Of a DNA stretch of 64,000 bases, positions 1-64,000 are shown one piece after another. Below the pieces are notes generated by a model. That model was given only the letters and a program-made list of their open reading frames with translations, did not search any database and was not told the origin of the DNA. Both the position numbers and the translations under genes were made by a program. The stretch comes from Candidatus Poribacteria bacterium (GTDB lineage: Bacteria; Poribacteria; WGA-4E; PCPOR2b): positions 1,088,001 through 1,152,000 of the forward strand of contig OZ242351.1 of NCBI GenBank assembly GCA_965208675.1. The letters run 5' to 3'. The number at the start of each line of letters is the position of its first letter. Position 1 is the stretch's first letter.

Positions 1-1
1 G

Positions 2-1717
2 TTAGAGGTTTTCATGATTTTACCGGCTCACATCTCTGAATGGGGAAAACCACAAAGCCGGCATGAACGGCGGCATGTATGGTTTGATAAGGTTCGCAAA
101 GGATATTTGAAAATATTAAAGCCGATGATTCGATGGCGGTATGTCGTGTTCAGCGGCGTTCTGGCTTTCGGCGCGATTGTCTGTGTTACAGCATTTTTAT
201 TACTGGATAGAGAACTTTTCCCCGGCGAGGATTTTTCGCAATTTTACATTAAGGCAGAAATGCCAACCTCTTTCGGATTAACAGAAACGTCTGCCGTGTT
301 GACAAAAATCGAAGAAATTGCAATGTCCCTGCCGGCGCATGAGCGGGTCGCTGTCATATCCAATATCGGTATGCTCACACCAACATCCGGAATGGATAGT
401 ACTACGCTAAGATCGAATGCCGGCGAGGTTCTGGTAGAACTTGTGCCGAAAGATCAGCGCGATCGGAGCGTGGACGAAATAATCGCATCCCTACGTGAAA
501 AGACTGTGGCAATCGGCGGCGTTGAAAAGCTTTTATTTGACAAATTGCAAGGCGGTCCCCCGCAAGGCCGAGATGTTGAAGTGAAGGTCAAAGGAGAACA
601 CTTTGAACCCTTACAGAGGATTGCAGGATTGCTCAAGGATGAACTTCGCAAGATGGATGGCGTGTACGACATACGAGATGATTTCCTCACGGGCAAAGCT
701 GAACTTCAAATTCGAATCAATGAGGAAAAAGCACATCAATACGGGTTGAATATCTTCCAAATCGCTTACACGATGCGCAACGCCCTTGAAGGGAACATCA
801 CCACCACCTATCGTGATGCGGATGAATCTATCGACGTAGTTGTGAAGTATGATCGAGGCAGCCTACAGACAATCTCGGATCTCCGGGAACTGCTTATCGC
901 GGCCCCAAACGGCACTATTGTACCGTTGAAGGATGTGGCGGAGGTGCAAGAGAACCAAGGATATATGGAAATACGGCGTTTTGAAAACGAACGTGCAATC
1001 ACCGTGTTTGCCAGTGTGGAAAAAGAAAAGATTTCTGCCGTTGACGCCAACCAAGCACTAATTCAAGCTTTCGGCAACGTCGGGTCAATGTTTCCCGGCT
1101 ATCGGCTTGACTTTCGCGGTGTGTTCGACCAAATCAATGAGTCGTTTGCCGAACTTGTAAGACTATTTGTGGTTGGCCTATTGATAATCTATGTGATTTT
1201 AGGCACACAGTTCAAATCATTCCTTCAACCGATTATTATCCTCTTTGCGGTTCCGTTCGGAATTATCGGCGCTATGGTTGGACTATTAGCGGTCGGATCG
1301 ACGTTGAGCATGATTGCTATGTTCGGGATTGTTGCGCTCGCAGGTATCGTAATCAATGACTCCATTGTATTGATAGACTTCATCAATAGATACCGCGACC
1401 GCGGCTACAATAAGTGGCGCGCAATCCTCAAAGCCGGAAGCATTCGGTTACGTCCTATTATCTTGACCTCTGTGACCACTATCGTCGGATTGATACCGAT
1501 GGCGACAGGGCTTGGCGGAAAGTCTCCGATTTGGATGCCGTTGGCGAGCACAATTATATTTGGACTTTCTGCTGCGACGCTCTTGACGTTATTTGTGATG
1601 CCGCCATTATACGCGATAATAGCCGATTTGCGCGGCGTGTTCATCAGGCAAGAGCGCCGAGTATCTGTGCGTGAGGTTGAGGAAATTCCCGATGCTGCGG
1701 TACCTGCAGATGATTGA
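2..1717 (+). CDS. RND-family efflux permease (AcrB/CzcA-like), C-terminal part; 5' end lies outside the window
   Basis: The frame is open from the window edge. Motifs 'GIVINDSIVLIDF' and 'RLRPIILTSVTTIVGLIPM' and multiple TM helices match the second half of RND transporters. Confidence 0.9.
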   Translation, partial: LEVFMILPAHISEWGKPQSRHERRHVWFDKVRKGYLKILKPMIRWRYVVFSGVLAFGAIVCVTAFLLLDRELFPGEDFSQFYIKAEMPTSFGLTETSAVLTKIEEIAMSLPAHERVAVISNIGMLTPTSGMDSTTLRSNAGEVLVELVPKDQRDRSVDEIIASLREKTVAIGGVEKLLFDKLQGGPPQGRDVEVKVKGEHFEPLQRIAGLLKDELRKMDGVYDIRDDFLTGKAELQIRINEEKAHQYGLNIFQIAYTMRNALEGNITTTYRDADESIDVVVKYDRGSLQTISDLRELLIAAPNGTIVPLKDVAEVQENQGYMEIRRFENERAITVFASVEKEKISAVDANQALIQAFGNVGSMFPGYRLDFRGVFDQINESFAELVRLFVVGLLIIYVILGTQFKSFLQPIIILFAVPFGIIGAMVGLLAVGSTLSMIAMFGIVALAGIVINDSIVLIDFINRYRDRGYNKWRAILKAGSIRLRPIILTSVTTIVGLIPMATGLGGKSPIWMPLASTIIFGLSAATLLTLFVMPPLYAIIADLRGVFIRQERRVSVREVEEIPDAAVPADD

Positions 1718-1799
1718 AAAATGAAGCCTGATACATCGTCAATAGTCAATGCAACTAAAAATTACACTTCACCTGCAATCCAATCAAAAAAGCAGCGTT

Positions 1800-1826
1800 A
1801 CCCCCCCTAGCCCCCTTATCAGGGGG
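1800..1826. repeat. Short palindromic REP-like element (CCCCCTAGCCCCCTTATCAGGGGG family)
   Basis: Intergenic CCCCCT-TATC-AGGGGG hairpin. It resembles the elements at 20458-20506 and 20807-20855. Confidence 0.45.
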
Positions 1827-1906
1827 TATCTGATGTGTGTAAATAAACATGTTAATGACTATAGAAGTCAAACATCACTTTCCCGGCTTAGGAAAATTAA
1901 TGTCCA

Positions 1907-2887
1907 ATGTCTGAAAGACGAGTTGCAATTGACGCTGTCCTGCAGGCAATTCAATTATGCCAGCGTGTGCAAGCCGAAATGGTAGATTCAGATTCGGTTG
2001 ACAAGTCTGATGGAAGTCCTGTAACCGTTGCGGACTTTGGATCGCAAGCGATAATTTGCCGGATAATAAGTGATAAGTTTCCAGATGATGCTATCGTTGC
2101 AGAAGAGGATTCCCAAGCATTGCGTAAAGATTCAACGCTTCTTGACCGTGTGGCGTCTTTCGTCTCGCAACAGGGAGAAGATTCATCGAGTCAAGCGGTT
2201 TGTGATTGGATAGACCGGGGGCGGGGGAAAATCGGTCAACGTTTCTGGACGTTGGATCCAATTGATGGAACGAAAGGATTCCTTCGGGGGGATCAATATG
2301 CTATTGCACTCGCATTGATTGTCAATGGAGCGGTGCAGCTTGGTGTGTTGGGGTGTCCGAATCTCCGGCAAGAATGGAAAATGGCGGGAGAAGAACGCGG
2401 ATGCCTTTTTGCGGCAGAACGAGGCAGTGGAACGCACATGCTTTCACTGGATAGCCGTATCAAAGAACCGGTTCGCGTTTCTTACACCGTGCACCGCCTT
2501 GCAGAGAGTTTTGAATCTGCGCACGGCGACGGTGCTGCCAATGCATCCATAGCCCGCAATCTCAAGTTTACAGAACCTCCAATTCGGGTTGACAGCCAGG
2601 CAAAATACGGACTTGTCGCACGCGGCGATGCGTCGGTATATATTCGTCTACCAAATCCGCTCTCGCCTGACAGACGGGAATGTATTTGGGACCACGCGGC
2701 TGGACTAATTGTAGTGGAGGAGGCGGGCGGCACGGTAAGCGATGCAGGCGGGAAGCGGTTGGATTTCCTTCAAGGGCGTCGGCTTACCGCCAACCGCGGG
2801 ATTGTGGCAACTAACGGCTTACTGCACCCTCATGTGCTTGAAGGCGTTCGGCTGCATGCAAAAACCGCCAGCGGACCGCCTATTTGA
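1907..2887 (+). CDS. 3'(2'),5'-bisphosphate nucleotidase, HAL2/Met22-like (inositol monophosphatase superfamily)
   Basis: Motifs 'SPVTVADFGSQA', 'AEED', 'DPIDGTKGF', 'DSQAKY' and 'WDHAAG'. Confidence 0.85.
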   Translation: MSERRVAIDAVLQAIQLCQRVQAEMVDSDSVDKSDGSPVTVADFGSQAIICRIISDKFPDDAIVAEEDSQALRKDSTLLDRVASFVSQQGEDSSSQAVCDWIDRGRGKIGQRFWTLDPIDGTKGFLRGDQYAIALALIVNGAVQLGVLGCPNLRQEWKMAGEERGCLFAAERGSGTHMLSLDSRIKEPVRVSYTVHRLAESFESAHGDGAANASIARNLKFTEPPIRVDSQAKYGLVARGDASVYIRLPNPLSPDRRECIWDHAAGLIVVEEAGGTVSDAGGKRLDFLQGRRLTANRGIVATNGLLHPHVLEGVRLHAKTASGPPI

Positions 2888-2945
2888 AATTGCAATCATA
2901 TATCCAAGAGATTGGGCTTCAATCAGAACGACCTTGGCACTGCGT

Positions 2946-3644
2946 TCATGTTCCCAATCGCGTTTGCCTTAACAGGCCGTACCCTTCCATAATTTGCGTG
3001 CAGTTATTCTCACCAATGATGTCGGCGCCGGCTTCAAGCATTGCGAGCGCCTTCTCGGTCGTCGCTATGTGGCCGCCCGCTGCCTTGACTCCGAAATCTG
3101 GTCCAACAGCATCGCGGAGAATGCGAACGTGGTCGAGCGTGCACCCGCCGCGCCAGCCGGTCGACGTCTTCACGAAATCAGCTCCGGATTCCTTTACCAG
3201 TTTGGCTGCTGCGACGATCTCCGCTGTAGAAAGCATTGTGGTCTCAACGATGAACTTAACCTCTGCATCCGGATTCGCCTGCCGAGCCGCATTGACCATC
3301 GCCCTCAACTCTCGCCGAACGTAATCGAGATTGCCCGCGCGCAGCGCAGGATAGTTAATCATGCAGTCGATACTGTCCGCTCCCTTTTCCACCATCATCT
3401 TGGCTTCCAAAACCTTCACTTCAGGCGGTGAAAATCCACTGGGGAAAGCCACGATTCCCACGATGGGGATTCCGCTGCCTTCCATTTCACGCTTTACCAC
3501 ATCCATCATATACCAAGTCGCGCACATGGCTCGCAAGCCGTATTTTTTGGCTTCGCTGCAGCGCAATATCCAGCCCTCTTCTAATTCTTCGGCTTCTCTG
3601 CACCCGAGTTCCAGCGATTGCGCTAGTTGTTCTTTAGTAATCAT
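2946..3644 (-). CDS. Deoxyribose-phosphate aldolase (DeoC)-like class I aldolase, divergent
   Basis: Motifs 'VAFPSG', 'GADSIDCMIN', 'ADFVKTSTG' (Schiff-base Lys) and 'VKAAGG'. ATG at 3644 follows AAGGA. It lacks the canonical DHT and C-terminal GTS motifs. Confidence 0.75.
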   Translation of the reverse strand: MITKEQLAQSLELGCREAEELEEGWILRCSEAKKYGLRAMCATWYMMDVVKREMEGSGIPIVGIVAFPSGFSPPEVKVLEAKMMVEKGADSIDCMINYPALRAGNLDYVRRELRAMVNAARQANPDAEVKFIVETTMLSTAEIVAAAKLVKESGADFVKTSTGWRGGCTLDHVRILRDAVGPDFGVKAAGGHIATTEKALAMLEAGADIIGENNCTQIMEGYGLLRQTRLGT

Positions 3645-3681
3645 TTGGTTTTCCTTCCACACTAAATACGTTTAACGACGG

Positions 3682-5202
3682 TCATTGGTGCGGCCAAATC
3701 GGTTCCATGTCCCATGCGTCGAGCGAAACGAGTTTCGCTGTGCCGCCGCGCGCATATATAGAGACATCCACGCCTTCAAAACTGCCGGGATATATGCGTT
3801 TCGCCAGGCAACTCCGTTTGTTAGCGAATACTTCGATTACCGACCGATCGAGAAAAATTCGAAGCCGAAGCGGTTCGTTGTCACCAAGCGCTAAAGGCGC
3901 CGCCTGTTCCTCAAAATCCACGACATCGGGGTTTTGGCTTGAACGGCTGACATCAATCTTTATCCGGCACTCGGGACTCGTATAACTCACGAGGGTCTGC
4001 TCTGCACCACCGGAAGAATACCGTATCGCCAAACCGCACTCACGCGCTGAGACTAGTTCAATCACGGCGCTAATCTCAAGAACGTCGTTACCGATGCCTG
4101 CAAGACTAATCTCCTCGCCGGGAGAGATAACTATCCCAGACACTCGGCGCCGCCGCCGCCGCAGCTTATCCATCTCGGCAATCGGCTCCATTCTCAACAC
4201 CCCGCTGCCGGTTAAGGACAGAACCCTAGGAATAGCCATGATGCCGCACCAGCCGGCGGCTTGTTGAACCGAGAACCGCCGCCCTTCGCCAATCCACGAA
4301 AACATTATGCGCCGCCCGTCCGGAGCCTTCAGCGTCGCCGGAGCTAGGTAGTTGCCAGATTCCATCGTGACACCAATTGTGGGATTGTGATTGAGGCGGC
4401 TGTGTTTCTCCGGGTGAAACTTCTTCTCCGAAGGCGAATATGTACCGAGGTAGTATTGCGCACCGTGCTTGTGACTGGAGAAAATGAGCATGTGCTTGTC
4501 GCCGATAGAGAAAAAGTCAGGGACGGCGCAATCCTCATCAACCTCCGTCCACCCCCGCTTGCTCTCATAAAACTCGTGCTGGTATTCCCAGTGAATGAAA
4601 TCCGTGGAGGTCAGTAGAAAAGCCGTGTCACCACGTTCGGTACGCCCGCCGCAAATTAGATGCCAGAGATCTCCAAATTTCCAGACGCAAGGGTCAAACG
4701 GTTTCCACGGCGAACCCGCGGGCGGGGGCGGAATGATAGGATTGCCCTCAAATTTTTCCCAATGGACGAGCGACAAATCTGCGGGGTGGCTGCGGGCAAT
4801 ACATATTCCAGCCGGATTGCCGTAGTAAACCGCGGTCGGCACACCATCAACGATTACAATTGGCCCGCTCCAGCAACCGTTGCTATCCTGACCGCCGGGC
4901 GTCGGCGCAAGCGCCACCGGCAAATCCGTCCAATGGACGAGGTCCTCACTCATGGCATGCCCCCAATGCATATTAGAATCTTCCACTTCGTAGGGGTTGT
5001 TCTGATAGAATAGGTGGTACTTCCCCTGCCAGTAGAGGGGGCCGTTAGGGTCTTTGAGGAGATTGGCTGGCGCGACATAATGATAGAGCGGCCGATAAGG
5101 ATCGGCAGCACGCCGCACCCGGGCTCTCTTTACGGCCGCCGGAAGATTTAGCGGTGCGAGCGATTCGACGAGCATGTCTTTGGTCATATCACTGTGGCTC
5201 AT
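3682..5202 (-). CDS. Glycoside hydrolase family 32 protein (beta-fructofuranosidase fold) with altered catalytic motifs
   Basis: Motifs 'DPNG', 'YHLFYQ', 'MHWGHAMSEDLVHW', 'WSG' and C-terminal beta-sandwich 'LRIFLDRSVIEVFAN'. Confidence 0.85.
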   Translation of the reverse strand: MSHSDMTKDMLVESLAPLNLPAAVKRARVRRAADPYRPLYHYVAPANLLKDPNGPLYWQGKYHLFYQNNPYEVEDSNMHWGHAMSEDLVHWTDLPVALAPTPGGQDSNGCWSGPIVIVDGVPTAVYYGNPAGICIARSHPADLSLVHWEKFEGNPIIPPPPAGSPWKPFDPCVWKFGDLWHLICGGRTERGDTAFLLTSTDFIHWEYQHEFYESKRGWTEVDEDCAVPDFFSIGDKHMLIFSSHKHGAQYYLGTYSPSEKKFHPEKHSRLNHNPTIGVTMESGNYLAPATLKAPDGRRIMFSWIGEGRRFSVQQAAGWCGIMAIPRVLSLTGSGVLRMEPIAEMDKLRRRRRRVSGIVISPGEEISLAGIGNDVLEISAVIELVSARECGLAIRYSSGGAEQTLVSYTSPECRIKIDVSRSSQNPDVVDFEEQAAPLALGDNEPLRLRIFLDRSVIEVFANKRSCLAKRIYPGSFEGVDVSIYARGGTAKLVSLDAWDMEPIWPHQ

Positions 5203-5295
5203 TTAGCTCCTCTTGCCGTTCTGACCGTCGCTATAAGCACTCAACCCGATGAGCACCAGACGCGCCGATAACAGTGTGCAGAATAGCCGTTTCAT
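5203..5295 (-). pseudogene. Truncated inverted copy of the 5' end (signal peptide) of the LamG gene at 6391; 30-aa ORF
   Basis: Translates MKRLFCTLLSARLVLIGLSAYSDGQNGKRS* versus MKRLFGTMLSVSLVLIGLSAYSIDQN at 6391. About 70 nt upstream are also homologous. Confidence 0.7.
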
Positions 5296-5576
5296 AGACA
5301 ACCCCCTCATTTTTCTGCCACCCTCGGTTTGAATTAGCTAATCCAACTATGCGAAGCAAGATACACAAACGTTACAACTCAAACGAATACTTTTCCGCCT
5401 CGATTGCACAGATTCGGGGCTTTTGGCGATAAAACCCATGGGCATGGGTGAAGCGTTTTAGCTGCCGCCCGCTTCTATGAGTGGGTTCAAGCGTAACGGA
5501 CATTATAACACGATTACGGGAGATTAAACAGACAATTTGCAGTAAGCCTAACGGCGAGGACTCCTCGCCAATTGAC

Positions 5577-5781
5577 TAGGGCGTGTTGACATTTGGCATC
5601 CCGTAGGTTGAATTGAACGGTTAAACGGCAGTCCCTATCAAGTACAAAGGAATCTTTTGTAACACAATCTGTTAGATTGTGATCCGAGCCCGCAAACTAA
5701 CAGTTTGCGCTACTTATATCAGATTATCCAATGGTGACAACGTTTGCCGAATCTGTAGCCTCAAAATGTCAACAGAACCTA
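5577..5781. mobile_element. Putative MITE-like element with imperfect terminal inverted repeats
   Basis: TAGGGCGTGTTGACATTT (5577-5594) and AAATGTCAACAGAACCTA (5764-5781) are complementary at 15/18. The right end recurs at 19595-19612 (exact) and 6154-6171 (2 mismatches). There is an internal palindrome GCAAACT-AAC-AGTTTGC. Confidence 0.5.
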
Positions 5782-6390
5782 ATACGGGTTGAATCAATTA
5801 TTGATTGTTCGGTCGAGATTTATATTCGACGACGAAACGTCAATCTTGAAAAACGACCTACAGCAATTCTTAATCGTCTCTGACTTTTGAACAGCGGGTT
5901 GGGAAACCCGACCCTTTTTTCACAATTGGATACGATTTCGGACTGCTGTAGGTTGTTTGACCAAAATCGACTCAATCTGTATGGTTGGAAGTTCCATGCC
6001 CGCGTTGGTCAATGGGCGAGGTAACCAGATAAACACTATAAGTAAAACTATCGCACTCCCTATTCAGTCGCTTGATCCCTCGCTATTCACTCGGTTGATC
6101 CCCTACGAAAATATTTGCGCCTTCGAGACTCCGTTAATCGTTCAATTGCGATAAAATGTCAATAGAAACTAAATCGGCTACATTTTTTTTACACTATTTT
6201 TCCGATGTATAGTATAATATGGTGAGTTACAATATTTTGCGCCGCATAGATTATTATGAAGAAATGGGCGTATTTTCGCAAATTTGCGCAAGTTTGTTTC
6301 CCTTAAGTCACAGGATTCGCGCATCTAGCTTCGCTTAGTTGGGTATGGTGATTCAAACCGAAGGTGTCATAAAAACGAAAGGGGTTCTGT

Positions 6391-7218
6391 ATGAAACGGC
6401 TATTCGGCACAATGTTATCGGTGAGTCTGGTGCTCATTGGGTTGAGTGCTTATAGCATCGATCAGAATAACATCCTCGTCCATTGGTCATTCGACGAACT
6501 TGATGGAGAGATTTTTAAAGATGAATCGGGTAATGGCCATGATGGAAGACTTGATGGCGACGGCGCAGTCGTCGAAGGGAGAATTAACAACGCTGTCCAT
6601 CTGACTGGCGGTTACGTCACTTTGGCTTCGGGTATAGGCAATGTTGTTGAGTCCGTGGGCGAAACAGGCGAAATCTCTATGGAGGCGTCGATTTACATGA
6701 GCGCCCACGACGCTTGGGATTCGGTAATTTCAATTGGGGAAGGCGATGAGAATGGTCCGCTTGAGGGAAACAGAGCAATCATTTTCCGAATGATGGTCTC
6801 CCCCGATCTTACGCCATACTGGAACATAGGTTATCGAGCAGACCACAACTTCCCAGATTTCGTGTTCGACCTGGACACATGGTATCACTACGTTATTACG
6901 GGCGATAGCGAAACCAGCAAAATTTACATTAACGGCGAGCTAATTGTTGAAGACCCGCATTCCAACCACAATGTACCGGAGGACTTCGCATTCGCGACGT
7001 ATACGGATGTGTTCATGTTTGTTGGAGCGGGCGAAGCACCACACGTCTGGAGGTTTGAAGACGCAATTGTTGATGAAGTTGCAATCTACAATAAGGTGCT
7101 CTCCGAAGGCGAAATCAACGATTTGATGGCGAACGGGATTCCCGGTGTCCTCACCTCAGTTGATGCAAAGGACAAATTAGCCGCACGCTGGGGAGAAATT
7201 AAAGCGCAGCATGAATAG
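6391..7218 (+). CDS. Secreted LamG-like (concanavalin A-like jelly-roll) protein with C-terminal K-L-x-x-x-W-G-x-I-K motif
   Basis: Signal peptide, 'HWSFDE', 'DESGNGHDG', 'DTWYHYV', 'IYINGEL' and 'DEVAIYNKVLS'. Ends SVDAKDKLAARWGEIK. Confidence 0.85.
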   Translation: MKRLFGTMLSVSLVLIGLSAYSIDQNNILVHWSFDELDGEIFKDESGNGHDGRLDGDGAVVEGRINNAVHLTGGYVTLASGIGNVVESVGETGEISMEASIYMSAHDAWDSVISIGEGDENGPLEGNRAIIFRMMVSPDLTPYWNIGYRADHNFPDFVFDLDTWYHYVITGDSETSKIYINGELIVEDPHSNHNVPEDFAFATYTDVFMFVGAGEAPHVWRFEDAIVDEVAIYNKVLSEGEINDLMANGIPGVLTSVDAKDKLAARWGEIKAQHE

Positions 7219-7265
7219 AACCTCAGCGATGAATATTTACATTTATGATGTTTAGTAATTTATTG

Positions 7266-7298
7266 ATTGTAGGGGCGTAGGCGCTTTGCCCCTACAAT
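7266..7298. repeat. GTAG-type REP-like hairpin
   Basis: ATTGTAGGGGC-N11-GCCCCTACAAT, intergenic. A paralogous copy lies at 9554-9584. Confidence 0.6.
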
Positions 7299-7363
7299 AC
7301 CTTTATCATCGGTCATTACCGATGCAAATGCCCAGAATTCCCGCGAATTTGTAGGAGAGTGCC

Positions 7364-8161
7364 ATGAACACATATGACTGCGAACCTACACTGACCGACA
7401 CACAAGTATTGGAGTTCTGCAAGCAGGGCTTCTTGATGCTGGAGGGCGTTGTTCCCGATGAAATCAACCGGCAGGCGTTTGAATTCTTGGAGGAACACAC
7501 CGAGCACGGATGTTCTGTTGGCAGTATAGACGGGGTTATTGAGAACGTGCTGCTAAACCCGCAAGCCACAGGCGCAATACGGTCTCTCCTAGGCAAGAAC
7601 TTCACCTATCCTGCGGACCTGTACGGTCCTGGAAATCAGATACAGTGTCCAAAACCGGCAGGCCCGTGGCACATAGACGGCGGCGCCGTGTTTGGTCCCC
7701 ATCTCGACTGTCTGCAGGTTTTCTACATCCCGCAGGATACGCCGCTAGAACTGGGACCGACCGAGGTGTTGCCGGGCTCCCATTTCCTCATTGCTGACGG
7801 CATTCCTTCCATGGCGCACTACGGCAGTATTCGGGGCGCGGTTGCCACAGCGGGACCGGCAGGTTCTATTTTTCTCACCGCCTACCCCATTTGGCACCGC
7901 CGCGGGGCATCTACGGCAAACGGCGTCCGCAATTTGCTGAAGTATTCCTATAAACGCACCGTGCCGCCGGAACGAGACTGGATTCGAGAACCGAACTTCG
8001 TGCCCCGGCGTGCTAAGGATGCACCGCCGCGGCAAAAATTTCATCGAGAACACCAACGAGCCATCTATGATGCTGCCGAGATGTTCTACTGGCTTTGCGG
8101 TATGCACAGCGAATATCATACGACCAGCGGAAATAATTTTCCGGTTCACCATTCTAGTTGA
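7364..8161 (+). CDS. Phytanoyl-CoA dioxygenase (PhyH)-family 2OG-Fe(II) oxygenase
   Basis: HxD 'WHID', 'GPTEVLPGSH', distal His 'IWHRR' and 2OG Arg 'RNLLK'. RBS AGGAG. Confidence 0.85.
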   Translation: MNTYDCEPTLTDTQVLEFCKQGFLMLEGVVPDEINRQAFEFLEEHTEHGCSVGSIDGVIENVLLNPQATGAIRSLLGKNFTYPADLYGPGNQIQCPKPAGPWHIDGGAVFGPHLDCLQVFYIPQDTPLELGPTEVLPGSHFLIADGIPSMAHYGSIRGAVATAGPAGSIFLTAYPIWHRRGASTANGVRNLLKYSYKRTVPPERDWIREPNFVPRRAKDAPPRQKFHREHQRAIYDAAEMFYWLCGMHSEYHTTSGNNFPVHHSS

Positions 8162-8291
8162 GTCTAACTTTTCGTCTGCTAATACGGAGAAGGCTATGCC
8201 AAGCGGCCGCCGTTGAGTTCACATTGATACGTTGCGGCGCGGGCTTGAGCAGAATGCTTCCGTAAAATTCCTTTCCTCTCAATCAAGACGC

Positions 8292-8315
8292 TGATACTAT
8301 TTGCAGTGAGTATCA
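8292..8315. promoter_or_regulatory. Putative operator palindrome TGATACT-N10-AGTATCA overlapping an extended -10-like TGnTACTAT
   Basis: Perfect 7-bp inverted arms, identical in the paralogous spacer at 10589-10612. Confidence 0.5.
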
Positions 8316-8666
8316 ACAATCCTACCAACCGTCGTAAGCTGAACCCAAGGCTTGTAAGGCGACACCATTAGCAATCAGGATTATTTCAAAAGAGAAATTC
8401 ACGCAGGCATTAAGAGATAACTTGTGTGAGACTAATCCTACCAACACAATCTTGACGATTTTGCAATCCATTGAGTCAGCCCTGCAATGGAAGGCATAAC
8501 GATGTACGCCCAGCGTGCTAGGGTTTACCCCCGCGGGCGTAGTTTTTATGTTCGCGGGAATAATTCTCGCGGAACAAGACCGCGCCGAATTAGTTATCAG
8601 TAATAACTAAAGACGATTCAGGTGCGGCAATTGGTTGTTTAATTTGAATGTAAAGGAGTGCTAAAA

Positions 8667-9503
8667 ATGTCTAAGAACATGTTGAAATGGCTGATCGGCG
8701 CACTGGTTTCGACGGGCTTGGTATTCGCCGGGCCGAGTGCTCATAGCATCGACGAGAACAACATCCTTGTTCACTGGTCATTTGATGAACTCGACAATGA
8801 GATGTTCAAGGATGAAACGGGTAACGGTTACGATGCAGAACTGGTTGCCCCGGGGGAACTTGTCGAAGGAAAGTTCAACCAAGCTGTCCATCTGCCCGGC
8901 GGCTTTGTGAAGCTAGCGCCGAGCGACGTTGTTCAGAGTGTCGGCGATACGGGCGAAATTACTATGGAAGCGTGGGTTTTCTTCAACGAACTCCCGCCGG
9001 CGCAGTGGGATGGAGTCATCTCGGATAGCACCGCCCAATTTCGGATGATGGTGCAAGCCCCGGACCACAATCCGTACTGGAATGTCGGAAATCGCGCAGA
9101 CAAAAGCGATAAGGCTTTCAAGTTCAAAAAGAACCGGTGGTATCACTATGTCGCGCTAGGAGATACCAAAAACAGTAAAGTTTACATTGACGGGGAGCTC
9201 GTGGCTGAAGCGGCCCAACCAGCGAACCTTGATAAGAATTTGCCCAAACCGCCGGACGTCGACAAACCCTTCCAAATGCCGAAGCTCAAACAGGTGTCAA
9301 TCTTCGTCGGTGCCGGCGAGGCTGAACATGTTTGGAGGATTGACGACGCAATTATTGATGAAGTCGCAATCTACAACAAAGCACTCACCGAAGAGGAGAT
9401 TAGCGATTTGACGGAACGAGGGCTTGGCGAAGTTCTCCGCTCGGTCAATCCGCAAGGGAAGTTAGCCTCCCGCTGGGGAGAAATCAAGATGAAACGCCAT
9501 TAG
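8667..9503 (+). CDS. Secreted LamG-like protein, paralogue of 6391-7218
   Basis: Same N-terminus ('SIDENNILVHWSFDELD') and LamG motifs. Ends SVNPQGKLASRWGEIK. ATG at 8667 follows AAGGAG. Confidence 0.85.
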   Translation: MSKNMLKWLIGALVSTGLVFAGPSAHSIDENNILVHWSFDELDNEMFKDETGNGYDAELVAPGELVEGKFNQAVHLPGGFVKLAPSDVVQSVGDTGEITMEAWVFFNELPPAQWDGVISDSTAQFRMMVQAPDHNPYWNVGNRADKSDKAFKFKKNRWYHYVALGDTKNSKVYIDGELVAEAAQPANLDKNLPKPPDVDKPFQMPKLKQVSIFVGAGEAEHVWRIDDAIIDEVAIYNKALTEEEISDLTERGLGEVLRSVNPQGKLASRWGEIKMKRH

Positions 9504-9553
9504 GGCTTCACATCAAATAATATGTCCGTTCATGATGGTTAACAGTTTATTGA

Positions 9554-9584
9554 TTGCAGGGGCGATGACATTTCGCCCCTGCAA
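9554..9584. repeat. REP-like hairpin, paralogue of 7266-7298
   Basis: TTGCAGGGGCGA-N7-TCGCCCCTGCAA. Confidence 0.55.
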
Positions 9585-9650
9585 AGAGTTTACCAACGGA
9601 TTTTAACGTCGTAGATGCCCAAAATTCACACCAGGCCGCACTAGGGAGTT

Positions 9651-10448
9651 ATGAATACTTATGACTGCGAACCCGCACTGACCGACACGCAGGTACTAGA
9701 GTTCTGTAAACAAGGCTTCTTGATGTTGGAGGGCGTCGTCCCGGATGAAATCAACCGCAAGGCGTTTGAATATCTTGCGGAGCACACCGAGCACGGGTGT
9801 TCTGTCGGCAGTATAGACGGGGTTATTGACAACGTGCTGCTAAACCCGCAAGCCACAGGCGCGATACGATCTCTCCTAGGTAAGAACTTTACCTATCCTG
9901 CAGACCTGTACGGTCCAGGAAATCAAATAAAGTGTCCAAAGCCGGCAGGGCCGTGGCACATAGATGGCGGCGCCGTGTTTGGTCCGCATCTCGACTGTCT
10001 GCAGGTTTTCTACATACCGCAAGATACGCCTCTAGAACTGGGACCGACTGAGGTGCTGCCGGGCTCCCATTTCCTCATCGCCGACGGCATTCCTTCTATG
10101 GCGCACTACGGCAGTATCCGGGGCGCGGTTGCGACAGCGGGACCGGCAGGTTCTATTTTCCTCACTGCTTATCCCATTTGGCACCGCCGCGGGGCATCCA
10201 CGGCAAATGGTGTCCGCAACTTGCTGAAGTATTCCTATAAACGCACCGTGCCGCCGGAACGAGACTGGATTCGAGAACCGAACTTCACGCCCCGGCGTGC
10301 CAAGGATGCACCGCCGCGGCTCAAGTTCCATCGAGAACGCCAACGAGCCATCTATGATGCAGCCGAAATGTTCTACTGGCTGTGCGGTAAGCACAGCGAA
10401 TATCATTCCACGAGTCGGAACAATTTTCCAGTTCACGTTTCTAGCTAA
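9651..10448 (+). CDS. PhyH-family dioxygenase, near-identical paralogue of 7364-8161
   Basis: 13 differences over 265 aa by manual comparison, with the same catalytic motifs. Confidence 0.85.
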   Translation: MNTYDCEPALTDTQVLEFCKQGFLMLEGVVPDEINRKAFEYLAEHTEHGCSVGSIDGVIDNVLLNPQATGAIRSLLGKNFTYPADLYGPGNQIKCPKPAGPWHIDGGAVFGPHLDCLQVFYIPQDTPLELGPTEVLPGSHFLIADGIPSMAHYGSIRGAVATAGPAGSIFLTAYPIWHRRGASTANGVRNLLKYSYKRTVPPERDWIREPNFTPRRAKDAPPRLKFHRERQRAIYDAAEMFYWLCGKHSEYHSTSRNNFPVHVSS

Positions 10449-10588
10449 GTCAATCTTTTCGTTTGCTAACATTGAACTTACGGAAAGGGCTAGGTCAAGC
10501 GGTCGTCAGTTTAGTTTGCATGGAGGCGTTGCCGCGCCGGCTTGAGTAGAACGCTTCCGTAAATGTCCTTACCTCTCAATTGTGACAC

Positions 10589-10612
10589 TGATACTATGCA
10601 CAGTGAGTATCA
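10589..10612. promoter_or_regulatory. Second copy of the TGATACT-N10-AGTATCA palindrome
   Basis: Arms are identical to 8292-8315; the spacer is partly diverged. Confidence 0.5.
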
Positions 10613-10798
10613 ACGAACCTACCATTCGGCGTAATTTGAACGCGACAATTTTAAGCCTTCGCGGTCAACTATTGGCGCCGTTGCAGGCAGAAATTCGCAC
10701 AGGCATGAAGATGGAACTTGTGTGAGATTTATCCAACCAACGCAATCTTAACGATATTATGTCCCACTAAGTCAACCCTACATTGGGAGGCAAAAAAG

Positions 10799-11584
10799 AT
10801 GAGAGTCCCAGTCTCAATATTAATCGCAGCGGTAGTTGCTTTCATGTTCTTGGGATTTATTGCCGCAGGACAAAGCCGCGCCGAATTAGATATCAATTCC
10901 GTTAAAGGAGGGTGGCTACTTGATGAGGGCGTGGGGGAGGAGGCCACGGATGCTTCCCGCCATCGGAACGTTGGGTCACTCAAGAACCGTCCAGAATGGG
11001 TGGAGGGTAAGTTCGGCAAGGCTTTGATGTTTGATGGAGACGGCGCCCATGTTGAAATTCCCCATGAGAAGAGTTTGGATGTAAAAGATGAATTTTCAAT
11101 TGTATTCTGGATGACAGCAAATCTAATTCCACCCGGTGGAACGACCAGAACCCTAGTCACTAAAAATAAATGGGAAGTGACCATTGACAATGGGACGATA
11201 CGGTTTTTCCTCAATCCAAAAAATGAGGTTTGTTGTGAAAGACTGTGGGGAATCACGGCGCTAAATGTAGACACGTGGTATCATGTGGCATGCACTTATA
11301 ACAATAAACACATGATAATGTATATTGACGGCGTTTTTGACGGTTCTCGTGAAGCATCAGGAGATATAAGCGGCACGCAGGACATGCATATCGGCCACGA
11401 CGTTGACCTGCATGGAGCTGGCGGATTTTTCGATGTCATCTTAGATGAAGTTATCCTCTTTGATGTTGCGATTACCGAAGATGATGTAAACAGCCTCATG
11501 AATGACAGCGCCGCGCTGCTACTCCCAGTTTCGCCCTCCGGCAAACTCGCGACCGCATGGGGACGAATAAAGAAACAAGATTAA
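10799..11584 (+). CDS. Secreted LamG-like protein with the C-terminal motif
   Basis: ATG at 10799 follows GGGAGG. Signal peptide, 'WLLDEG', 'WVEGKFGKALMFDG' and 'DTWYHVACTY'. Ends PVSPSGKLATAWGRIK. Confidence 0.85.
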   Translation: MRVPVSILIAAVVAFMFLGFIAAGQSRAELDINSVKGGWLLDEGVGEEATDASRHRNVGSLKNRPEWVEGKFGKALMFDGDGAHVEIPHEKSLDVKDEFSIVFWMTANLIPPGGTTRTLVTKNKWEVTIDNGTIRFFLNPKNEVCCERLWGITALNVDTWYHVACTYNNKHMIMYIDGVFDGSREASGDISGTQDMHIGHDVDLHGAGGFFDVILDEVILFDVAITEDDVNSLMNDSAALLLPVSPSGKLATAWGRIKKQD

Positions 11585-11676
11585 TTCCGCCTGCCCGGCG
11601 ACTTCGTCAAACTGCCTCCAAGCGACGTGTTATGCTGCGTGCAAAAAGGGCAGGTATAAATTGAGGGATACACAGA

Positions 11677-13131
11677 ATGAAGCCCGGCAAACAAAAGGTT
11701 GAACGGTGGATTTTGAATCGCCGCATGGTTCAGATTGCCCTGCTGACCATCATATTCCTCATTGACATCTTTCCTTTGCATGCTCAACAAAACCGCGGCC
11801 GCGACACTAATCCTCCACCTGTTCAAGGCGGAGGTGAATCGCGACAATCAACAGCCGCATTGCAGAAACACCTCGATGCGGCTAATCTGTATGCGAAACA
11901 AAACGATTTCTCAAAAGCCATTGAACAGCTCCACAAAATGGTGGAGATAGACCCGCAATGCGTTGAGGCGCACATTCAGCTTGGAATTCTCCACTCCAAA
12001 ATAGGAAATCTCGACGACGCGCTTCAATCATATACACAGGTGGTGAAACTCAGGCCGGATTCTTACTCTGCCCACTACAATTTGGGAGTTATTCTCGCAC
12101 GGAGAGGGTTGTTTGAAAAAGCCGAGACAGAATACCGCCGCGCCATACAACTAGACGCAAATCAGCCCCTGCCGCACTATCAACTCGGTCTTGTGCTTGC
12201 CCAACGGGGCAAATATGAGGAAGCCCTCCCAAAATTCAAGAAAGCAGTTGCACTTGCTCCGAATGCGAGCGCCCACTATCAACTCGCCAATACATACTTT
12301 CGATTAGGTAACCGCGATGAAGGTGAGCGGCAATTAAAAAAATATAGGGGCATTCAGGCAAAACAATATTTCGACAAAGCAGAACAATCTTTCAAAAGCG
12401 GAAATGTGCAGGAAGCCATTAAATCATACCAGAGGGCGCTTGACACGGATGTTGAATTTGCCCTGGCATTTGCGAGACTCGGCGCAATCGCGCTTCAACA
12501 GAATGATTTGGAGGACGCGATTCGACATTACCGCGCATACCTAAAGTTAAAACCGGAATCCGTGCAAGCCCGGCAGACGTTGGCTTCCGCGGCTCTGAAA
12601 ATAAAGGACTTTGTAACGGCGGCAGAGGAATTTGAACAGGTCATTGCCAGAAATCCTACAGAGGCTTATCCGTTTTATGGTCTCGGCGCCGCCTATTTGG
12701 GAAGTTCTCAATTGGAAAATGCGGAAAAACACTTGCAAAAAGCGCTAGAAATAGAACCGGATTTTGCTGAGGCTTATTACCAACTCGGCTGGGTTTATCG
12801 GGAACGCGGCCAAATCGAAAATGCGATTGAATCCTTTAAGCGTTCAATTGCGATTCGACCGAATTTGGCGCCGGCATGCAATACGCTCGCATGGTATTAT
12901 GTCGAACAAGAGCAGCATTTAGATGATGCTGTGACACTTGCAAAAAGAGCGGTTGAATCTAATCCGATTGCGCCTTATTGGGATACACTCGCGCTTGCGC
13001 TGTATAAAAATCGAAGATACAAGGAAGCGTCTGAGGCAATTGGCAAAGCGCTCGCGCTGCAACCCGCCCATCCGGAATATGCGGCACACCAGAAATTAAT
13101 TAGGAATGGTATTATCGAGCAGAACAGATGA
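11677..13131 (+). CDS. Tetratricopeptide-repeat protein, probably exported
   Basis: Many TPR units (e.g. 'AHYNLGVILARRGLFEKAETEYRRAIQLDAN') and a hydrophobic N-terminal segment. Confidence 0.9.
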   Translation: MKPGKQKVERWILNRRMVQIALLTIIFLIDIFPLHAQQNRGRDTNPPPVQGGGESRQSTAALQKHLDAANLYAKQNDFSKAIEQLHKMVEIDPQCVEAHIQLGILHSKIGNLDDALQSYTQVVKLRPDSYSAHYNLGVILARRGLFEKAETEYRRAIQLDANQPLPHYQLGLVLAQRGKYEEALPKFKKAVALAPNASAHYQLANTYFRLGNRDEGERQLKKYRGIQAKQYFDKAEQSFKSGNVQEAIKSYQRALDTDVEFALAFARLGAIALQQNDLEDAIRHYRAYLKLKPESVQARQTLASAALKIKDFVTAAEEFEQVIARNPTEAYPFYGLGAAYLGSSQLENAEKHLQKALEIEPDFAEAYYQLGWVYRERGQIENAIESFKRSIAIRPNLAPACNTLAWYYVEQEQHLDDAVTLAKRAVESNPIAPYWDTLALALYKNRRYKEASEAIGKALALQPAHPEYAAHQKLIRNGIIEQNR

Positions 13132-14800
13132 AAATATCCCTCGGCAATCGGTGACGAAGAGCGTCCATTTTATAGTCCTCGCCATTTGGCTTTGCACGTG
13201 CCAAATCCTCAACGCACAGACACCAATATTCACAGATGTGACAAGGGAAGCCGGAATTGAATTCCAACATACGGACGGTCGAAGCGGACAGTATTATCTT
13301 CTCGAAGAGTTAGGTTCTGGTGCGGCATTTTTTGATTACGATAACGACGACGACTTAGATATCTATTTTGTGAACGGCACATATTTACCCGGCGCCCACG
13401 CCGAGAGGCAACCAACAAATGCCCTTTACCGCAACAACGGCGATGGTACGTTTACGGATGTAACGAGCCTTAGCGGCGTCGGCGACACCGGTTATGGGGT
13501 TGGCTGTTGCGTCGGAGATTTCGACAATGACGGCTATCTGGACATATATGTAACAAACTTTGGAAAAAACGTCCTCTACCGCAATAACGGAGACGGCACC
13601 TTTTCTGATGTAACGGACGCAGCGAATGTTGGGGACGGGCGTTGGGGGGCGAGTTGCGCCTTTGCCGATTATGACAATGACGGCGACTTAGATTTGTACG
13701 CGGCGAATTACGTCGAATTTAAGTTAGACGAAAACAAGGTTTGCCACCGCGGCGGGGTACGCACCTACTGTCCGCCGCAAGCCTTTGAAGGCGTAGCTGA
13801 CGTCCTTTACCGCAATAACGGGGACGGCAGCTTTTCCGAGGTTACCAAAGAAGCGGACGTTTCCAACCCGCGCGGCAGAGGGCTTGGGGTCGTGTGGGGA
13901 GATTACGACAACGACGGATATCTCGACCTTTATGTAGCAAACGATACGAATGAAAACTACCTATACCGCAATAACCGCGACGGCACCTTTACCGATGCAG
14001 CCTTTTTTGCTGGTTGCGCGTTGAGCGAACACGGCAAGATGGAGAGTGGTATGGGCGTGGACTTCGGGGATTACGATAACGACGGTTTTTTGGATATCGC
14101 CGTTACCAACTTTCAAAACGAAGTGGCTACGCTGTACCGAAACAACGGAAACGGATTTTTTACAGACGTTTCATACCCCTCCGGCACGGGAGAAAAGACC
14201 TTGCCGTCTTTAGGTTGGAGCGTGTGTTTTTTTGACTACGACAACGATACGGACAAGGACCTGTTTATCGCCAACGGACATGTCTACGACAATGTTAAAC
14301 TGTTTGACCCTTCGACAGCTTTCGCGCAAACCAATCACCTTTTTGAGAATTTGGGGAACGGGAGTTTTGAAGAAGTTACAGACCAAATCGGCACTGACTT
14401 TTCCCGCAAAACACCGAGCCGCGGTGCCGTTTTTGGGGACTACGATAACGACGGCGATATCGATATACTCGTCACAAACAGCAATTCAAAGCCGCAGCTC
14501 CTCAGAAATGACGGCGGCAATCGAAACAATTGGATAAAGGTGCGTGCCATCGGCACGGCGAGCAACCGCGCTGGAATTGGAACCCGAATCAAAGTTATGG
14601 CCGGCGGTCTGTCCCAGATGGCTGAGGTGAAAAGCGGTTCCGGCTACCTTGGGCAAAACGAAATCGCCCTGCATTTCGGGCTGGGGGAATACGACATAAT
14701 TGATAAAATCGTTGTCATCTTTACAAGTGGTAGAGTACGTGAGGTTGAGGCGGTTCCAGCCAATCAACTTATCCGGATTGAAGAGGCGTGGGAACGGTGA
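13106..14800 (+). CDS. CRTAC1-family protein (FG-GAP/VCBS repeats + ASPIC/UnbV domain)
   Basis: Repeated 'DYDNDGDLD' and 'LYRNNGDGTFTDVT', plus C-terminal 'SNRAGIGTRI...GSGYLGQNE..LHFGLG'. Confidence 0.9.
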   Translation: MVLSSRTDENIPRQSVTKSVHFIVLAIWLCTCQILNAQTPIFTDVTREAGIEFQHTDGRSGQYYLLEELGSGAAFFDYDNDDDLDIYFVNGTYLPGAHAERQPTNALYRNNGDGTFTDVTSLSGVGDTGYGVGCCVGDFDNDGYLDIYVTNFGKNVLYRNNGDGTFSDVTDAANVGDGRWGASCAFADYDNDGDLDLYAANYVEFKLDENKVCHRGGVRTYCPPQAFEGVADVLYRNNGDGSFSEVTKEADVSNPRGRGLGVVWGDYDNDGYLDLYVANDTNENYLYRNNRDGTFTDAAFFAGCALSEHGKMESGMGVDFGDYDNDGFLDIAVTNFQNEVATLYRNNGNGFFTDVSYPSGTGEKTLPSLGWSVCFFDYDNDTDKDLFIANGHVYDNVKLFDPSTAFAQTNHLFENLGNGSFEEVTDQIGTDFSRKTPSRGAVFGDYDNDGDIDILVTNSNSKPQLLRNDGGNRNNWIKVRAIGTASNRAGIGTRIKVMAGGLSQMAEVKSGSGYLGQNEIALHFGLGEYDIIDKIVVIFTSGRVREVEAVPANQLIRIEEAWER

Positions 14801-14875
14801 TGTGCCGCCACCGTTAAGTCCCATTGGACGAAACTAAATGTAAGTAGAAAAAAACATCGTATTGTGTGATTTCTG

Positions 14876-14904
14876 TTGACGAGGGAGTGCAAACTGGGTA
14901 AAAT
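14876..14904 (+). promoter_or_regulatory. Sigma-70-like promoter
   Basis: TTGACG-N17-TAAAAT in the spacer upstream of 15070. Confidence 0.45.
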
Positions 14905-15069
14905 AGCCCGCAATAAATTAGCAGGCATACGCCGTATGCCGCAGCACTCGTAACGAGGGTGCCATTTGGATTCAGAGCGCTGTGCGCATATCACGGCACA
15001 CGGAGTGTACCTACTACTATCGTGTCTTAAAATAGATATATCCAACAGACCGCAACAAGGAGTTGTGCC

Positions 15070-16035
15070 ATGAAATACGATAAAGAAAACAGGACGTTTG
15101 ACTGCGACCCGACCTTGACAGATTCACAGGTGCTTGAATTTTGCCGGAACGGATACCTGATTCTGGATGGCGTTGTCCCGGATGAAATCAATCAACTCTC
15201 CTGTGATTACTTGGATGGGAAACTACCCGCGAACCCAATCTACATTCCGGAAGGATTGACATCTGAGGACCTAGAGAGTTTTCGCACAACCGGCGAACCC
15301 TCCGGAATCATGCTTGAACAATGGTTTATTGAGCATGTTCTACTCAATCCACAACTCGCAGGCGCATTGCGCTCGCTGCTCGGCAAGAATGTCGGTCTGC
15401 CGGCGATTATTAGCCACCACCGGGCAGAATGCCCGGCGGGACCGCAGGGCTGGCATCACGATGCCGATTGCGTCTTTGGGCCCGAAGTCAACTTTGTCGA
15501 GGTTTTCTACTATCCTCAAGATACGCCTCGAGAACTCGGTCCTACTGAGGTGATACCCGGCTCCCACATCCGCCGTGTCCGGGTTGAACCCGGTAAAGAA
15601 GAATTTCGGGAGATTCCGCGGACGCCGCCGCACTTTGTCGTTTGGGAACCCACCAAGGTCGTAACCGCTGCACCTGCCGGGTCGATTATCATCCATCACC
15701 AAAGCGTCATGCACCGCAAAGGTCCGTCCACGGTGAAGGGGCTGCGCCGTATGCTTAAACACAACTACTGGCGCACCGTCCCGCCGCAAAGAGATTGGAT
15801 TATCGAGCCGGACTTTGACTTTCAAACAGCCGATTACTGGGGACACGGAATCGCCAAATATATTGCGCACATGTTCTATTGGCTGTGCGGAAAAGGGGAC
15901 GATTTCCGGATAATGGGCGGCCAAGCTTGGCCCTGGCACAACCGCAGCCAAATCGGTAAATCTTACGGATATGGGTTGACCGAAGGTTACCGCCCCAATT
16001 GGCGAAATAATAACGTTGATGATTACGCAGCTTAA
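15070..16035 (+). CDS. PhyH-family dioxygenase
   Basis: 'WHHDAD', 'GPTEVIPGSH', 'MHRK' and 'RRMLK'. The N-terminus 'DCDPTLTDSQVLEFC' is shared with 7364, 9651 and 17117. Confidence 0.85.
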   Translation: MKYDKENRTFDCDPTLTDSQVLEFCRNGYLILDGVVPDEINQLSCDYLDGKLPANPIYIPEGLTSEDLESFRTTGEPSGIMLEQWFIEHVLLNPQLAGALRSLLGKNVGLPAIISHHRAECPAGPQGWHHDADCVFGPEVNFVEVFYYPQDTPRELGPTEVIPGSHIRRVRVEPGKEEFREIPRTPPHFVVWEPTKVVTAAPAGSIIIHHQSVMHRKGPSTVKGLRRMLKHNYWRTVPPQRDWIIEPDFDFQTADYWGHGIAKYIAHMFYWLCGKGDDFRIMGGQAWPWHNRSQIGKSYGYGLTEGYRPNWRNNNVDDYAA

Positions 16036-16139
16036 TCGAGCTCACGGTAAATCAGATACTACACTGTCTAGAATGTCAGAAATTTCGCTTTTCATATCCA
16101 TCCTTAATCGTCTCCACAGAAGAAAGACGAGGTCTATAC

Positions 16140-16970
16140 ATGTCGAGGGTTTTGTTTTCAATGCTCGTCCTTGTCCTGATGTCGGGCTGGATATCGGGAA
16201 TAACACCGGTTTCCCAAGCCAAGGTGATAGGTGTTTGGCTCTTCAATGAAGGGAAAGGCAATGTTGCCAAGGATTCCTCCGGTAACGGGTTTGACCTGGA
16301 GGTCGTCAAAGGGAAGTGGCTTGAAGGTGGAGGTTCATTTGATGGCGCCTTGGGATTTAGTATGGCAACGTATGCTTCGATCGAGGTCAAAAAGAAAGAC
16401 GCAGAGTTTAACCTTGATAAAGGAGAATTCACGATTATAACGAGGGGATACCTAACAGGATTGAGCTCGTGTTGTGCAGGGATTCCCCGTTGGGAGGCAC
16501 TCAGCGGAGACTTTGACCGTGCAGGCTGGCTCATACATCCGGATACAGGAGCACCCGACTATGTGTTTAGTTGGTGGTATAATGATGGAGGCTGGACCAA
16601 AGCTGGAAGTTCAGGTGCACTAAGGTTTAAAGCGGAGTGGCATCAGTTTGCCGTGACTTTTGATACAAAGAGGATACTGATGTATCTTGACGGCGAAGAG
16701 ATAGCTGACTTCCCAGCGAACCGTGGGCCAACCCCCTTTGAAGACGGTGGAACACTCACTTACTCCCGCGACCGCTGTTGTGTCCCGCCCCGGATGTTCA
16801 CCGGCGCCATCGATGAAAGCCTTATAGCGGATGAAGCCTTCTCAGCAGCCGTAATAGCAGAATCAGCGAAGAAAGGACTTCAAAATACAGCCGCATTCAG
16901 ACAGGTGTTCGCCGTCGATGAGCGCGGTAAGTTAGCCACGACCTGGAGCCGATTGAAAACCCTATACTAA
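16140..16970 (+). CDS. Secreted LamG-like protein with the C-terminal motif
   Basis: Signal peptide, 'WLFNEGKGNVAKDSSGNG', 'EWHQFAVTFD' and 'MYLDGEE'. Ends AVDERGKLATTWSRLK. Confidence 0.85.
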   Translation: MSRVLFSMLVLVLMSGWISGITPVSQAKVIGVWLFNEGKGNVAKDSSGNGFDLEVVKGKWLEGGGSFDGALGFSMATYASIEVKKKDAEFNLDKGEFTIITRGYLTGLSSCCAGIPRWEALSGDFDRAGWLIHPDTGAPDYVFSWWYNDGGWTKAGSSGALRFKAEWHQFAVTFDTKRILMYLDGEEIADFPANRGPTPFEDGGTLTYSRDRCCVPPRMFTGAIDESLIADEAFSAAVIAESAKKGLQNTAAFRQVFAVDERGKLATTWSRLKTLY

Positions 16971-17116
16971 TCTGTGATACGAGGTTTAATTCTTGTTGCG
17001 ATGGATGTAGGAGTAAAACCCCTGACCCCGAATATCGTAGGACGACGTATTACGCATCACCGAACCGAATTTTCGAAGAACATAAACCATGTCTATAGAA
17101 AGGGAGAAAAATCGCG

Positions 17117-17977
17117 ATGACAGCTATGAAAACAGCCAATTGTGAACCCACGTTAAATGACCACGAAGTCTGGGCATTTTGCAAAAAGGGGTACCATGTG
17201 TTAGAGGGTGTTGTCAGTGACGAGATAAACGCGAAAGTGCTTGAATTCCTCGACGCCCACGAGGGGTTGGGCGGGCAGCTGAAAAATGAGGAGTGGTTTG
17301 TTGAAAACGTCTTTCTCAATCCTCAAGCCGCGGGCGCAGTGCGTTCATTGCTCGGCAAGGACTTCGGTCTGCCAGTCGGAATGGGCAATCATCGCGTCGT
17401 TTGCCCCAACCGAAGTCAGGGATGGCATCACGACGGGGCGGCACTGGTGGGTCCAGAGCTGAATCACCTGCAGGTGTTTTACTATCCGCAAGACTGCCCG
17501 GAGGAAATGGGACCGACCGGATTGGTGCCCGGCTCGCATTTTCTGCGCGCGCTTCAGAGCTGGATGAGCCACTACGGCGCCATTAGTAAAGAGGTCAAGA
17601 CATCAGCCCCCGCCGGTTCGATTTTCATAACCGCCTATCCGATATGGCATCGCCGCTCTAAATCGACTGCGAAAGGGATTCGCAATATGCTGAAATACTG
17701 CTATTGGCGGAGTACGCCCCCACAGCACGATTGGATAGCCGAGCCGAATTTCAACCCAATGACGGCAGACTTCCCCGACGCGACCGACTCACCGCGCCAA
17801 CAGTGCCAGTCTTGGTATGAAGTCGGCGAGATGTATTACTGGCTTCGCGGAGAACTGGACACATTTTACGGAATCATGGGCGGCGAAGGCTGGCCGCACG
17901 GCTATCCCGTAGCGTGGAAACCTGAAGGGTTCCGCCGTTTTTCAAAAGAGGCTGCAAACGCGCCCGCGCCACGGTGA
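17117..17977 (+). CDS. PhyH-family dioxygenase
   Basis: 'WHHDG', 'GPTGLVPGSH', 'IWHRR' and 'RNMLKY'. Confidence 0.85.
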   Translation: MTAMKTANCEPTLNDHEVWAFCKKGYHVLEGVVSDEINAKVLEFLDAHEGLGGQLKNEEWFVENVFLNPQAAGAVRSLLGKDFGLPVGMGNHRVVCPNRSQGWHHDGAALVGPELNHLQVFYYPQDCPEEMGPTGLVPGSHFLRALQSWMSHYGAISKEVKTSAPAGSIFITAYPIWHRRSKSTAKGIRNMLKYCYWRSTPPQHDWIAEPNFNPMTADFPDATDSPRQQCQSWYEVGEMYYWLRGELDTFYGIMGGEGWPHGYPVAWKPEGFRRFSKEAANAPAPR

Positions 17978-18002
17978 ACCGCGGCAAACGGCTTATACTG
18001 TG

Positions 18003-19325
18003 TCACTCTTCCGCGATGCAGTAGAGGTTTTTCTCGCCGCGCAAAATTATCTCGCTGCCAATGAGGGCGGCTGAGGCGCTGAAACTGTCGTCCAACCGAT
18101 TCTGCGCCAAAACGCTCGGTGTATCGTCGTGGCTAATCACCAGCGTTGTGCCGACTCGGTCGGTGATGTAGATTCGGTCCGCAGCAGCCACCGGAGAGGC
18201 GTAAATGTCGCGGAGGCCGCCAAGACGAAACGGTCCGCCCTGGTCCTCACCGGTAGTGGTATCCACCCGCGACAGTATCCCTTGGTAGTGGCGCAGGAAA
18301 TACAACGAGTTCCCATATAGCAGGGGAGATGGCACGTACGGCGTGCCGCGTTTGCGGCGCCACAGCACCCGGTCGGTTTCAGTAATGTCGCCCTTCGCAC
18401 CGTCTAACCGGATAGCCAGCAGCGCGCGTTTGTCATAGCTGCTGCCGGCGAAAACCAGCCCGCCCGCCGCCACCGGCGACGCCACGATGTTTGCCGACAA
18501 TCCCCCGCACTCCCAGATGACCGCACCGGTAATTAAATCGTAACCGCGCACCCGGTGCGTACCGCTAATGATGACCTGCGGTTTGCCTGCATGTTCGACT
18601 ACGATTGGCGTCGCCCACGACGTGACCTCGTCTCTCGCTGCGCTCCAGCGCTGTTTCCCGCTGCTTTTGTCGTACGCGGCGACGAACGACTGGCCTTCAT
18701 GATCCCAGTTGACAACCAACGTGTCACCGTACAGCGCAGGCGAACTGCCCTCGCCGTGACCGTGCTTGGTCTGCATTTCACCGAGATCCTTCTCCCACTG
18801 CGGCACTCCGTCCATGTCGAAGCAAAAAAGCCCGCGCGACCCGAAAAATGCGTATACACGCTCCCCATCGGTCACGGGGGAGTTGGACGCTAGGCTTGCG
18901 GTAAAATGCCCCATTTCGTGCGGCAATCCTTGGCGAACCGTCCGTTCCCAGAGAATCGTCCCATCGCGCCGATTAACGGCGATCACGAGGTACTTGTAAC
19001 GGTGTGTCACCGGTAGATTGTCGTGAGCGCCGGGTGCATCGCTATATTTGGGTTGCAAAGCCTCACCGTACGGCGCCGCAGCGGTCACGAATACCTTGTC
19101 CCCCCAGACGATTGGCGAAGAATGTCCGCCCCCCGGCAGTTCAATTTTCCACCGGATATTTTTGTCCTCGCTCCATTCTCCCGGCGGATCGGCATGCGGT
19201 GCAACACCAGTAGCCAACGGCCCGCGCCACTGGTGCCAGTAATGATTCGCATCGGTACCGTTAGCGCGCGTCATCGGGTGAATCAGTAGCCAGAATACCG
19301 CAAGGATAAATACAAATCGTTTCAT
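18003..19325 (-). CDS. Secreted PQQ-like/BamB-like beta-propeller protein
   Basis: Signal peptide, 'WHQWRGP', 'WKIELPGGGHSSPIVWGDKVF' and repeated SSP/W blades. Confidence 0.85.
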   Translation of the reverse strand: MKRFVFILAVFWLLIHPMTRANGTDANHYWHQWRGPLATGVAPHADPPGEWSEDKNIRWKIELPGGGHSSPIVWGDKVFVTAAAPYGEALQPKYSDAPGAHDNLPVTHRYKYLVIAVNRRDGTILWERTVRQGLPHEMGHFTASLASNSPVTDGERVYAFFGSRGLFCFDMDGVPQWEKDLGEMQTKHGHGEGSSPALYGDTLVVNWDHEGQSFVAAYDKSSGKQRWSAARDEVTSWATPIVVEHAGKPQVIISGTHRVRGYDLITGAVIWECGGLSANIVASPVAAGGLVFAGSSYDKRALLAIRLDGAKGDITETDRVLWRRKRGTPYVPSPLLYGNSLYFLRHYQGILSRVDTTTGEDQGGPFRLGGLRDIYASPVAAADRIYITDRVGTTLVISHDDTPSVLAQNRLDDSFSASAALIGSEIILRGEKNLYCIAEE

Positions 19326-19609
19326 TTTTTCTTCGATGTGAAAATCTCGTCTTTCTCAATCGGCGTGGACATGTGAGCCGACTGTGTCTTTAAGAGGTGG
19401 GAAGAAGTTTCGCGCATCAATACGTGCTAGAACATGCGGCGGGTGCGATGTTGATTCGCGAAAGGCACAAAGCCCGCGGATGTTTACGTTACGTTGTTCG
19501 CAATCGTCTCTGATGTATGAGCAAAGGGTTGGGGGACCCAACCGCTGCGAAGGTCAGGTGTTTGTGCACCGCTCTTGAATGTCCGGTTGCGATGAAATGT
19601 CAACAGAAC

Positions 19610-20401
19610 CTACACGAACGCCCGGAGGCAGTCGTCGTCGAGCTGACGCAGCGGCGTAAAGTCGCGGTTGTTGTGATGCCAAGCGCGTTCGGTGCCGGTG
19701 CACACGTTGCTGACAGCGTTGTAGTTAAGGTACATGATCGCCCGCCGCCACGGCGAGACATTGTTCGCCGAACCGTGTAGCAGGTTGCAGTGGACAAATG
19801 CCACCGATCCTGCGGAGCCTACCAGCGCGTCAATGCCGTTTTCGTCAGCGTATAGTTTCATTGTGTCTTGATCGATGTGGTACAGGGAATAGCCGCTCCC
19901 CTTTGCGTCCACGTGCAGGCTTGAGTCCAGCGTACCGAGGCGGTGCGTACCCGGTACAACGAGGAGAGGCGACTTGGCAGCCGTGCAATCGTCGATAAAC
20001 ACCGATGCCATGATGCAGCGCGGTTCTTGCATGCCGTCGATGACTTTCCACGGCGGGTAATCCTGATGCCAGTCCCAAGCAGATCCCTTGCCGAGTCCGT
20101 ATTTCGGATTGATACGGCTCTGATGAAGGTACACATCATCCTTAAGTATTTGGCGCACCGGGTTCAGTATGCGCGGCAGCAGCGAAAGGCGCCGGAACGG
20201 TTCCGAATACACGTGCGCCCCGAAGACTAACTTCGCCGCGTCCGAATCATCCTTCTCACGCACCACCTCCAGTCCCTGCCGATTAAGAATCTCCGGCATG
20301 GCTTCCTGAAGAGTCTTCACCTCGTTCTCGCCCAGTAATCCGGGAAAGAACAGGTAACCCTGCTCCTCAAACTCCGCAATCTGCGCATCGCTAAGTTGCA
20401 T
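19610..20401 (-). CDS. PhyH-family dioxygenase, ectoine/proline hydroxylase-like subgroup
   Basis: 'VYLHQSRINPK', 'WDWHQD', 'VPGTH' and 'HGSANNVSPWRR'. The substrate cannot be determined from sequence. Confidence 0.75.
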   Translation of the reverse strand: MQLSDAQIAEFEEQGYLFFPGLLGENEVKTLQEAMPEILNRQGLEVVREKDDSDAAKLVFGAHVYSEPFRRLSLLPRILNPVRQILKDDVYLHQSRINPKYGLGKGSAWDWHQDYPPWKVIDGMQEPRCIMASVFIDDCTAAKSPLLVVPGTHRLGTLDSSLHVDAKGSGYSLYHIDQDTMKLYADENGIDALVGSAGSVAFVHCNLLHGSANNVSPWRRAIMYLNYNAVSNVCTGTERAWHHNNRDFTPLRQLDDDCLRAFV

Positions 20402-20457
20402 TAAACCTTTCCAATTCTCCGAAACTCAAATCCATTTCCGTTAACCGAGTCAACACG

Positions 20458-20855
20458 AGCTGTGACCTCGCCTAAGCCCGCCTTATTAAGGAGGGGAAAG
20501 ATTATTGCTCGTTCTTGTAGGTTGGGTTAAGCGGTATTAACGAAAACACGTACGCATGCCGGGTGCGTGACGTGTTGTAATAACGTTAAAAATTTGAACT
20601 GATGAAGCGTAACCCAACGCTTTTTGTTTAATGCGAAGCGTATCGTTGACCGATAGTGGTTTCGGACAAGACTATCGCACTCACTATTCGTTCGCTTGAT
20701 CGTTGGGTTACGCTCCGCGTGTTTTGGAAGCCGCGTCGTAGGGTAATCGGAACGGAATCCCACCCATGACTGCTTTCGGATTTTCCCGCTTAACCCAACC
20801 TACAAAAGCTGCGACCTCCCCTAAGCCCGCCTTAACAAGGAGGGGAATGATTATT
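20458..20855. repeat. Composite REP/REPIN-like element: nested inverted repeats between two 49-bp direct repeats
   Basis: Outer perfect 20-bp IR TTGTAGGTTGGGTTAAGCGG (20515-20534 / 20786-20805). Inner perfect 14-bp IR AGCGTAACCCAACG (20606-20619 / 20701-20714). Flanking direct repeats at 20458-20506 and 20807-20855. Confidence 0.75.
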
Positions 20856-20910
20856 CGTTTTACCGACAAGGCGCATCCACCGTAGGAGAGGCATCCCATA
20901 TTTCCCTGAC

Positions 20911-23880
20911 TTATACTTTCGCGTTCAATTCCTCTACCAACAACTGCGGATCTCTACACACATGAAACGCCCACTGACCGAGTTGGCCCCAATTGTTGAC
21001 CGCGGACACCCACCGTTCGGCACCGGCATATTTTGCGTGCTCCTTGTCGGTTTCAAACCCCTTAATCTCCAAGATTAGATTGACTTCGTTCTTGAGCCGC
21101 ACGATAAAGTCCGGCTCGAAGTTGTGAGAAACACCGGTATACTCATACGGAATGCTAAGTCCGAGATGATCGTTGCGGACATAGTAGTCTACGACGTCAG
21201 ACTGCTCTAGCCGAAAGGTCGCCGAACGCTCCCAAGCCTCGGTATCAAGAACCACCTGATTCACATGGCTGCGTTCCGTGCCGTGGCAATAACGAGTGGT
21301 CATGAAGTCCACATCCGCCGATGTGCCGAAAGGTTTGTACCGGTTCAGAATTGGCAGCAGCGGTGGTTCGCCCTGCGTTTCGTCCGGTTGGATTGCCGCG
21401 ATAAGCCGTTCTACGACGCGGGTTACATACTTTTCTTGCCCTAGCTCGCATGGGTTACTTTCACGAAAATCGACTTTCCACTCTACGTAAGCATCGACCA
21501 ACCGGTACACCTGCGGGAACAACCGGTGCCGCGATTGTAAGCGAAGCGCGGTGTGGCTGTTCGGATTCGGATGCGTCTTGCTGTCCCCGACCAAATCTCG
21601 GACAATCCGCCGCGAAATCTCAAACTTAATGGCTTGAATGTGCGTGGTCTGATAGTACGCTTCGCGGTCCTGTAGTATGGCTTCACCCGGACCCAATGTA
21701 GACGGTGTACCCGTTTCATAGCCAACCGCAGGTTTGACATAAACGGCAGTCGGTGTAAGCTCTGGTTCAATTAACAACTGCGGCATCGCTTTAATATCCG
21801 CCTTAATCTCGTTCTTCTTTAGTGCAAAGGCGTATCCCTCAACGATGGGAAATCGAATCTCGTAACCCGCTCGCTCCGATAATGCGCGAACATGGTTCTT
21901 GGGTTTGTCCTCCTTCTCCGACTTACCCCGCGGGCGCCCTTTGAACGGAATCACCGAAAACGGGATGCCGTACACATCAACGTATTCTTCGGTCAGCAAC
22001 CCCGTTTCTGGATTTGGGGTGTAGTTCATTCGCCGCAGACCGCGCCCAACCACCTGTTCACACAGTAACTGGCTGGTGAACGCCCGAAGCCCGAGGATGT
22101 GCGTAACGTTCTGGGCATCCCACCCCTCGTTTAACATCGCCACGGACACGACGCACCGCACCTGCTCGCCCGGTTTCCCCCGCTTGCCGATAGTCGCCAC
22201 AATCCGCCGTAACTCTTCAGCCGCCTCCGACCCCTTCTTTGTCGAGTCGGCACTTTCTGCCTCAGCCAACTTTTTGCTGTCAATTCGGAGCGTTCGTAAC
22301 ATGCCTTCTTGGTTGGACAGCAGTTCGGGAAACACCGAACCCTGGGTGTACGCTGTCTTCGTCCGCTTCTTCTTTTTCGCCTTCCCTCCGTTTTCCCCGA
22401 CGATTTCAACCTCTTCTTCGCCGGATATTTTGCGGAAGAACATCTCCGCAATGTCGGTATTGTCGCAGACAATTATCATGACGGGCGGCGTCTTGTCTTT
22501 GGCGTCCGACGCCTCCTGAATGTATTCGTAGCGCTCCTTCCATTGGCTAGCGAGAGTTCTAAGCGCGTCTTCGGCATGTAAATACACAGCCTCCGGTTTC
22601 GGTTTTTTCCCCCTGCCCGGCAAAAACTCGGAAGGTTCGAGCTGATCGTTCACCGCGCGCCAGAGCCTGAAGTATTTCGGCTCGGGACGACCGGTGGTAT
22701 CGCTTACTGGCAATCGAGGGATTTTTGTGATACCGCTCTCAATAGCATCAACCAATCCGAAATCGCTGACGAGCCACGGGAACGGGGTGCCTTCCGGGTG
22801 ACCGCTGCCTTGTATGTAGAACGGTGTAGCGGAGAGATCGACGCAAAACCGAACGCCGCACGACCGGTTAATCGTGTCCAAACCGGTAACCCAGACGGTG
22901 GCGTCTCGGTTTTCGCTTTTTTCAGCGGCGGACAGTTTCTCATCGGTGGGAGCGGGCCGGTACGCATGATGCCCCTCGTCGTTCAACACCATAATTGGCG
23001 CGCGGTCATAGAGTTCGCCCAACACGCGCTGTGCAAAAGCGTCCGGTGTCTCTTCACCCTTATCCACGACGCCATAAGTAGAACCGCCTTCGCTGTGCGG
23101 CGACTCCGGCGCGAATTGATGCCAGTTGGTCACCAACACCTTCCCGCTGTTGAGCAGCGGACGGAGTTTGGTCGGGATAAGCTCAAATTCATCGTAGTAG
23201 TTTTCCGGCGATTCCGGCCGCAGCACCTGAAGCCGTTCCTTAATCGTCAAGTTCGGGCATACGATGAGCGCCGCCCTTGGGAATCGCTCATCGGAGGACA
23301 CCTTCCCGCGGTTGCAGAACGCCCAGGCAATCAACATCGCCATTACCACCGTCTTGCCGCTGCCGGTCGCCATCTTGCACCCGTAACGAATCAATGCCGG
23401 GAGGTCTTCTATGTCAGACGTGTCAACCAGCTTGTTGAGATCGTCATCGCTGAATTCAGGCTTAAAGGCGGTGCGTTTCCTCGCGCGGCGAATCTCGGCG
23501 AGCCAGATTATCGTCTCAACCGCTTCGCGCTGGCAGAAAAACAGCCGCGGTTCTCTATCTTCGCGCGTCCAGTGGTGCAGCAGTTCCCGCGTCACATTCG
23601 TCGCATTTCGATAATTCGATTCCCGCCACCGCCTAACGTCGCTGCGCAGGAAATTTACCAACGGCAGGTCATCCCGTTCCTCTTCTTGAAAGATTTCGAG
23701 TTGTTGACTGCCTGTGCGCTGCGTCTTATACCAGTACCCCGCCTCACGCCGCCCCCGATGCCTGTTCGCTTCGCCGGATTCCGTATCGTAAACCCAATGC
23801 GCGTGCGGTTCATCGTATGGACTGCACAGGATGGGCTGTTCAACGGGTTGGATTGGGATGTCGAGTTGGTTTTGGTTCAT
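20911..23880 (-). CDS. Type III restriction-modification Res subunit (SF2 helicase + PD-(D/E)xK nuclease)
   Basis: Walker A 'MATGSGKT', 'NDEGHH', 'SATP', 'EQVVGRGLRR' and C-terminal 'PDFIV...ILEIKG'. Confidence 0.9.
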   Translation of the reverse strand: MNQNQLDIPIQPVEQPILCSPYDEPHAHWVYDTESGEANRHRGRREAGYWYKTQRTGSQQLEIFQEEERDDLPLVNFLRSDVRRWRESNYRNATNVTRELLHHWTREDREPRLFFCQREAVETIIWLAEIRRARKRTAFKPEFSDDDLNKLVDTSDIEDLPALIRYGCKMATGSGKTVVMAMLIAWAFCNRGKVSSDERFPRAALIVCPNLTIKERLQVLRPESPENYYDEFELIPTKLRPLLNSGKVLVTNWHQFAPESPHSEGGSTYGVVDKGEETPDAFAQRVLGELYDRAPIMVLNDEGHHAYRPAPTDEKLSAAEKSENRDATVWVTGLDTINRSCGVRFCVDLSATPFYIQGSGHPEGTPFPWLVSDFGLVDAIESGITKIPRLPVSDTTGRPEPKYFRLWRAVNDQLEPSEFLPGRGKKPKPEAVYLHAEDALRTLASQWKERYEYIQEASDAKDKTPPVMIIVCDNTDIAEMFFRKISGEEEVEIVGENGGKAKKKKRTKTAYTQGSVFPELLSNQEGMLRTLRIDSKKLAEAESADSTKKGSEAAEELRRIVATIGKRGKPGEQVRCVVSVAMLNEGWDAQNVTHILGLRAFTSQLLCEQVVGRGLRRMNYTPNPETGLLTEEYVDVYGIPFSVIPFKGRPRGKSEKEDKPKNHVRALSERAGYEIRFPIVEGYAFALKKNEIKADIKAMPQLLIEPELTPTAVYVKPAVGYETGTPSTLGPGEAILQDREAYYQTTHIQAIKFEISRRIVRDLVGDSKTHPNPNSHTALRLQSRHRLFPQVYRLVDAYVEWKVDFRESNPCELGQEKYVTRVVERLIAAIQPDETQGEPPLLPILNRYKPFGTSADVDFMTTRYCHGTERSHVNQVVLDTEAWERSATFRLEQSDVVDYYVRNDHLGLSIPYEYTGVSHNFEPDFIVRLKNEVNLILEIKGFETDKEHAKYAGAERWVSAVNNWGQLGQWAFHVCRDPQLLVEELNAKV

Positions 23881-23889
23881 GCAGGCTCC

Positions 23890-24999
23890 TTATGGTTCTG
23901 GGTAATCAGTTGTGTGTCGCGCTCTCCAATTCTTTACAAACTCTGAATCGTGCTTTTCCAATAGCTCCAGGCATTTGTCCTTTACGTCAGATGGCAAATT
24001 TTGATCGTGAACAGTAAGAATCTCCTTTATACCCATGGGTTCATTTAAGATATCCAAATGTTCGGCTAATTCCACTAAGGCACTACGGCTAGCATTTTCG
24101 AAATGGGGTATAGCTCGTCTCAGAATAGAAACCGAGTTTTTCACATCCAAACTGGCACTTACCCGAGCAAATGAACACACTGTCTCAGTTAGCAATAAAT
24201 CCTTATGTTTGGGATTTTCTGTAATTAAACGGTTGAGGAATTCTCGAAGTCCTTGATAGCATGCTTGCATGTGTAGGCGTCCGAGAAGATCTACGAAGTC
24301 ACGTAGACGATGTGCCTCAAAATCGACATAAGCATCTGAATCAACAGTAAGATTTAATAATCCCAGTATGGGGAAAATCACTTGTTGTGATTGCCTCGAA
24401 ACTAAAACGTGAGCCGCCTTGTATCTGAGTTCTAGGTCGTATTCTTCATCGTCAAACACATCTAAGAGTGCTTCGTCTCGTAATACCGTAATGTCGCGGG
24501 GATAGCGCCTGTGGTTTTCCAAGACTATCTCTTCTAACCTGTAAGCCGCGTTTTCTTTTTCTGATTCCCTGAATTGATTTTTCTGTATCTCTAACTCTTT
24601 TAGGCCTTCCTTGAATCCGCTTAGGTGCTTTTCAACATTATTCGCTATTAGCGATTTAAGTCCAAACCAAAACGCTATTCCAAGCGCAGACACGATGGTT
24701 AGGAAAAATACACCCCATTCTCTCATCTGTTCATCATTGGTGTCCCGCAACTCTCTTTCGAATTTGCCAAACTCTGCATCAATAAGTTTCGCTTTGACAT
24801 CCGTATAATTTTTAGCAAGGGCCATCTTTTCAATATTTTCGACAATCTTAAGTTGCTTTTCGAGTTCTGACACTCGTTTCTTGAGATCTTCGATTTCCTG
24901 CGCTGATTGCTGCGAGGTCTGATTCTGTTGGGGGGATACCGGGGGTGGTGTTACGCCGACTAACGCCCCTAGTAATAAGCATACTATGAATATTTTCAT
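23890..24999 (-). CDS. Hypothetical membrane protein (signal peptide, coiled coil, one TM helix, helical C-terminal domain)
   Basis: 369-aa ORF with hydrophobic N-terminus, heptad-like 'IEDLKKRVSELEKQLK' and TM 'WGVFFLTIVSALGIAFWFGL'. Lower GC than the flanking genes. Confidence 0.7.
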   Translation of the reverse strand: MKIFIVCLLLGALVGVTPPPVSPQQNQTSQQSAQEIEDLKKRVSELEKQLKIVENIEKMALAKNYTDVKAKLIDAEFGKFERELRDTNDEQMREWGVFFLTIVSALGIAFWFGLKSLIANNVEKHLSGFKEGLKELEIQKNQFRESEKENAAYRLEEIVLENHRRYPRDITVLRDEALLDVFDDEEYDLELRYKAAHVLVSRQSQQVIFPILGLLNLTVDSDAYVDFEAHRLRDFVDLLGRLHMQACYQGLREFLNRLITENPKHKDLLLTETVCSFARVSASLDVKNSVSILRRAIPHFENASRSALVELAEHLDILNEPMGIKEILTVHDQNLPSDVKDKCLELLEKHDSEFVKNWRARHTTDYPEP

Positions 25000-25128
25000 T
25001 TTCTAGCCCTTATCCTCATCTCGCTCGCCGTGCATTGCCAAATCCATGGCACATCATTGAAAACTCGCTTGGATTTGTCAATCCAAGGGGAGCGGTACTA
25101 ACTTAGTCTCAGGGGGCAAAATTTCCAA

Positions 25129-26496
25129 TTAACCATCTTTTGTGGCCGATTTTTGCGGTATGATTTCTCTGATTACTTGTTGTACAGGGCTTCTGCTGTC
25201 AGGACCGGTCACCTTGGTTGGCAAGTAGCCGGTCTGATTCGCGTCGAATATAGCCTCGGTGGCGGCTAGTAGCACGGCATCGCGTGTTTCCCGGTTGTCC
25301 CCTGCTGCGGCGACGAACGTATCGAAAGTCGCAAGCGCATTCTGCCGATGAGTATTAATGACCTCTAAGTGTTTCTGGGCGGTATAGTTCTTAATCGAAC
25401 GATTAAGCCAAAGATAGATGGGAGAAAGTAAAAGCCCCTTCGCAAAAAGATTTTGCAATGCTGCGGTAAACTGAGTGCCTTGAGGGCTAAGGTTTGTATG
25501 TAACCAATAGAAAAACCCGAAGAACGCGATCGTAGCCACACCCGTCATTATGAGCCAAATCCTAGCTACCCCTTTGTGCTTTTCAGCCTGATCTGAAAAA
25601 ATCGTTTTGTGATGGGAAACTGATTTATCGGCCAGCGAATTTTGTATGTCAAGCTTTAGTTTCTCAAATTCTTGTTGCCTTTTGGCTTCCTGTTTCTCGA
25701 ACTCTTCGTTGTTTCGTTTACTTGTGCTAGTTTCCGCAGTCATTTGGTCTAAGGCTTTTGCAACCGTAGCATTGACATTGTTTTCAAGCTGATTGACTTT
25801 CCTTGAAGACAGAAAAGCTGAAATGTTTCGTAAGGATTCCTTCGCAGAATCACAAAACTGAGAAATTCTCTCCAGAAGTTGAGCATGTGCCTCTCGTGGA
25901 TTTTCGTCACTAATATCGAAATCCTCAATCTCTTCCACTGTCGCGTAAAACTGTCGTAAGTTCTGGCTAATGATATCTAGTTCGTTCCACGACAAATTCA
26001 GCAGTGATTCACGTGAAGAAGTCAAGACATCTTGAAACATTCCGTGTACCATTAACAAATTTGGATGCGGGAATTCGAAGCTAAATCCAGCCCCCGACAA
26101 ATCGGACCGATTTAACTCTTGAAAGTTGATTTCAGCTAGGTTAAGCCTTCTCAGCAAGTCGATATATCCCAGATTCGTTGCTTTGACGGACTGGAGACGG
26201 GAAAGAATTGTCTCAGGATCATTTGAAGTAACAAGTTGTTCATTTTCATCCCCTCGCTCCCATATTTCGACCATTGGATTTTCTGTGGCATCGCCCACCA
26301 TTTCAATATCATACGTCTTCGTGTTTTCAAAATCCGCGAGGTACCATATGGCCGCATCTTGCCACGTTAGTAGGCTATTAGAAAGCAAGACATTCTTTGT
26401 TTTGAATTCTTTTTGTAGGTTAGACCAGTCATTCCTGTCCCAAACCTGCCGAAACCTTGGCAAATCCAAATTAAAAAGCTTTTTTCTTTCTGCCAT
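25129..26496 (-). CDS. Hypothetical coiled-coil protein with two C-terminal TM helices
   Basis: Long ORF with ATG at 26496 after GGGAG. TM segments 'IWLIMTGVATIAFFGFFYWL' and 'LFAKGLLLSPIYLWL'. Confidence 0.7.
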   Translation of the reverse strand: MAERKKLFNLDLPRFRQVWDRNDWSNLQKEFKTKNVLLSNSLLTWQDAAIWYLADFENTKTYDIEMVGDATENPMVEIWERGDENEQLVTSNDPETILSRLQSVKATNLGYIDLLRRLNLAEINFQELNRSDLSGAGFSFEFPHPNLLMVHGMFQDVLTSSRESLLNLSWNELDIISQNLRQFYATVEEIEDFDISDENPREAHAQLLERISQFCDSAKESLRNISAFLSSRKVNQLENNVNATVAKALDQMTAETSTSKRNNEEFEKQEAKRQQEFEKLKLDIQNSLADKSVSHHKTIFSDQAEKHKGVARIWLIMTGVATIAFFGFFYWLHTNLSPQGTQFTAALQNLFAKGLLLSPIYLWLNRSIKNYTAQKHLEVINTHRQNALATFDTFVAAAGDNRETRDAVLLAATEAIFDANQTGYLPTKVTGPDSRSPVQQVIREIIPQKSATKDG

Positions 26497-26572
26497 GAAA
26501 ACTCCCAACCCTCCCAATCGTAATATTTTTGAGACTTCAGTGCTTGATATACCTTTTTACGATTGCATTACA

Positions 26573-29530
26573 TCAGTATCCCTGCTCATCGAAATTGTGG
26601 ACGCGCATGACTTCATTCCCGCGGGGGTCGATGACTTTGACGGCGACGCGTTGATGTTCGCCCGCGGGAAACGGCAAGGAGGTCGTGCCGCTGAAACTCT
26701 CAAAACGCTCCTCGTCAATAACGCCATTGAGGGCACGGGCAATTTTGCTCCAGGCTTTCTTGTCGGGAAAAAACGCTTGGGTAATGCAGAATGTCCTGCC
26801 GTCGTAGTCGCTGTCAATAAACCAGGCTGCTACCTGATCGGCGTCCGCGGGACTAACCGTGTTCTCCACCGGATTGTAAACGTCCACCCCCTCCATCCTG
26901 ACGATATATTCTCCATCCTCCAACGTTTCGATTGTCGTGCGCGGCGCGCCGAACACCGTGAACAGTTGACTCGAAGGCGTCTCCTTGAGTAAATCTCCCA
27001 TCGCCACGTCAGGGGTAATGAGCGCCATGTGAATTCGAATTCTCGAATTGGGATCTTCTTGAATAGCAGCCTGTGCTGCGCCGTCAAATCCGAAGCCCGC
27101 GAAGACCAAATCGTCGTACCCGCGTCGAAATGCAATTCGTATGCAGTCTTCAACCTGCATCGCCGTCACGGGACCGTGTTGAGGTCCAAACGCAACCGCA
27201 ATCCGGCATTCAGCAGTGTCATCTACCCAACTTCCTTCGGCGTGAAGGCTCTCACCTTCAAGCGGTTCAAGTGACGCGAATTTCATCCGCGTGTTGTTCG
27301 GAAAACTCACACCGTCATGTCTTAGCAGGCGTAGCATCTGATCCAGATACGCCTCGGCATTGGTGGGTTCGTGTTCCACATCCCCAGTTTCGAATGTATC
27401 CAAGTCATCCTCTGGTTCACCGCCAATCGGTGAATCAACGAAGAGCGATTCCTCGGCTGGCTGTACCGCCTCGACAGTGAAAGGACCGCTCACCCGCAGT
27501 TTCTTTGTGTCCACTTTTGGTTGATCGACCAATTCCTCGTTGTCGGCAGACGCGGCGATACACACATTCACGTCATCCATCTTCGCCCGCCACGCCTCGC
27601 GGTAATCGGTTAAAGCAACCTTTAAATCCGCGGTCCAAACGGGATCTGTATCAAACGGTACTTCCCACTCGTTCCATTGTCCTGCCGGTAATTCCCAGCG
27701 CCGCCGGTCGGCATCGGTGACGGCTTTTTTGCCCTCGCGTCGCTGTTTTTCTGCCAGCTTGGAGCGCAATACGGCGCGAGTCTCTGGAGTCACCGTCCCT
27801 AAAGCGCGGTTCAGTGTTTCCAGTTTGTCTTTGAGAATCGGTTCATATTTTGCTACGATGGGGTCAAGCGCTGTGTTTTGGGCGATGCTCTTGAGGGTAA
27901 TATGCGGAACGGTTCTGTTGATGAATCCGGCGGCGACGCCTTTCGATTCGTTCTTGAGTTGGTAGTATTTGAAGGTTCCTGTCAGTATACGCTGACGAGC
28001 AAGAGCGACCGCGACGCGGCTAGTATCAATGGTTATCCATCGTCTCCCCCACTGCTCTGCGACGCAAGCGGTGGTGCCACCTCCACAAGTTGGATCGAGT
28101 ACGAGATCGCCCGGGCCGGTCGTCATATGGAGAAGGCGTTCAATGATTTTAGTTGAAGTTTGGACAGCGTAATTAGGATGCGATTCGCCTGATGTGTCGT
28201 CCCAAAAGTTATTTATTCTCCTTCGTGGAATATCCTCCCAAAAAACAAAAGCACTTAACCTTCCACCATCGGACAAATTTAATCGTTGGGCTTTCTCCAG
28301 GCGTAGGATTTCTCCAGGACCAAATGCCCACTGGGCATTTGGTCCTGGAGAAATCTGGCGATTGCGCAGAATTAATGCACCACTCCGAGTATCACTAGGG
28401 TGTTGGCTTATTACACGATCGGCAGATTTGCACCACTTGCCACCTTCATCCAAAAGTTGTGTTTCCTCGGCGTCGGTTGAAGGTGTAATCAGGTCTCCGT
28501 GGATTGTCAGAACTCGATTGAATGTTTTGTCATTAGGACGCCGAATCTGGTCCGTCATGGTCCGGTAAAGGGTATGTAGCTTCGCATCTGATATATTCTT
28601 GACGTAATGCAATATGTAATCGTTGATTGCATTACCGGGCGTTGTGAAGTTCTTCTTTTTGAATACAATGGCAGCAAATGAATTTTCATTCCCAAACACC
28701 TCATCCATCAGACTCCGCACCCGATGGACGTTTTCGTCGCTAATCTGCACAAAGATGCTCCCACTGTCGGTTAACAGGTCCCTTGCGACAATCAGACGGT
28801 CGCGCAGATATGCGAGGTAGGAGTGAACGCCGAGCGTCCACGTGTCGCGGTAGGCTTTAATCTGTTCCCGTTCGCGCGTTAGGTCGCTCTCCTTGTCCTT
28901 CACATCTTTTTGAAAAACGGTGGGCTGGAAGTTTGAGCGGTAGTTGATTCCGTATGGTGGATCGATGTAAATCATCTGTACTTTCCCGGCGAGGTCTTCG
29001 CGGTGCGCCAGCGAACTCATCACGGTCAGGCTGTCACCCAAGATGAGGCGGTTCGACCAATCTACGTCGTGTTGGTAGGATTGCACCACTTCGTGGTACG
29101 CCTGTTGCGGGTCGGCGAACAGTTCGCGCTGCACATCTTCCCGCTGCGCCGCCTTCACGATAGCCTGTGCGCTCACGCGCTCGTGGATATGCAACGCCAC
29201 CGGATCGACGGCAAACGAGTTTGCCTCCTGTTTCCCCGCCCATTCTAGCCACGGGTCGTGGTGCCGCAACGCCGCCGCGAGGATTTGTACCTCCTCGGCG
29301 GAAAGCGGTTCACGCTGCGCCTTTTCGAGCAACGCCGGCAGTCGGTCAGCGTCCCCGCTCCCGTCAAATCGCAGAACAGGCGGAAGGTGCGGGTTATAGG
29401 CGTATTCTCGTTTCGGCGTTTCGCGAATCTTCGCATGTGAAGCAATCCCCGCCGGCGGATTATTCTTCCGCGTCGCCTCCTCGTGCCGGTAGTCTTTGAC
29501 TTCTGTATCCTGCCGTTGCTTTCGAGCCAT
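26573..29530 (-). CDS. Type III R-M Mod subunit (adenine-N6 DNA methyltransferase, beta class)
   Basis: Motif IV 'IYIDPPY' precedes the variable target-recognition domain and motif I 'DPTCGGGTT'. Co-oriented with Res. Confidence 0.9.
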   Translation of the reverse strand: MARKQRQDTEVKDYRHEEATRKNNPPAGIASHAKIRETPKREYAYNPHLPPVLRFDGSGDADRLPALLEKAQREPLSAEEVQILAAALRHHDPWLEWAGKQEANSFAVDPVALHIHERVSAQAIVKAAQREDVQRELFADPQQAYHEVVQSYQHDVDWSNRLILGDSLTVMSSLAHREDLAGKVQMIYIDPPYGINYRSNFQPTVFQKDVKDKESDLTREREQIKAYRDTWTLGVHSYLAYLRDRLIVARDLLTDSGSIFVQISDENVHRVRSLMDEVFGNENSFAAIVFKKKNFTTPGNAINDYILHYVKNISDAKLHTLYRTMTDQIRRPNDKTFNRVLTIHGDLITPSTDAEETQLLDEGGKWCKSADRVISQHPSDTRSGALILRNRQISPGPNAQWAFGPGEILRLEKAQRLNLSDGGRLSAFVFWEDIPRRRINNFWDDTSGESHPNYAVQTSTKIIERLLHMTTGPGDLVLDPTCGGGTTACVAEQWGRRWITIDTSRVAVALARQRILTGTFKYYQLKNESKGVAAGFINRTVPHITLKSIAQNTALDPIVAKYEPILKDKLETLNRALGTVTPETRAVLRSKLAEKQRREGKKAVTDADRRRWELPAGQWNEWEVPFDTDPVWTADLKVALTDYREAWRAKMDDVNVCIAASADNEELVDQPKVDTKKLRVSGPFTVEAVQPAEESLFVDSPIGGEPEDDLDTFETGDVEHEPTNAEAYLDQMLRLLRHDGVSFPNNTRMKFASLEPLEGESLHAEGSWVDDTAECRIAVAFGPQHGPVTAMQVEDCIRIAFRRGYDDLVFAGFGFDGAAQAAIQEDPNSRIRIHMALITPDVAMGDLLKETPSSQLFTVFGAPRTTIETLEDGEYIVRMEGVDVYNPVENTVSPADADQVAAWFIDSDYDGRTFCITQAFFPDKKAWSKIARALNGVIDEERFESFSGTTSLPFPAGEHQRVAVKVIDPRGNEVMRVHNFDEQGY

Positions 29531-29594
29531 ATTGGTCTTTCCTTCTCTCAAATCTCAATGTTAGGGATTTGTTACTTGCCAATACCGATTAAAA

Positions 29595-30066
29595 CTAAAA
29601 CGTCCAACCCTCTCTTTCCATTAACCCTTGCAGATTTGTGCAGTCAACCCCAAAATGTTTACAAACATTTGGGATTTTCGGCGCGTTTTCCTTCCACTTT
29701 TCTTCGGTAACAACTCAGCCACGTACAAACTCCGCTTTTGCAATTACGAATGGATCTGCGCACGGACGACCCTTCAAGACATTTTTCCGGTTCACTAACT
29801 CCTGAAAATGCCGAACGGAGAAAATTTTGTTGACGAACAGCATTTCGACTGGTTCAGGCGGGGAAAAAAATGGCACCGTGGTCTTTTGCCCAATCAAATA
29901 TGTGGGAATGGTGTGCTTGAAGTTCTAGTTCTCTGCGGACCTCTCTTACAGAGACAATCTTTCCAATGGCTACCGCTTGATTGAACCTTTCCCAAAAAGT
30001 TGGGAATCGATCAGGATAATAACTGCCAAGTTCTCTGAAGCTGTTCGTGTCAAATACGTAAGCCAT
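29595..30066 (-). pseudogene. DUF4411-like PIN-domain nuclease, disrupted
   Basis: 'YVFDTNSF', 'ADPFVIAKA' and 'VVTEE...KIPNVCKHFG'. There is a frameshift in a 7-nt homopolymer (29864-29870) and an in-frame TGA at 29715-29717. Confidence 0.8.
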
Positions 30067-31205
30067 TAGCCGGTCATCTTCCTCAGTAGGCAATCTTCCA
30101 GCCTAGGCAAATTTTTGACCTTGACATTCAAATGATCCGCAAGTTCTTCAATGGAACAACTTCCTTGATTATATCTACGGAACGCGAGTTCCAGAAATCT
30201 ATAACCTAGATAAACCGCGCGGGTATTGTAATAGTCGCCTCCCGTACCTTTTTGTGAATTAGCATGATGTGCTTTAGCCCATTGCTCTATCTTTTTTTTA
30301 TAGCCGTCAGATGTAAAGGTTCCCCGGTCGACTAGTTTCAACAAAATGACCGGTCGACTCACCTTATAATAACCTGCCAACTCCTCAATCACATCGTCAT
30401 TGTATACTGAATAATTTAGGCGAGTTTCCAAATGTTCAGAGGGCACCAAAAATTCGGCGGCAAATTGATTGCAAAAGACCTCAACTTGCTCACCTACTGG
30501 ATGGATGCCGCGCGTGATACCATTCTCTCCAAGCAGTAGGTGCGCTAACTCATGAAACAGTGAGAAAATCTGCCTCACAGGTGGTCTAGAATTGTTCAGG
30601 TAGATCACGGGAAACTGCTCATGGACAAGCGAAAAACCATCAACGAAATCATCCTGAAATGCGTCCTTGAAAACGAAGATTCCCTTTTCCTGAATGCAGT
30701 CCCTCCAGTTTTCGAAGGCTTCGGTCGAGTTTTTCCAATTTGCTTGCGTCTCAATACTAACGCTCAAATACTCCCGAACTCGACGTGCTAAGTCCGTTAT
30801 AGGGGCGCCAACTTGGACATGAAGGTCGCGAAAAATCTTCGTATCCACAGGATTTACGTCCATGATTAGTTCCATCAATGAAAGTTGCCTAGCGGCGGCA
30901 TGACGCAACAGCACATGGAGTCTCGGGTTTAGTTTCTCAATTTCCGAACTCCGCAATGAAAACTGGTCCGCTAGTTCGGGCTCTTGCGGAGCTTCGGGAA
31001 AGAAGAACAAGGCAATGGGACGTTTGAATTTATCAGCCAGTTTTTCAAGCTGGGCATAGGTCGGTGCACATTCCCCAGACTCCCAGTTGCAGATGGTTTC
31101 AATATTCTTATTGAGGAATTCAGCAACTTCCTTTTGCGTGTATCCTGAACGTTCTCTCGCCCACTTGATTATAGTAGGATTAACCCCTTGAACGTACTCG
31201 GGCAT
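30066..31205 (-). CDS. XRE-type HTH + ImmA/IrrE-family metallopeptidase
   Basis: N-terminal HTH 'IIKWARERSGYTQKEVAE...ICNWESG', HExxH 'FSLFHELAH' and 'EVFCNQFAAEFLVP'. Its stop overlaps the PIN start codon. Confidence 0.85.
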   Translation of the reverse strand: MPEYVQGVNPTIIKWARERSGYTQKEVAEFLNKNIETICNWESGECAPTYAQLEKLADKFKRPIALFFFPEAPQEPELADQFSLRSSEIEKLNPRLHVLLRHAAARQLSLMELIMDVNPVDTKIFRDLHVQVGAPITDLARRVREYLSVSIETQANWKNSTEAFENWRDCIQEKGIFVFKDAFQDDFVDGFSLVHEQFPVIYLNNSRPPVRQIFSLFHELAHLLLGENGITRGIHPVGEQVEVFCNQFAAEFLVPSEHLETRLNYSVYNDDVIEELAGYYKVSRPVILLKLVDRGTFTSDGYKKKIEQWAKAHHANSQKGTGGDYYNTRAVYLGYRFLELAFRRYNQGSCSIEELADHLNVKVKNLPRLEDCLLRKMTG

Positions 31206-31265
31206 AAATTCATCTCACAAATAAAATATAACGCAATGGAATGTTTTCGACGGCGGTAGCCTTTA

Positions 31266-32152
31266 GAGCCTGTTTGAAAAGTCATTTGATTCGATTTTGC
31301 ATTAAGTAAATGGAAGCGATGTACACCATAGTCTCAGCAGTCCTAGGATAGCGTTCATAATCCAAAGTCAATCGACGAAACCAACCAAGCCAAGAAAATG
31401 TGCGCTCAACAATCCATCGTAACGGGATAACTTCAAACTTCTGCTGTCCTAGCGTAGATGCAATCTCCAGTTGACATTGATGAGCAAAATATAACCAGTC
31501 TTCCAATTCTCCACGATAGGCGGCATCGGCACACACCAACTGAATGGTTATGTACCAGCTAAACACTTCTGTTAGTAACTCGATAGCAATCTGATTATCA
31601 CTGACATTCGCGTCAGTGACTTTGACCATCAATGGAATACCCGTCGTATCCGTTACTAGATGTCGTTTGCGTCCTTTGACCTTCTTGTGACCATCAAAAC
31701 CGCGAGTCGTCGCCAGTTCAGTTGTCTTAATGGATTGGCTGTCAATGATAGCTGCTGTCGGTGATGGTTCTTTGCCACCATCACAGCGTGATTGTTCGTG
31801 AAGTGCCTGATGAATCAAGAGCCATGTATTGTCGGCTTCCCACTTCCTAAAATGGTAATAGACGGTTTGCCACGGCGGCATATCGTATGGTAGCATTCGC
31901 CACTGGCAACCGGACTTGACGACATAAAAGATGGCATTGACAATTAAGTACATCTCCCATTTTAGAGGTCTACCTAATGGTTGAGGGGTTGGCAGAAACG
32001 CTGACAGTTTCTGCCATTGTACATCGGTCAAATCACTAGGATAACGTTTTCGGTTCATGTTTACTCCCTTCATTGGTTCGGAATCAACTGCTCCAGTGAG
32101 TAAACGTAAACATCAACCGTTCAGACATCTTTTTTCTTTTTCAAACAGGCTC
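31266..32152 (-). mobile_element. IS5-family insertion sequence (IS1031-like group), 887 bp
   Basis: Perfect 15-bp TIRs GAGCCTGTTTGAAAA (31266-31280) / TTTTCAAACAGGCTC (32138-32152), with a 3-bp target duplication TTA on both sides. Confidence 0.92.
31282..32058 (-). CDS. IS5-family transposase
   Basis: 'YPSDLTD', 'GCQWRMLP', 'IIDSQS', 'GRKRHLVTDT', 'ADAAY' and 'RWIVERTFSW'. Confidence 0.92.
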   Translation of the reverse strand: MNRKRYPSDLTDVQWQKLSAFLPTPQPLGRPLKWEMYLIVNAIFYVVKSGCQWRMLPYDMPPWQTVYYHFRKWEADNTWLLIHQALHEQSRCDGGKEPSPTAAIIDSQSIKTTELATTRGFDGHKKVKGRKRHLVTDTTGIPLMVKVTDANVSDNQIAIELLTEVFSWYITIQLVCADAAYRGELEDWLYFAHQCQLEIASTLGQQKFEVIPLRWIVERTFSWLGWFRRLTLDYERYPRTAETMVYIASIYLMQNRIK

Positions 32153-32212
32153 TTAACTATAGAATCAATGCGCAATAATTTTGCGAAAAAACCAAATAGG
32201 CTCTTCAACGCC

Positions 32213-32782
32213 CTACAACCTCCCCAGCAGCTCCTGTTTCTTGGATTCGAACTCACCGTCGGTCAGGATTCCCTCGCCTTTCAATGCGGCGAGTTGGCGA
32301 ATTTGCTCGAGAATATCAACGTCGTCATCGGCGGCGGTAATTGCCGGCGGCGTCTCCTCATTCGGTTTCGTTCCAAATACCCCGGCTCGTGAAAGCGCCC
32401 ATACACTCCCGACCAACAACCCCACCAGCAATACCTTCATGTGCAAAGCGTGCACGGGGTGCCAAGAAGACGAGGAATATCCGATGTGAAAGGGGATTGC
32501 ATCTTGAATTATCAATTCAGGGCTACTTCCGGCAACCATAACGAGGCAGACCAAAAGCCCCGCCAAGGTCGGCAGGACAAAGGCGATGCGCACCTCCCTG
32601 AGTTCAATTGCCCAGCATACCCCAACACACAGACCAAAAAGCGTTCCGCCCCAAAGCCAAACATTATAGGACTCAGGACTGTAGTGCCCGTTTATCGATA
32701 AAAACAGCGACACCCCTATTGCAAACCCAACGCTGCATACAACTACTTTCAGGACTGCTAATGCCAGCTTTCCAAAATCCAT
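32213..32782 (-). CDS. Membrane protein with C-terminal SHOCT domain
   Basis: Four hydrophobic segments and C-terminus 'EQIRQLAALKGEGILTDGEFESKKQELL'. ATG follows AGGAGG. Confidence 0.8.
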   Translation of the reverse strand: MDFGKLALAVLKVVVCSVGFAIGVSLFLSINGHYSPESYNVWLWGGTLFGLCVGVCWAIELREVRIAFVLPTLAGLLVCLVMVAGSSPELIIQDAIPFHIGYSSSSWHPVHALHMKVLLVGLLVGSVWALSRAGVFGTKPNEETPPAITAADDDVDILEQIRQLAALKGEGILTDGEFESKKQELLGRL

Positions 32783-32912
32783 CGTAATCTGTCCTCCTAA
32801 CTGTTTAGTGGAAAAATCCAAAGCACTAGCCCCGACAATCTTGCGTGTTTCAACTTCTCGTCATAAATGCTCTAAATTTCGGGGTCGACGGCTTTACTTC
32901 AGCTGTAATGCC

Positions 32913-33431
32913 CTATAGTCTACCCAACAACTCGTGTTTCTTTGATTCAAACTCTTCGTCGGATAGAATGCCATCGTTTTTCAGCGCCCCGAGCTCCCGT
33001 ATCTGTTCGATGACATTGACTCCGGAGACTCCGGATTCTTCACGCGGGTCAGCCTCATCCTGTTTCGGCGTGAATGCCCCGAATCGTGAGAGCGCCCATA
33101 CGCCCGCAATCGCCAAGACCAGTATTAGTAACAATGGGATGTCCAAAGCGTACCAGCGGGGCGGACTAGCTCCGTGGCTTGCCAAAACCACCCAAAAGGC
33201 TAACAATCCCACTAGCAGCGGCATCATAAATGCAATTCGCATTTCTACGCGTCCGCTTGCCCAACATATCCCAACACACAGTCCAATCAATACACCTCCC
33301 AACCCCCATAATGAATACAACTCATGATCAGGAGACGAACTTAACGACCAAATCAGCATTCCAGCAAACCCGAATCCAACAATACACGTGATTACCTTCG
33401 TGATGCCTAATGCAATGCGACCAATACTCAT
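32913..33431 (-). CDS. Membrane protein with C-terminal SHOCT domain, paralogue of 32213-32782
   Basis: Same topology, with 'EQIRELGALKNDGILSDEEFESKKHELL'. Confidence 0.8.
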   Translation of the reverse strand: MSIGRIALGITKVITCIVGFGFAGMLIWSLSSSPDHELYSLWGLGGVLIGLCVGICWASGRVEMRIAFMMPLLVGLLAFWVVLASHGASPPRWYALDIPLLLILVLAIAGVWALSRFGAFTPKQDEADPREESGVSGVNVIEQIRELGALKNDGILSDEEFESKKHELLGRL

Positions 33432-33588
33432 GGTATCTCTCCTCCTTACCGCAACGGATTTAGGTTAAAAGCGCCGTGCTCACGGTGATTCAACTGCTTA
33501 CTCAAAAACCGCTAAACACTGTCACACTGATTGAATTTCCTGTACGGTAGTATTGAATGTGCTTGGGAATTGCCGGCATTGCTGCAAG

Positions 33589-34401
33589 TCAGTAGTCGAC
33601 AACGCTGCAAAATTGAAAAAGCTCCCGTGCGCGTTCCGATAGCCCGTCGTAAGTCTCCGGCGGCACCTTTATCGGTCCGCCGATACTCATCCACCACAAC
33701 GCGTAGCAGACCACAATTTCGGGTCGCGGCGAATCGGAAGTGTTTGGCGTACCCCGATGCAATATGCGGGGATCCTGTATCCACATCGTGCCTTTTTTCA
33801 CATTCAGCCGCTGTGCGGACGGAAAATTCCCTTGCTCCAGCACCTCATTGTACCGTCCTTCCATATCGGGATTCGCGAGATACTGCGACGCAGGCAGCAC
33901 CTCAATACTGCCGTTCTCCTCGGAAGTGTCCACGAGCGGAAACTTAACGCCTATTGACGGACTAGTGTCAAGTCCGACATGCGGGATCTCTTTTGCAAGT
34001 TCGACGTCTCTATGCCAAGGCTGAAACTCGCTGCCCGGATACGGGTTGTTGGAGTGAAAACACTTGATGTAAAAATCGTCTCTGTCCCAATAACGCCGGA
34101 GGAATTCCAGTATAACCGGGTTCTCGTACACCTCCGGGTCGGCGAACGGCGGCACCCACGGGATGGTCAGTGTGTAACGGTTGACCATCTGTTGGCGCCC
34201 ATACCCGGTGCGCAGCTCGCCCCACTCTTTGGGCGCGATACCGTCTTCCCGCGTTCTGACGTGTTCAAGCATCGGCAGAAACGCTTCACGGATGCGGTCT
34301 ACCGTCGCGGCGGACAATACATCCTCAATCAGCGTGAAGCCGTTTATCCTGAACTCGGATACTTTAAGATCTAAATCTACGTCCTCACATCTTACAGCCA
34401 T
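33589..34401 (-). CDS. PhyH-family dioxygenase
   Basis: 'QPWHRD', 'PLVDTSEENGSIEVLPAS' and 'DPRILHRGTPN...PR'. Confidence 0.85.
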   Translation of the reverse strand: MAVRCEDVDLDLKVSEFRINGFTLIEDVLSAATVDRIREAFLPMLEHVRTREDGIAPKEWGELRTGYGRQQMVNRYTLTIPWVPPFADPEVYENPVILEFLRRYWDRDDFYIKCFHSNNPYPGSEFQPWHRDVELAKEIPHVGLDTSPSIGVKFPLVDTSEENGSIEVLPASQYLANPDMEGRYNEVLEQGNFPSAQRLNVKKGTMWIQDPRILHRGTPNTSDSPRPEIVVCYALWWMSIGGPIKVPPETYDGLSERARELFQFCSVVDY

Positions 34402-34435
34402 GAATCCTCCGCCGGCCAACAGACAATCCGTATTT

Positions 34436-34467
34436 GAAACCGAGTTTTTTCCTCAAAACTCGGTTTC
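34436..34467. repeat. Palindromic REP-like element
   Basis: GAAACCGAGTTTT-N6-AAAACTCGGTTTC. A degenerate second copy lies near 34514-34545. Confidence 0.55.
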
Positions 34468-34736
34468 TCAAAACTTACAAAAAGTCGTCCATCGCATTGT
34501 GACCTTGGCTTTAGAAACCAAGTAGGTTTTCAAAACTCGGTTGCTCCGCCATGCCATGCAGGTATAGGCAAAGATTAAAGGGTGACACCTGCAAAATTGA
34601 TTTTATCATAGCACATTTCCACCGTCCAGAAAAACAGGAAACCGATTCCGCATTTCTATGTGTCGATCTAGCGGTTTGTGGTATCATATCGGTTGTGCTA
34701 AATTCAGAATTCAGCCTGAGAAAAGGAGAATTAGAT

Positions 34737-34946
34737 ATGCGGCACGAAAAATGGAGTTGCCCCAAATGCAGCAACAATGATTTCGAGACAGATGTTTTTC
34801 AAGCAACGGGCGGTGGATTCGCCAAGATGTTCGATGTTCAAAACAAGAAATTCACGACCGTGTCATGTACGCAATGCCAATACACTGAAATCTACAAAGC
34901 GGATACATCCCGCCTCGACAACATCTTCGATTTCTTCACCGGCTAA
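34737..34946 (+). CDS. Small zinc-ribbon protein (DUF2082-like)
   Basis: CPKC...CTQC, 'FDVQNKKFTTVSC' and 'YTEIY'. RBS AAGGAG. Confidence 0.8.
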   Translation: MRHEKWSCPKCSNNDFETDVFQATGGGFAKMFDVQNKKFTTVSCTQCQYTEIYKADTSRLDNIFDFFTG

Positions 34947-35161
34947 GCGTGTGCTGAGGACTTGTGTAAAGAAATCTTTGGATAGGTACAGTAAAACCAA
35001 TATTTTTTATTCATACCGCCGGTTCGATTTCCTGGCCGAACCGGTATTCATCCAGCCCGCGGGCGTGGCAGGAAACGTACGCACCAATTCATGTGTAAAT
35101 TTGAAACGGTTACAGCCACCGCAGCGGCATATCGGTGATATATCTGACTCTCGAAGTCGAA

Positions 35162-35215
35162 ATGTCCGATAACTAACCTTATCGGACGTTTTAACCCCCG
35201 AAAACGTCCGATAAG
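35162..35215. other. Putative tyrosine-recombinase site (dif-like 11-6-11 core plus accessory repeat)
   Basis: ATGTCCGATAA-CTAACC-TTATCGGACGT (35162-35189), with further ACGTCCGATAAG copies at 35204-35215 and 35389-35400. Confidence 0.65.
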
Positions 35216-35411
35216 TGGAAACGTTCTCCGAAAAAGTTCGTTTTTTAAGTCACAGTTGCCATCGGGACAGCGTGCGAAACCGCAAAACCGATTCGCCGGC
35301 AACCCTGATGTAGACTGACTTTCCAGCCATTTTTGCAATCCCTAAATCCAACGGCAGGAAAGCGGTAGAATTGCGGCTTGGAAAAAACACGTCCGATAAG
35401 GAGAACATAAA

Positions 35412-36314
35412 TTGAACGACATTTTACAAGATTATCGAGACAATCTTTACGATCTAGACAAGTCCGAGAATACAATTCAAGCCTACATGACGGATTTGCG
35501 TTCATTTTCGCACTGGTTCGAGACCGAGACGGGACAAACGCTTGAACCGGAGAACATCACGCCCCTCGACGTAATTGATTACCGCAAAGATTTGCTGGAC
35601 CAGGGCAGAAAACCGTCAACCATTAACCGCCGCTTAATCAGCATCTCCAGCTTTTGCCAGTGGGCGCGCGAAAACGACCTGATACCCAATAACCCCGTTG
35701 AAGGTGTTCGCCCTGTGGCTGAGGAGCCGCTTGGCCCCGCTGCGTTGGAGCGAAAGCAACAACTCGCGTTGATCAGAACGGTTCGGAGATCAGGAAATGT
35801 TCGGGATTTGGCGATTATCACGACCTTGTTACACACGGGTCTACGGGTAAACGAACTCTGTAACCTTCAAGTTTCTGATATTATTATATCCGATAATAGC
35901 AATATGATTACGGTCCGTGAAGGCAAAGGCACTAAGCGGCGGACCATCCCGTTAAACCCAACTGTTGTCCGCATTTTAAAGGACTATTTGGCGTCACAAA
36001 ACGGCAACGGTACTCGGAACACTGCGTTACAGGTCGAGGCGTCAGAGTTCCTGTTTTACGGACAGAAACGAACGCCGCTGACCGACCGCGGCGTACGTTA
36101 TATTATTAAAAAATATGCGTATATTGCAAAAATAGAGCATGTATCGCCGCATTCGCTTAGACATACCTGTGCTAAGAACCTTATTGATGCCGGACAGCCT
36201 ATCGATAGAGTCGCAACAATTCTCGGACATTCAAGCGTTAATACCACCAAAATTTATACGATGCCTACGGAGCGAGATTTACAAAAGACGATGGACAGCA
36301 TTGCGTGGGAGTAG
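35412..36314 (+). CDS. Tyrosine recombinase (XerC/D-like resolvase/integrase)
   Basis: SAM-like N-terminus 'SENTIQAYMTDL', with catalytic 'HTGLRVNEL', 'GKGTKRR', 'HSLRH' and 'LGHSSVNTTKIY'. Confidence 0.9.
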   Translation: MNDILQDYRDNLYDLDKSENTIQAYMTDLRSFSHWFETETGQTLEPENITPLDVIDYRKDLLDQGRKPSTINRRLISISSFCQWARENDLIPNNPVEGVRPVAEEPLGPAALERKQQLALIRTVRRSGNVRDLAIITTLLHTGLRVNELCNLQVSDIIISDNSNMITVREGKGTKRRTIPLNPTVVRILKDYLASQNGNGTRNTALQVEASEFLFYGQKRTPLTDRGVRYIIKKYAYIAKIEHVSPHSLRHTCAKNLIDAGQPIDRVATILGHSSVNTTKIYTMPTERDLQKTMDSIAWE

Positions 36315-36399
36315 TATTCCTAATTATAGCCAATCGCGTATATTCATATATACCAATATTTTCCCTATAACTATTTATCATATTTTTCTCGATTTGCTA

Positions 36400-36429
36400 T
36401 TGACTTGATGTATACCTGCATGTTATAAT
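36400..36429 (+). promoter_or_regulatory. Sigma-70-like promoter with extended -10
   Basis: TTGACT-N18-TATAAT with TGn directly before the -10. Confidence 0.55.
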
Positions 36430-36523
36430 GTCGCAAATGCACATATTAGCGATAGTGTAAATCACAAATTTAGTAATTTGGTACAATTAGTTTCCTGAAA
36501 CGGGATAAATCGAGAGGATACCC

Positions 36524-36913
36524 ATGAAAGAATATCGACAGGCGAAGAACTCACTAAAAAAACAGGTAAGTCTATTGTTACCGATTGAAGTTTACGAAGG
36601 CGCAAAACGCGACTCGCAACGGTATAATAGGTCGATGGCATACCACATAGTCGAAACACTTCGCTTAACCTATAGCAAATCAATCGAAGAAATACTAGCG
36701 GAAAAAGAGGCGGCTGCCCAACAGAGAATTCTGCAGGAACTGAAGGAAAGGGCGGCTGCCGCGGGTAAATCTGAGGAGTTAATACAGGCGATAGAATCGG
36801 TGTTCACCCGCTTCGCCCAAGTCAAAACGTCAAATGACTTTACCGAAGATTTTCAAAACGACATCATGACCTTCGCAGCGATGATGCTAGAAGGAGAACA
36901 ACCAACACAATAA
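36524..36913 (+). CDS. Hypothetical protein, possible ribbon-helix-helix (Arc-like) DNA-binding N-terminus
   Basis: RBS GAGG. 'KQVSLLLPIEVYEGAKRDSQRYNRSMAYHIVETL' fits a strand-helix-helix pattern. Confidence 0.55.
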   Translation: MKEYRQAKNSLKKQVSLLLPIEVYEGAKRDSQRYNRSMAYHIVETLRLTYSKSIEEILAEKEAAAQQRILQELKERAAAAGKSEELIQAIESVFTRFAQVKTSNDFTEDFQNDIMTFAAMMLEGEQPTQ

Positions 36914-37237
36914 TGAAAATCTGGGGCGGAGGTGCCGTTTCCTGCTTGAATTATGCACTTGACCTCCTCCATGTCATTAAGGGGAAGCAAGAAGGAACGA
37001 TATTAGCACGCCCGCTTTCCAAGCAGACGCTCCCAAATGGAACAACTCTTCCTCCCGCTTGCTAAGCTTTCTATTACACGCATCTTAATGAGGGTGCTAG
37101 AAACAGCCCTCGGCAGTGACCCCAATTGTTTGGACACGAAATTGCGGATGTTAAGAAGGTATTTTGAAGTTTAGGACTTAACCTATAACTGTGTTAGTGC
37201 TGCGTAGTTAATTCAAGATTAAATATCGATTGGTGTT

Positions 37238-38062
37238 CTAGTGTGCATTATACGCTGCCTCGAATTCAGCAGGTGTCCGATAGCCTAGCGCTGAATGAGG
37301 CCTTTTCTGATTATACACGACATCTAATACTAGACTAAGTTGGTTGTATGCATCCCGGAAATTCTGATACTCGGAGTCAACGATATACTCGTCTTTGATT
37401 CTGCCAATCGTACTCTCAACGTATGGATTCTGCCACGGTTTCCCACGGTCCGTCATGGAAATGCGGCACGCTATCGCTCTCAATTGCTGACAATACTTCT
37501 CAGCAATGTACTGTCCACCTCGGTCTGAATGATGGATTTGCGGACGATGCTGTCTTGCTAATGCTTTTCTCAAAGCCCCAGACAGCAGGTTAACTGACAT
37601 GTTTTTTGACAACTCCCAACCTCTTATGGTTCGAGTAAAAACATCAAACAATAATGCCAGATAAGCCATTTGACCACTAGCCAGTGGAACATAGGTGATA
37701 TCTGCACGCCAAATCTGGTCAGGATAAGTGACTGATAAATCTTTGAGCAAATTCGGATACGCATATCGTCCGGGTTGACTGTTGGTGGTGATAACCCGCT
37801 TTCGCCTAGGACGTACTTGAAGCCCTAGTGCGCCAACCAGACGTTGCACCCGTTTTCGGTTGACAACCAATCCTTGACGATGCAGTTCATTTGTGATTCT
37901 GCGATACCCATAGCGGTGATTTGATAAACGTATTTGCTCGATATGCCGGCAAAGCTGAGCATCACCATCGGCTTTGGAATCGTAATAGAAACTGCTTCGA
38001 GACAAACCTAGCACATTACACAGTAGGCTAATGGGAAATGCTTCGCTGCCGCGTTTCGCCAA
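37238..38062 (-). CDS. IS3 transposase OrfB (DDE integrase core), in the -1 frame to OrfA
   Basis: 'YGYRRIT', 'WRADITY', 'HHSDRGGQY', 'QNPYVES' and 'YNQKRPHSALGY'. The -1 frame is open from the A7G site. Confidence 0.88.
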   Translation of the reverse strand: MAKRGSEAFPISLLCNVLGLSRSSFYYDSKADGDAQLCRHIEQIRLSNHRYGYRRITNELHRQGLVVNRKRVQRLVGALGLQVRPRRKRVITTNSQPGRYAYPNLLKDLSVTYPDQIWRADITYVPLASGQMAYLALLFDVFTRTIRGWELSKNMSVNLLSGALRKALARQHRPQIHHSDRGGQYIAEKYCQQLRAIACRISMTDRGKPWQNPYVESTIGRIKDEYIVDSEYQNFRDAYNQLSLVLDVVYNQKRPHSALGYRTPAEFEAAYNAH

Positions 38063-38076
38063 TTCCCGTTTCTGCT

Positions 38077-38370
38077 TTATCGAGAGTCGAAGTAACTCAA
38101 TACTTTTTTTGAGGCAGACAGCTCCAGTGTCAATTGCCCGACGAGACGCTCCAGTTCAGCGATGCGCGCATTGGAGGTGTTCTTGTGGTTCTGCTCAGCC
38201 ACAAAGAGATTCGCAGCGTTTTCCATGAAGTGTTGGCGCCATTTGGACAGTAAGGTATCGCTGATTTGATATTGGTTACAAATTTCAACTGGGCGTTTCC
38301 GCCCACTGATGATATCTAGCACACATTCGAGCTTAAATTCGGGTGTAAATTGCCGTCTTGCCTTCGACAT
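38077..38370 (-). CDS. IS3 transposase OrfA (HTH + leucine zipper)
   Basis: 'RRQFTPEFKLECV' and 'RIAELERLVGQLTLE'. Slippery A-AAA-AAA-G at 38103-38110. Confidence 0.88.
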   Translation of the reverse strand: MSKARRQFTPEFKLECVLDIISGRKRPVEICNQYQISDTLLSKWRQHFMENAANLFVAEQNHKNTSNARIAELERLVGQLTLELSASKKVLSYFDSR

Positions 38371-38638
38371 GATAGCCCCTTTCTGGACGGTTAGTTATTA
38401 TAAAATCCTTCTTAGCTCAATGTCCAGTTTCTTGGGGTCATTCCAGCTAGAGGGTTCTAAATTAACACCCCACCCTTAATCCCACAATAAGAAATCTCGC
38501 CGGTGGTCAAACACATTCTAATATCCTGATTCTGACTGTGACGCATGTGCTACACCTTTGTATCACTGGTACAACAGTTCTCTCCTGCATAACCTCACCC
38601 ACTACTAGAAATAGCCCGATAATTTAAGAGATTTGGCG

Positions 38639-38655
38639 TTGGCATCTAAATTGCT
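38639..38655 (+). promoter_or_regulatory. Putative sigma-54 (-24/-12) promoter
   Basis: TTGGCATCTAAATTGCT fits TGGCAC-N5-TTGC spacing and lies about 100 nt upstream of the first propeller gene. Confidence 0.6.
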
Positions 38656-38751
38656 CTTTATCAGGCAATAGAAATCTCCGCTCCGAAGCGTTGCGGAGCA
38701 ATCCTACCTTAAAGTAATTCCATTTCCCAATTGAGTACGGAGGTAAGTCAG

Positions 38752-40707
38752 ATGAGCGTTCGCCCCATTTCTCGACCGAAGGTTGTGTACATCCGTTTCG
38801 TTACCAAGATCGCTACGGCGGTGCTGCTATTCATCTCGTGTTCGGTACAAGCGATTAATTTCGCCGACAAAATCGTATATGTCTCCAATCTCGGCGTAAC
38901 ACCCGAAGTGTTTCTAGTTGAAGGATTGGACGGCAATCCGGTTCAACTCACGCGCAATATGTTCGTAAGTTCGCCCACAATTTCTCCTGATGGCGCTGAG
39001 GTCGCCTTTGTCTCCAGTCCACCGGGAGGACAATCGGATATTTTCAAATTGCACATCGCAGCCGATCGAGTTGAAAAACTGACGGGCAATGCCGAATGGG
39101 ATGCCAGATTCACTGATCTCGATTGGTCGCCCGATGGTCAACAAATCCTTTTTATCACGTCAATAGGTGTGCAAGGCGGCGATCAAACATATCTTAGCGT
39201 GGTGAATATGGACTCTCACGTCATTCGGCATATTCTTCAACCCGACCTGACGACTCGTATTTCGAATCCCAGTTGGTCGCCCGATAGCCGTCACATCATA
39301 TTTAGCCAAGAAGATGAGGGGCTTATTCGTGACAGGCTATTTATTACTGACGACAAGGGGAACAACGTCATCGAGGTAAGGCAAAGAGAACTCGAATTCT
39401 TGACCGATGCGTCGTCTGTTCACGTCAATACAATCCCTGCATGGTCGCCGAGTCAGCGCGAAATTGCCTACGTCACGTTAATTGAAATCAACCGCACTGC
39501 GCCCAATCCGATTCAAATCTATTCCATGAACCTGGCTGATGGCAGCGCTGCGGCGTTAACATCTGAAAAAACGATGCACAGTATACCGCTGGCTTGGAGT
39601 CCGGATGGGTTGAAATTTCTGTTCGCCGCTTTACCATTCGATCAAGAAGCTGAATCGAATGACATCTATGTCATGGACGCCAATGGAAAAAATATGACAA
39701 ATTTGACGCAGTCGCCGGAACATGAAGGAACTGCACACTGGTCGCCTGACGGAAGTGAGATTGTCTACGCGAGATTAACCGAAGAGCGTAATAGCACAAT
39801 CTTCGTGATGAATGAGACCGGTAAAAATCCACAGCAATTGACGTTTGAACTCGGATTAAATGCAGCTCCATTCTGGTCTCCGGATGGAGAAAAAATCGTC
39901 TTCCTATCAGATCGTGACGGCGCGAGGCAAATCTATACGATGGATCGCGACGGCGAAAACGTCCAACAAATCACGGACATCCAACGCGAATTCGTTGGGG
40001 CGCCGGCTTGGTCTCCGGATGGCAAATGGATAGCATTCGGGTCTGGCGATAAAGACAGTTGGGGGCTTTATCGCATCGACCCACAAGGCCTCAAGGAAAC
40101 GCCCATTTTACGTTCGAACGTGAATCAACTTGATGGTCGGGCTATGTTCCGTCCTGCGTGGTCGCCCGATAGTCAGAACCTCATTTATGTCGACCCTGAA
40201 GCAAACGATAATGTCGGTCTAATGCGAATTCAAACCGAAGGAGGCTTGCCAACCCAGTTAAACACTGACGGAATAGAATTCTGGTGGAGCCCTGTTTGGT
40301 CGCCGGACGGAAACAGCCTCCTCTTCAGTGCGCAAAGGAATGAAGACGGCCCTTTCTTTGCCGATCAAATGCTTGCGCTATACTTGACCAACCCCGATAC
40401 TTCGGTACAAAGGGAGATTTTTCTTAGGGGCATTGACCATTTAGATTTTAAATCAGAATGGAATTTTCGCCGGTTAGTGTGGGCGCCAGACCGTTCGCAA
40501 CTCTTGTTGTCAATTGAGCAGAAACGGGTAGGCACTCAACAGGAACAGAGGCTATATCTGATTGACACCGTGAATGAAACCGCCAGCTTATGGATGAAAG
40601 ACGCGGGCGATGCAGATTGGGGCCGACCGGGCTTTGTGTATTCGGTGAATCCCAGCGGCAAACGGATTTCAACATGGGCTGAACTGAAAAAAACATCGAA
40701 GCACTGA
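38752..40707 (+). CDS. Secreted TolB-like (PD40-repeat) double beta-propeller protein 1
   Basis: Many 'WSPDG' repeats and a signal peptide. Ends SVNPSGKRISTWAELK. ATG at 38752 follows GGAGG. Confidence 0.88.
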   Translation: MSVRPISRPKVVYIRFVTKIATAVLLFISCSVQAINFADKIVYVSNLGVTPEVFLVEGLDGNPVQLTRNMFVSSPTISPDGAEVAFVSSPPGGQSDIFKLHIAADRVEKLTGNAEWDARFTDLDWSPDGQQILFITSIGVQGGDQTYLSVVNMDSHVIRHILQPDLTTRISNPSWSPDSRHIIFSQEDEGLIRDRLFITDDKGNNVIEVRQRELEFLTDASSVHVNTIPAWSPSQREIAYVTLIEINRTAPNPIQIYSMNLADGSAAALTSEKTMHSIPLAWSPDGLKFLFAALPFDQEAESNDIYVMDANGKNMTNLTQSPEHEGTAHWSPDGSEIVYARLTEERNSTIFVMNETGKNPQQLTFELGLNAAPFWSPDGEKIVFLSDRDGARQIYTMDRDGENVQQITDIQREFVGAPAWSPDGKWIAFGSGDKDSWGLYRIDPQGLKETPILRSNVNQLDGRAMFRPAWSPDSQNLIYVDPEANDNVGLMRIQTEGGLPTQLNTDGIEFWWSPVWSPDGNSLLFSAQRNEDGPFFADQMLALYLTNPDTSVQREIFLRGIDHLDFKSEWNFRRLVWAPDRSQLLLSIEQKRVGTQQEQRLYLIDTVNETASLWMKDAGDADWGRPGFVYSVNPSGKRISTWAELKKTSKH

Positions 40708-40831
40708 TGCTCATGAAAGCCGACTGAATTGTGAAGATGGGTCATGGGACGATTCAAACTGGTAGGGTGCCGCTACTCTAAATGGCGCGGATTTTAATAT
40801 TCAACATTGCCTAACACGCAATGCGAACACC

Positions 40832-42739
40832 GTGAATATTATGAGATTGGCAATGAGCTTTATTCGATTCACTCATCGAATTGCCCTAGCGCTAACATTA
40901 TTGATCTTGAGTTCCGTCCAAGCGAGGGGCGTAGAAGACAAGATAGTCTTCATTTCCAAGCGCAACTTCACGCCTGAAGTTTTCTTGGTTGAAGGCTTGA
41001 ACGGCAGACCGATTCAACTCACACGAAATATGTTTGCAAGTTGGCCCTCAATTTCTCCGGACGGCACTGAGGTCGTCTTCGTATCTCGCCCGCCTGCCGA
41101 ATCAGAAAACATCTTCAAATTGCGCATTCCAACTCGAAAAATTGAGAAATTGACTGGCGATGATAAACGGGATGCTCAATACACCGATTTGGATTGGTCG
41201 CCTGATGGCAAGCAAATTTTGTTCATAAAGTCTGTCGTTACATTTAATGGCACAAAAACCATTCTGTGCGTAATGGATATGACTAAACGCGATATACGGC
41301 ACATCCTTCAACCAGAGCTCCCAGCAACTATTTATCATCCCAGTTGGTCGCCTGATAGTCAGCATATTCTATACGGACAACTTCAAGACCACGGACTGTT
41401 TATCACTGACGAGAATGGGCATAACATCGTTAATGTTACACGGGATTATTCAGCAGGGTATTCCTCATGGTCACCGAGTCACGGTCAAATTGCTTACATT
41501 GGAGTCGTTGTGACTGAACCGCCACCGCTGAATATTCTTCAAATCTACTCAATGAATCTCGCTGACGGAAATGTTACCGCTCTGACCTCTGGGAATACCG
41601 TGGACAGTATTCCATTAGCTTGGCGTCCAGATGGGCAGAAAATCCTATGCGCGATTCAATCTTTCTTTAATCCATACGATTTCGATAAAGGAAATAATTC
41701 GAGCGATATCTACGTCATGAATACCGATGGCACGAACATGTTGAACTTGACGCAGACGCCGGAGTATGAAATTAGTGCTAGCTGGTCACCCGACGGCGAT
41801 TGGATTGCGTTCGACAAAGCGGTAGAGGAAAGGGGAATTGCAATTTTCGTGATGAATGCGAATGGACTGAACCCGCAGCGATTGACGTTTGGCCCCGGGA
41901 ATAGCATGGCCCCCGATTGGTCACCGGACGGCCGCACAATTGCTTTCCTGTCAAATCGAGATGGTGCACTTAGAATCTACACCATGGACACGGCCGGAAA
42001 AAATGTGCAACAGCTTACACATCGTCGTCGCAAATTCGACGGGGCGCCGGCTTGGTCGCCCGATGGGCGATGGCTTGCTTTCGGATCCGGGGATGAACGG
42101 AGTTGGGGACTTTATCTCATAGATCCCCATGGCCGCAACGAATCGCCCATGTTCCATTCGCAGGTGAGCCAACCGTACTATTGGGCTTACTTGCGTCCTA
42201 CATGGTCCCCCGATAGTGAGCATCTCGCTTTCGTCGCCCCCTGGAGGGAAAGTGGAGCTAACTTAATGAAAATTCGGGTTAATGGTGGTAGGCTAACCCA
42301 GTTAAACACTGAAGGTTTAAAATTTCGGCAGAGTCCCCTGTGGTCACCAGACGGCAACGCTCTGCTTTTCAGTGCGATAAAGGAGAGAAAACCCATCATT
42401 CCCAAAGCAGAATTCGGACTATTCATGAGGAATCTCAATACCTCCGAACGCATCGAATTCATCTTGCCGGGTTTCTACGATTTCCTTTTAGATTCAGATT
42501 GGGTTCTTCGCCGGTTGGTTTGGGCTCCAGACGGCTCGCAACTCATGCTATCAATTGGGCAAATCGGAATAGACACTCCACAGGAACAAAGGGTCTATTT
42601 GATTGACGTCACTAGTGAATCAATCAGGCTATGGAGGAAAGATGCGGCTGAAGCAGATTGGGTCAGGCCGGGCTATGTGTATGCGGTGAATCCCAGCGGC
42701 AAACGGATTTCAACATGGGCTGAATTGAAAAGACGCTAA
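40832..42739 (+). CDS. Secreted TolB-like propeller protein 2 (exact start uncertain)
   Basis: Colinear paralogue of protein 1. Ends AVNPSGKRISTWAELK. Confidence 0.88.
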   Translation: MNIMRLAMSFIRFTHRIALALTLLILSSVQARGVEDKIVFISKRNFTPEVFLVEGLNGRPIQLTRNMFASWPSISPDGTEVVFVSRPPAESENIFKLRIPTRKIEKLTGDDKRDAQYTDLDWSPDGKQILFIKSVVTFNGTKTILCVMDMTKRDIRHILQPELPATIYHPSWSPDSQHILYGQLQDHGLFITDENGHNIVNVTRDYSAGYSSWSPSHGQIAYIGVVVTEPPPLNILQIYSMNLADGNVTALTSGNTVDSIPLAWRPDGQKILCAIQSFFNPYDFDKGNNSSDIYVMNTDGTNMLNLTQTPEYEISASWSPDGDWIAFDKAVEERGIAIFVMNANGLNPQRLTFGPGNSMAPDWSPDGRTIAFLSNRDGALRIYTMDTAGKNVQQLTHRRRKFDGAPAWSPDGRWLAFGSGDERSWGLYLIDPHGRNESPMFHSQVSQPYYWAYLRPTWSPDSEHLAFVAPWRESGANLMKIRVNGGRLTQLNTEGLKFRQSPLWSPDGNALLFSAIKERKPIIPKAEFGLFMRNLNTSERIEFILPGFYDFLLDSDWVLRRLVWAPDGSQLMLSIGQIGIDTPQEQRVYLIDVTSESIRLWRKDAAEADWVRPGYVYAVNPSGKRISTWAELKRR

Positions 42740-42813
42740 CGCCTTGATGGTTCATGCAATCAGATTCCACTAAGTAGAACAGAGTTCCCAATCAAACCCC
42801 AGGAGGACGACAA

Positions 42814-43563
42814 ATGAGATTGAATCTGTTTTGCATCGTATCGCTCTGTCTTATGAGTCTGATACTGAGTTGCGGCGATGACGAAGACGAACCGTCAATA
42901 GACGTTGTTATGTCGCCGACTGAGAGTCTTAAAGTTAAGGCAGGTATTCCGGACTCGGACAACATCGCGGTACCTGATGCTGACGAGGATCGCGTCAAGA
43001 ATCCAGAAATTGCAGAACCCGAGGTAGATCCCATCCAAGAAGCCATTGATGACGTTTTGGAACGCTTGCGGGAGGGATACGAAAAGGAAGATATCGCCCT
43101 GTATTTGAGTGCGTTCTGGATAGACGGATTTCAGTACATCGTCGATATGGCGACCCCCCACGATATATTTGACGATGTGATTTTTGACGAGTTCAAACAG
43201 GAAGCGCAATCAGCTGCGCGGGTGTTTGCGCGTTTCCAAGATATCGGCCTGCAAATTATAAACCCGGCTCAGATCGTGAGTGAAGCCCCCGAACAAATTG
43301 AAGCCGTGACCCATTATCGTGTTCAAGCGTTCGCTAACGATGGGCACGCGCTCGACGGCGGATTTCTTGCATGGTATGCGGAGGGAGATGCTCGATTCAC
43401 GTTTGAATTTCGCGAGGGCGAGTGGCGGATAACCAAGTGGTTTGACGAGGCACTTGGTGTGCAAGCAATTCACGTTTTCAATCTCGGCATTAAACCTGAA
43501 CCTGTTATTAGCCATATCGGAAAATTGGTCTCTATATGGGGCGTAATAAAAACCGCATTTTAG
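42814..43563 (+). CDS. Acidic lipoprotein, possible NTF2/SnoaL-like fold, with the C-terminal motif
   Basis: Lipobox 'LILS-C' followed by GDDED, 'GYEKEDIALYLSAF' and 'GEWRITKW'. Ends VISHIGKLVSIWGVIK. Confidence 0.7.
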   Translation: MRLNLFCIVSLCLMSLILSCGDDEDEPSIDVVMSPTESLKVKAGIPDSDNIAVPDADEDRVKNPEIAEPEVDPIQEAIDDVLERLREGYEKEDIALYLSAFWIDGFQYIVDMATPHDIFDDVIFDEFKQEAQSAARVFARFQDIGLQIINPAQIVSEAPEQIEAVTHYRVQAFANDGHALDGGFLAWYAEGDARFTFEFREGEWRITKWFDEALGVQAIHVFNLGIKPEPVISHIGKLVSIWGVIKTAF

Positions 43564-43569
43564 AGGAGA

Positions 43570-45333
43570 GTGCACGTGACTTGTCGCACGGTCTTTTTTA
43601 CGGTAGTATTCACCATCATCTCATTTGCCGTATGCGCGAGAGAACAGATTCTGTTCGTATCCGGACGACACGGTAACGATGAGATATACAGGAATTTTCC
43701 CGGCGCCAAAACTCAGAGGCTTACATTCGATGATGGTCGGGATTTATCCCCGGCGTTGTCGCCCGATGGGAAAAAGATGGCGTACGTCTCGACAATCGAC
43801 AAGGTATTCGAAATTGCCGTTCTAGACTTTAAATCTGGCAAACGCGAGCAACTTACATTCTCGCTCAAAAGCAACCGCCATCCTACTTGGTCCCCGGACG
43901 GCAGCCGAATCGCTTTTTCTTCAGAACGAGATGGCGATTCCGACATATTTATCATGGATTCAACTGGAAAGAATGTAACAAAGATGACCGACAACTTTCC
44001 GTGGGATGATAACTCACCGCATTGGTCGCCGACGAGCCAAAGGGTTGTGTTTATTTCTGATAGAGACAGGAAAGCCGATGAAATTTACTTGCTTGACACA
44101 CAGACCGGTAATCAGCGACAACTTACAACTTCATCAGTCCGGGCAGTATATCCCAAGTGGTCACCGAACGGATCCCAGATTGCCTACCTTGCGCCCCGGC
44201 GACAAAAGTTCCCTCCGCATATTATGGGGATATGGCGCGCGAAGCTTGATGGTTCGGATCTGGAGGCATTGGTCGCTGATGGGAATTTCAACGAGGCCCC
44301 AAAGTTCTCTCGCAATGGGAAATGGATCGCGTTTGAGTCTCAAAGAGACCGTAATCAGGACATTTTTGCCTTGCACCTCGAAACCCAACAATTGAAACGG
44401 TTAACGACACACCCCGGCGAAGATTCGTCCCCCGACTGGTCGCCAGACGGCGAACGCATCGTTTTTTCATCCAACAGAGAGGGCATACCCGATTTTGATA
44501 TTTACACGATGTCAGTCAACCGAGAACAGTTGACCAATCTTACTAAGAGCGGCATGGTGGAGTTAAATCCCGCGTGGTCCCCAAACGGAGAACAGATCGC
44601 TTTCAGCCGGGTAATGAATGATAATAGTATCAGGATTTACGCGATGGATACCGATGGCGAAAATGAAGTCTTATTGGTTGACATGCCCTTTTCCAATATT
44701 TCGCCGGCATGGTCTCCACAAGGGGACAAACTCGCTTTTGTGAATTTCCCAGAGCGTGGAGACACAAAATTTCAAATTTGTGTCGTTGCCCGTGATGGAA
44801 AGCATTTACGAGTATTCAATGAAAATTTGGATGGATCAATGGGGCAAATTGTTTGGTCTCGCGACGGAAGGCAGATTCTTTTCAGTCAAATTGACGGTCG
44901 AATTGCCTTTTACGATACGGAGACACATGTAGTCCGCACAATTGATATGCCGGTGGAAAATGTCTTCAATCTCGATTTGTCTCCCAATGGTGAGGAACTA
45001 ATTTTTACAGGTGTCAAGTGGTTGGAAAAACTTGAACGCCATTATGATGTCTTCTTGATTGACCGAGACGGGAATCCCTTACGAACTATATTAATGGATG
45101 CGGTGCCATCATCCTTAACCGGTGGGCTTGCCTGGTCTCCCGATGGGAGTAAGATTCTAGTAGGTCTTGACGATGGGTTGCACACGCTAGACTTGAATAC
45201 TGAAGACATAGAGCTGTTCATCAATTCTGCCGGGTCCCCTGATTGGCAGGATCCCTCTCTCCCGCGTTCGGTTTTTCCGCGAAACAAGTTGAATACCACA
45301 TGGGGTGCGATGAAAAAGAGCGAGAGACAATGA
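43570..45333 (+). CDS. Secreted TolB-like propeller protein 3
   Basis: PD40 repeats and a signal peptide. Ends SVFPRNKLNTTWGAMK. Confidence 0.88.
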   Translation: MHVTCRTVFFTVVFTIISFAVCAREQILFVSGRHGNDEIYRNFPGAKTQRLTFDDGRDLSPALSPDGKKMAYVSTIDKVFEIAVLDFKSGKREQLTFSLKSNRHPTWSPDGSRIAFSSERDGDSDIFIMDSTGKNVTKMTDNFPWDDNSPHWSPTSQRVVFISDRDRKADEIYLLDTQTGNQRQLTTSSVRAVYPKWSPNGSQIAYLAPRRQKFPPHIMGIWRAKLDGSDLEALVADGNFNEAPKFSRNGKWIAFESQRDRNQDIFALHLETQQLKRLTTHPGEDSSPDWSPDGERIVFSSNREGIPDFDIYTMSVNREQLTNLTKSGMVELNPAWSPNGEQIAFSRVMNDNSIRIYAMDTDGENEVLLVDMPFSNISPAWSPQGDKLAFVNFPERGDTKFQICVVARDGKHLRVFNENLDGSMGQIVWSRDGRQILFSQIDGRIAFYDTETHVVRTIDMPVENVFNLDLSPNGEELIFTGVKWLEKLERHYDVFLIDRDGNPLRTILMDAVPSSLTGGLAWSPDGSKILVGLDDGLHTLDLNTEDIELFINSAGSPDWQDPSLPRSVFPRNKLNTTWGAMKKSERQ

Positions 45334-45460
45334 TAGGATTCTCGTTACAGAATAATAACCACAATGGCGCAATAGGTTGACTTCGTTCTTAAATGAAATA
45401 CGCACCACGCACAGCGCTTCATCTCTATTTGCGGCAACCGGTGAACAGGGAGGGATTGTT

Positions 45461-47221
45461 ATGAAGCATTACATGGTGATTACGGTTGGTCTAATCTTTG
45501 CGGCGTTGCACTCGAGCGCGGAAGAGCAAATACTGTTTGTATCTGACCGGCACGGCAACGATGAGATATATCGGCATTTCCCCGGAATCAGGACCCAGCG
45601 ACTGACATTCGCGGCGGGATTGGATTCAGATCCAGCGCTATCGCCCGACGGCACAAAGATGGCATATGTCTCTTCACCCAATAGGACATTCCAAATTACC
45701 GTCCTAGACTTCAAATCTGGTAAACACGAGCAACTTACATTTTCGCTTTCACCCAAGCGCAATTTTAGCCCAAGTTGGTCACCGGACGGCGATCGAATCG
45801 CTTTTGCTTCAGACCGAGACGGCGACATGGATATATATATCATGGACGCAAACGGAAGGGACGTATCAAATTTGACCGACGATTCCTTGTGGAACGATAG
45901 TTCTCCGCATTGGTCACCGGTTAGTAACAATATTGTGTTTATTTCATATTGCGGCACTGAATGGGATGAAGTTTATCTGCTTGATGTACAGACCGGCATT
46001 CAGCGAAAACTCACATCCTCGTCCTATTTCGCTGCCCATCCTAGATGGTCGCCGAACGGGTCGCAGATTGCCTACCTCTCCACGCACGTGCCCTTGCCTG
46101 CGTTTGTGCAGCCGAATACTGCGATTTGGCGCGTGAAGTCGGACGGTTCAGATTTGGAAAAAATTGTGACTCAAGGCGAGACAAACACGCATCCGAAATA
46201 CTCCCCCAATGGAGAATGGGTTGCGTTCGAATCTTATATAGATTCAAATTCCGACATTTACACCTTGAACATCAACACCCAAGAACTAATTCGTTTAACT
46301 ACACACCATGGCTACGACTCCTACCCCGATTGGTCTCCGGACGGCGAACGAATTGCTTTTGTTTCCGGCAGAGACGGAAACCTAGACATCTTCACCATGA
46401 CCGTCAACCGTGAGCAGCTAACTAATCTGACAATGAACGGTTTTTCTGAACACCATCCTACTTGGTCCCCAGACGGAGAGAGAATCGTATTCAGCCGAAG
46501 GATGGGGGACACCAGCACCAGGATTTTCGTGATCGACAGCGATGGAGAAAATGAAGTCGAATTGGTTGATTTGCCGATTTCAAACACGTTTCCAACATGG
46601 TCGCCGCGAGGAGACAAACTCGCTTTTGTGAATCGTCCTGAACCGGGAGAACCGAAGTCGCGAATATATACGATAGATTTCGATGGACAGAACTTGGATG
46701 TAATCTATGAAGACCTGGACAATCGAATTGGAGAAATGGATTGGTCCGCCGATGGGACTCAGATCATTATTAATCAAATCCGCGGTCCAATCTCGTTTCT
46801 CGACCTGGCGACCCAAGAGGTCCAGACAATAAACGTGCAAGTAAGCAATCTCTACACTCTTGATTGGTCACCGAATGGCCAAGACATTATTTTTTCAGCG
46901 CCAATACCGGTCGAGGTTGGTGAACCGCGTCACGGTATCTTCATCATTGACCGCGACGGCACGCCTTTAAGAACTATCTATATGGACACGCCGCCGTTTA
47001 CTAGGGCGGATGGCCTTACTTGGTCACCCGACGGGAATAAGATGCTCTTCGGTCATGACGGCAAGTTGTTCATGCTTGACTTGGAAAGTGAAGCGGCGGA
47101 ACTGTACATGGAAACAGGCGGTAATCCCGATTGGCAGGATCCGACGCGCCCTCGCCCAGTGTCTCCGCGAAATAAGCTGAACACAACATGGGGCGAGTTG
47201 AAAAAGGGCGAAAGACGTTGA
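45461..47221 (+). CDS. Secreted TolB-like propeller protein 4
   Basis: ATG at 45461 follows GGAGG. PD40 repeats. Ends PVSPRNKLNTTWGELK. Confidence 0.88.
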   Translation: MKHYMVITVGLIFAALHSSAEEQILFVSDRHGNDEIYRHFPGIRTQRLTFAAGLDSDPALSPDGTKMAYVSSPNRTFQITVLDFKSGKHEQLTFSLSPKRNFSPSWSPDGDRIAFASDRDGDMDIYIMDANGRDVSNLTDDSLWNDSSPHWSPVSNNIVFISYCGTEWDEVYLLDVQTGIQRKLTSSSYFAAHPRWSPNGSQIAYLSTHVPLPAFVQPNTAIWRVKSDGSDLEKIVTQGETNTHPKYSPNGEWVAFESYIDSNSDIYTLNINTQELIRLTTHHGYDSYPDWSPDGERIAFVSGRDGNLDIFTMTVNREQLTNLTMNGFSEHHPTWSPDGERIVFSRRMGDTSTRIFVIDSDGENEVELVDLPISNTFPTWSPRGDKLAFVNRPEPGEPKSRIYTIDFDGQNLDVIYEDLDNRIGEMDWSADGTQIIINQIRGPISFLDLATQEVQTINVQVSNLYTLDWSPNGQDIIFSAPIPVEVGEPRHGIFIIDRDGTPLRTIYMDTPPFTRADGLTWSPDGNKMLFGHDGKLFMLDLESEAAELYMETGGNPDWQDPTRPRPVSPRNKLNTTWGELKKGERR

Positions 47222-47275
47222 TACGATTCGCATGACACAATTTTCTGAACGCTGGCACAATAAGGAGGGATAGTT

Positions 47276-49036
47276 ATGAAACATTACATTGTGATTGTGG
47301 TAGGTTTCACCCTGGTGTCATTGATAGCGAGCGCGGAAGATCAGATTTTGTTTGTTTCCGGAGAAATCAGGGAAGCCGAGATATACAGGCAATTTCCCGG
47401 CGGCAAAACCGAAAGGCTCACATTTAACAGCGGAAGGGATGGTGACCCAGCGCTATCTCCCGATGGGACAAAGGTGGCGTATTTCACAACTATTGATAAA
47501 GTATTCCAGATTGCCGTCCTCGACTTTGCATCTGGAAAAAGCCAACAACTTACATTTTCGCGTTGGCCCAAGCGAAATTTCAATCCAACTTGGTCGCCGG
47601 ACGGAAGGCGAATCGCCTATTCTTCAGAAGAAGATGGTGATTTCGATATTTATATCATGGATGCCGATGGCAAGAACGTCACAAATATGACCGACGATTC
47701 CCCGCGGCACGATAGGCAGCCCCATTGGTCACCAGTGAGCCAAAAGATTGTGTTTATCTCTAATCGGGACGATTACGCGGGAGAAGATGTGAATTTGCTT
47801 GATGTGCAAACCGGCAATCAGCGAATGCTCAAAAACCCATCATATGGAGCGGGTTATCCCAAATGGTCCCCGAACGGTTCCCAGATTGCCTACATATCAG
47901 CGGAACGGCCTGAGATTCCTCCGTTAACCTGGGCGATTTGGCGCATGAAGGCGGACGGATCGGATTTGGAACCGTTGGAAACTGAAGTCGACAGAGAATC
48001 GTACCCGAATTTCTCTCCCGATGGGAAGTGGATTGCATTTGCAACATGGAGAGACGCAAATACAGACATCTATGCTGTCAACGTGGAAACTCATGAGGAA
48101 ACTCGTTTAACAATGCATCTTGGCTACGACTCACACCCTGATTGGTCTCCAGACGGCGAACGAATCGCATTTGTTTCCGGTAGAGACGGTAACAGCGATG
48201 TTTTTACTATGACTGTCAACCGAGAGCAGCTAACCAATTTAACCAAGAGTGTCACATATGAGTCTCATCCCACTTGGTCGCCTGACGGCGAAAAAATCGC
48301 TTTCAGTCGGAGGATGGGGGACACCAGCATCAGAATTTACGTGATAGACAGCACAGGTGAAAATGAAGTCAAATTGGTTGACGCGCCGTTTTTCAATATA
48401 TATCCGGCGTGGTCGCCGCGAGGGGATAATATCGCTTTTGTAAATCACCCGGAACGGGAAAATCCAATGTTCCGAATTTGTACGGTTGACACGGATGGGC
48501 AAAACCTACAAGTATTATATGAAAATCAGGAAGAAGAAGGGGCGCCAGGAATCTCTTGGTCCGGTGATGGGACTGAGATCCTACTCCGTCGAGACGGCGG
48601 TCGAATCGCCTTTCTTGACACGGTTACCCGTGAAGTTCGCACTTTGCAGCTACCAGTGATCGGCATTGACAACCCCGATTGGTCGCGCAACGGCAATGAA
48701 ATCACGTTTTTGGCGATAGCCCATACAATCGAATCCTTTGAACCGCGCGACGGGGTCTACATAATTGATCGCGAGGGGAATCTGTTACGGACAATTTTGA
48801 CGGGCGGCCACTTCATTACTCACCATGGATTAGCTTGGTCACCGGACGGAAATAGGATTCTCGTCGGCCGCGAAGACGGCATATATACGCTTGACCTGGA
48901 TAGCGAAGCCATGGAGCTATTCATGGAATCCGCCAGTGAACCGGATTGGCAGGATCCGACACTACCTCGCTCAGTGTCTCCGCGAAATAAGCTGAACACA
49001 ACGTGGGGCGACATGAAAAAACTTGGAGCGCGCTGA
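47276..49036 (+). CDS. Secreted TolB-like propeller protein 5
   Basis: RBS AGGAGG and PD40 repeats. Ends SVSPRNKLNTTWGDMK. Confidence 0.88.
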   Translation: MKHYIVIVVGFTLVSLIASAEDQILFVSGEIREAEIYRQFPGGKTERLTFNSGRDGDPALSPDGTKVAYFTTIDKVFQIAVLDFASGKSQQLTFSRWPKRNFNPTWSPDGRRIAYSSEEDGDFDIYIMDADGKNVTNMTDDSPRHDRQPHWSPVSQKIVFISNRDDYAGEDVNLLDVQTGNQRMLKNPSYGAGYPKWSPNGSQIAYISAERPEIPPLTWAIWRMKADGSDLEPLETEVDRESYPNFSPDGKWIAFATWRDANTDIYAVNVETHEETRLTMHLGYDSHPDWSPDGERIAFVSGRDGNSDVFTMTVNREQLTNLTKSVTYESHPTWSPDGEKIAFSRRMGDTSIRIYVIDSTGENEVKLVDAPFFNIYPAWSPRGDNIAFVNHPERENPMFRICTVDTDGQNLQVLYENQEEEGAPGISWSGDGTEILLRRDGGRIAFLDTVTREVRTLQLPVIGIDNPDWSRNGNEITFLAIAHTIESFEPRDGVYIIDREGNLLRTILTGGHFITHHGLAWSPDGNRILVGREDGIYTLDLDSEAMELFMESASEPDWQDPTLPRSVSPRNKLNTTWGDMKKLGAR

Positions 49037-49205
49037 AACAATACATTCGCGTGATCGTAGTTCGAAGAAGCCGTGAATACGCGTAGCGATTATATTACGC
49101 CATTGACACACTTTGGACTCGACTTTCGGTTACAGTTATTCCCCTCAACCAATCCAATCCTACATTACATCTCATTTAGTTCAAATTTTGGAGGAGAGAT
49201 ACAGT

Positions 49206-50960
49206 ATGATCTATCGCATTGCCGTGTTCGCGGTGAGTCTCGCTTGTATTGCGTTGTACGCTATCGCGGAAGAACAGATCCTCTTTGTAACCGACCGAGA
49301 TGGGAACAGCGAGATATACAGATATTTTCCCGGCGGCAGACCAACTAGGCTTACATTTCACGAAGGACTGGATGGCGCTCCAGCGTTATCCCCGAATGGG
49401 AAATCAATGGCTTATGTCACGATGATTAATCGGGCATCCCAAATCGCCGTGCTGGACTTCAACACCGGCAAACGCCGGCAACTGACATTTTCACCCAAAA
49501 ACGATGTCCATCCTACATGGTCACCGGACGGCAGACGAATCGCATTTGCTTCAGATCGGGACGGCGATTTCGATATATACATTATGAATGCAAACGGGAA
49601 GAACGCGAAAAATATGACCGATAATTCCGCTCTGCAGGATGGATCGCCTCATTGGTCTCCCGTGAGTCAGAAGATTGTGTTTACTTCTGAGCGGGATCAT
49701 CAGGCTCCAGAAGATGTCAATGTGCTTGATGCCCAGACTGGCAATCAGCGAACACTCATAACTTCATCAACTTTTGCGTTCAATCCCAAATGGTCACCGA
49801 ACGGGTCGCAGATTGCCTACTTTTCGCAGGAACTGCCTGACGCTTCACCGTCGACTACTCTTCTTTGGCGAGTGAAACCAGATGGTTCAGAATTGGAAGC
49901 ATTGGTGACTGGAGGAGAGTCAAACTCACATCCCAAATATTCTCCTGATGGATCGTCAATTGCGTTTGTGTCTGAAAGAAACTTTAACACAGACATTTAT
50001 ACTTTTAACCTTGAAACCGATGAGTTATCTCGTATAACAACACATCTCGGCTTCGATTTGTACCCCGATTGGTCTCCAGACGGAGAACGGCTTGCCTTCG
50101 TTTCCAGCAGAGACGGGAATTTAGATGTCTTTACAATGACTGTCAATGGAGAGCGCGTTACAAACCTGACTAAGAGCGGCATGATGGAGGCGCTTCCCAC
50201 TTGGTCTCCAGATGGGAGAACAATCGCTTTTAGTCGAGCGATGGGAGATAATAGCATCAGGATATACACGATTGATTCCGGTGGTGGAAATGAGGTTAAA
50301 CTGGTTGACTTACCGGTTGACAACGTCTCCCCTACCTGGTCTCCGCAGGGCAATAAACTGGCTTTCGTAAATATCCCGGAACGTGGAGACCCGACACACC
50401 GAATTTACACGGTTGACCCTGATGGAAGAAATCTACGCCTGTTGCATGAAGAACCGGTCGATTCAATCGACGAAATTGCTTGGGGACGTGACGAATCCCA
50501 AATAATTTTCAATGGATCCACCAATGGAATCGACTTATTGAACACGGAGACGCGTGAAGTCCACTCGATAGATTTGGATGTATGGAATCTCAATTCTCTC
50601 GATTCGTCACCCGACGGGGAAGACATTATCTTTTCAGCGTCAAAGCCAATTGAAAATCCGGAGCGGCGCTTAGGAGTCTTCATCATTGATACTGAGGGAA
50701 TGCTCCTACGAATTGTCCCAACGGACGTGCCGATTTCATTATTGAACCTAGGGCTTTCATGGTCACCGGATGGGAATGAGATTCTCGTTGGGCATGGCGA
50801 AGGGTTGTACAAGCTAGATTTGAATAGCGAAGCCATGGAGCTATTCATGGAATCCGCCAGTAATCCGGATTGGCAGGATCCGACACTACCTCGCTCAGTG
50901 TCTACGCGAAATAAGCTGAACACAACGTGGGGCGACATAAAAAAACTTGGAGCGCGCTGA
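49206..50960 (+). CDS. Secreted TolB-like propeller protein 6
   Basis: ATG at 49206 follows GGAGGAG. PD40 repeats. Ends SVSTRNKLNTTWGDIK. Confidence 0.88.
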   Translation: MIYRIAVFAVSLACIALYAIAEEQILFVTDRDGNSEIYRYFPGGRPTRLTFHEGLDGAPALSPNGKSMAYVTMINRASQIAVLDFNTGKRRQLTFSPKNDVHPTWSPDGRRIAFASDRDGDFDIYIMNANGKNAKNMTDNSALQDGSPHWSPVSQKIVFTSERDHQAPEDVNVLDAQTGNQRTLITSSTFAFNPKWSPNGSQIAYFSQELPDASPSTTLLWRVKPDGSELEALVTGGESNSHPKYSPDGSSIAFVSERNFNTDIYTFNLETDELSRITTHLGFDLYPDWSPDGERLAFVSSRDGNLDVFTMTVNGERVTNLTKSGMMEALPTWSPDGRTIAFSRAMGDNSIRIYTIDSGGGNEVKLVDLPVDNVSPTWSPQGNKLAFVNIPERGDPTHRIYTVDPDGRNLRLLHEEPVDSIDEIAWGRDESQIIFNGSTNGIDLLNTETREVHSIDLDVWNLNSLDSSPDGEDIIFSASKPIENPERRLGVFIIDTEGMLLRIVPTDVPISLLNLGLSWSPDGNEILVGHGEGLYKLDLNSEAMELFMESASNPDWQDPTLPRSVSTRNKLNTTWGDIKKLGAR

Positions 50961-51087
50961 AACAATATGATAGCACCATCACAGGTCGAAAAAGGTGCGA
51001 ATTCCCAAACATTTTGGATAAGGTCTATGACGCATTCGCACACACATGAAGCCCCATTACGTCCAAAATTTGGAGGAGAGGTCGCGT

Positions 51088-52842
51088 ATGATTTATCGCA
51101 TTGCCGTGTTCACGGTAAGTCTCGCTTGTATTGCGTTGTACGCTAACGCTGAAGAGCAGATCCTCTTTGTGTCCGACCGAGACGGGAACAGTGAGATATA
51201 CAGGTATTTCCCCGGCGGCAGACCCAAGAGGCTTACATTTGACGAAGGACCGGATGGCAATCCAGCGCTATCCCCGAGTGGAAAATCAATGGCGTATGTC
51301 ACGACGATTAATCGGGTATCCCAAATCGCCGTGCTGGACTTCAACTCTCGCAAACCCCGGCAACTGACTTTTTCACCCAAGAGCGATGTCCATCCTACAT
51401 GGTCCCCGGACGGAAGACGAATCGCATTTTCGTCCAACCGCGACGGTGATTTCGATATTTATATCATGAATAGAAACGGGACGAACGCGATAAATATGAC
51501 CGATAATTCCCCCCTGCACGACGGATCGCCTCACTGGTCTCCAGCAAGCCAAAAGATTGTATTTACCTCTGAGCGGGATCGTCTAGCACCAAAAGATGTT
51601 TATGTGCTTGATTCCCAAGCTGGTAACCGGCGAAGACTCATCACTTCTTCATCATTTGCGTTCAATCCCAAATGGTCACCGAACGGGTCACTGATTGCGT
51701 ATTACTCTACGGACATGTCTGACACCTCACCGTCGACTACTCTTCTTTGGCGAGTGAAACCAGATGGTACAGAATTGGAAGTATTGGTGACTGAAGGGGA
51801 GTCAAATTCACATCCCAAATTTTCTCCTAATGGATCATCAATTGCGTTTGTGTCTGAGAGAAACTTTAACATGGACATTTATGCTTTAAACCTTGAAACC
51901 AAGGAGCTAATGCGCTTAACAACACATCTTGGCTTCGATTCGCACCCCGATTGGTCTCCAGATGGAGAACGGCTAGCCTTCCTTTCCAGCCGAGACGGGA
52001 ATTCAGATGTCTTTACAATGACTGTCAATGGAGGGTACATCACAAACCTGACTAAGAGCGGCATGAATGAGGGGTTTCCCACTTGGTCCCCTGACGGAGA
52101 AAAAATAGCGTTTAGTCGGTTAATGGGGGACAACAGCGTCAGGATTTACGCGGTTGATTCCGATGGTGATAATGAGGTTCAACTGGTTGACTTGCCAGTT
52201 GCCAACCTCTACCCTGTCTGGTCCCCGCGCGGGAACAGACTGGCTTTTGTGAATCTCCCGGAACGCGGAGACTCGAAATACCGTATTTATACGGTTGACC
52301 CCGATGGGATAAACCTACAAATTTTGTATGAAGATTTGCTCGAACCTATTAACGAAATTGCTTGGTCACACGATGAGTCTCAGATTATTTTTGGTCGAAC
52401 CAACAATGCAATCGCCTTTCTGGATACGGAGACAGGTGAAGTCCACTCAATAGATGTGCCTGTATGGAATCCCAGTTCCCTCGATTCGTCACCCGACGGG
52501 GAGGACATTGTCTTTTCAGCGTCAAAGCCAATCGAAAATCCGGTGCGGCGGTTAGGAGTCTTCATCATTGATACTGACGGAATGCTTCTACGAATCGTCC
52601 CGACTGACCTGCCGATAACGTTGTTGAACCAAGGGCTTTCGTGGTCTCCCGACGGGAATACAATTCTCGTCAGTGACGAAGAAGGCATATACACGCTTGA
52701 CTTGGACACCGAATCCGTTGAGCTATTCATCGAATCTGCCAGTTATCCGGATTGGCAAGATCCGTCTCTCCCGCGCGCGGTCACTCCTCAGAACAAGCTG
52801 AATACCACATGGGGTGAGATGAAAACCGACGAAACGCGTTGA
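51088..52842 (+). CDS. Secreted TolB-like propeller protein 7
   Basis: ATG at 51088 follows GGAGGAG. Closest to protein 6 over most of its length. Ends AVTPQNKLNTTWGEMK. Confidence 0.88.
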   Translation: MIYRIAVFTVSLACIALYANAEEQILFVSDRDGNSEIYRYFPGGRPKRLTFDEGPDGNPALSPSGKSMAYVTTINRVSQIAVLDFNSRKPRQLTFSPKSDVHPTWSPDGRRIAFSSNRDGDFDIYIMNRNGTNAINMTDNSPLHDGSPHWSPASQKIVFTSERDRLAPKDVYVLDSQAGNRRRLITSSSFAFNPKWSPNGSLIAYYSTDMSDTSPSTTLLWRVKPDGTELEVLVTEGESNSHPKFSPNGSSIAFVSERNFNMDIYALNLETKELMRLTTHLGFDSHPDWSPDGERLAFLSSRDGNSDVFTMTVNGGYITNLTKSGMNEGFPTWSPDGEKIAFSRLMGDNSVRIYAVDSDGDNEVQLVDLPVANLYPVWSPRGNRLAFVNLPERGDSKYRIYTVDPDGINLQILYEDLLEPINEIAWSHDESQIIFGRTNNAIAFLDTETGEVHSIDVPVWNPSSLDSSPDGEDIVFSASKPIENPVRRLGVFIIDTDGMLLRIVPTDLPITLLNQGLSWSPDGNTILVSDEEGIYTLDLDTESVELFIESASYPDWQDPSLPRAVTPQNKLNTTWGEMKTDETR

Positions 52843-52962
52843 TACGATTTGTGAAACATTTTCGCGTGAAATTCGGTTTAATAGCACAAATGTTCGTTTT
52901 CACGAAATTCGAAGGATGCGTTACATATCATGTCGCACATCTTATGTCACACGGAGGAAAAC

Positions 52963-53541
52963 ATGTTTCCAGTCTCAGAAGCGATTCAATCGCGGCGGAC
53001 TATTTTTCATTTTAAACCTGAACAGGTCGCACGGGATGTACTTGAAGAGGTGCTCACGGCAGGTATCTGGGCGCCTAACCACCGTCTAACCGAGCCGTGG
53101 CGGTTCACCGTCATCGGTGAACAGACCAAGTTGAAGCTGGCAGAGCGGTATCGACAGATTCAGATTGAAAAGGTTTCAAAAAGCGCAGATGTTGACGAAG
53201 CCGCGCTCGCAAACGTAGGCGAGAAAGGGTTCGACAAATTCATGTCCAAACCCACGGTCATAGCCGTTTCGTGTCTTCAGGAAGGGGACGAACAGCGGCA
53301 GCGAGAGGACTATGCGGCGACGTGCTGTGCTTTGTATTGCATTCAGCTCGCCGGATGGGAGCGGGGCATCGGGATGCAGTGGAGTACCGGCCCTATTACG
53401 CTGGAACGGCAAACTTACGAACTTCTAGGTATTGACGCCGAGCGAGAATACATGGTGGGTTTCTGTTATGTCGGCTATCCGGCTGACGTGCCAACCCCCA
53501 AGCGCAAACCGCTGCACGACGTACTGCACTGGACAGTATGA
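52963..53541 (+). CDS. Nitroreductase-family protein (YdjA-like)
   Basis: 'AIQSRRTIFHF', 'WAPNHRLTEPWRF' and 'GIGMQWSTG'. ATG follows GGAGG. Confidence 0.85.
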   Translation: MFPVSEAIQSRRTIFHFKPEQVARDVLEEVLTAGIWAPNHRLTEPWRFTVIGEQTKLKLAERYRQIQIEKVSKSADVDEAALANVGEKGFDKFMSKPTVIAVSCLQEGDEQRQREDYAATCCALYCIQLAGWERGIGMQWSTGPITLERQTYELLGIDAEREYMVGFCYVGYPADVPTPKRKPLHDVLHWTV

Positions 53542-53575
53542 TTGCAACCCGTACCGCTGTTTGACCCATACAGCA

Positions 53576-55048
53576 ATGAACGAATACGATCTCACCATTA
53601 TCGGCGGCGGCAGTGCAGGCTTGGTTTTAGCAGTAGCGAGTGCAAAGCTGGGAAAGAAGACGGCTCTCGTCGAGAAAAATAAACTAGGCGGCGATTGCTT
53701 GTGGACAGGGTGTGTGCCGTCAAAGGCGTTTCTAAAATCCGCCCACCTCGCCCACCACATGAAGATGGCGGAACGTTTCGGGATTACGGTTGAAGGCGTG
53801 GACATCGACTTTCAGCGTGTCATGCAGCATGTCCGGAGCGCCCAGGGGACTATTGAGCGCGAACACGATAATCCGGAGCGATTCCGTGAATTGGGCGTTG
53901 ATGTCATCTTCGGCAGCGGACATTTTGACTCACCGAGGTCTTTCATTGTCGAAGATAGTGAGAAGCACGATACGACTACGCTGACGAGTAAGAAATACGT
54001 AATTTCAACCGGATCCCGCCCTGCTGCGCCGCCAATTCCCGGTGTTGAATCCATCAACTATTTGGACAGCCACAACGTTTGGGAAATAGACAACCTCCCG
54101 CAAACGCTGCTAGTGGCGGGCGCCGGGCCAATCGGTGTCGAATTAGGGCAAGCTTTCTACCGCTTGGGCGCAGAGGTCACAATTGTGCAGCGGAGTGATC
54201 GCATTCTGCCAAGGGAGGAGCACGTCGTCTCCCATCGGATGCTGGAATGCCTTCGAGCAGAAGGCATCTCGATTCTCCTCAACACCAATCTCCACGAAGT
54301 GACAGATGCCGTACCAAATCACGATGAAAATCGCCGCGCTCCGATTAATGGGAATTACAATGTTGTGCTGGATACGCGCGGCGAGAAGCGGGAACTGACA
54401 GTAGATCAGATCTTGATAGCGACAGGCCGAAACCCCAACGTCGAAGGATTGGGGCTTGAACGAATTGGTGTACGGGTAGGGAAACACGGAATTGAAGTCA
54501 ACGAGAAGCTACAAACCTCGGTCAAGAATATTTATGCCGCCGGCGATGTCATCGGACATTACCTGTTTACCCACGTCGCGGCATTCCAAGCGCGGCAGAT
54601 AATTCGCAACATCTTCTTCCCGGGGGCTGCATCAATTGATTACGCTGTAGTCCCTTGGACGACATTCAGCGATCCAGAGGTAGCCCGGTGCGGACTGACG
54701 GAGACGGAAGCGCGGCGGAAATACGGTGATGTCGATGTGTTTACCGTGGATTTTAAAGACGTGGATAGAGCAGTGGCAGAAGGTGAAACAGAGGGATTTA
54801 TCAAGATTGTTGCGACAAAGTGGACCGGCAAAATTCTAGGTGTACACCTGATTGGCCCGCGCGCCGGGGAGATACTCCACGAGTTTGTTTTAGCAATGAA
54901 GGCAGGGATTTCGCTGCGCAAGTTGACTTCGATAATACACGTTTATCCAACCTATTCCAGCATCGTTTGGCAGGTTGCCGGAAAGTGGCTTGCCGAAGGC
55001 ACGCTTGTCAACACGGTTCGGAACTTCTTACGCAACAGCGGAAAATAA
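53576..55048 (+). CDS. FAD-dependent pyridine nucleotide-disulfide oxidoreductase (Lpd/MerA-like family)
   Basis: 'IIGGGSAG', redox disulfide 'GGDCLWTGCVPSK', 'GAGPIGVE', 'YAAGDV' and 'HVYPT'. Confidence 0.85.
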   Translation: MNEYDLTIIGGGSAGLVLAVASAKLGKKTALVEKNKLGGDCLWTGCVPSKAFLKSAHLAHHMKMAERFGITVEGVDIDFQRVMQHVRSAQGTIEREHDNPERFRELGVDVIFGSGHFDSPRSFIVEDSEKHDTTTLTSKKYVISTGSRPAAPPIPGVESINYLDSHNVWEIDNLPQTLLVAGAGPIGVELGQAFYRLGAEVTIVQRSDRILPREEHVVSHRMLECLRAEGISILLNTNLHEVTDAVPNHDENRRAPINGNYNVVLDTRGEKRELTVDQILIATGRNPNVEGLGLERIGVRVGKHGIEVNEKLQTSVKNIYAAGDVIGHYLFTHVAAFQARQIIRNIFFPGAASIDYAVVPWTTFSDPEVARCGLTETEARRKYGDVDVFTVDFKDVDRAVAEGETEGFIKIVATKWTGKILGVHLIGPRAGEILHEFVLAMKAGISLRKLTSIIHVYPTYSSIVWQVAGKWLAEGTLVNTVRNFLRNSGK

Positions 55049-55132
55049 CATAGAGACGAAACACGATTGGAATCGGTTCAAAGGCGCCTTGTTCAAAAAC
55101 GTGCGTTCCAGTCTTCCGCACAACACATGATT

Positions 55133-56287
55133 CTATTGCTCCTCGTCGTCGTGATTGTGCCGGTGAAACAGCTTATCGCCTAATTTGTCGAAAAACCCGG
55201 TGTGCTCACCACCTACCTGCTCTCCGCGGACTCGGGCAAACTCCGCCAATATCTCCTGTTCTCGATCGGTCAGGCGTGACGGCGTTTCAATTCTCACCGT
55301 TACGATACAATTTCCACGTCCATAGTGATTGTGATGCGGAACGCCCTTTCCGGGAATGCGCAATCGCCCGCCATATTGTGTTCCGGGCGGGATTGTAAGC
55401 GGGACAGGCCCATCAATTGTATCAACTTCAATCTCCGCGCCCAGCGCAGCCTGTGTAAAGGAGACTGTGGCTACTGTAATTAGGTCGTTGTCTTCCCGAA
55501 CGAATCGATCGTGACGAGTTACTTCAATCAAAATGTAGAGATCGCCGGGCGGGCCGCCGTTAACCCCAGCCTCACCTTCACCGCGCAACGAAATTTTGAA
55601 CCCCGTATCCACGCCTTTTGGAATTGTGACTTTAAGTTGCCGAGTCACCCGTACCACGCCTTGCCCTTGGCATGACCTACATGGACGAGAGATGATTTGG
55701 CCTTCACCGCGGCACCGTGAGCAGGTTCGCGACATAGAAAAAAAGCCCTGTGAACGAGTAACTTGACCACGTCCGTGGCAATCCGGGCAGGTTTGCGGGC
55801 TTGAACCGGGCTCGCTTCTTGTCCCATGGCAAGCCTTACACGATTCAAGGCGCGGGACATCAATAGTCGCAGTTTTTCCATTTATAACATCTTCCAGTGA
55901 AATCTGTAAGTTGTATTGCAGGCTGCGCCCCCGTTTCGGAGCTCTCTGCCCACGGGTACTGCCGGATCCAAAAATTTCTCCAAAGTCGCCAAAAATATCG
56001 CCGACGATGTCTTCAAAGTTGCCGAAATCAAAGCCGAATCCGCTAGATCTAATCGAACCTTCTACGCCTGCATGACCGAACTGGTCGTAACGGCTGCGCT
56101 TTTCAGCGTCACCCAAAACCTCGTACGCCTCAGTGGCCTCTTTAAAACTCTCCTCAGCGTTTTTGTCGCCGGGGTTTTTATCCGGATGGAATTTTATTGC
56201 GAGCTTTCGGTACGACTTCTTAATCTCGTCTTGGCTCGCACCTCTGCCTACGCTGAGCACGTCGTAGTAATCTCGTTTTTCTCTCAT
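55133..56287 (-). CDS. dnaJ: Chaperone DnaJ
   Basis: J domain with HPD, G/F-rich region and four CxxCxGxG-type repeats. Confidence 0.97.
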
Positions 56288-56298
56288 GGAACTCTCCT

Positions 56299-58263
56299 CT
56301 ATTGCTTATCAGTATTGCCTGTAGCCTTGTCACTAGAGCGGTCGCCAGCATGCTCGTCAGCTTCTACTTCGATGTCGATGATTTCTTCCTCAGCATCCGC
56401 ATTTTCTGTCTGATTCTCCGTCTCCGTCCCCGCTTCAGCATCACTTTGTCCTTCATCCGCCGCCTCGGCATACATGGCTTCAGCCAACTTGTGGGACGCT
56501 TGCAGCAACGCCTCGGTGTCGGTTTTTATCGCCTCAATATCGTCACCCTTTAAGCTTTCTTTCAGTTTCTGAATCGCCGTTTCTATGGTGTTTCGATCCG
56601 CTTCAGAAACTTTATCGCCATATTCCTGTAATGATTTTTCCGCGCCATAGACCAGCGAATCGGCTTGATTTCTAACTTCAACCGTCTCTTTTCTTTGTTG
56701 ATCTTCCTCAGCATGAGCCTCACCATCCTTAACCATCTGCTCAATCTCAGTATCTGACAGTCCGCTTGAAGACTCAATGCGAATCTTCTGCTCCTTACCC
56801 GTACCTAAATCTTTCGCTGAGACATGCACAATCCCGTTGGCGTCAATATCAAAGGTGACTTCAATCTGGGGCACACCGCGCGGTGCGGGTGGAATACCAA
56901 CCAAATCAAACCGTCCTAATGTCCGGTTATAGACCGCCATTTCACGTTCGCCCTGCAAGACGTGAATATTGACAGCCTCTTGGTTGTCAGCGGCTGTCGA
57001 AAAAATTTGCGTTTTCTTGGTCGGGATGGTGGTATTTCGTTCAATCAGCCGTGTAAAGACCTGTCCGAGTGTCTCAATGCCCAATGACAGGGGAGTTACA
57101 TCAAGCAGTAGAACATCCTTGACGCCTTCATCACCGGATAACACCCCGGCCTGTACTGCCGCGCCGATAGCGACGACTTCGTCAGGATTGACGCCTTTGT
57201 GCGGCGCCTTAGCGAATAGCTGTTCAACCATCTCCTGAACTTTGGGCATACGCGTCTGTCCACCGACGAGCACAATTTCGTCAATCTCCGAGGGACTCAA
57301 TTCAGCGTCTGCCATCGCTTGCCGGCAGGGTTCAATTGTCCGTTCAATCAAGTTCATGGTCAGTTGCTCGAGCTTGGCTCTGGTAAGTGTAATAGTCATA
57401 TGCTTGGGACCGCTGGCGTCCGCTGTAATAAATGGCAGATTTACTTCGGACTGCAGCGCCGTAGACAGTTCGCACTTAGCCTTTTCAGCAGCTTCTTTCA
57501 GACGTTGGAGCGCCATTGGGTCTTTGCGTAAATCGATGCCATTGTCATTCAAGAATTCTTCCGCCAACCAATCGACGATGCATTGATCGAAATCATCGCC
57601 GCCAAGATGCGTGTCTCCATTGGTGCTTTTGACCTCGAAAACGCCATCGCCGATTTCAAGAATTGAGATGTCAAATGTCCCTCCGCCAAGGTCATAGACC
57701 GCGATTTTTTCGTCCGACTTCTTGTCCAGACCGTACACTAGCGAAGCGGCGGTCGGTTCATTGATGATGCGCAACACTTCCAACCCCGCTATGCGTCCGG
57801 CGTCCTTTGTCGCCTGCCGCTGGGCATCATTGAAATAGGCAGGAACAGTAATTACAGCCTGTGAGACGGATTCACCGAGATAGGCTTCGGCAGTCTCTTT
57901 CATCTTTCGCAATGTCATTGCCGATAATTCGAGAGGCGCATATTCTTCGTCCCCGATTCTAATTTTTGCTTCCTGATTGGGACCCGTAACGACTTGATAA
58001 GACACGCGCTCAATTTCTTGTGCTACCTCCTCATAACGCCGCCCCATGAAACGCTTGACAGAAAAGACAGTGTTCTGGGGATTGGTCACAGCTTGCCTTT
58101 TTGCAACCTGCCCCACAATTCGTTCGTCATCTTTTGTAAATGCAACCACAGAGGGTGTTGTACGGCTTCCCTCAGTGTTGGGGATAACCTTCGGTTCACC
58201 TCCTTCCAAAACTGCGACGCACGAGTTTGTGGTACCAAGGTCTATTCCTATCACTTTACTCAT
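56299..58263 (-). CDS. dnaK: Chaperone DnaK
   Basis: '[10 protein letters not shown]', 'TVPAYFND', 'DLGGGTFD' and '[15 protein letters not shown]'. Confidence 0.98.
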
Positions 58264-58981
58264 TCGATTCTTCCTCCTTTTCACCTTCATCGTCCGGTGA
58301 TGTGTTTTCCGTCTGTGGTTTACCCCTAGAAACTGACACCATTGAAGGGCGAATGACCCGGTCGTGCAGCAGATACCCGCGTTGAAACTCCTCGATTACG
58401 GCGTTCTCCTCGACATCTTCCGAGTCAATGTGCATTACCGCTTCGTGAAGATTCGGATCGAACGGCTCACCTTGAGCTTTAATCACCGTTACATCGCGCT
58501 TTTTGAGTAATTCGCCAAGTTGCTTGTGAATCAGTTGAATTCCTTCGTTCAGAGAATCGAAATCTCTCGACTCCTTTGCGGATTCGATGCCTCTCTCTAT
58601 ACTGTCCACAACTAAAATTAAATCTTTGATGACGCCTTCGACCGCATATTTAAAGAACTCTGCTTTCTCACGCTCCGCGCGTTTTTTTGAATTTTCGTAG
58701 TCGGCAATGGTACGAAGCATCCGATCAGACTGCTGTTCAAACTCGGCATTCTTGGCTTTTGCGCTATCTAACTCCTCTTTCATCCGAGCAAATTCTTCGG
58801 GAGAAGGCACTACTTCCGATTCGGATTCCGCTTCGTCCACACATTCACTAGCATCCTCCAAGGCTTCCGACGCAGAGGCTGGCGCTTCGTCCGCTGAATC
58901 CGCCTGAACATCTATTGCGCCGTCCTCCGATGTAGTGCCTTCGGCTTCCGCCTCTATTTGCACGTCTATTGTTTCTGACAT
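58256..58981 (-). CDS. grpE: Nucleotide exchange factor GrpE
   Basis: 'LRTIADYEN', 'FDPNLHEAV' and '[14 protein letters not shown]'. Lies between hrcA and dnaK. Confidence 0.95.
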
Positions 58982-59023
58982 CTAATCACCTCATATCAAT
59001 GTATTCAATCATTAAAGGCTAAT

Positions 59024-60079
59024 CTATAGTGACTTTTGAAGATGTTGACCGATAACTTGCGCCGTAAATTTTACGATTGACACCACACGAGAGTATTCCA
59101 TCCGCGTTGGTCCGATTACGCCTATGGTGCCGAGAAAATGGCCTCGAACGCTAATAGTAGACTGCACGACACTGCACATCTCCATTCCTTCACACCTATT
59201 TTCGCTGCCGATAAGCACCTGAATATCGGGATTCTCTTTCTTTGGCGACAGCAGGTCCGCAACCCGTTCTTTTTGCTCCAAAAAACGAAATAACGGTTCA
59301 ATTTGTTCCACTTCCAAAAATTCAGGCTGACCGAAAAAATTCGAAGTGCCATCGAGATAAACGGGGATTCCCCTATCCAGCGAAAAGGTGTTTCGCGCCA
59401 ACGTTGCGACAGGATCAGACAAATCCCGATCGAAAACCGCAGCCAGATTTGCATGGCTTTGTGAAATTCGTCGTATCTCCCCCAAGGACAATCCTGCTAA
59501 CTTTTCATTAAGAATTCGGCTAATCCGATTGAAATCTGTCTTGGATAAGCTTTCATGGACGGAAACCACCTGATTCTTAACAAGCCCTGAATTCGTAATC
59601 AATACAACTACTACCCGCTGGGTATCAAGCGGAAAGAGTTCCAATCGCCGTAGAATACCGTCATGCAATTGAGGGCTCAAAGCAACTCCGATGTAATGAG
59701 AAATTTGAGATAAAATCTTAGAAGTCTGTTCGATGGTTTCAACGATATCGAGTTCCGATGAGTCGTACCATTGTCGTATGAATCTGCACTCTTCATCTGT
59801 CAACCGTTGAGTCGTCATCATATTGTCGACGTACACGCGATAGCCGAGTTCCGTTGGGATTCGCCCCGCCGAGGTATGAGGTTGCGCCAAGTAGCCATAT
59901 TCTCCGAGCTGCGCCATGGTATTCCGAATAGTTGCCGGGCTCAATCTCATATCATAATACCGCGCAATCGCTCTGGAGCTGACAGGCTTCGCTGTCCGAT
60001 TATAACAAGTGATAATCGCTTCGAGAACCTCGCGATTTCGGGTATTCAGCACAGCGGTTGTCAATGGCGCCACCCCCAA
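59024..60079 (-). CDS. hrcA: Heat-inducible transcription repressor HrcA (start uncertain)
   Basis: 'SPATIRN', 'QPHTSAGRIPT..GYR.YVD' and 'GVIGPTRMEY'. Confidence 0.95.
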   Translation of the reverse strand: MGVAPLTTAVLNTRNREVLEAIITCYNRTAKPVSSRAIARYYDMRLSPATIRNTMAQLGEYGYLAQPHTSAGRIPTELGYRVYVDNMMTTQRLTDEECRFIRQWYDSSELDIVETIEQTSKILSQISHYIGVALSPQLHDGILRRLELFPLDTQRVVVVLITNSGLVKNQVVSVHESLSKTDFNRISRILNEKLAGLSLGEIRRISQSHANLAAVFDRDLSDPVATLARNTFSLDRGIPVYLDGTSNFFGQPEFLEVEQIEPLFRFLEQKERVADLLSPKKENPDIQVLIGSENRCEGMEMCSVVQSTISVRGHFLGTIGVIGPTRMEYSRVVSIVKFTAQVIGQHLQKSL

Positions 60080-60090
60080 GTCTCAATATG

Positions 60091-60117
60091 TTAGCACTCT
60101 TCTTCAAAGAGTGCTAA
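60091..60117. promoter_or_regulatory. CIRCE operator
   Basis: Perfect TTAGCACTC-N9-GAGTGCTAA immediately upstream of hrcA. Confidence 0.97.
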
Positions 60118-60125
60118 ATCGGGAA

Positions 60126-60155
60126 AAGATACCATTTTCCTCTCCGATTTGTCAA
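60126..60155 (-). promoter_or_regulatory. Sigma-70-like promoter of the hrcA operon
   Basis: Minus-strand TTGACA-N18-TATCTT with a TGn extension, just upstream of CIRCE. Confidence 0.65.
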
Positions 60156-60291
60156 GCCAAAAGGGAAAGGCGCATTTGTCAAAGTCACTACAAGAACCCT
60201 TTCTCTCTGCACCGCTGTGACCAGTTTTAATTTGCGCCGCCTTACCAGTCACGCGCATTTAAATGACAATGCACCCTGCCTGTATGCACTC

Positions 60292-61080
60292 TCACCCATG
60301 GACTGCGTCTGCAAATCTCTTCATCAACGAAATGGAGTTTTGCTGTTCAATGACGTTTCCTGTCACGATAAAGTCCGCCCCGGCGTTGACCTTTGCAACC
60401 GCCATCTCGGGCGTAGTGATTCCTCCACCCACTATGATAGGGATAGTGACATGTTTGCGAACTGCGCCGATTATTTCGTCGGGAACCGGTATTTTTGCAC
60501 CGCTGCCCGCCTCAAGGTAGATGAACTTCATACCGAGATACTCTGCGGCAAGCGCGTGCGCCCACGCAATGTCCAATTTATCACGCGGGAGCGGGGCGGT
60601 CCCGCTCATAACTTCAACCGAAGTAGCGGTACCACCGTCAATAAGCATATACCCTGTGGATATCGCCTCTATACCACAACGGTGAATCAATGGCGCCGCT
60701 TTAACCTGCTCGCCGATTAGAAAATTGGCATTCCGGCCGCTGATTAGGCTTAGATATAATATGGCATCGGCATGTTGGGATAGGTGCATAGAGTCCCCGG
60801 GGAACACAATGACCGGTAACGACGTCTCATCCCTCAAGGCCTTTGCAAACGGGTTGAGGTCATTTGTCAAGAGGCTGCTCCCCAGCAACAGTGCATCAAC
60901 TCCGGCTTCTTCCGCTTGATGCGCAGCATGAACGCAATCCGCGATGGAATGCCGATCCGGGTCTAAGAGTACGATGTAGCCTGCTCTGCATCTTGACAGG
61001 ACATTCCGTAGGTAATCTAAGGTTGAACCTGATTTCATGGGGTTAGGTGTTTGGAGATATGTTTTTTCAATTCTTCTCAC
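60292..61080 (-). CDS. Geranylgeranylglyceryl phosphate (GGGP) synthase, group II-like (start may be ATG 61038)
   Basis: 'LLDPD', 'FPG', 'SLISGRNANFLIGEQV', 'TGYMLIDGG', 'YLEAGSGA' and 'IVGGGI', all GGGP/HepGP synthase TIM-barrel motifs. Confidence 0.9.
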   Translation of the reverse strand: MRRIEKTYLQTPNPMKSGSTLDYLRNVLSRCRAGYIVLLDPDRHSIADCVHAAHQAEEAGVDALLLGSSLLTNDLNPFAKALRDETSLPVIVFPGDSMHLSQHADAILYLSLISGRNANFLIGEQVKAAPLIHRCGIEAISTGYMLIDGGTATSVEVMSGTAPLPRDKLDIAWAHALAAEYLGMKFIYLEAGSGAKIPVPDEIIGAVRKHVTIPIIVGGGITTPEMAVAKVNAGADFIVTGNVIEQQNSISLMKRFADAVHG

Positions 61081-61116
61081 GCCGCCATTGAATCTGATGG
61101 AATTAGACCGATTGCG

Positions 61117-62310
61117 TCAGAGCCATCCAGAGAGTATGAGATGTCTCAATTCCAGTAGTAAGCGTGGTTGGTGCATCAATACCGTCTTAAAAATCTGCGT
61201 CATGTTGACCTTGTCAGGCGGCATCTTTGACACCACCTCTGCACACTTGTCAAAAAGGTCATCACTGAATTTGAGCACACCATCTCGTATTCGGCAGACG
61301 TGCTTGAAATTACTGCCAATTTCCTTATCCCACCGGTTTTGATATTCGCTCAAAATCTTTGCGGACACATCTCCAATCTGGATTGCATTGACCGCAGCCT
61401 CGGCGGCAAATTGTCCCGAATACATTGCGTTTGCGATTCCACCGCCAGAAATAGGATCGCTATGGTGCGCCGCATCGCCAATCAGAGCGATTCCGTCTCC
61501 GACAATCTTGGGCAGGCTATTGCCTACCGGCACACATCCGACGACCTGCGCAAGAATTTTTCCGTGTGGAAATTTTCGTTTGACGAATTCATTTAGATAG
61601 TCGATGGCGAGCTTCCCGCCCTTGCCTGAGATTGTCCCGCCAATTCCGATGCCGACATTCGCAATGTCATCTCCCTTGGGGAAAACCCAGGCATAGCCTC
61701 GCGGCGCAAGCTCCCGCCCAAGGTAAAAATCGCAGAAATCGGGGATAATGTCGATCTTAGAAATTAAGTATTGGGCGCAAATGTCCACGTCCCGTAAATC
61801 GTGTGTGCTATCTATGCCCGCCCATCGAGCTACCTGCGATTCAATTCCGTCGGCGGCGATCACGACCTTCGCCTTGCATGAGTAGTCACGTCCGAAATAA
61901 CGGAATTCCACCCCGTTGACGAAACCGTCATCTGACTTGGAAACGGTAGTCACCCTGGCTTTAACAATTATGTCGGCACCCGCGTCCGCCGCCATTTCCG
62001 CCAAGACACGATCGAAGACCTTGCGCTCTAAAACATAACCGGCGCCCGGAAAATGGATTGTGGCGGGGGTTTCGTTTGGAGAAAAGATTCGAGCACCGTT
62101 AATCTCGCGCGAAACCCACGCCGGATCGGGCTGCACAAACTCGCACAGCGACGCTGTGCCAATCCCCTCCGCTCAACGCACGGGCGCCCCGATTTCCTGA
62201 CGTTTTTCCAACAATAAGACACGCAATCCATTATCTGCGGCAACCTTTGCTGCTATTGCGCCTCCAGGACCGGCACCGACAACAATGACATCATAGTCCG
62301 AGTGAAACAT
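61117..62310 (-). CDS. Geranylgeranyl reductase (digeranylgeranylglycerophospholipid reductase-like), 397 aa if the in-frame TGA at codon 46 is read through (probable Sec)
   Basis: Two track ORFs (62173-62418 and 61117-62136) share one frame. Joined they read [17 protein letters not shown]...[19 protein letters not shown]...ADGIES...[12 protein letters not shown]...[19 protein letters not shown]. The ATG overlaps the ferredoxin stop (TGATG). Confidence 0.85.
62143..62172 (-). promoter_or_regulatory. Candidate bacterial SECIS element
   Basis: The mRNA after UGA reads GCGGAGGGGAUUG-GCACAGC-GUC-GCUGUGC. This is a perfect 7-bp stem starting 14 nt after UGA, with the loop G at +21 followed by U. 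Confidence 0.6.
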
Positions 62311-62528
62311 CAAAAAAGTCCCCGTCCTTCGTATGCCGGGTAATACACCTTGCCGTTTCGTTCTAATGCAAGCACGCCTACCGGGCAACCTTTGATGCAC
62401 CGCGCACAGTCGGTACACTTTGGCTGGTCAATTTTCAGGTAAATATCAACGAGATCAATGATGTTCTCAGGACAGACGGCAACACAAGCCCCGCAATAAC
62501 TACAAAGTTCTTCGTCTATAAGAATCAT
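62310..62528 (-). CDS. 2x[4Fe-4S] ferredoxin
   Basis: [12 protein letters not shown] and [12 protein letters not shown]. Confidence 0.92.
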
Positions 62529-62639
62529 CGCATGCCTTTCCCGCTTGAGAACGTAATTTCTTCAGCGTGAGTTTCCTAATATTTGGATTCATTTAACGTT
62601 TAATGGTCAACTACTTTTCTTATGCATTTGCTATCGAAG

Positions 62640-63461
62640 TTAATTTATCGCTTGAAGCTGCTGACGGCGGGCGTGTTCATACAGTATTATTCCAGCGGCG
62701 ACCGCAACGTTCAAAGAGGATTGGCCGGGCGCCATAGGAATCTTGACAAGGTTGGTGCAGCGCTGGAGAATTTCTCTCCTGATTCCTTCGTTTTCATTTC
62801 CCACCACAATCGCCACGGGCGTAGTAAGTTCCAGATCATACAGGCTTTTGTTTGCCTTAGCGGTGGCACCGAGAATCTCAAATCCCGCCGAAATCAACTC
62901 GCGGAAATAATCTTCCGGCGACTCGCAAAATGCCAGTGAAATGCGCCCAACAGCCCCTCTCGCCGCTCGAACACAGTTCTTATGGTAGGGGTTTGCACCT
63001 TCTCCGATGAATACGACGCATTCAACTGCCGCCGCTTCAGCCGTGCGCAGCACCATGCCAAGGTTATCCGGATTGGTGATGCTATCAGCGATTAGCAGCA
63101 TACTCTCCGCGGACAAGTGAAAATTTGAAACGTTCCGGTAATTCATCCAAACCGATGCAACCACGGCTGGAACCGGTCTCGTGCTAGTAATGGTCCCCAT
63201 TATTCCGGAGCTAAGCATAAATGGTGCGAAATTTGCTGCAACGGCATTTTTCAGTAATGCAACCCCTAGGTCATTCGCCAACAGGTCGGGAGTGTAGAGG
63301 ATTTTGTCAACCGGTAACTTGTCATGAACTGCACGATTAACGAGTGTAACGCCTTCAACCACAAATCTCGACGCCTTCAACCTCCCGTTTAGAGAGGTGA
63401 GTTTGCGAAAGTCAGTGATGATAGGATGCTTCTTATTGTGTATAACCGCTCGGTTCGCCAC
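62640..63461 (-). CDS. TrmH/SpoU-family RNA methyltransferase
   Basis: 'NPDNLGMVLRTA', 'VVGNENEGI' and 'IPM...SSLNVAVAAGIILYE'. Confidence 0.9.
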   Translation of the reverse strand: MANRAVIHNKKHPIITDFRKLTSLNGRLKASRFVVEGVTLVNRAVHDKLPVDKILYTPDLLANDLGVALLKNAVAANFAPFMLSSGIMGTITSTRPVPAVVASVWMNYRNVSNFHLSAESMLLIADSITNPDNLGMVLRTAEAAAVECVVFIGEGANPYHKNCVRAARGAVGRISLAFCESPEDYFRELISAGFEILGATAKANKSLYDLELTTPVAIVVGNENEGIRREILQRCTNLVKIPMAPGQSSLNVAVAAGIILYEHARRQQLQAIN

Positions 63462-63467
63462 TTATGT

Positions 63468-64000
63468 CTATGGGGAAGATCCAAGGTAGATTGCCCCCAA
63501 TCCAATGAAAATGTCCCACTTCATCCATTTTTGAATCTTTGCGCTGTTGGCTTTAGAATCATTCCGCCAAAGCCGAAAGCCTAAATAGATTAAAACCAAA
63601 TCCACACCCACGATAACGGTTAAAAGATAATGCCACGAGTACCAATTCAGTAAATAAGGAATAGGACTGAACAGTATGACCGCGGTGATGAAGATGAGTG
63701 CAACCAGCACGGCAACTCGTTTTCCCCAAACAACCGGGATTGTACCTGCATCGTTCCGAACATCACCCTCCATATCCTCAATGTCTTTAATTATCTCTCT
63801 TGCGGTGGTAAACAGGAACGCAAATACCGCTGGAACGAACGTACCGTATACAGTCAGCACCGAGGTTCCTCCTACAATGAAAGTTAAACCTGTCAGTACC
63901 CCGACTAGGAGGTTACCGAATAATGGTGTCTGTTTCAAGCCGAACGCGTAAAAGCATAGACAACCGGACACGATGACGGTGATTACCGCTGTGGGCACGT
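63468..64000 (-). CDS. UbiA-family prenyltransferase, DGGGP synthase-like; 5' part lies outside the window
   Basis: 'LKQTPLFGNLLVG', 'REIIKDIEDMEGD' and 'TIPVVWG', with several TM helices. Clustered with the GGGP synthase. Confidence 0.8.
   Translation of the reverse strand, partial: VPTAVITVIVSGCLCFYAFGLKQTPLFGNLLVGVLTGLTFIVGGTSVLTVYGTFVPAVFAFLFTTAREIIKDIEDMEGDVRNDAGTIPVVWGKRVAVLVALIFITAVILFSPIPYLLNWYSWHYLLTVIVGVDLVLIYLGFRLWRNDSKANSAKIQKWMKWDIFIGLGAIYLGSSP

Follow-up and report, generated by a model that had tools for sequence, protein, structure and literature searches.

A predicted isoprenoid ether-lipid gene cluster in Poribacteria with a putative selenocysteine codon in its GGR gene

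The 64,000-nucleotide stretch of Poribacterial DNA analysed here (the window) ends in five genes for GGGPS, GGR, a ferredoxin, a SpoU-family methyltransferase and a UbiA prenyltransferase, which raise the question of whether this bacterium could make saturated isoprenoid diethers, and how a GGR gene crossed by an in-frame TGA would contribute. The arrangement given in the original prediction, with the five co-oriented genes upstream of a CIRCE-hrcA-grpE-dnaK-dnaJ operon, was confirmed: all five are on the minus strand, and a perfect CIRCE element (60091–60117) is followed by hrcA, grpE, dnaK and dnaJ. The reading preferred here, to which a probability of roughly 0.7 is assigned, is that the cluster is a Poribacterial isoprenoid glycerol ether-lipid operon in which saturation would be performed by a ferredoxin-dependent, selenocysteine-containing GGR.

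The host genome is one contig of 4,892,038 bases, the cluster's gene order is shared by congeneric genomes that are also single contigs, and the segment 61100–62540 is spanned without indels by contigs of four other sequencing runs (four studies). A chimeric contig, which the original prediction had named as a possible flaw, is thus unlikely. The host is a Gram-negative bacterium, with lpxD, bamA and lol genes near the cluster.

The GGGPS gene (60292–61080, minus strand) has an open reading frame beginning with a GTG at 61080, though the likely start is an ATG at 61038, giving a product of 248 aa. This protein matched the PcrB family in a profile search (PF01884, 144.2 bits) and scored above the curated cut-offs of TIGR01769 (206.6; cut-off 161.55) and NF003198 (274.3; cut-off 247), and its best solved relatives in the PDB, 4jej (179 bits) and 4mm1 (175 bits), are both GGGPS structures. 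In contrast, the heptaprenyl model NF003197 gave 19.8 against a cut-off of 260, and the heptaprenyl-type PcrB structures 4nae and 4naf matched at only 26 bits. By sequence, the synthase is a group II GGGPS, as had been assigned, and the heptaprenyl type is ruled against. The best 120 database matches were all close relatives, mostly of 248 aa; few were named, all but one of these as Poribacteria, and the set offered no more distant neighbour for tree building.

At the other end of the cluster, the UbiA gene (63468 to the window end at 64000, minus strand) has the C-terminal 176 aa of its product encoded in the window (PF01040, 68.5 bits on this part), and the full gene, which ends 331 bases past the window, encodes 287 aa. 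DGGGPS models were the best-scoring families for the full protein, yet all fell below their curated cut-offs (NF009523, 237.4 versus 269; NF009521, 223.9 versus 296; NF009522, 171 versus 353). The best PDB match was the DGGGPS of M. jannaschii (6m31; 135 bits over residues 9–284), with which both Asp-rich motifs, NDxxDxxxD and DxxDxxxD, align, whereas the next, a chlorophyll synthase, reached 41 bits. The predicted DGGGPS-like assignment is supported on this basis. A second UbiA gene, to which no specificity was assigned, is found in the same operon.

The gene at 62640–63461 (minus strand) had been called trmH. The SpoU family was upheld (PF00588, 129 bits) but not the TrmH label, as the RlmB model TIGR00186 scored 129.5 bits, below its cut-off of 160.15, versus 62 bits for TrmH, and the product is better described as an RlmB-like RNA 2′-O-methyltransferase. 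This gene is absent from the space between UbiA and ferredoxin in loci L017 and L024–L027, where UbiA1 abuts the ferredoxin gene, and it is probably a passenger outside the pathway.

G1PDH, GGPP synthase and CarS had been noted as missing from the window. Genome-wide, no G1PDH was detected; the closest candidate, a GldA-like dehydrogenase, scored 79 bits on the G1PDH model (cut-off 413). There were also no matches to CarS or PlsY in the host genome. CdsA, two polyprenyl synthases and PF01553 acyltransferases were present. Five Fe-ADH_2 matches considered as G1PDH were rejected, as these are the GldA-like protein, AroB or iron alcohol dehydrogenases. The same gap in G1PDH and CarS is described for Cloacimonetes (PMC7852524).

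Across the phylum, GGGPS was detected in 121 of 151 genomes and the DGGGPS-like gene in 122, and the two are kept in 21 of the 22 Poribacteria genera sampled. A GGR match (E≤1e-40) was present in 41 of the 151, so saturation is not a fixed requirement of the pathway across the phylum. Within the order to which the window belongs, physical linkage of the GGGPS, GGR, ferredoxin and UbiA genes was seen in three families out of four, and in the remaining family it occurs in genus g9.

A rather unlikely though serious alternative is that the enzymes are real but supply no bulk membrane lipid, serving instead to form a minor prenylglycerol product (as for Bacillus PcrB), to act on other polyprenyl compounds (side chains of quinones or pigments, for example) or to break down lipids of archaeal origin acquired within the sponge. 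A catabolic role in bacteria lacking G1PDH has been raised by Coleman et al. (PMC6431249), enzymes of the GGR family are described as promiscuous (PMC6309074), and the missing G1PDH and CarS, the patchy occurrence of GGR and the unassigned second UbiA could all be accommodated in this way. However, the group II type of the synthase, the retention of the GGGPS and DGGGPS-like genes across nearly all genera and the physical linkage of the four genes argue against it, as does the finding that E. coli formed unsaturated archaetidylglycerol with the homologous GGGPS and DGGGPS of Cloacimonetes, even though Cloacimonetes lack CarS and G1PDH as well (Villanueva et al. 2021, PMC7852524). The ether-lipid reading, in which saturated isoprenoid diethers are the predicted product, is supported by the gene content and is of a known kind, the GGGPS/DGGGPS pattern having been reported for FCB bacteria (PMC7852524, PMC6431249), in a phylum for which the literature searched gave no such report. 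For ether lipids of Poribacteria, that literature yielded only two general reviews that, in the passages checked, do not bear on the point.

The GGR gene (61117–62310, minus strand) comprises 397 codons and a stop when read through one in-frame TGA, and encodes an FAD-dependent enzyme. The assignment was borne out by scores above the cut-offs of GGR_cat (PF22578, 90.6 bits; cut-off 27) and TIGR02032 (236.6; cut-off 158.8), by a full-length best PDB match to the Thermoplasma GGR 3oz2 (270 bits, E 3.6e-79) and by its closeness to GGRs of the Methanosarcinales type, whose genes are likewise preceded by such a ferredoxin. The GxGxxG FAD motif, present as VGAGPGG, and a 10-residue PxxYxWxFP-type cavity motif (motif names from PMC10821996) align with 3oz2, and the AlphaFold2 model has a pLDDT of 82.4 and a pTM of 0.84.

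However, the GGR gene is not a single uninterrupted frame (table 11): the original prediction overlooked the TGA at codon 46 (62173–62175, minus strand). This putative selenocysteine codon falls opposite the Cys of PVRCGEG in 3oz2 and of PVRCAE in Cys-type relatives, the catalytic position that corresponds to Cys47 of archaeal GGRs. A review (PMC10821996) states that all archaeal GGRs share a Cys at this position and that it is essential to the enzyme of S. acidocaldarius. The catalytic Cys codon is replaced here by TGA but, as Sec is a chemical analogue of Cys, we read the protein as a variant of the GGR family rather than as excluded from it.

The gene upstream (62310–62528, minus strand) encodes a 72 aa 2×[4Fe-4S] ferredoxin with Fer4 family matches and two 4Fe-4S motifs, and its stop codon shares one base with the GGR ATG. 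Ferredoxin adjoins GGR in 27 of 30 Poribacteria loci (71–100% identity), and at least one ferredoxin motif was found just upstream of GGR in 59 of 61 loci from outside the phylum. The two are fused in two other Poribacteria and in database proteins of 465–480 aa. Given this adjacency and the natural fusions, the ferredoxin is presumed to be the electron donor of GGR.

The in-frame TGA is carried, at exactly this place, by 31 of the 41 genomes with a GGR match, all of them in one order and sharing 69–100% identity, and it falls in the same alignment column in 30 of 30 loci. In a second sample, TGA was present in 18 of 19 loci titled Poribacteria and in none of 61 others, which have a Cys codon (TGT or TGC) at the catalytic position. 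In a GGR tree built by a quick search and rooted at its midpoint, from which one Sec locus was left out by the selection pattern, the 29 Sec rows grouped as a single clade (SH-aLRT 99) lying within the Cys forms of Poribacteria, suggesting that the Sec form had a single origin.

The genes needed to insert selenocysteine were found in the host genome, where the gene for tRNA-Sec lies beside selB, with selA adjoining. The selA, selB and selD genes are intact, and selD is itself of the Sec type, with a TGA at its known Sec/Cys site. A match to selB above cut-off was present in 146 of the 151 phylum genomes, and none was found in one TGA-form genome, G147, which is 80% complete. TGA is also the commonest stop codon in the window, ending 20 of 40 long ORFs.

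A SECIS-like hairpin (62143–62159, minus strand) with a stem of 6–7 bp starts 13 nt after the TGA. In the alignment of this hairpin, 97% of cells are paired and three pairs (17 cells) exhibit compensatory changes; its covariation score was reached by none of 500 shuffles, and control positions obtained by sliding pair at 10–61%. Co-changes of Thr/Cys to Ala/His codons preserve the stem. Six or seven of seven stem pairs form in the Sec forms (n=30), whereas one to four form in Cys-type orthologues (n=6). The loop includes a G (62152; alignment column 33) that is invariant in 30 of 30 sequences and occupies the first or second loop position, which fits the rule that a bacterial SECIS has G as the first or second nucleotide within the apical loop (PMC13582414). 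As the folding energy of the 64 nt after the TGA was unremarkable in a single-sequence fold (z −0.73; a fold this good or better was seen in 47 of 200 shuffles), the case for a SECIS is one from covariation. The hairpin is short and lies inside the coding sequence.

It is improbable that a SelC-like recoding tRNA instead inserts Cys at the TGA, or that near-cognate readthrough places Trp or Cys there, which would make the product an ordinary Cys-type GGR with an odd codon. Cys insertion at UGA by SelC-like tRNAs, with a SECIS downstream, is described (PMC13582414), and the residue inserted at a UGA cannot be told from sequence. However, ARAGORN listed only one SeC-type tRNA, the one beside selB and selA, together with one ordinary tRNA-Cys, and the intact sel genes, including a selD that is itself a Sec form, also argue for selenocysteine. 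In addition, nothing would keep a codon read as Cys from going back to TGT or TGC, yet TGA persists across one clade at 69–100% identity.

In codons 1–45, which precede the TGA, 228 codon differences were synonymous only, compared with 62 that change the amino acid (10 comparisons); on this pattern of substitution, both halves of GGR are translated, under purifying selection on either side of the TGA in one frame. The idea of a pseudogenised or split GGR gene, or of a TGA created by an assembly error, would account for the shortened gene calls, for the nearest database proteins being of 292–345 aa without the FAD-binding N-terminus and for damage in some relatives (a split and extra stops in G009, an additional TAG in G112), but it is very improbable and already contradicted by the comparative data, as 30 of the 31 TGA genomes have no second stop in the frame and give full-length matches, selection acts on both sides, a C-terminal piece alone would be without the GxGxxG FAD site, and the contigs of the four further runs are free of indels and, among 40 of 68 differences listed, have none at 62173–62175.

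In the pathway proposed, whose substrates, glycerol stereochemistry and final lipid are predicted from the gene set, GGGPS would join a geranylgeranyl chain to glycerol phosphate, the DGGGPS-like UbiA would add the second chain, and CdsA and bacterial head-group enzymes would replace the missing CarS. The double bonds of the chains would then be hydrogenated by the FAD enzyme GGR, itself reduced by the translationally coupled 2×[4Fe-4S] ferredoxin. UGA codon 46 would be translated as selenocysteine by SelB and tRNA-Sec, directed by the hairpin 13 nt downstream, and selenium would take the place of the catalytic cysteine that lies beside the flavin in other GGRs.

The role of the conserved Cys beside the flavin is still called speculative (PMC10821996). 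A natural swap of Sec for Cys kept across a bacterial order argues that the conserved residue does chemistry; if the proposal is correct, the active-site cysteine conserved in all GGRs would be redox- or proton-active and not structural, Cys and Sec orthologues would form a ready pair for mechanistic work on GGR, and an enzyme of lipid or isoprenoid metabolism would be added to the bacterial selenoproteome. With both GGGPS and the DGGGPS-like gene present in 21 of 22 genera, the exceptions to the lipid divide would extend beyond the FCB group. Poribacteria are also abundant as symbionts of sponges, in which lipid biomarkers could be wrongly assigned to archaea. Standard gene calling also shortens GGR in many public genomes. 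It is possible, and suggested only tentatively, that the phylum as a whole inherits archaeal-type GGGPS and DGGGPS genes and has hybrid isoprenoid diether membranes, with saturation in one order made selenium-dependent by the first known selenocysteine GGR.

Methanosarcina-type GGR reportedly works with an adjacent ferredoxin (Isobe et al. 2014, J Bacteriol). The Poribacterial module is the same in having a small 2×[4Fe-4S] ferredoxin encoded directly upstream of GGR, and the GGRs are 42–49% identical over their full length. However, Cys (TGT/TGC) is present in all 61 non-Poribacteria loci where Poribacteria have TGA, and the host here is a Gram-negative bacterium.

The digeranylgeranylglycerophospholipid reductase of Thermoplasma acidophilum (3oz2) shares GxGxxG, PVR-C/U-xEG, the PxxYxWxFP-type stretch and GDAA with the Poribacterial GGR, but has Cys in place of the TGA-encoded residue. 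The Poribacterial GGR scored 300.6 on the Thermoplasmatales equivalog model (cut-off 780), and it has an adjoining ferredoxin, whereas the sources consulted imply no such partner for the Thermoplasma enzyme.

The GGR resembles those bacterial selenoproteins that have Sec in place of a catalytic Cys, such as SelD of the same genome: its in-frame UGA stands where homologues have Cys, a stem-loop with a G in the loop follows, and selABCD are present in the genome. It differs in that no GGR family is described as a selenoprotein in the literature searched, where no report of a GGR selenoprotein or a Poribacterial selenoprotein was found (for selenoprotein with geranylgeranyl, among the best 20 of 105 matches).

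In Cloacimonetes, too, homologues of GGGPS, DGGGPS and GGR occur together with a CdsA of bacterial type, and CarS and G1PDH are likewise absent. Poribacteria are, however, outside the FCB group in the NCBI taxonomy and do not appear in the main text of PMC7852524, and their genes differ from those of Cloacimonetes in being clustered with a ferredoxin gene and in including a GGR of the TGA form.

The predicted co-oriented gene set was confirmed on the minus strand between positions 60292 and 64000, where five genes lie in the same orientation in the single contig of 4,892,038 bases from which the window takes bases 1088001–1152000 (genome completeness 96.4%). They encode a geranylgeranylglyceryl phosphate synthase (GGGPS; 60292–61080), a geranylgeranyl reductase (GGR; 61117–62310), a 72 aa ferredoxin with two 4Fe-4S motifs (62310–62528), a SpoU-family methyltransferase (62640–63461) and a DGGGPS-like UbiA-family protein (UbiA1; from 63468 past the window end), which is complete in the flanking DNA at 287 aa. 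Downstream of the cluster, again as predicted, a perfect CIRCE element (60091–60117) is followed by hrcA, grpE, dnaK and dnaJ, and the flanking DNA before UbiA1 carries genes for a 355 aa second UbiA-family protein (UbiA2) and a polysaccharide deacetylase, together with lpxD, skp, bamA, ilvE, lolD, lolC/E, lysS, prfB and lnt. The host is clearly Gram-negative, a bacterium, and Poribacteria are listed in the NCBI taxonomy among the candidate phyla, not in the FCB group. The same stretch was present again in sponge metagenomes from several studies. Elsewhere in the window, a 598 aa ORF (51046–52842, plus strand), its translation judged by eye, has a signal-like N-terminus and many TolB/WD40-like beta-propeller repeats ('SPDG..IAF.S.RDGN.DIY' units).

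The GGR gene (GGR_cat, 90.6 bits; TIGR02032, 236.6 against a cut-off of 158.8) was found to be interrupted by an in-frame TGA at codon 46 (62173–62175; context PVR-TGA-AEG), which the original prediction had overlooked. Read through this codon, the product matches the Thermoplasma GGR (PDB 3oz2) over its full length (270 bits, E 3.6e-79), with the TGA aligned to the C of PVRCGEG, and full-length relatives with 50–68% identity have PVRCAE at this position. According to PMC10821996, this cysteine is conserved in all archaeal GGRs and essential in the S. acidocaldarius enzyme, but its role is still speculative. As the FAD-binding GxGxxG motif is encoded upstream of the TGA and the remaining enzyme downstream, neither fragment would be functional alone.

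A sample of 151 genomes of the phylum was searched, and GGR matches (E≤1e-40) were found in 41, of which 31, all in four families of one order and with 69–100% identity, have exactly one in-frame TGA. Seven more distant genomes (50–67% identity) gave a full-length match with no stop, and the remaining three carry fragments or a broken gene. One of the 31, G112, has an additional TAG in GGR (C136:31529–32719), which looks damaged; in another sampled genome, G009, the gene (C2:1265194–1266383) is split, with extra stops in the first part. The TGA column was identical in all 30 GGR loci fetched. In a second sample, drawn from named records, TGA was present in 18 of 19 Poribacteria loci and TGT or TGC in 61 of 61 others, mostly from Methanosarcinales, Methanoperedens and Archaeoglobi but including four Anaerolineae MAGs and one Ignavibacteriaceae MAG.

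Genome-wide reassignment of TGA was ruled out, as TGA terminates 20 of the 40 window ORFs of at least 250 aa, GGR included. Contigs from four other sequencing runs (four studies) also span GGR, with 11–27 substitutions and no indel, and none of the 40 differences listed, from a total of 68, falls at the TGA. In ten comparisons of codons 1–45, 228 codon differences were synonymous only and 62 changed the amino acid, which shows that purifying selection acts on these codons in the frame used by the remainder of GGR. Many close homologues in the public protein collection are 283–346 aa long and lack the FAD-binding N-terminus, as expected if gene callers begin anew behind the TGA, so that the family is systematically mis-annotated in public genomes.

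A SECIS-like hairpin, with a stem of 6–7 bp, starts 13 bases 3' of the TGA (62143–62159). In an alignment of 30 sequences (29 distinct), 97% of the hairpin cells are paired, against 10–61% in slid registers, three pairs show compensatory changes (17 cells), and none of 500 shuffles matched the covariation score. The stem is kept through a coordinated change in the protein, from Thr..Cys to Ala..His (ACA..UGC to GCA..CAC). In the same columns, 6–7 of the seven pairs form in the 30 TGA forms but only 1–4 in six Cys-type Poribacteria orthologues. One of the first two bases of the loop is an invariant G, which is a feature of bacterial SECIS elements according to PMC13582414. However, the single-sequence fold energy is unexceptional (z −0.73), which counts against the hairpin.

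The genome encodes the machinery for selenocysteine (Sec) insertion. ARAGORN identified one tRNA-Sec, directly adjoining selB (367.5 bits; cut-off 242.25), which is itself adjacent to selA (595.6 bits), and selD (375.8 bits; G000:C1:4649539–4650462, minus strand, locus L045, in the window's own genome) has its own TGA at the known Sec/Cys site (VKCAG-TGA-ASKLD). Across the sample, selB exceeded the cut-off in 146 of the 151 genomes, and two of the five with no match belong to family f6 and carry a Cys-type GGR. One genome, G147 (80% complete), has a TGA-form GGR yet no selB match. Sec use in Poribacteria is not new in itself, as the phylum is listed among those with Sec-type group 4 hydrogenases (PMC13582414).

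In a quick maximum-likelihood tree of GGR (49 rows, midpoint rooted, one Sec locus left out), all 29 Sec rows group together (SH-aLRT 99), nested within the Cys forms of Poribacteria and in agreement with the family labels, with the archaeal GGRs on the opposite side. Such a topology agrees with Cys having been replaced by Sec once, at the root of one order.

The GGR start codon overlaps the stop codon of the ferredoxin gene by one base. The ferredoxin gene adjoins GGR in 27 of 30 Poribacteria loci (71–100% identity). Two genomes from a different family encode a fusion of the two, as seen also in many database proteins (465–480 aa, some of them named Poribacteria). At least one ferredoxin motif was also found just upstream of GGR in 59 of the 61 non-Poribacteria loci. 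The GGR of Methanosarcina is reportedly served by an adjacently encoded ferredoxin, and the gene pair here matches that arrangement, to which the original prediction had pointed.

GGGPS was found in 121 and the DGGGPS-like UbiA gene in 122 of the 151 genomes, each in 21 of 22 genera, against 41 with GGR. This distribution suggests that nearly the whole phylum shares the two ether-bond genes and that the ferredoxin-GGR module is accessory. The main exception is g2, a genus of the window's own family, in which only one of 20 genomes has both genes; GGGPS, the DGGGPS-like gene and GGR had no match in the other 19 (88–99% complete), and the whole pathway looks to have been lost in that lineage. 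The sole g2 genome with the genes, G090, has a TAA inside the GGGPS match, and in the sampled genome G103 the DGGGPS-like gene is in two pieces (C1:1447470–1448302). Several lineages have the order UbiA2-UbiA1-ferredoxin-GGR-GGGPS with no SpoU gene in it, and the methyltransferase is therefore probably a passenger. UbiA2 (locus L001, 4345–5412, minus strand; window 64345–65412, beyond the window end) is directly upstream of UbiA1 with a gap of 13 bases, and the two are also neighbours in four loci of another family. Its matches to named prenyltransferase and chlorophyll synthase models are weak (≤56 bits), and a feature-based comparison placed it near generic UbiA clusters of WOR-3, Zixibacteria and Bacteroidota.

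The predicted GGGPS identity held, with matches to PcrB (144.2 bits) and, above cut-off, to the curated models TIGR01769 (206.6; cut-off 161.55) and NF003198 (274.3; cut-off 247). Its ORF has 262 codons, but translation probably begins at the ATG of position 61038, as the nearest database proteins (best 120) are mostly 248 aa. By sequence comparison the synthase is a group II GGGPS and the heptaprenyl PcrB type is excluded, as it scored 179 and 175 bits against solved GGGPS structures but 26 bits against HepGPS, and 19.8 on the heptaprenyl model (cut-off 260). Among solved proteins, UbiA1 is most similar to the M. jannaschii DGGGPS, in a full-length match of 135 bits that aligns both Asp-rich motifs, and chlorophyll synthase follows at 41 bits, but UbiA1 fell below the cut-offs of the curated DGGGPS models (237.4 against 269; 223.9 against 296). 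The steps missing from the window were recovered in part from the genome, where CdsA was found together with two polyprenyl synthases, one most resembling archaeal short-chain IdsA/GGPP synthases though below their cut-offs. CarS had no match and no convincing G1P dehydrogenase (G1PDH) was found, the best score on the G1PDH model being 79 against a cut-off of 413, for a GldA-like protein. PlsY (PF02660) had no match in the genome, and three PF01553 acyltransferase matches were above cut-off.

The analysis shows what the genes encode, that the TGA is conserved, and that the hairpin and sel genes are present; the rest of the most likely mechanism is inferred. GGGPS and UbiA1 would form both ether bonds on a glycerol phosphate, and CdsA and bacterial head-group enzymes would finish the phospholipid. 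Electrons from the ferredoxin would pass to the FAD of GGR for saturation of the chains, and selenocysteine would occupy the Cys47 position next to the flavin.

A literature search, at the level of main texts for PMC7852524 and PMC6431249, found no paper on Poribacteria as host of ether-lipid genes, only general reviews that do not take the matter up. It also found no report of a selenocysteine GGR. The putative Sec GGR would be a variant of a known enzyme family, in a phylum where Sec use was already known, and bacteria with ether-lipid gene sets are likewise already known. In PMC7852524, GGGPS and DGGGPS from Candidatus Cloacimonetes are reported to yield unsaturated archaetidylglycerol in E. 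coli, and the gene pattern there is the same as here, the G1PDH/CarS gap included. Most FCB phyla are reported to show this pattern as well (PMC6431249).

Follow-up and report, generated by a model that had tools for sequence, protein, structure and literature searches.

A probable selenocysteine-containing form of archaeal-type geranylgeranyl reductase in Candidatus Poribacteria

Candidatus Poribacteria are sponge-associated bacteria. In one of their genomes, complete at 4.9 Mb in a single contig, the reading frame of a geranylgeranyl reductase (GGR) is interrupted by TGA. The question raised by this locus is whether the codon divides the gene or is read as selenocysteine (Sec), and what the resulting enzyme would then do. 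The window, the whole stretch of DNA analysed here, comprises 64,000 nucleotides. The GGR frame extends from an ATG at 62310 to its own stop, the TGA at 61119-61117, and translation of the minus strand confirms the earlier note's description of a full-length 397-residue GGR whose sole interruption is the TGA of codon 46 (62175-62173). Family membership is indicated by Pfam GGR_cat (E 5.9e-26; PF22578 90.6, cut-off 27) and by TIGR02032 (236.6 bits, cut-off 158.8). In a genome-wide family search, this is the one protein that passes the TIGR02032 cut-off. Unlike DGGGPL reductases, the Poribacteria protein remains below all three equivalog cut-offs for that activity (NF041160 300.6/780, NF041080 179/580, NF041385 101.8/700), and is accordingly assigned to the GGR family and not to a lineage-specific DGGGPL-reductase equivalog.

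The family motifs named in excerpts of PMC10821996 and PMC6309074, GxGxxG, (Y)xWxFP, GGG and a flavin-side Cys, correspond here to GAGPGG (residues 12-17), YAWVFP (206-211), GGG (289-291) and residue 46 (U46). The alignment with the DGGGPL reductase of Thermoplasma acidophilum (3OZ2; 39% identity, E 3.6e-79) is colinear along residues 5-392. It places U46 in the column of the Cys of SPVRCGEG, in agreement with the earlier equation of codon 46 with Cys45 of that enzyme. The AF2 model of the read-through protein (pLDDT 89.7) recovers 3OZ2 in Foldseek (E 7.3e-44, TM 0.88). The protein is thus modelled as a whole GGR, with the three-domain FAD-dependent fold of the Thermoplasma enzyme and of Sulfolobus acidocaldarius GGR (3ATQ/4OPx); it differs from both in its bacterial host and in the predicted Sec in place of the catalytic Cys. 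According to excerpts of PMC10821996 and PMC6309074, the flavin-side Cys is an active-site residue behind the flavin and is essential in the Sulfolobus enzyme. Its role is unsettled in these sources, which speculate that it transfers electrons or modulates the reactivity of the flavin.

Table 1. Features of the GGR locus, in window coordinates.
Feature	Position	Strand	Basis or remark
PcrB-family GGGP synthase, directly downstream of GGR	60292..61080	minus	Pfam PcrB 5.5e-42
GGR coding sequence with predicted Sec codon	61117..62310	minus	397 residues; translation, Pfam GGR_cat, TIGR02032, 3OZ2 alignment, AF2 model
SECIS core hairpin (putative)	62143..62159	minus	7-bp stem and 3-nt loop GUC, first loop G invariant
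UGA codon 46, probably read as Sec in place of the catalytic Cys	62173..62175	minus	
2x[4Fe-4S] ferredoxin, 72 residues	62310..62528	minus	Pfam Fer4 families; probable electron donor
SpoU-family RNA methyltransferase, between the prenyltransferases and the ferredoxin	62640..63461	minus	SpoU_methylase 1.9e-37; context only
UbiA prenyltransferase, truncated at the window end (full length 287 aa)	63468..64000	minus	Pfam

Read as a true stop, the TGA would leave a pseudogene or a split gene, made up of a 45-residue peptide and a 339-residue protein begun at an internal GTG, and the hairpin that follows it would be incidental. Gene callers do read the codon in this way. Among the database matches listed, proteins of at least 69% identity are 283-346 aa long and cover 70-86% of the query. 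The predictions of Sec forms among these matches are all N-terminally truncated, without the FAD-binding N-terminus, much as the earlier note anticipated in supposing that annotation pipelines would split the gene. Against this reading, the piece upstream of the TGA bears the GxGxxG motif, which a GGR needs for its cofactor. The 40 codons 5' of the UGA contain 12698 synonymous and 2676 non-synonymous codon differences and no stops; purifying selection on them is strong. A few relatives do look damaged (G033 by a frameshift, L071/G135 by an additional TAG), a point in favour of a true stop.

The distribution of the codon speaks for its maintenance. Hits are found in 42 genomes of the host's order, and all 41 that span codon 46 (38 full-length, 3 partial or split) carry TGA. 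Its codon position is the same in all 30 loci from relatives and in each of the 21 named Poribacteria loci that belong to the Sec clade, and it is kept across four families at identities down to 69%. In a survey of codon 46 in 93 loci, the 21 TGA codons all belong to this clade, and the other 72 homologues, 13 of them Poribacteria of other orders, have TGC or TGT. The in-frame UGA is therefore aligned with the Cys of homologues and conserved in orthologues, and the coding sequence to either side of it is constrained. A private mutation or a read error, which the earlier note had asked to be checked, is not borne out: the order's orthologues that cover codon 46 all have TGA, Cys being confined to more distant homologues, and independent contigs from four other studies (runs) are identical across the TGA and the hairpin. 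In the protein tree, from which rows L069, L071, L126, L142 and L143 were left out for their short or interrupted frames, the Sec forms make up one clade (SH-aLRT 98) nested inside the Cys-form Poribacteria. One change is required, so that Cys gave way to Sec only once. The Cys-form GGRs of other Poribacteria orders (e.g. G077, G067 and G061) are 50-68% identical to the Sec form and share its neighbours, some being fused to the ferredoxin, and selA is present in most of these genomes. They differ in that codon 46 is TGC or TGT and the hairpin is missing, with 1-4 of its 7 positions able to pair.

The hairpin described earlier just 3' of the UGA, GCACAGC-GUC-GCUGUGC with a loop G at +21, is present (5' arm 62159-62153, loop 62152-62150, 3' arm 62149-62143). 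It begins after a gap of 13 nt, which puts the loop G 21 nt past the A of the UGA. The bSECIS model quoted in an excerpt of PMC13188914 specifies (i) a loop of 3-9 nt, (ii) an upper stem of 4-16 bp, (iii) G in the first two loop positions, (iv) 16-37 nt from UGA to loop and (v) an MFE of -7.5 kcal/mol or lower. The window hairpin, with a loop of 3, a stem of 7 bp, 20 nt from UGA to loop and -9.9 kcal/mol, falls within the constraints as quoted there. Across 38 sequences the energy limit is reached by the hairpin alone in 24 and by a 50-nt stretch in all 38; in the remaining 14 the hairpin by itself is weaker than -7.5 kcal/mol. In the single-sequence fold, the MFE of the 71 nt after the UGA is no better than that of shuffles (z -0.39), so that fold energy alone does not pick out the hairpin, a result that would suit an incidental structure.

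Over 36 distinct sequences, 97.2% of stem cells are paired, and shifting the 3' partner by 1-3 columns lowers the proportion of paired cells to 10-62%. In three sequences (L042-L044), a C-C mismatch interrupts the stem. Changes on both sides occur in 24 stem cells, a figure matched by 0 of 500 shuffles, although kinship can let related sequences beat shuffles without any structure; the number of stem pairs with a both-side change, 3 of 7, is reached by 248 of the 500. The compensatory changes alter the encoded amino acids. RNAalifold finds the hairpin stem as its sole helix. Loop position 1 is G in 38 of 38 sequences, even though this base falls at the third position of a codon for A, E, V or P. 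On average, 2.15 of the 7 corresponding positions can pair in the 72 Cys-form homologues. In these alignments the hairpin shows covariation and belongs to the Sec forms alone, as expected of a conserved recoding element: TGA-bearing homologues keep it with compensatory changes, and Cys forms are without it. A lower SECIS stem taken from single-sequence folds showed no pair with a both-side change and many unpaired cells, and was dropped. With one codon conserved across four families, a constrained upstream piece that bears the cofactor motif, a read-through product that models as a whole GGR and a covarying, Sec-form-specific hairpin, a true stop is so improbable that it can be set aside.

Decoding of the UGA as Sec requires a dedicated apparatus, and the search of the genome that the earlier note called for returned a complete set in the single contig. 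The tRNA-Sec, with a UCA anticodon, scores 77.5 bits. The selA (595.6 bits) and selB (367.5 bits) genes both adjoin the tRNA-Sec gene. The selD gene (375.8 bits) itself has one in-frame TGA. All four components lie above curated cut-offs, and selA is present in 163 of the 176 genomes of the phylum. The SECIS of selD in the same genome has the architecture of the GGR hairpin (gap of 11 nt, 6-bp stem, GGG loop). The GGR gene thus resembles bacterial selenoprotein genes in which Sec stands in for the Cys of an enzyme and the SECIS lies inside the ORF, the genome's own selD among them: the UGA stands at the position of the redox-active Cys, the hairpin lies just 3' of it with G first in the loop and with spacing and size within the published model, and Cys-containing orthologues exist. 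Genome-wide reassignment of TGA was considered and rejected; the codon is an ordinary stop here, which ends 404 of 1217 open frames of at least 400 codons as well as the GGR and ferredoxin genes.

The UGA could also be read through as a residue other than Sec, either as Cys by a tRNA-ReC-type tRNA or through near-cognate suppression; the hairpin would then act as the recoding signal. An excerpt of PMC13582414 describes tRNA-ReC-type tRNAs that can decode UGA as Cys given a SECIS, and the inserted residue is not told by sequence alone. This explanation is very unlikely on several counts. Only one tRNA in the genome reaches the tRNA-Sec cut-off, and ARAGORN identifies the best 7 of 12 sub-threshold hits, those above the five at 31.7-36.1 bits, as ordinary tRNAs for Ser, Leu, Trp or Cys. 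The selA, selB and selD genes are intact, selD carrying a Sec codon of its own. A change from TGY to TGA that still yielded Cys would bring no evident benefit, yet the TGA is fixed order-wide. The conserved UGA, the Sec machinery and the covarying hairpin of the Sec forms together support the earlier reading that Sec replaces the redox-site Cys. The gene is very probably a selenoprotein form of archaeal-type FAD-dependent GGR, in which selenium would be incorporated at U46.

The neighbouring genes bear on what this enzyme reduces. The TGA stop of the ferredoxin gene overlaps the GGR start (ATGA), and a ferredoxin motif lies directly upstream of GGR in 17 of 21 Sec loci and 61 of 72 Cys loci, fused to it in 4. 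Fer4-GGR fusion proteins of 465-510 aa also occur among the database matches. Several archaea likewise have a ferredoxin gene adjacent to GGR in the source excerpts, and the GGR of Methanosarcina requires its neighbouring ferredoxin in vivo (PMC10821996, in excerpt). The Poribacteria ferredoxin is probably the electron donor of GGR. On the other side of GGR, the GGGP synthase exceeds its model cut-offs (NF003198 274.3 bits, cut-off 247; TIGR01769 206.6 bits, cut-off 161.55); its translation may in fact begin a few codons into the open reading frame. The best matches of the UbiA protein are DGGGP-synthase-type models, and a second UbiA gene follows just past the window end. The coupled ferredoxin, the GGGP synthase and the UbiA genes suggest a role in ether-lipid saturation.

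A genuine Sec-containing GGR might instead act on something other than a glyceryl ether lipid, such as free GGPP, a polyprenol, a quinone side chain or another isoprenoid. The CDP-archaeol synthase CarS (PF01864) was not found in the host genome, which is 96% complete. The UbiA neighbours score below the cut-offs of the DGGGP-synthase models, just as GGR itself falls short of the DGGGPL-reductase equivalogs. In the phylum GGGPS is far commoner than GGR (144 of 176 genomes vs 56 of 176), and in some genomes, e.g. G097, the two are not adjacent. Archaeal GGR paralogues are proposed, in an excerpt of PMC10821996, to act on other terpenoids. A search for G1P dehydrogenase with PF13685 (Fe-ADH_2) is uninformative because its control was also positive in 13 of 14 genomes. 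These points give such a substrate an appreciable but minor share of the probability. On the other side stand the position of the gene between a ferredoxin and a GGGPS above its cut-offs, near two UbiA genes; the DGGGPL reductase of Thermoplasma as nearest solved relative; and the lack of any other protein above the TIGR02032 cut-off in the genome. An ether lipid is on balance the likelier substrate, though by no means a secure one.

The preferred mechanism, a Sec-containing GGR acting on ether lipids, can be set out in steps. (i) During translation, SelB with Sec-tRNA(Sec) would bind the 7-bp G-loop hairpin 13 nt past UGA46. (ii) Sec would be inserted where all other GGRs carry the catalytic Cys beside the flavin. 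(iii) The upstream 2x[4Fe-4S] ferredoxin, translationally coupled to GGR, most likely feeds electrons to the FAD. (iv) The enzyme would reduce geranylgeranyl C=C bonds. (v) The reduced chains probably belong to glyceryl ether lipids, which the GGGP synthase and UbiA prenyltransferases encoded nearby would produce. The Sec presumably confers some catalytic benefit. A bolder proposal, which we regard as speculative and rather unlikely, is that Sec46 acts directly at the flavin, for example by relaying a proton or hydride or by forming a transient flavin-selenol adduct, and that the reductase may be faster or more resistant to oxidation as a result, making ether-lipid saturation in one order selenium-dependent.

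The main text and table of a 2026 review of the prokaryotic selenoproteome contain no GGR, and the terms geranyl, prenyl, TIGR02032, PF01494 and PF22578 have no hits there. No paper that ties GGR to selenocysteine or selenoproteins was found in the literature searched, and two papers on archaeal lipid genes in bacteria, in the form in which that search lists them, do not mention Poribacteria. A Sec-containing GGR would add an enzyme of isoprenoid-lipid biosynthesis to the prokaryotic selenoproteome. Since the listed database predictions are without the FAD-binding N-terminus, metabolic reconstructions of Poribacteria will miss or mis-score the enzyme. The natural, order-wide Cys-to-Sec swap, with close Cys-form sisters, offers a ready pair for comparing GGR mechanism. 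The locus also touches on the lipid divide, in that Poribacteria bear archaeal-type GGGPS, UbiA, ferredoxin and GGR genes. If the direct role of Sec46 were true, the reductase's speed or its resistance to oxidative inactivation could serve in oxygen-exposed sponge tissue and sea water. The genome has no other bona fide GGR, so the order would then make saturated archaeal-type isoprenoid ether lipids only with selenium. Membrane composition would thereby come under the control of a trace element, in a bacterium that itself lies across the lipid divide.

The geranylgeranyl reductase (GGR) gene of the window is very probably a real selenoprotein gene, judged from its sequence. The earlier note's coordinates and description were right: a minus-strand frame is interrupted only by the TGA at codon 46 (U46), the proposed selenocysteine (Sec). 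The read-through protein matches Pfam GGR_cat (5.9e-26) and scores 236.6 bits against the geranylgeranyl reductase family TIGR02032 of NCBIfam (cut-off 158.8). It is the only protein of the genome above that cut-off; a distant GGR-family paralogue scores 132.8 bits. The protein aligns colinearly over residues 5–392 with 3OZ2, the digeranylgeranylglycerophospholipid reductase of Thermoplasma acidophilum (E 3.6e-79). An AlphaFold2 model built from 25 sequences (pLDDT 89.7) superposes on this structure with TM 0.88. In the alignment, U46 falls on the Cys of SPVRCGEG in 3OZ2 and on its Sulfolobus counterpart. Two papers (PMC10821996 and PMC6309074) describe this Cys as an active-site residue next to the flavin, indispensable in the Sulfolobus enzyme. 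Judging by how Sec generally behaves chemically, its presence at position 46 may improve rate or oxidation resistance.

Positions of the GGR gene, its recoding elements and associated loci (window numbering, or G000:C1 for the single contig of the host genome)
Feature	Position	Strand	Details
GGR coding frame	ATG at 62310 to TGA stop at 61119-61117	minus	397 codons
Interrupting TGA, codon 46	62175-62173	minus	sole in-frame stop within GGR frame
Hairpin GCACAGC-GUC-GCUGUGC	62159-62143	minus	13 nt between UGA and hairpin
Gene order, first half		minus	bamA, skp, lpxD, polysaccharide deacetylase, UbiA (355 aa), UbiA (287 aa), SpoU methyltransferase
Gene order, continued		minus	ferredoxin, GGR(U), GGGPS, hrcA, grpE, dnaK, dnaJ
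Block flanking lipid genes	55133-60079	minus	
Block flanking lipid genes	G000:C1:1152346-1158505		
Oxidoreductase frame	52930-55048	plus	538 codons from TTG
selD (locus L018, outside window)	G000:C1:4649539-4650462		in-frame TGA in KCAG-TGA-ASKL
Distant GGR-family paralogue	G000:C1:2689794-2690768		429-codon frame, stop-free
Damaged Sec-clade copy (L050)	G033:C2:1265194-1266383		frameshift near residue 113-117

The TGA at codon 46 is not a private accident. The earlier note had named a nonsense mutation or read error confined to this genome as what would overturn its reading; relatives and independent assemblies both speak against it. A search of 61 relatives yielded 29 full-length matches (four families, 69–100% identity) with exactly one TGA apiece, and the codon sits between PVR (or PLR) and AEG in 30/30 loci fetched. 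Four further runs, each of a different study, have contigs across 61900–62450 with zero differences at 62143–62175. GGR matches occur in 56/176 genomes of the phylum, 42 of them in the window's order. TGA is present in all 41 of these that reach codon 46 (38 full-length, 3 partial or split); the remaining match, in G008, spans residues 195–397 only. Matches from the phylum's other orders and classes are stop-free. The suggested comparison with Cys-containing homologues was made by tblastn of residues 1–120 against 93 loci. Of these, 21 have TGA, every one from the Sec clade, and 72 have Cys (37 TGC, 35 TGT). The Cys loci comprise 13 Poribacteria of other orders and 59 Chloroflexota, Ignavibacteriota, LCP-89 and archaea. 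A few Sec-clade copies appear damaged: a frameshift splits the frame in genome G033, and in L071 (G135) an additional TAG stands where a Trp codon is conserved, approximately 20 codons past the Sec codon. These could reflect decay or assembly errors.

The segment upstream of the TGA evolves as coding sequence. In 630 pairwise comparisons among 36 distinct sequences of the Sec clade, codon differences in the 40 preceding codons were 12698 synonymous versus 2676 non-synonymous. Changes at codon positions 1, 2 and 3 numbered 2759, 1001 and 14246, and none of the 36 sequences has a stop there. This piece also carries the GAGPGG dinucleotide-binding motif. In a maximum-likelihood tree of 89 GGRs (U coded as C, five short rows left out), the 20 Sec forms make up a single clade (SH-aLRT 98) nested within Cys-form Poribacteria. 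Its sister is G077, a Cys-form genome (99), followed by f6/f7 (96), f5 and f10. The distribution of Sec and Cys on the tree needs one change of state. Most genomes with a Cys-form GGR also have selA, so the Sec machinery is older, and one lineage recruited it for GGR.

The hairpin downstream of the UGA is conserved among TGA-bearing homologues, as the Sec reading had predicted. (i) In an alignment of 38 Sec-clade sequences (36 distinct), the 7-bp stem is paired in 97.2% of cells, against a mean of 88.2% in shuffled and 10–62% in slid controls. (ii) Both sides change at three of the seven pairs (C-G to U-A; A-U to G-C; C-G to A-U or U-A). These changes fill 24 cells, a count reached in 0/500 shuffles; the number of doubly changed pairs is not above shuffles (248/500). 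Pairing is preserved at the cost of amino-acid changes: Thr to Ala in the 5' arm accompanies Cys to His or Arg in the 3' arm. (iii) Unguided RNAalifold prediction returns the 7-bp helix and no other. (iv) Among degenerate sites, alignment column 39 is invariant and column 30 nearly so, in contrast to columns 3, 6 and 21, third positions of a similar kind that are free to vary. The loop opens with G in 38/38, despite this being the third base of a codon for A, E, V or P. (v) All 21 Sec forms have 6 or 7 stem positions paired; at the equivalent positions the 72 Cys forms average 2.15/7, and 2/72 reach 6. A bacterial SECIS model, as outlined in part of a 2026 review (PMC13188914), has a loop of 3–9 nt, an upper stem of 4–16 bp, G at one of the first two loop positions, 16–37 nt from UGA to loop and MFE <= -7.5 kcal/mol. 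The corresponding values here are 3 nt, 7 bp, position 1, 20 nt and -9.9 kcal/mol. On its own the hairpin is weaker than -7.5 kcal/mol in 14/38 sequences, and the 71 nt after the UGA, folded as a single sequence, are no more stable than shuffles (z -0.39). Loci L042–L044 have a C-C mismatch within the stem, and a search for covariation in an extended lower stem found none.

The host genome, one contig of 4.89 Mb and 96.4% complete, encodes the full set of Sec genes sought: a single tRNA-Sec (anticodon UCA, 77.5 bits) immediately adjoined by selB (367.5 bits) and selA (595.6 bits), and selD (375.8 bits). ARAGORN classed the 7 strongest among 12 sub-threshold tRNA-Sec matches as ordinary tRNAs. 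selA is present in 163/176 genomes of the phylum. The selD gene has one in-frame TGA and is itself a selenoprotein gene; its SECIS-like hairpin (11-nt spacer, 6-bp stem, GGG loop) has the same architecture as that of GGR. Genome-wide reassignment of TGA is ruled out, since TGA terminates 404/1217 open frames of at least 400 codons as well as the GGR and upstream ferredoxin genes. The nearest named relatives of the GGR gene are Candidatus Poribacteria assemblies throughout, and the sequencing runs containing this stretch are sponge metagenomes.

Mis-annotation was anticipated, and it is evident in databases. Matches listed at >=69% identity are 283–346 aa long and cover 70–86% of the query; one listed protein of 398 aa covers 84% only. 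Full-length entries listed, at <=68% identity, are Cys forms. Listed proteins are named generic oxidoreductase, GGR-family or DGGGPL reductase, and the best 25 of 92 NCBIfam matches include no selenoprotein model. A search of open full-text literature found no relevant paper joining geranylgeranyl reductase with selenoprotein or selenocysteine. The main text and family table of PMC13188914, which reviews the prokaryotic selenoproteome, contain no geranyl, prenyl, Poribacteria, TIGR02032, PF01494 or PF22578, and geranyl is absent from the deep-Sep paper. As far as searched, in open full text and main texts, the Sec form is uncatalogued.

The lipid genes share one strand with their neighbours and are wedged between two sets: the bamA-skp-lpxD genes of outer-membrane biogenesis on one side and the hrcA-grpE-dnaK-dnaJ heat-shock operon on the other. 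The ferredoxin stop overlaps the GGR start (ATGA). A ferredoxin motif lies immediately upstream of GGR in 17/21 Sec and 61/72 Cys loci, and is fused in 4. Fer4-GGR fusion proteins of 465–510 aa in some Cys-form Poribacteria (L136, L137 and L143 of G062, G061 and G063; P0072–P0121) support functional pairing of the separate, overlapping genes. The Methanosarcina GGR depends in vivo on a neighbouring ferredoxin, according to part of PMC10821996. The PcrB-family protein (GGGPS) scores above GGGP synthase cut-offs; the 287-aa UbiA most resembles DGGGP synthases, yet scores under their cut-offs. CDP-archaeol synthase (CarS) was not found in the 96.4%-complete genome, and GGGPS is commoner in the phylum than GGR (144/176 versus 56/176 genomes); an ether lipid is thus the best guess for the substrate, somewhat favoured rather than established. 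Prenyl-glyceryl ether synthesis seems widespread in the phylum, with saturation an optional extra. In genus g5, 19/20 genomes are without both genes. Elsewhere in the window, approximately 110 nt are shared between a nitroreductase ORF and the frame that follows it, which has pyridine nucleotide-disulphide oxidoreductase domains. Since its domain match runs from residue 52 on, this second frame probably starts further downstream than the TTG.

The Sec-form GGR reveals no new recoding mechanism. An already known enzyme family has here a Sec variant that uses a known bacterial mechanism and is fixed in one order of Poribacteria. The gene exposes a systematic annotation error, and the Sec and Cys forms are a natural pair for an enzyme with a catalytic Cys that is still not understood. 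The finding also points to archaeal-type lipid genes within a phylum of sponge symbionts.
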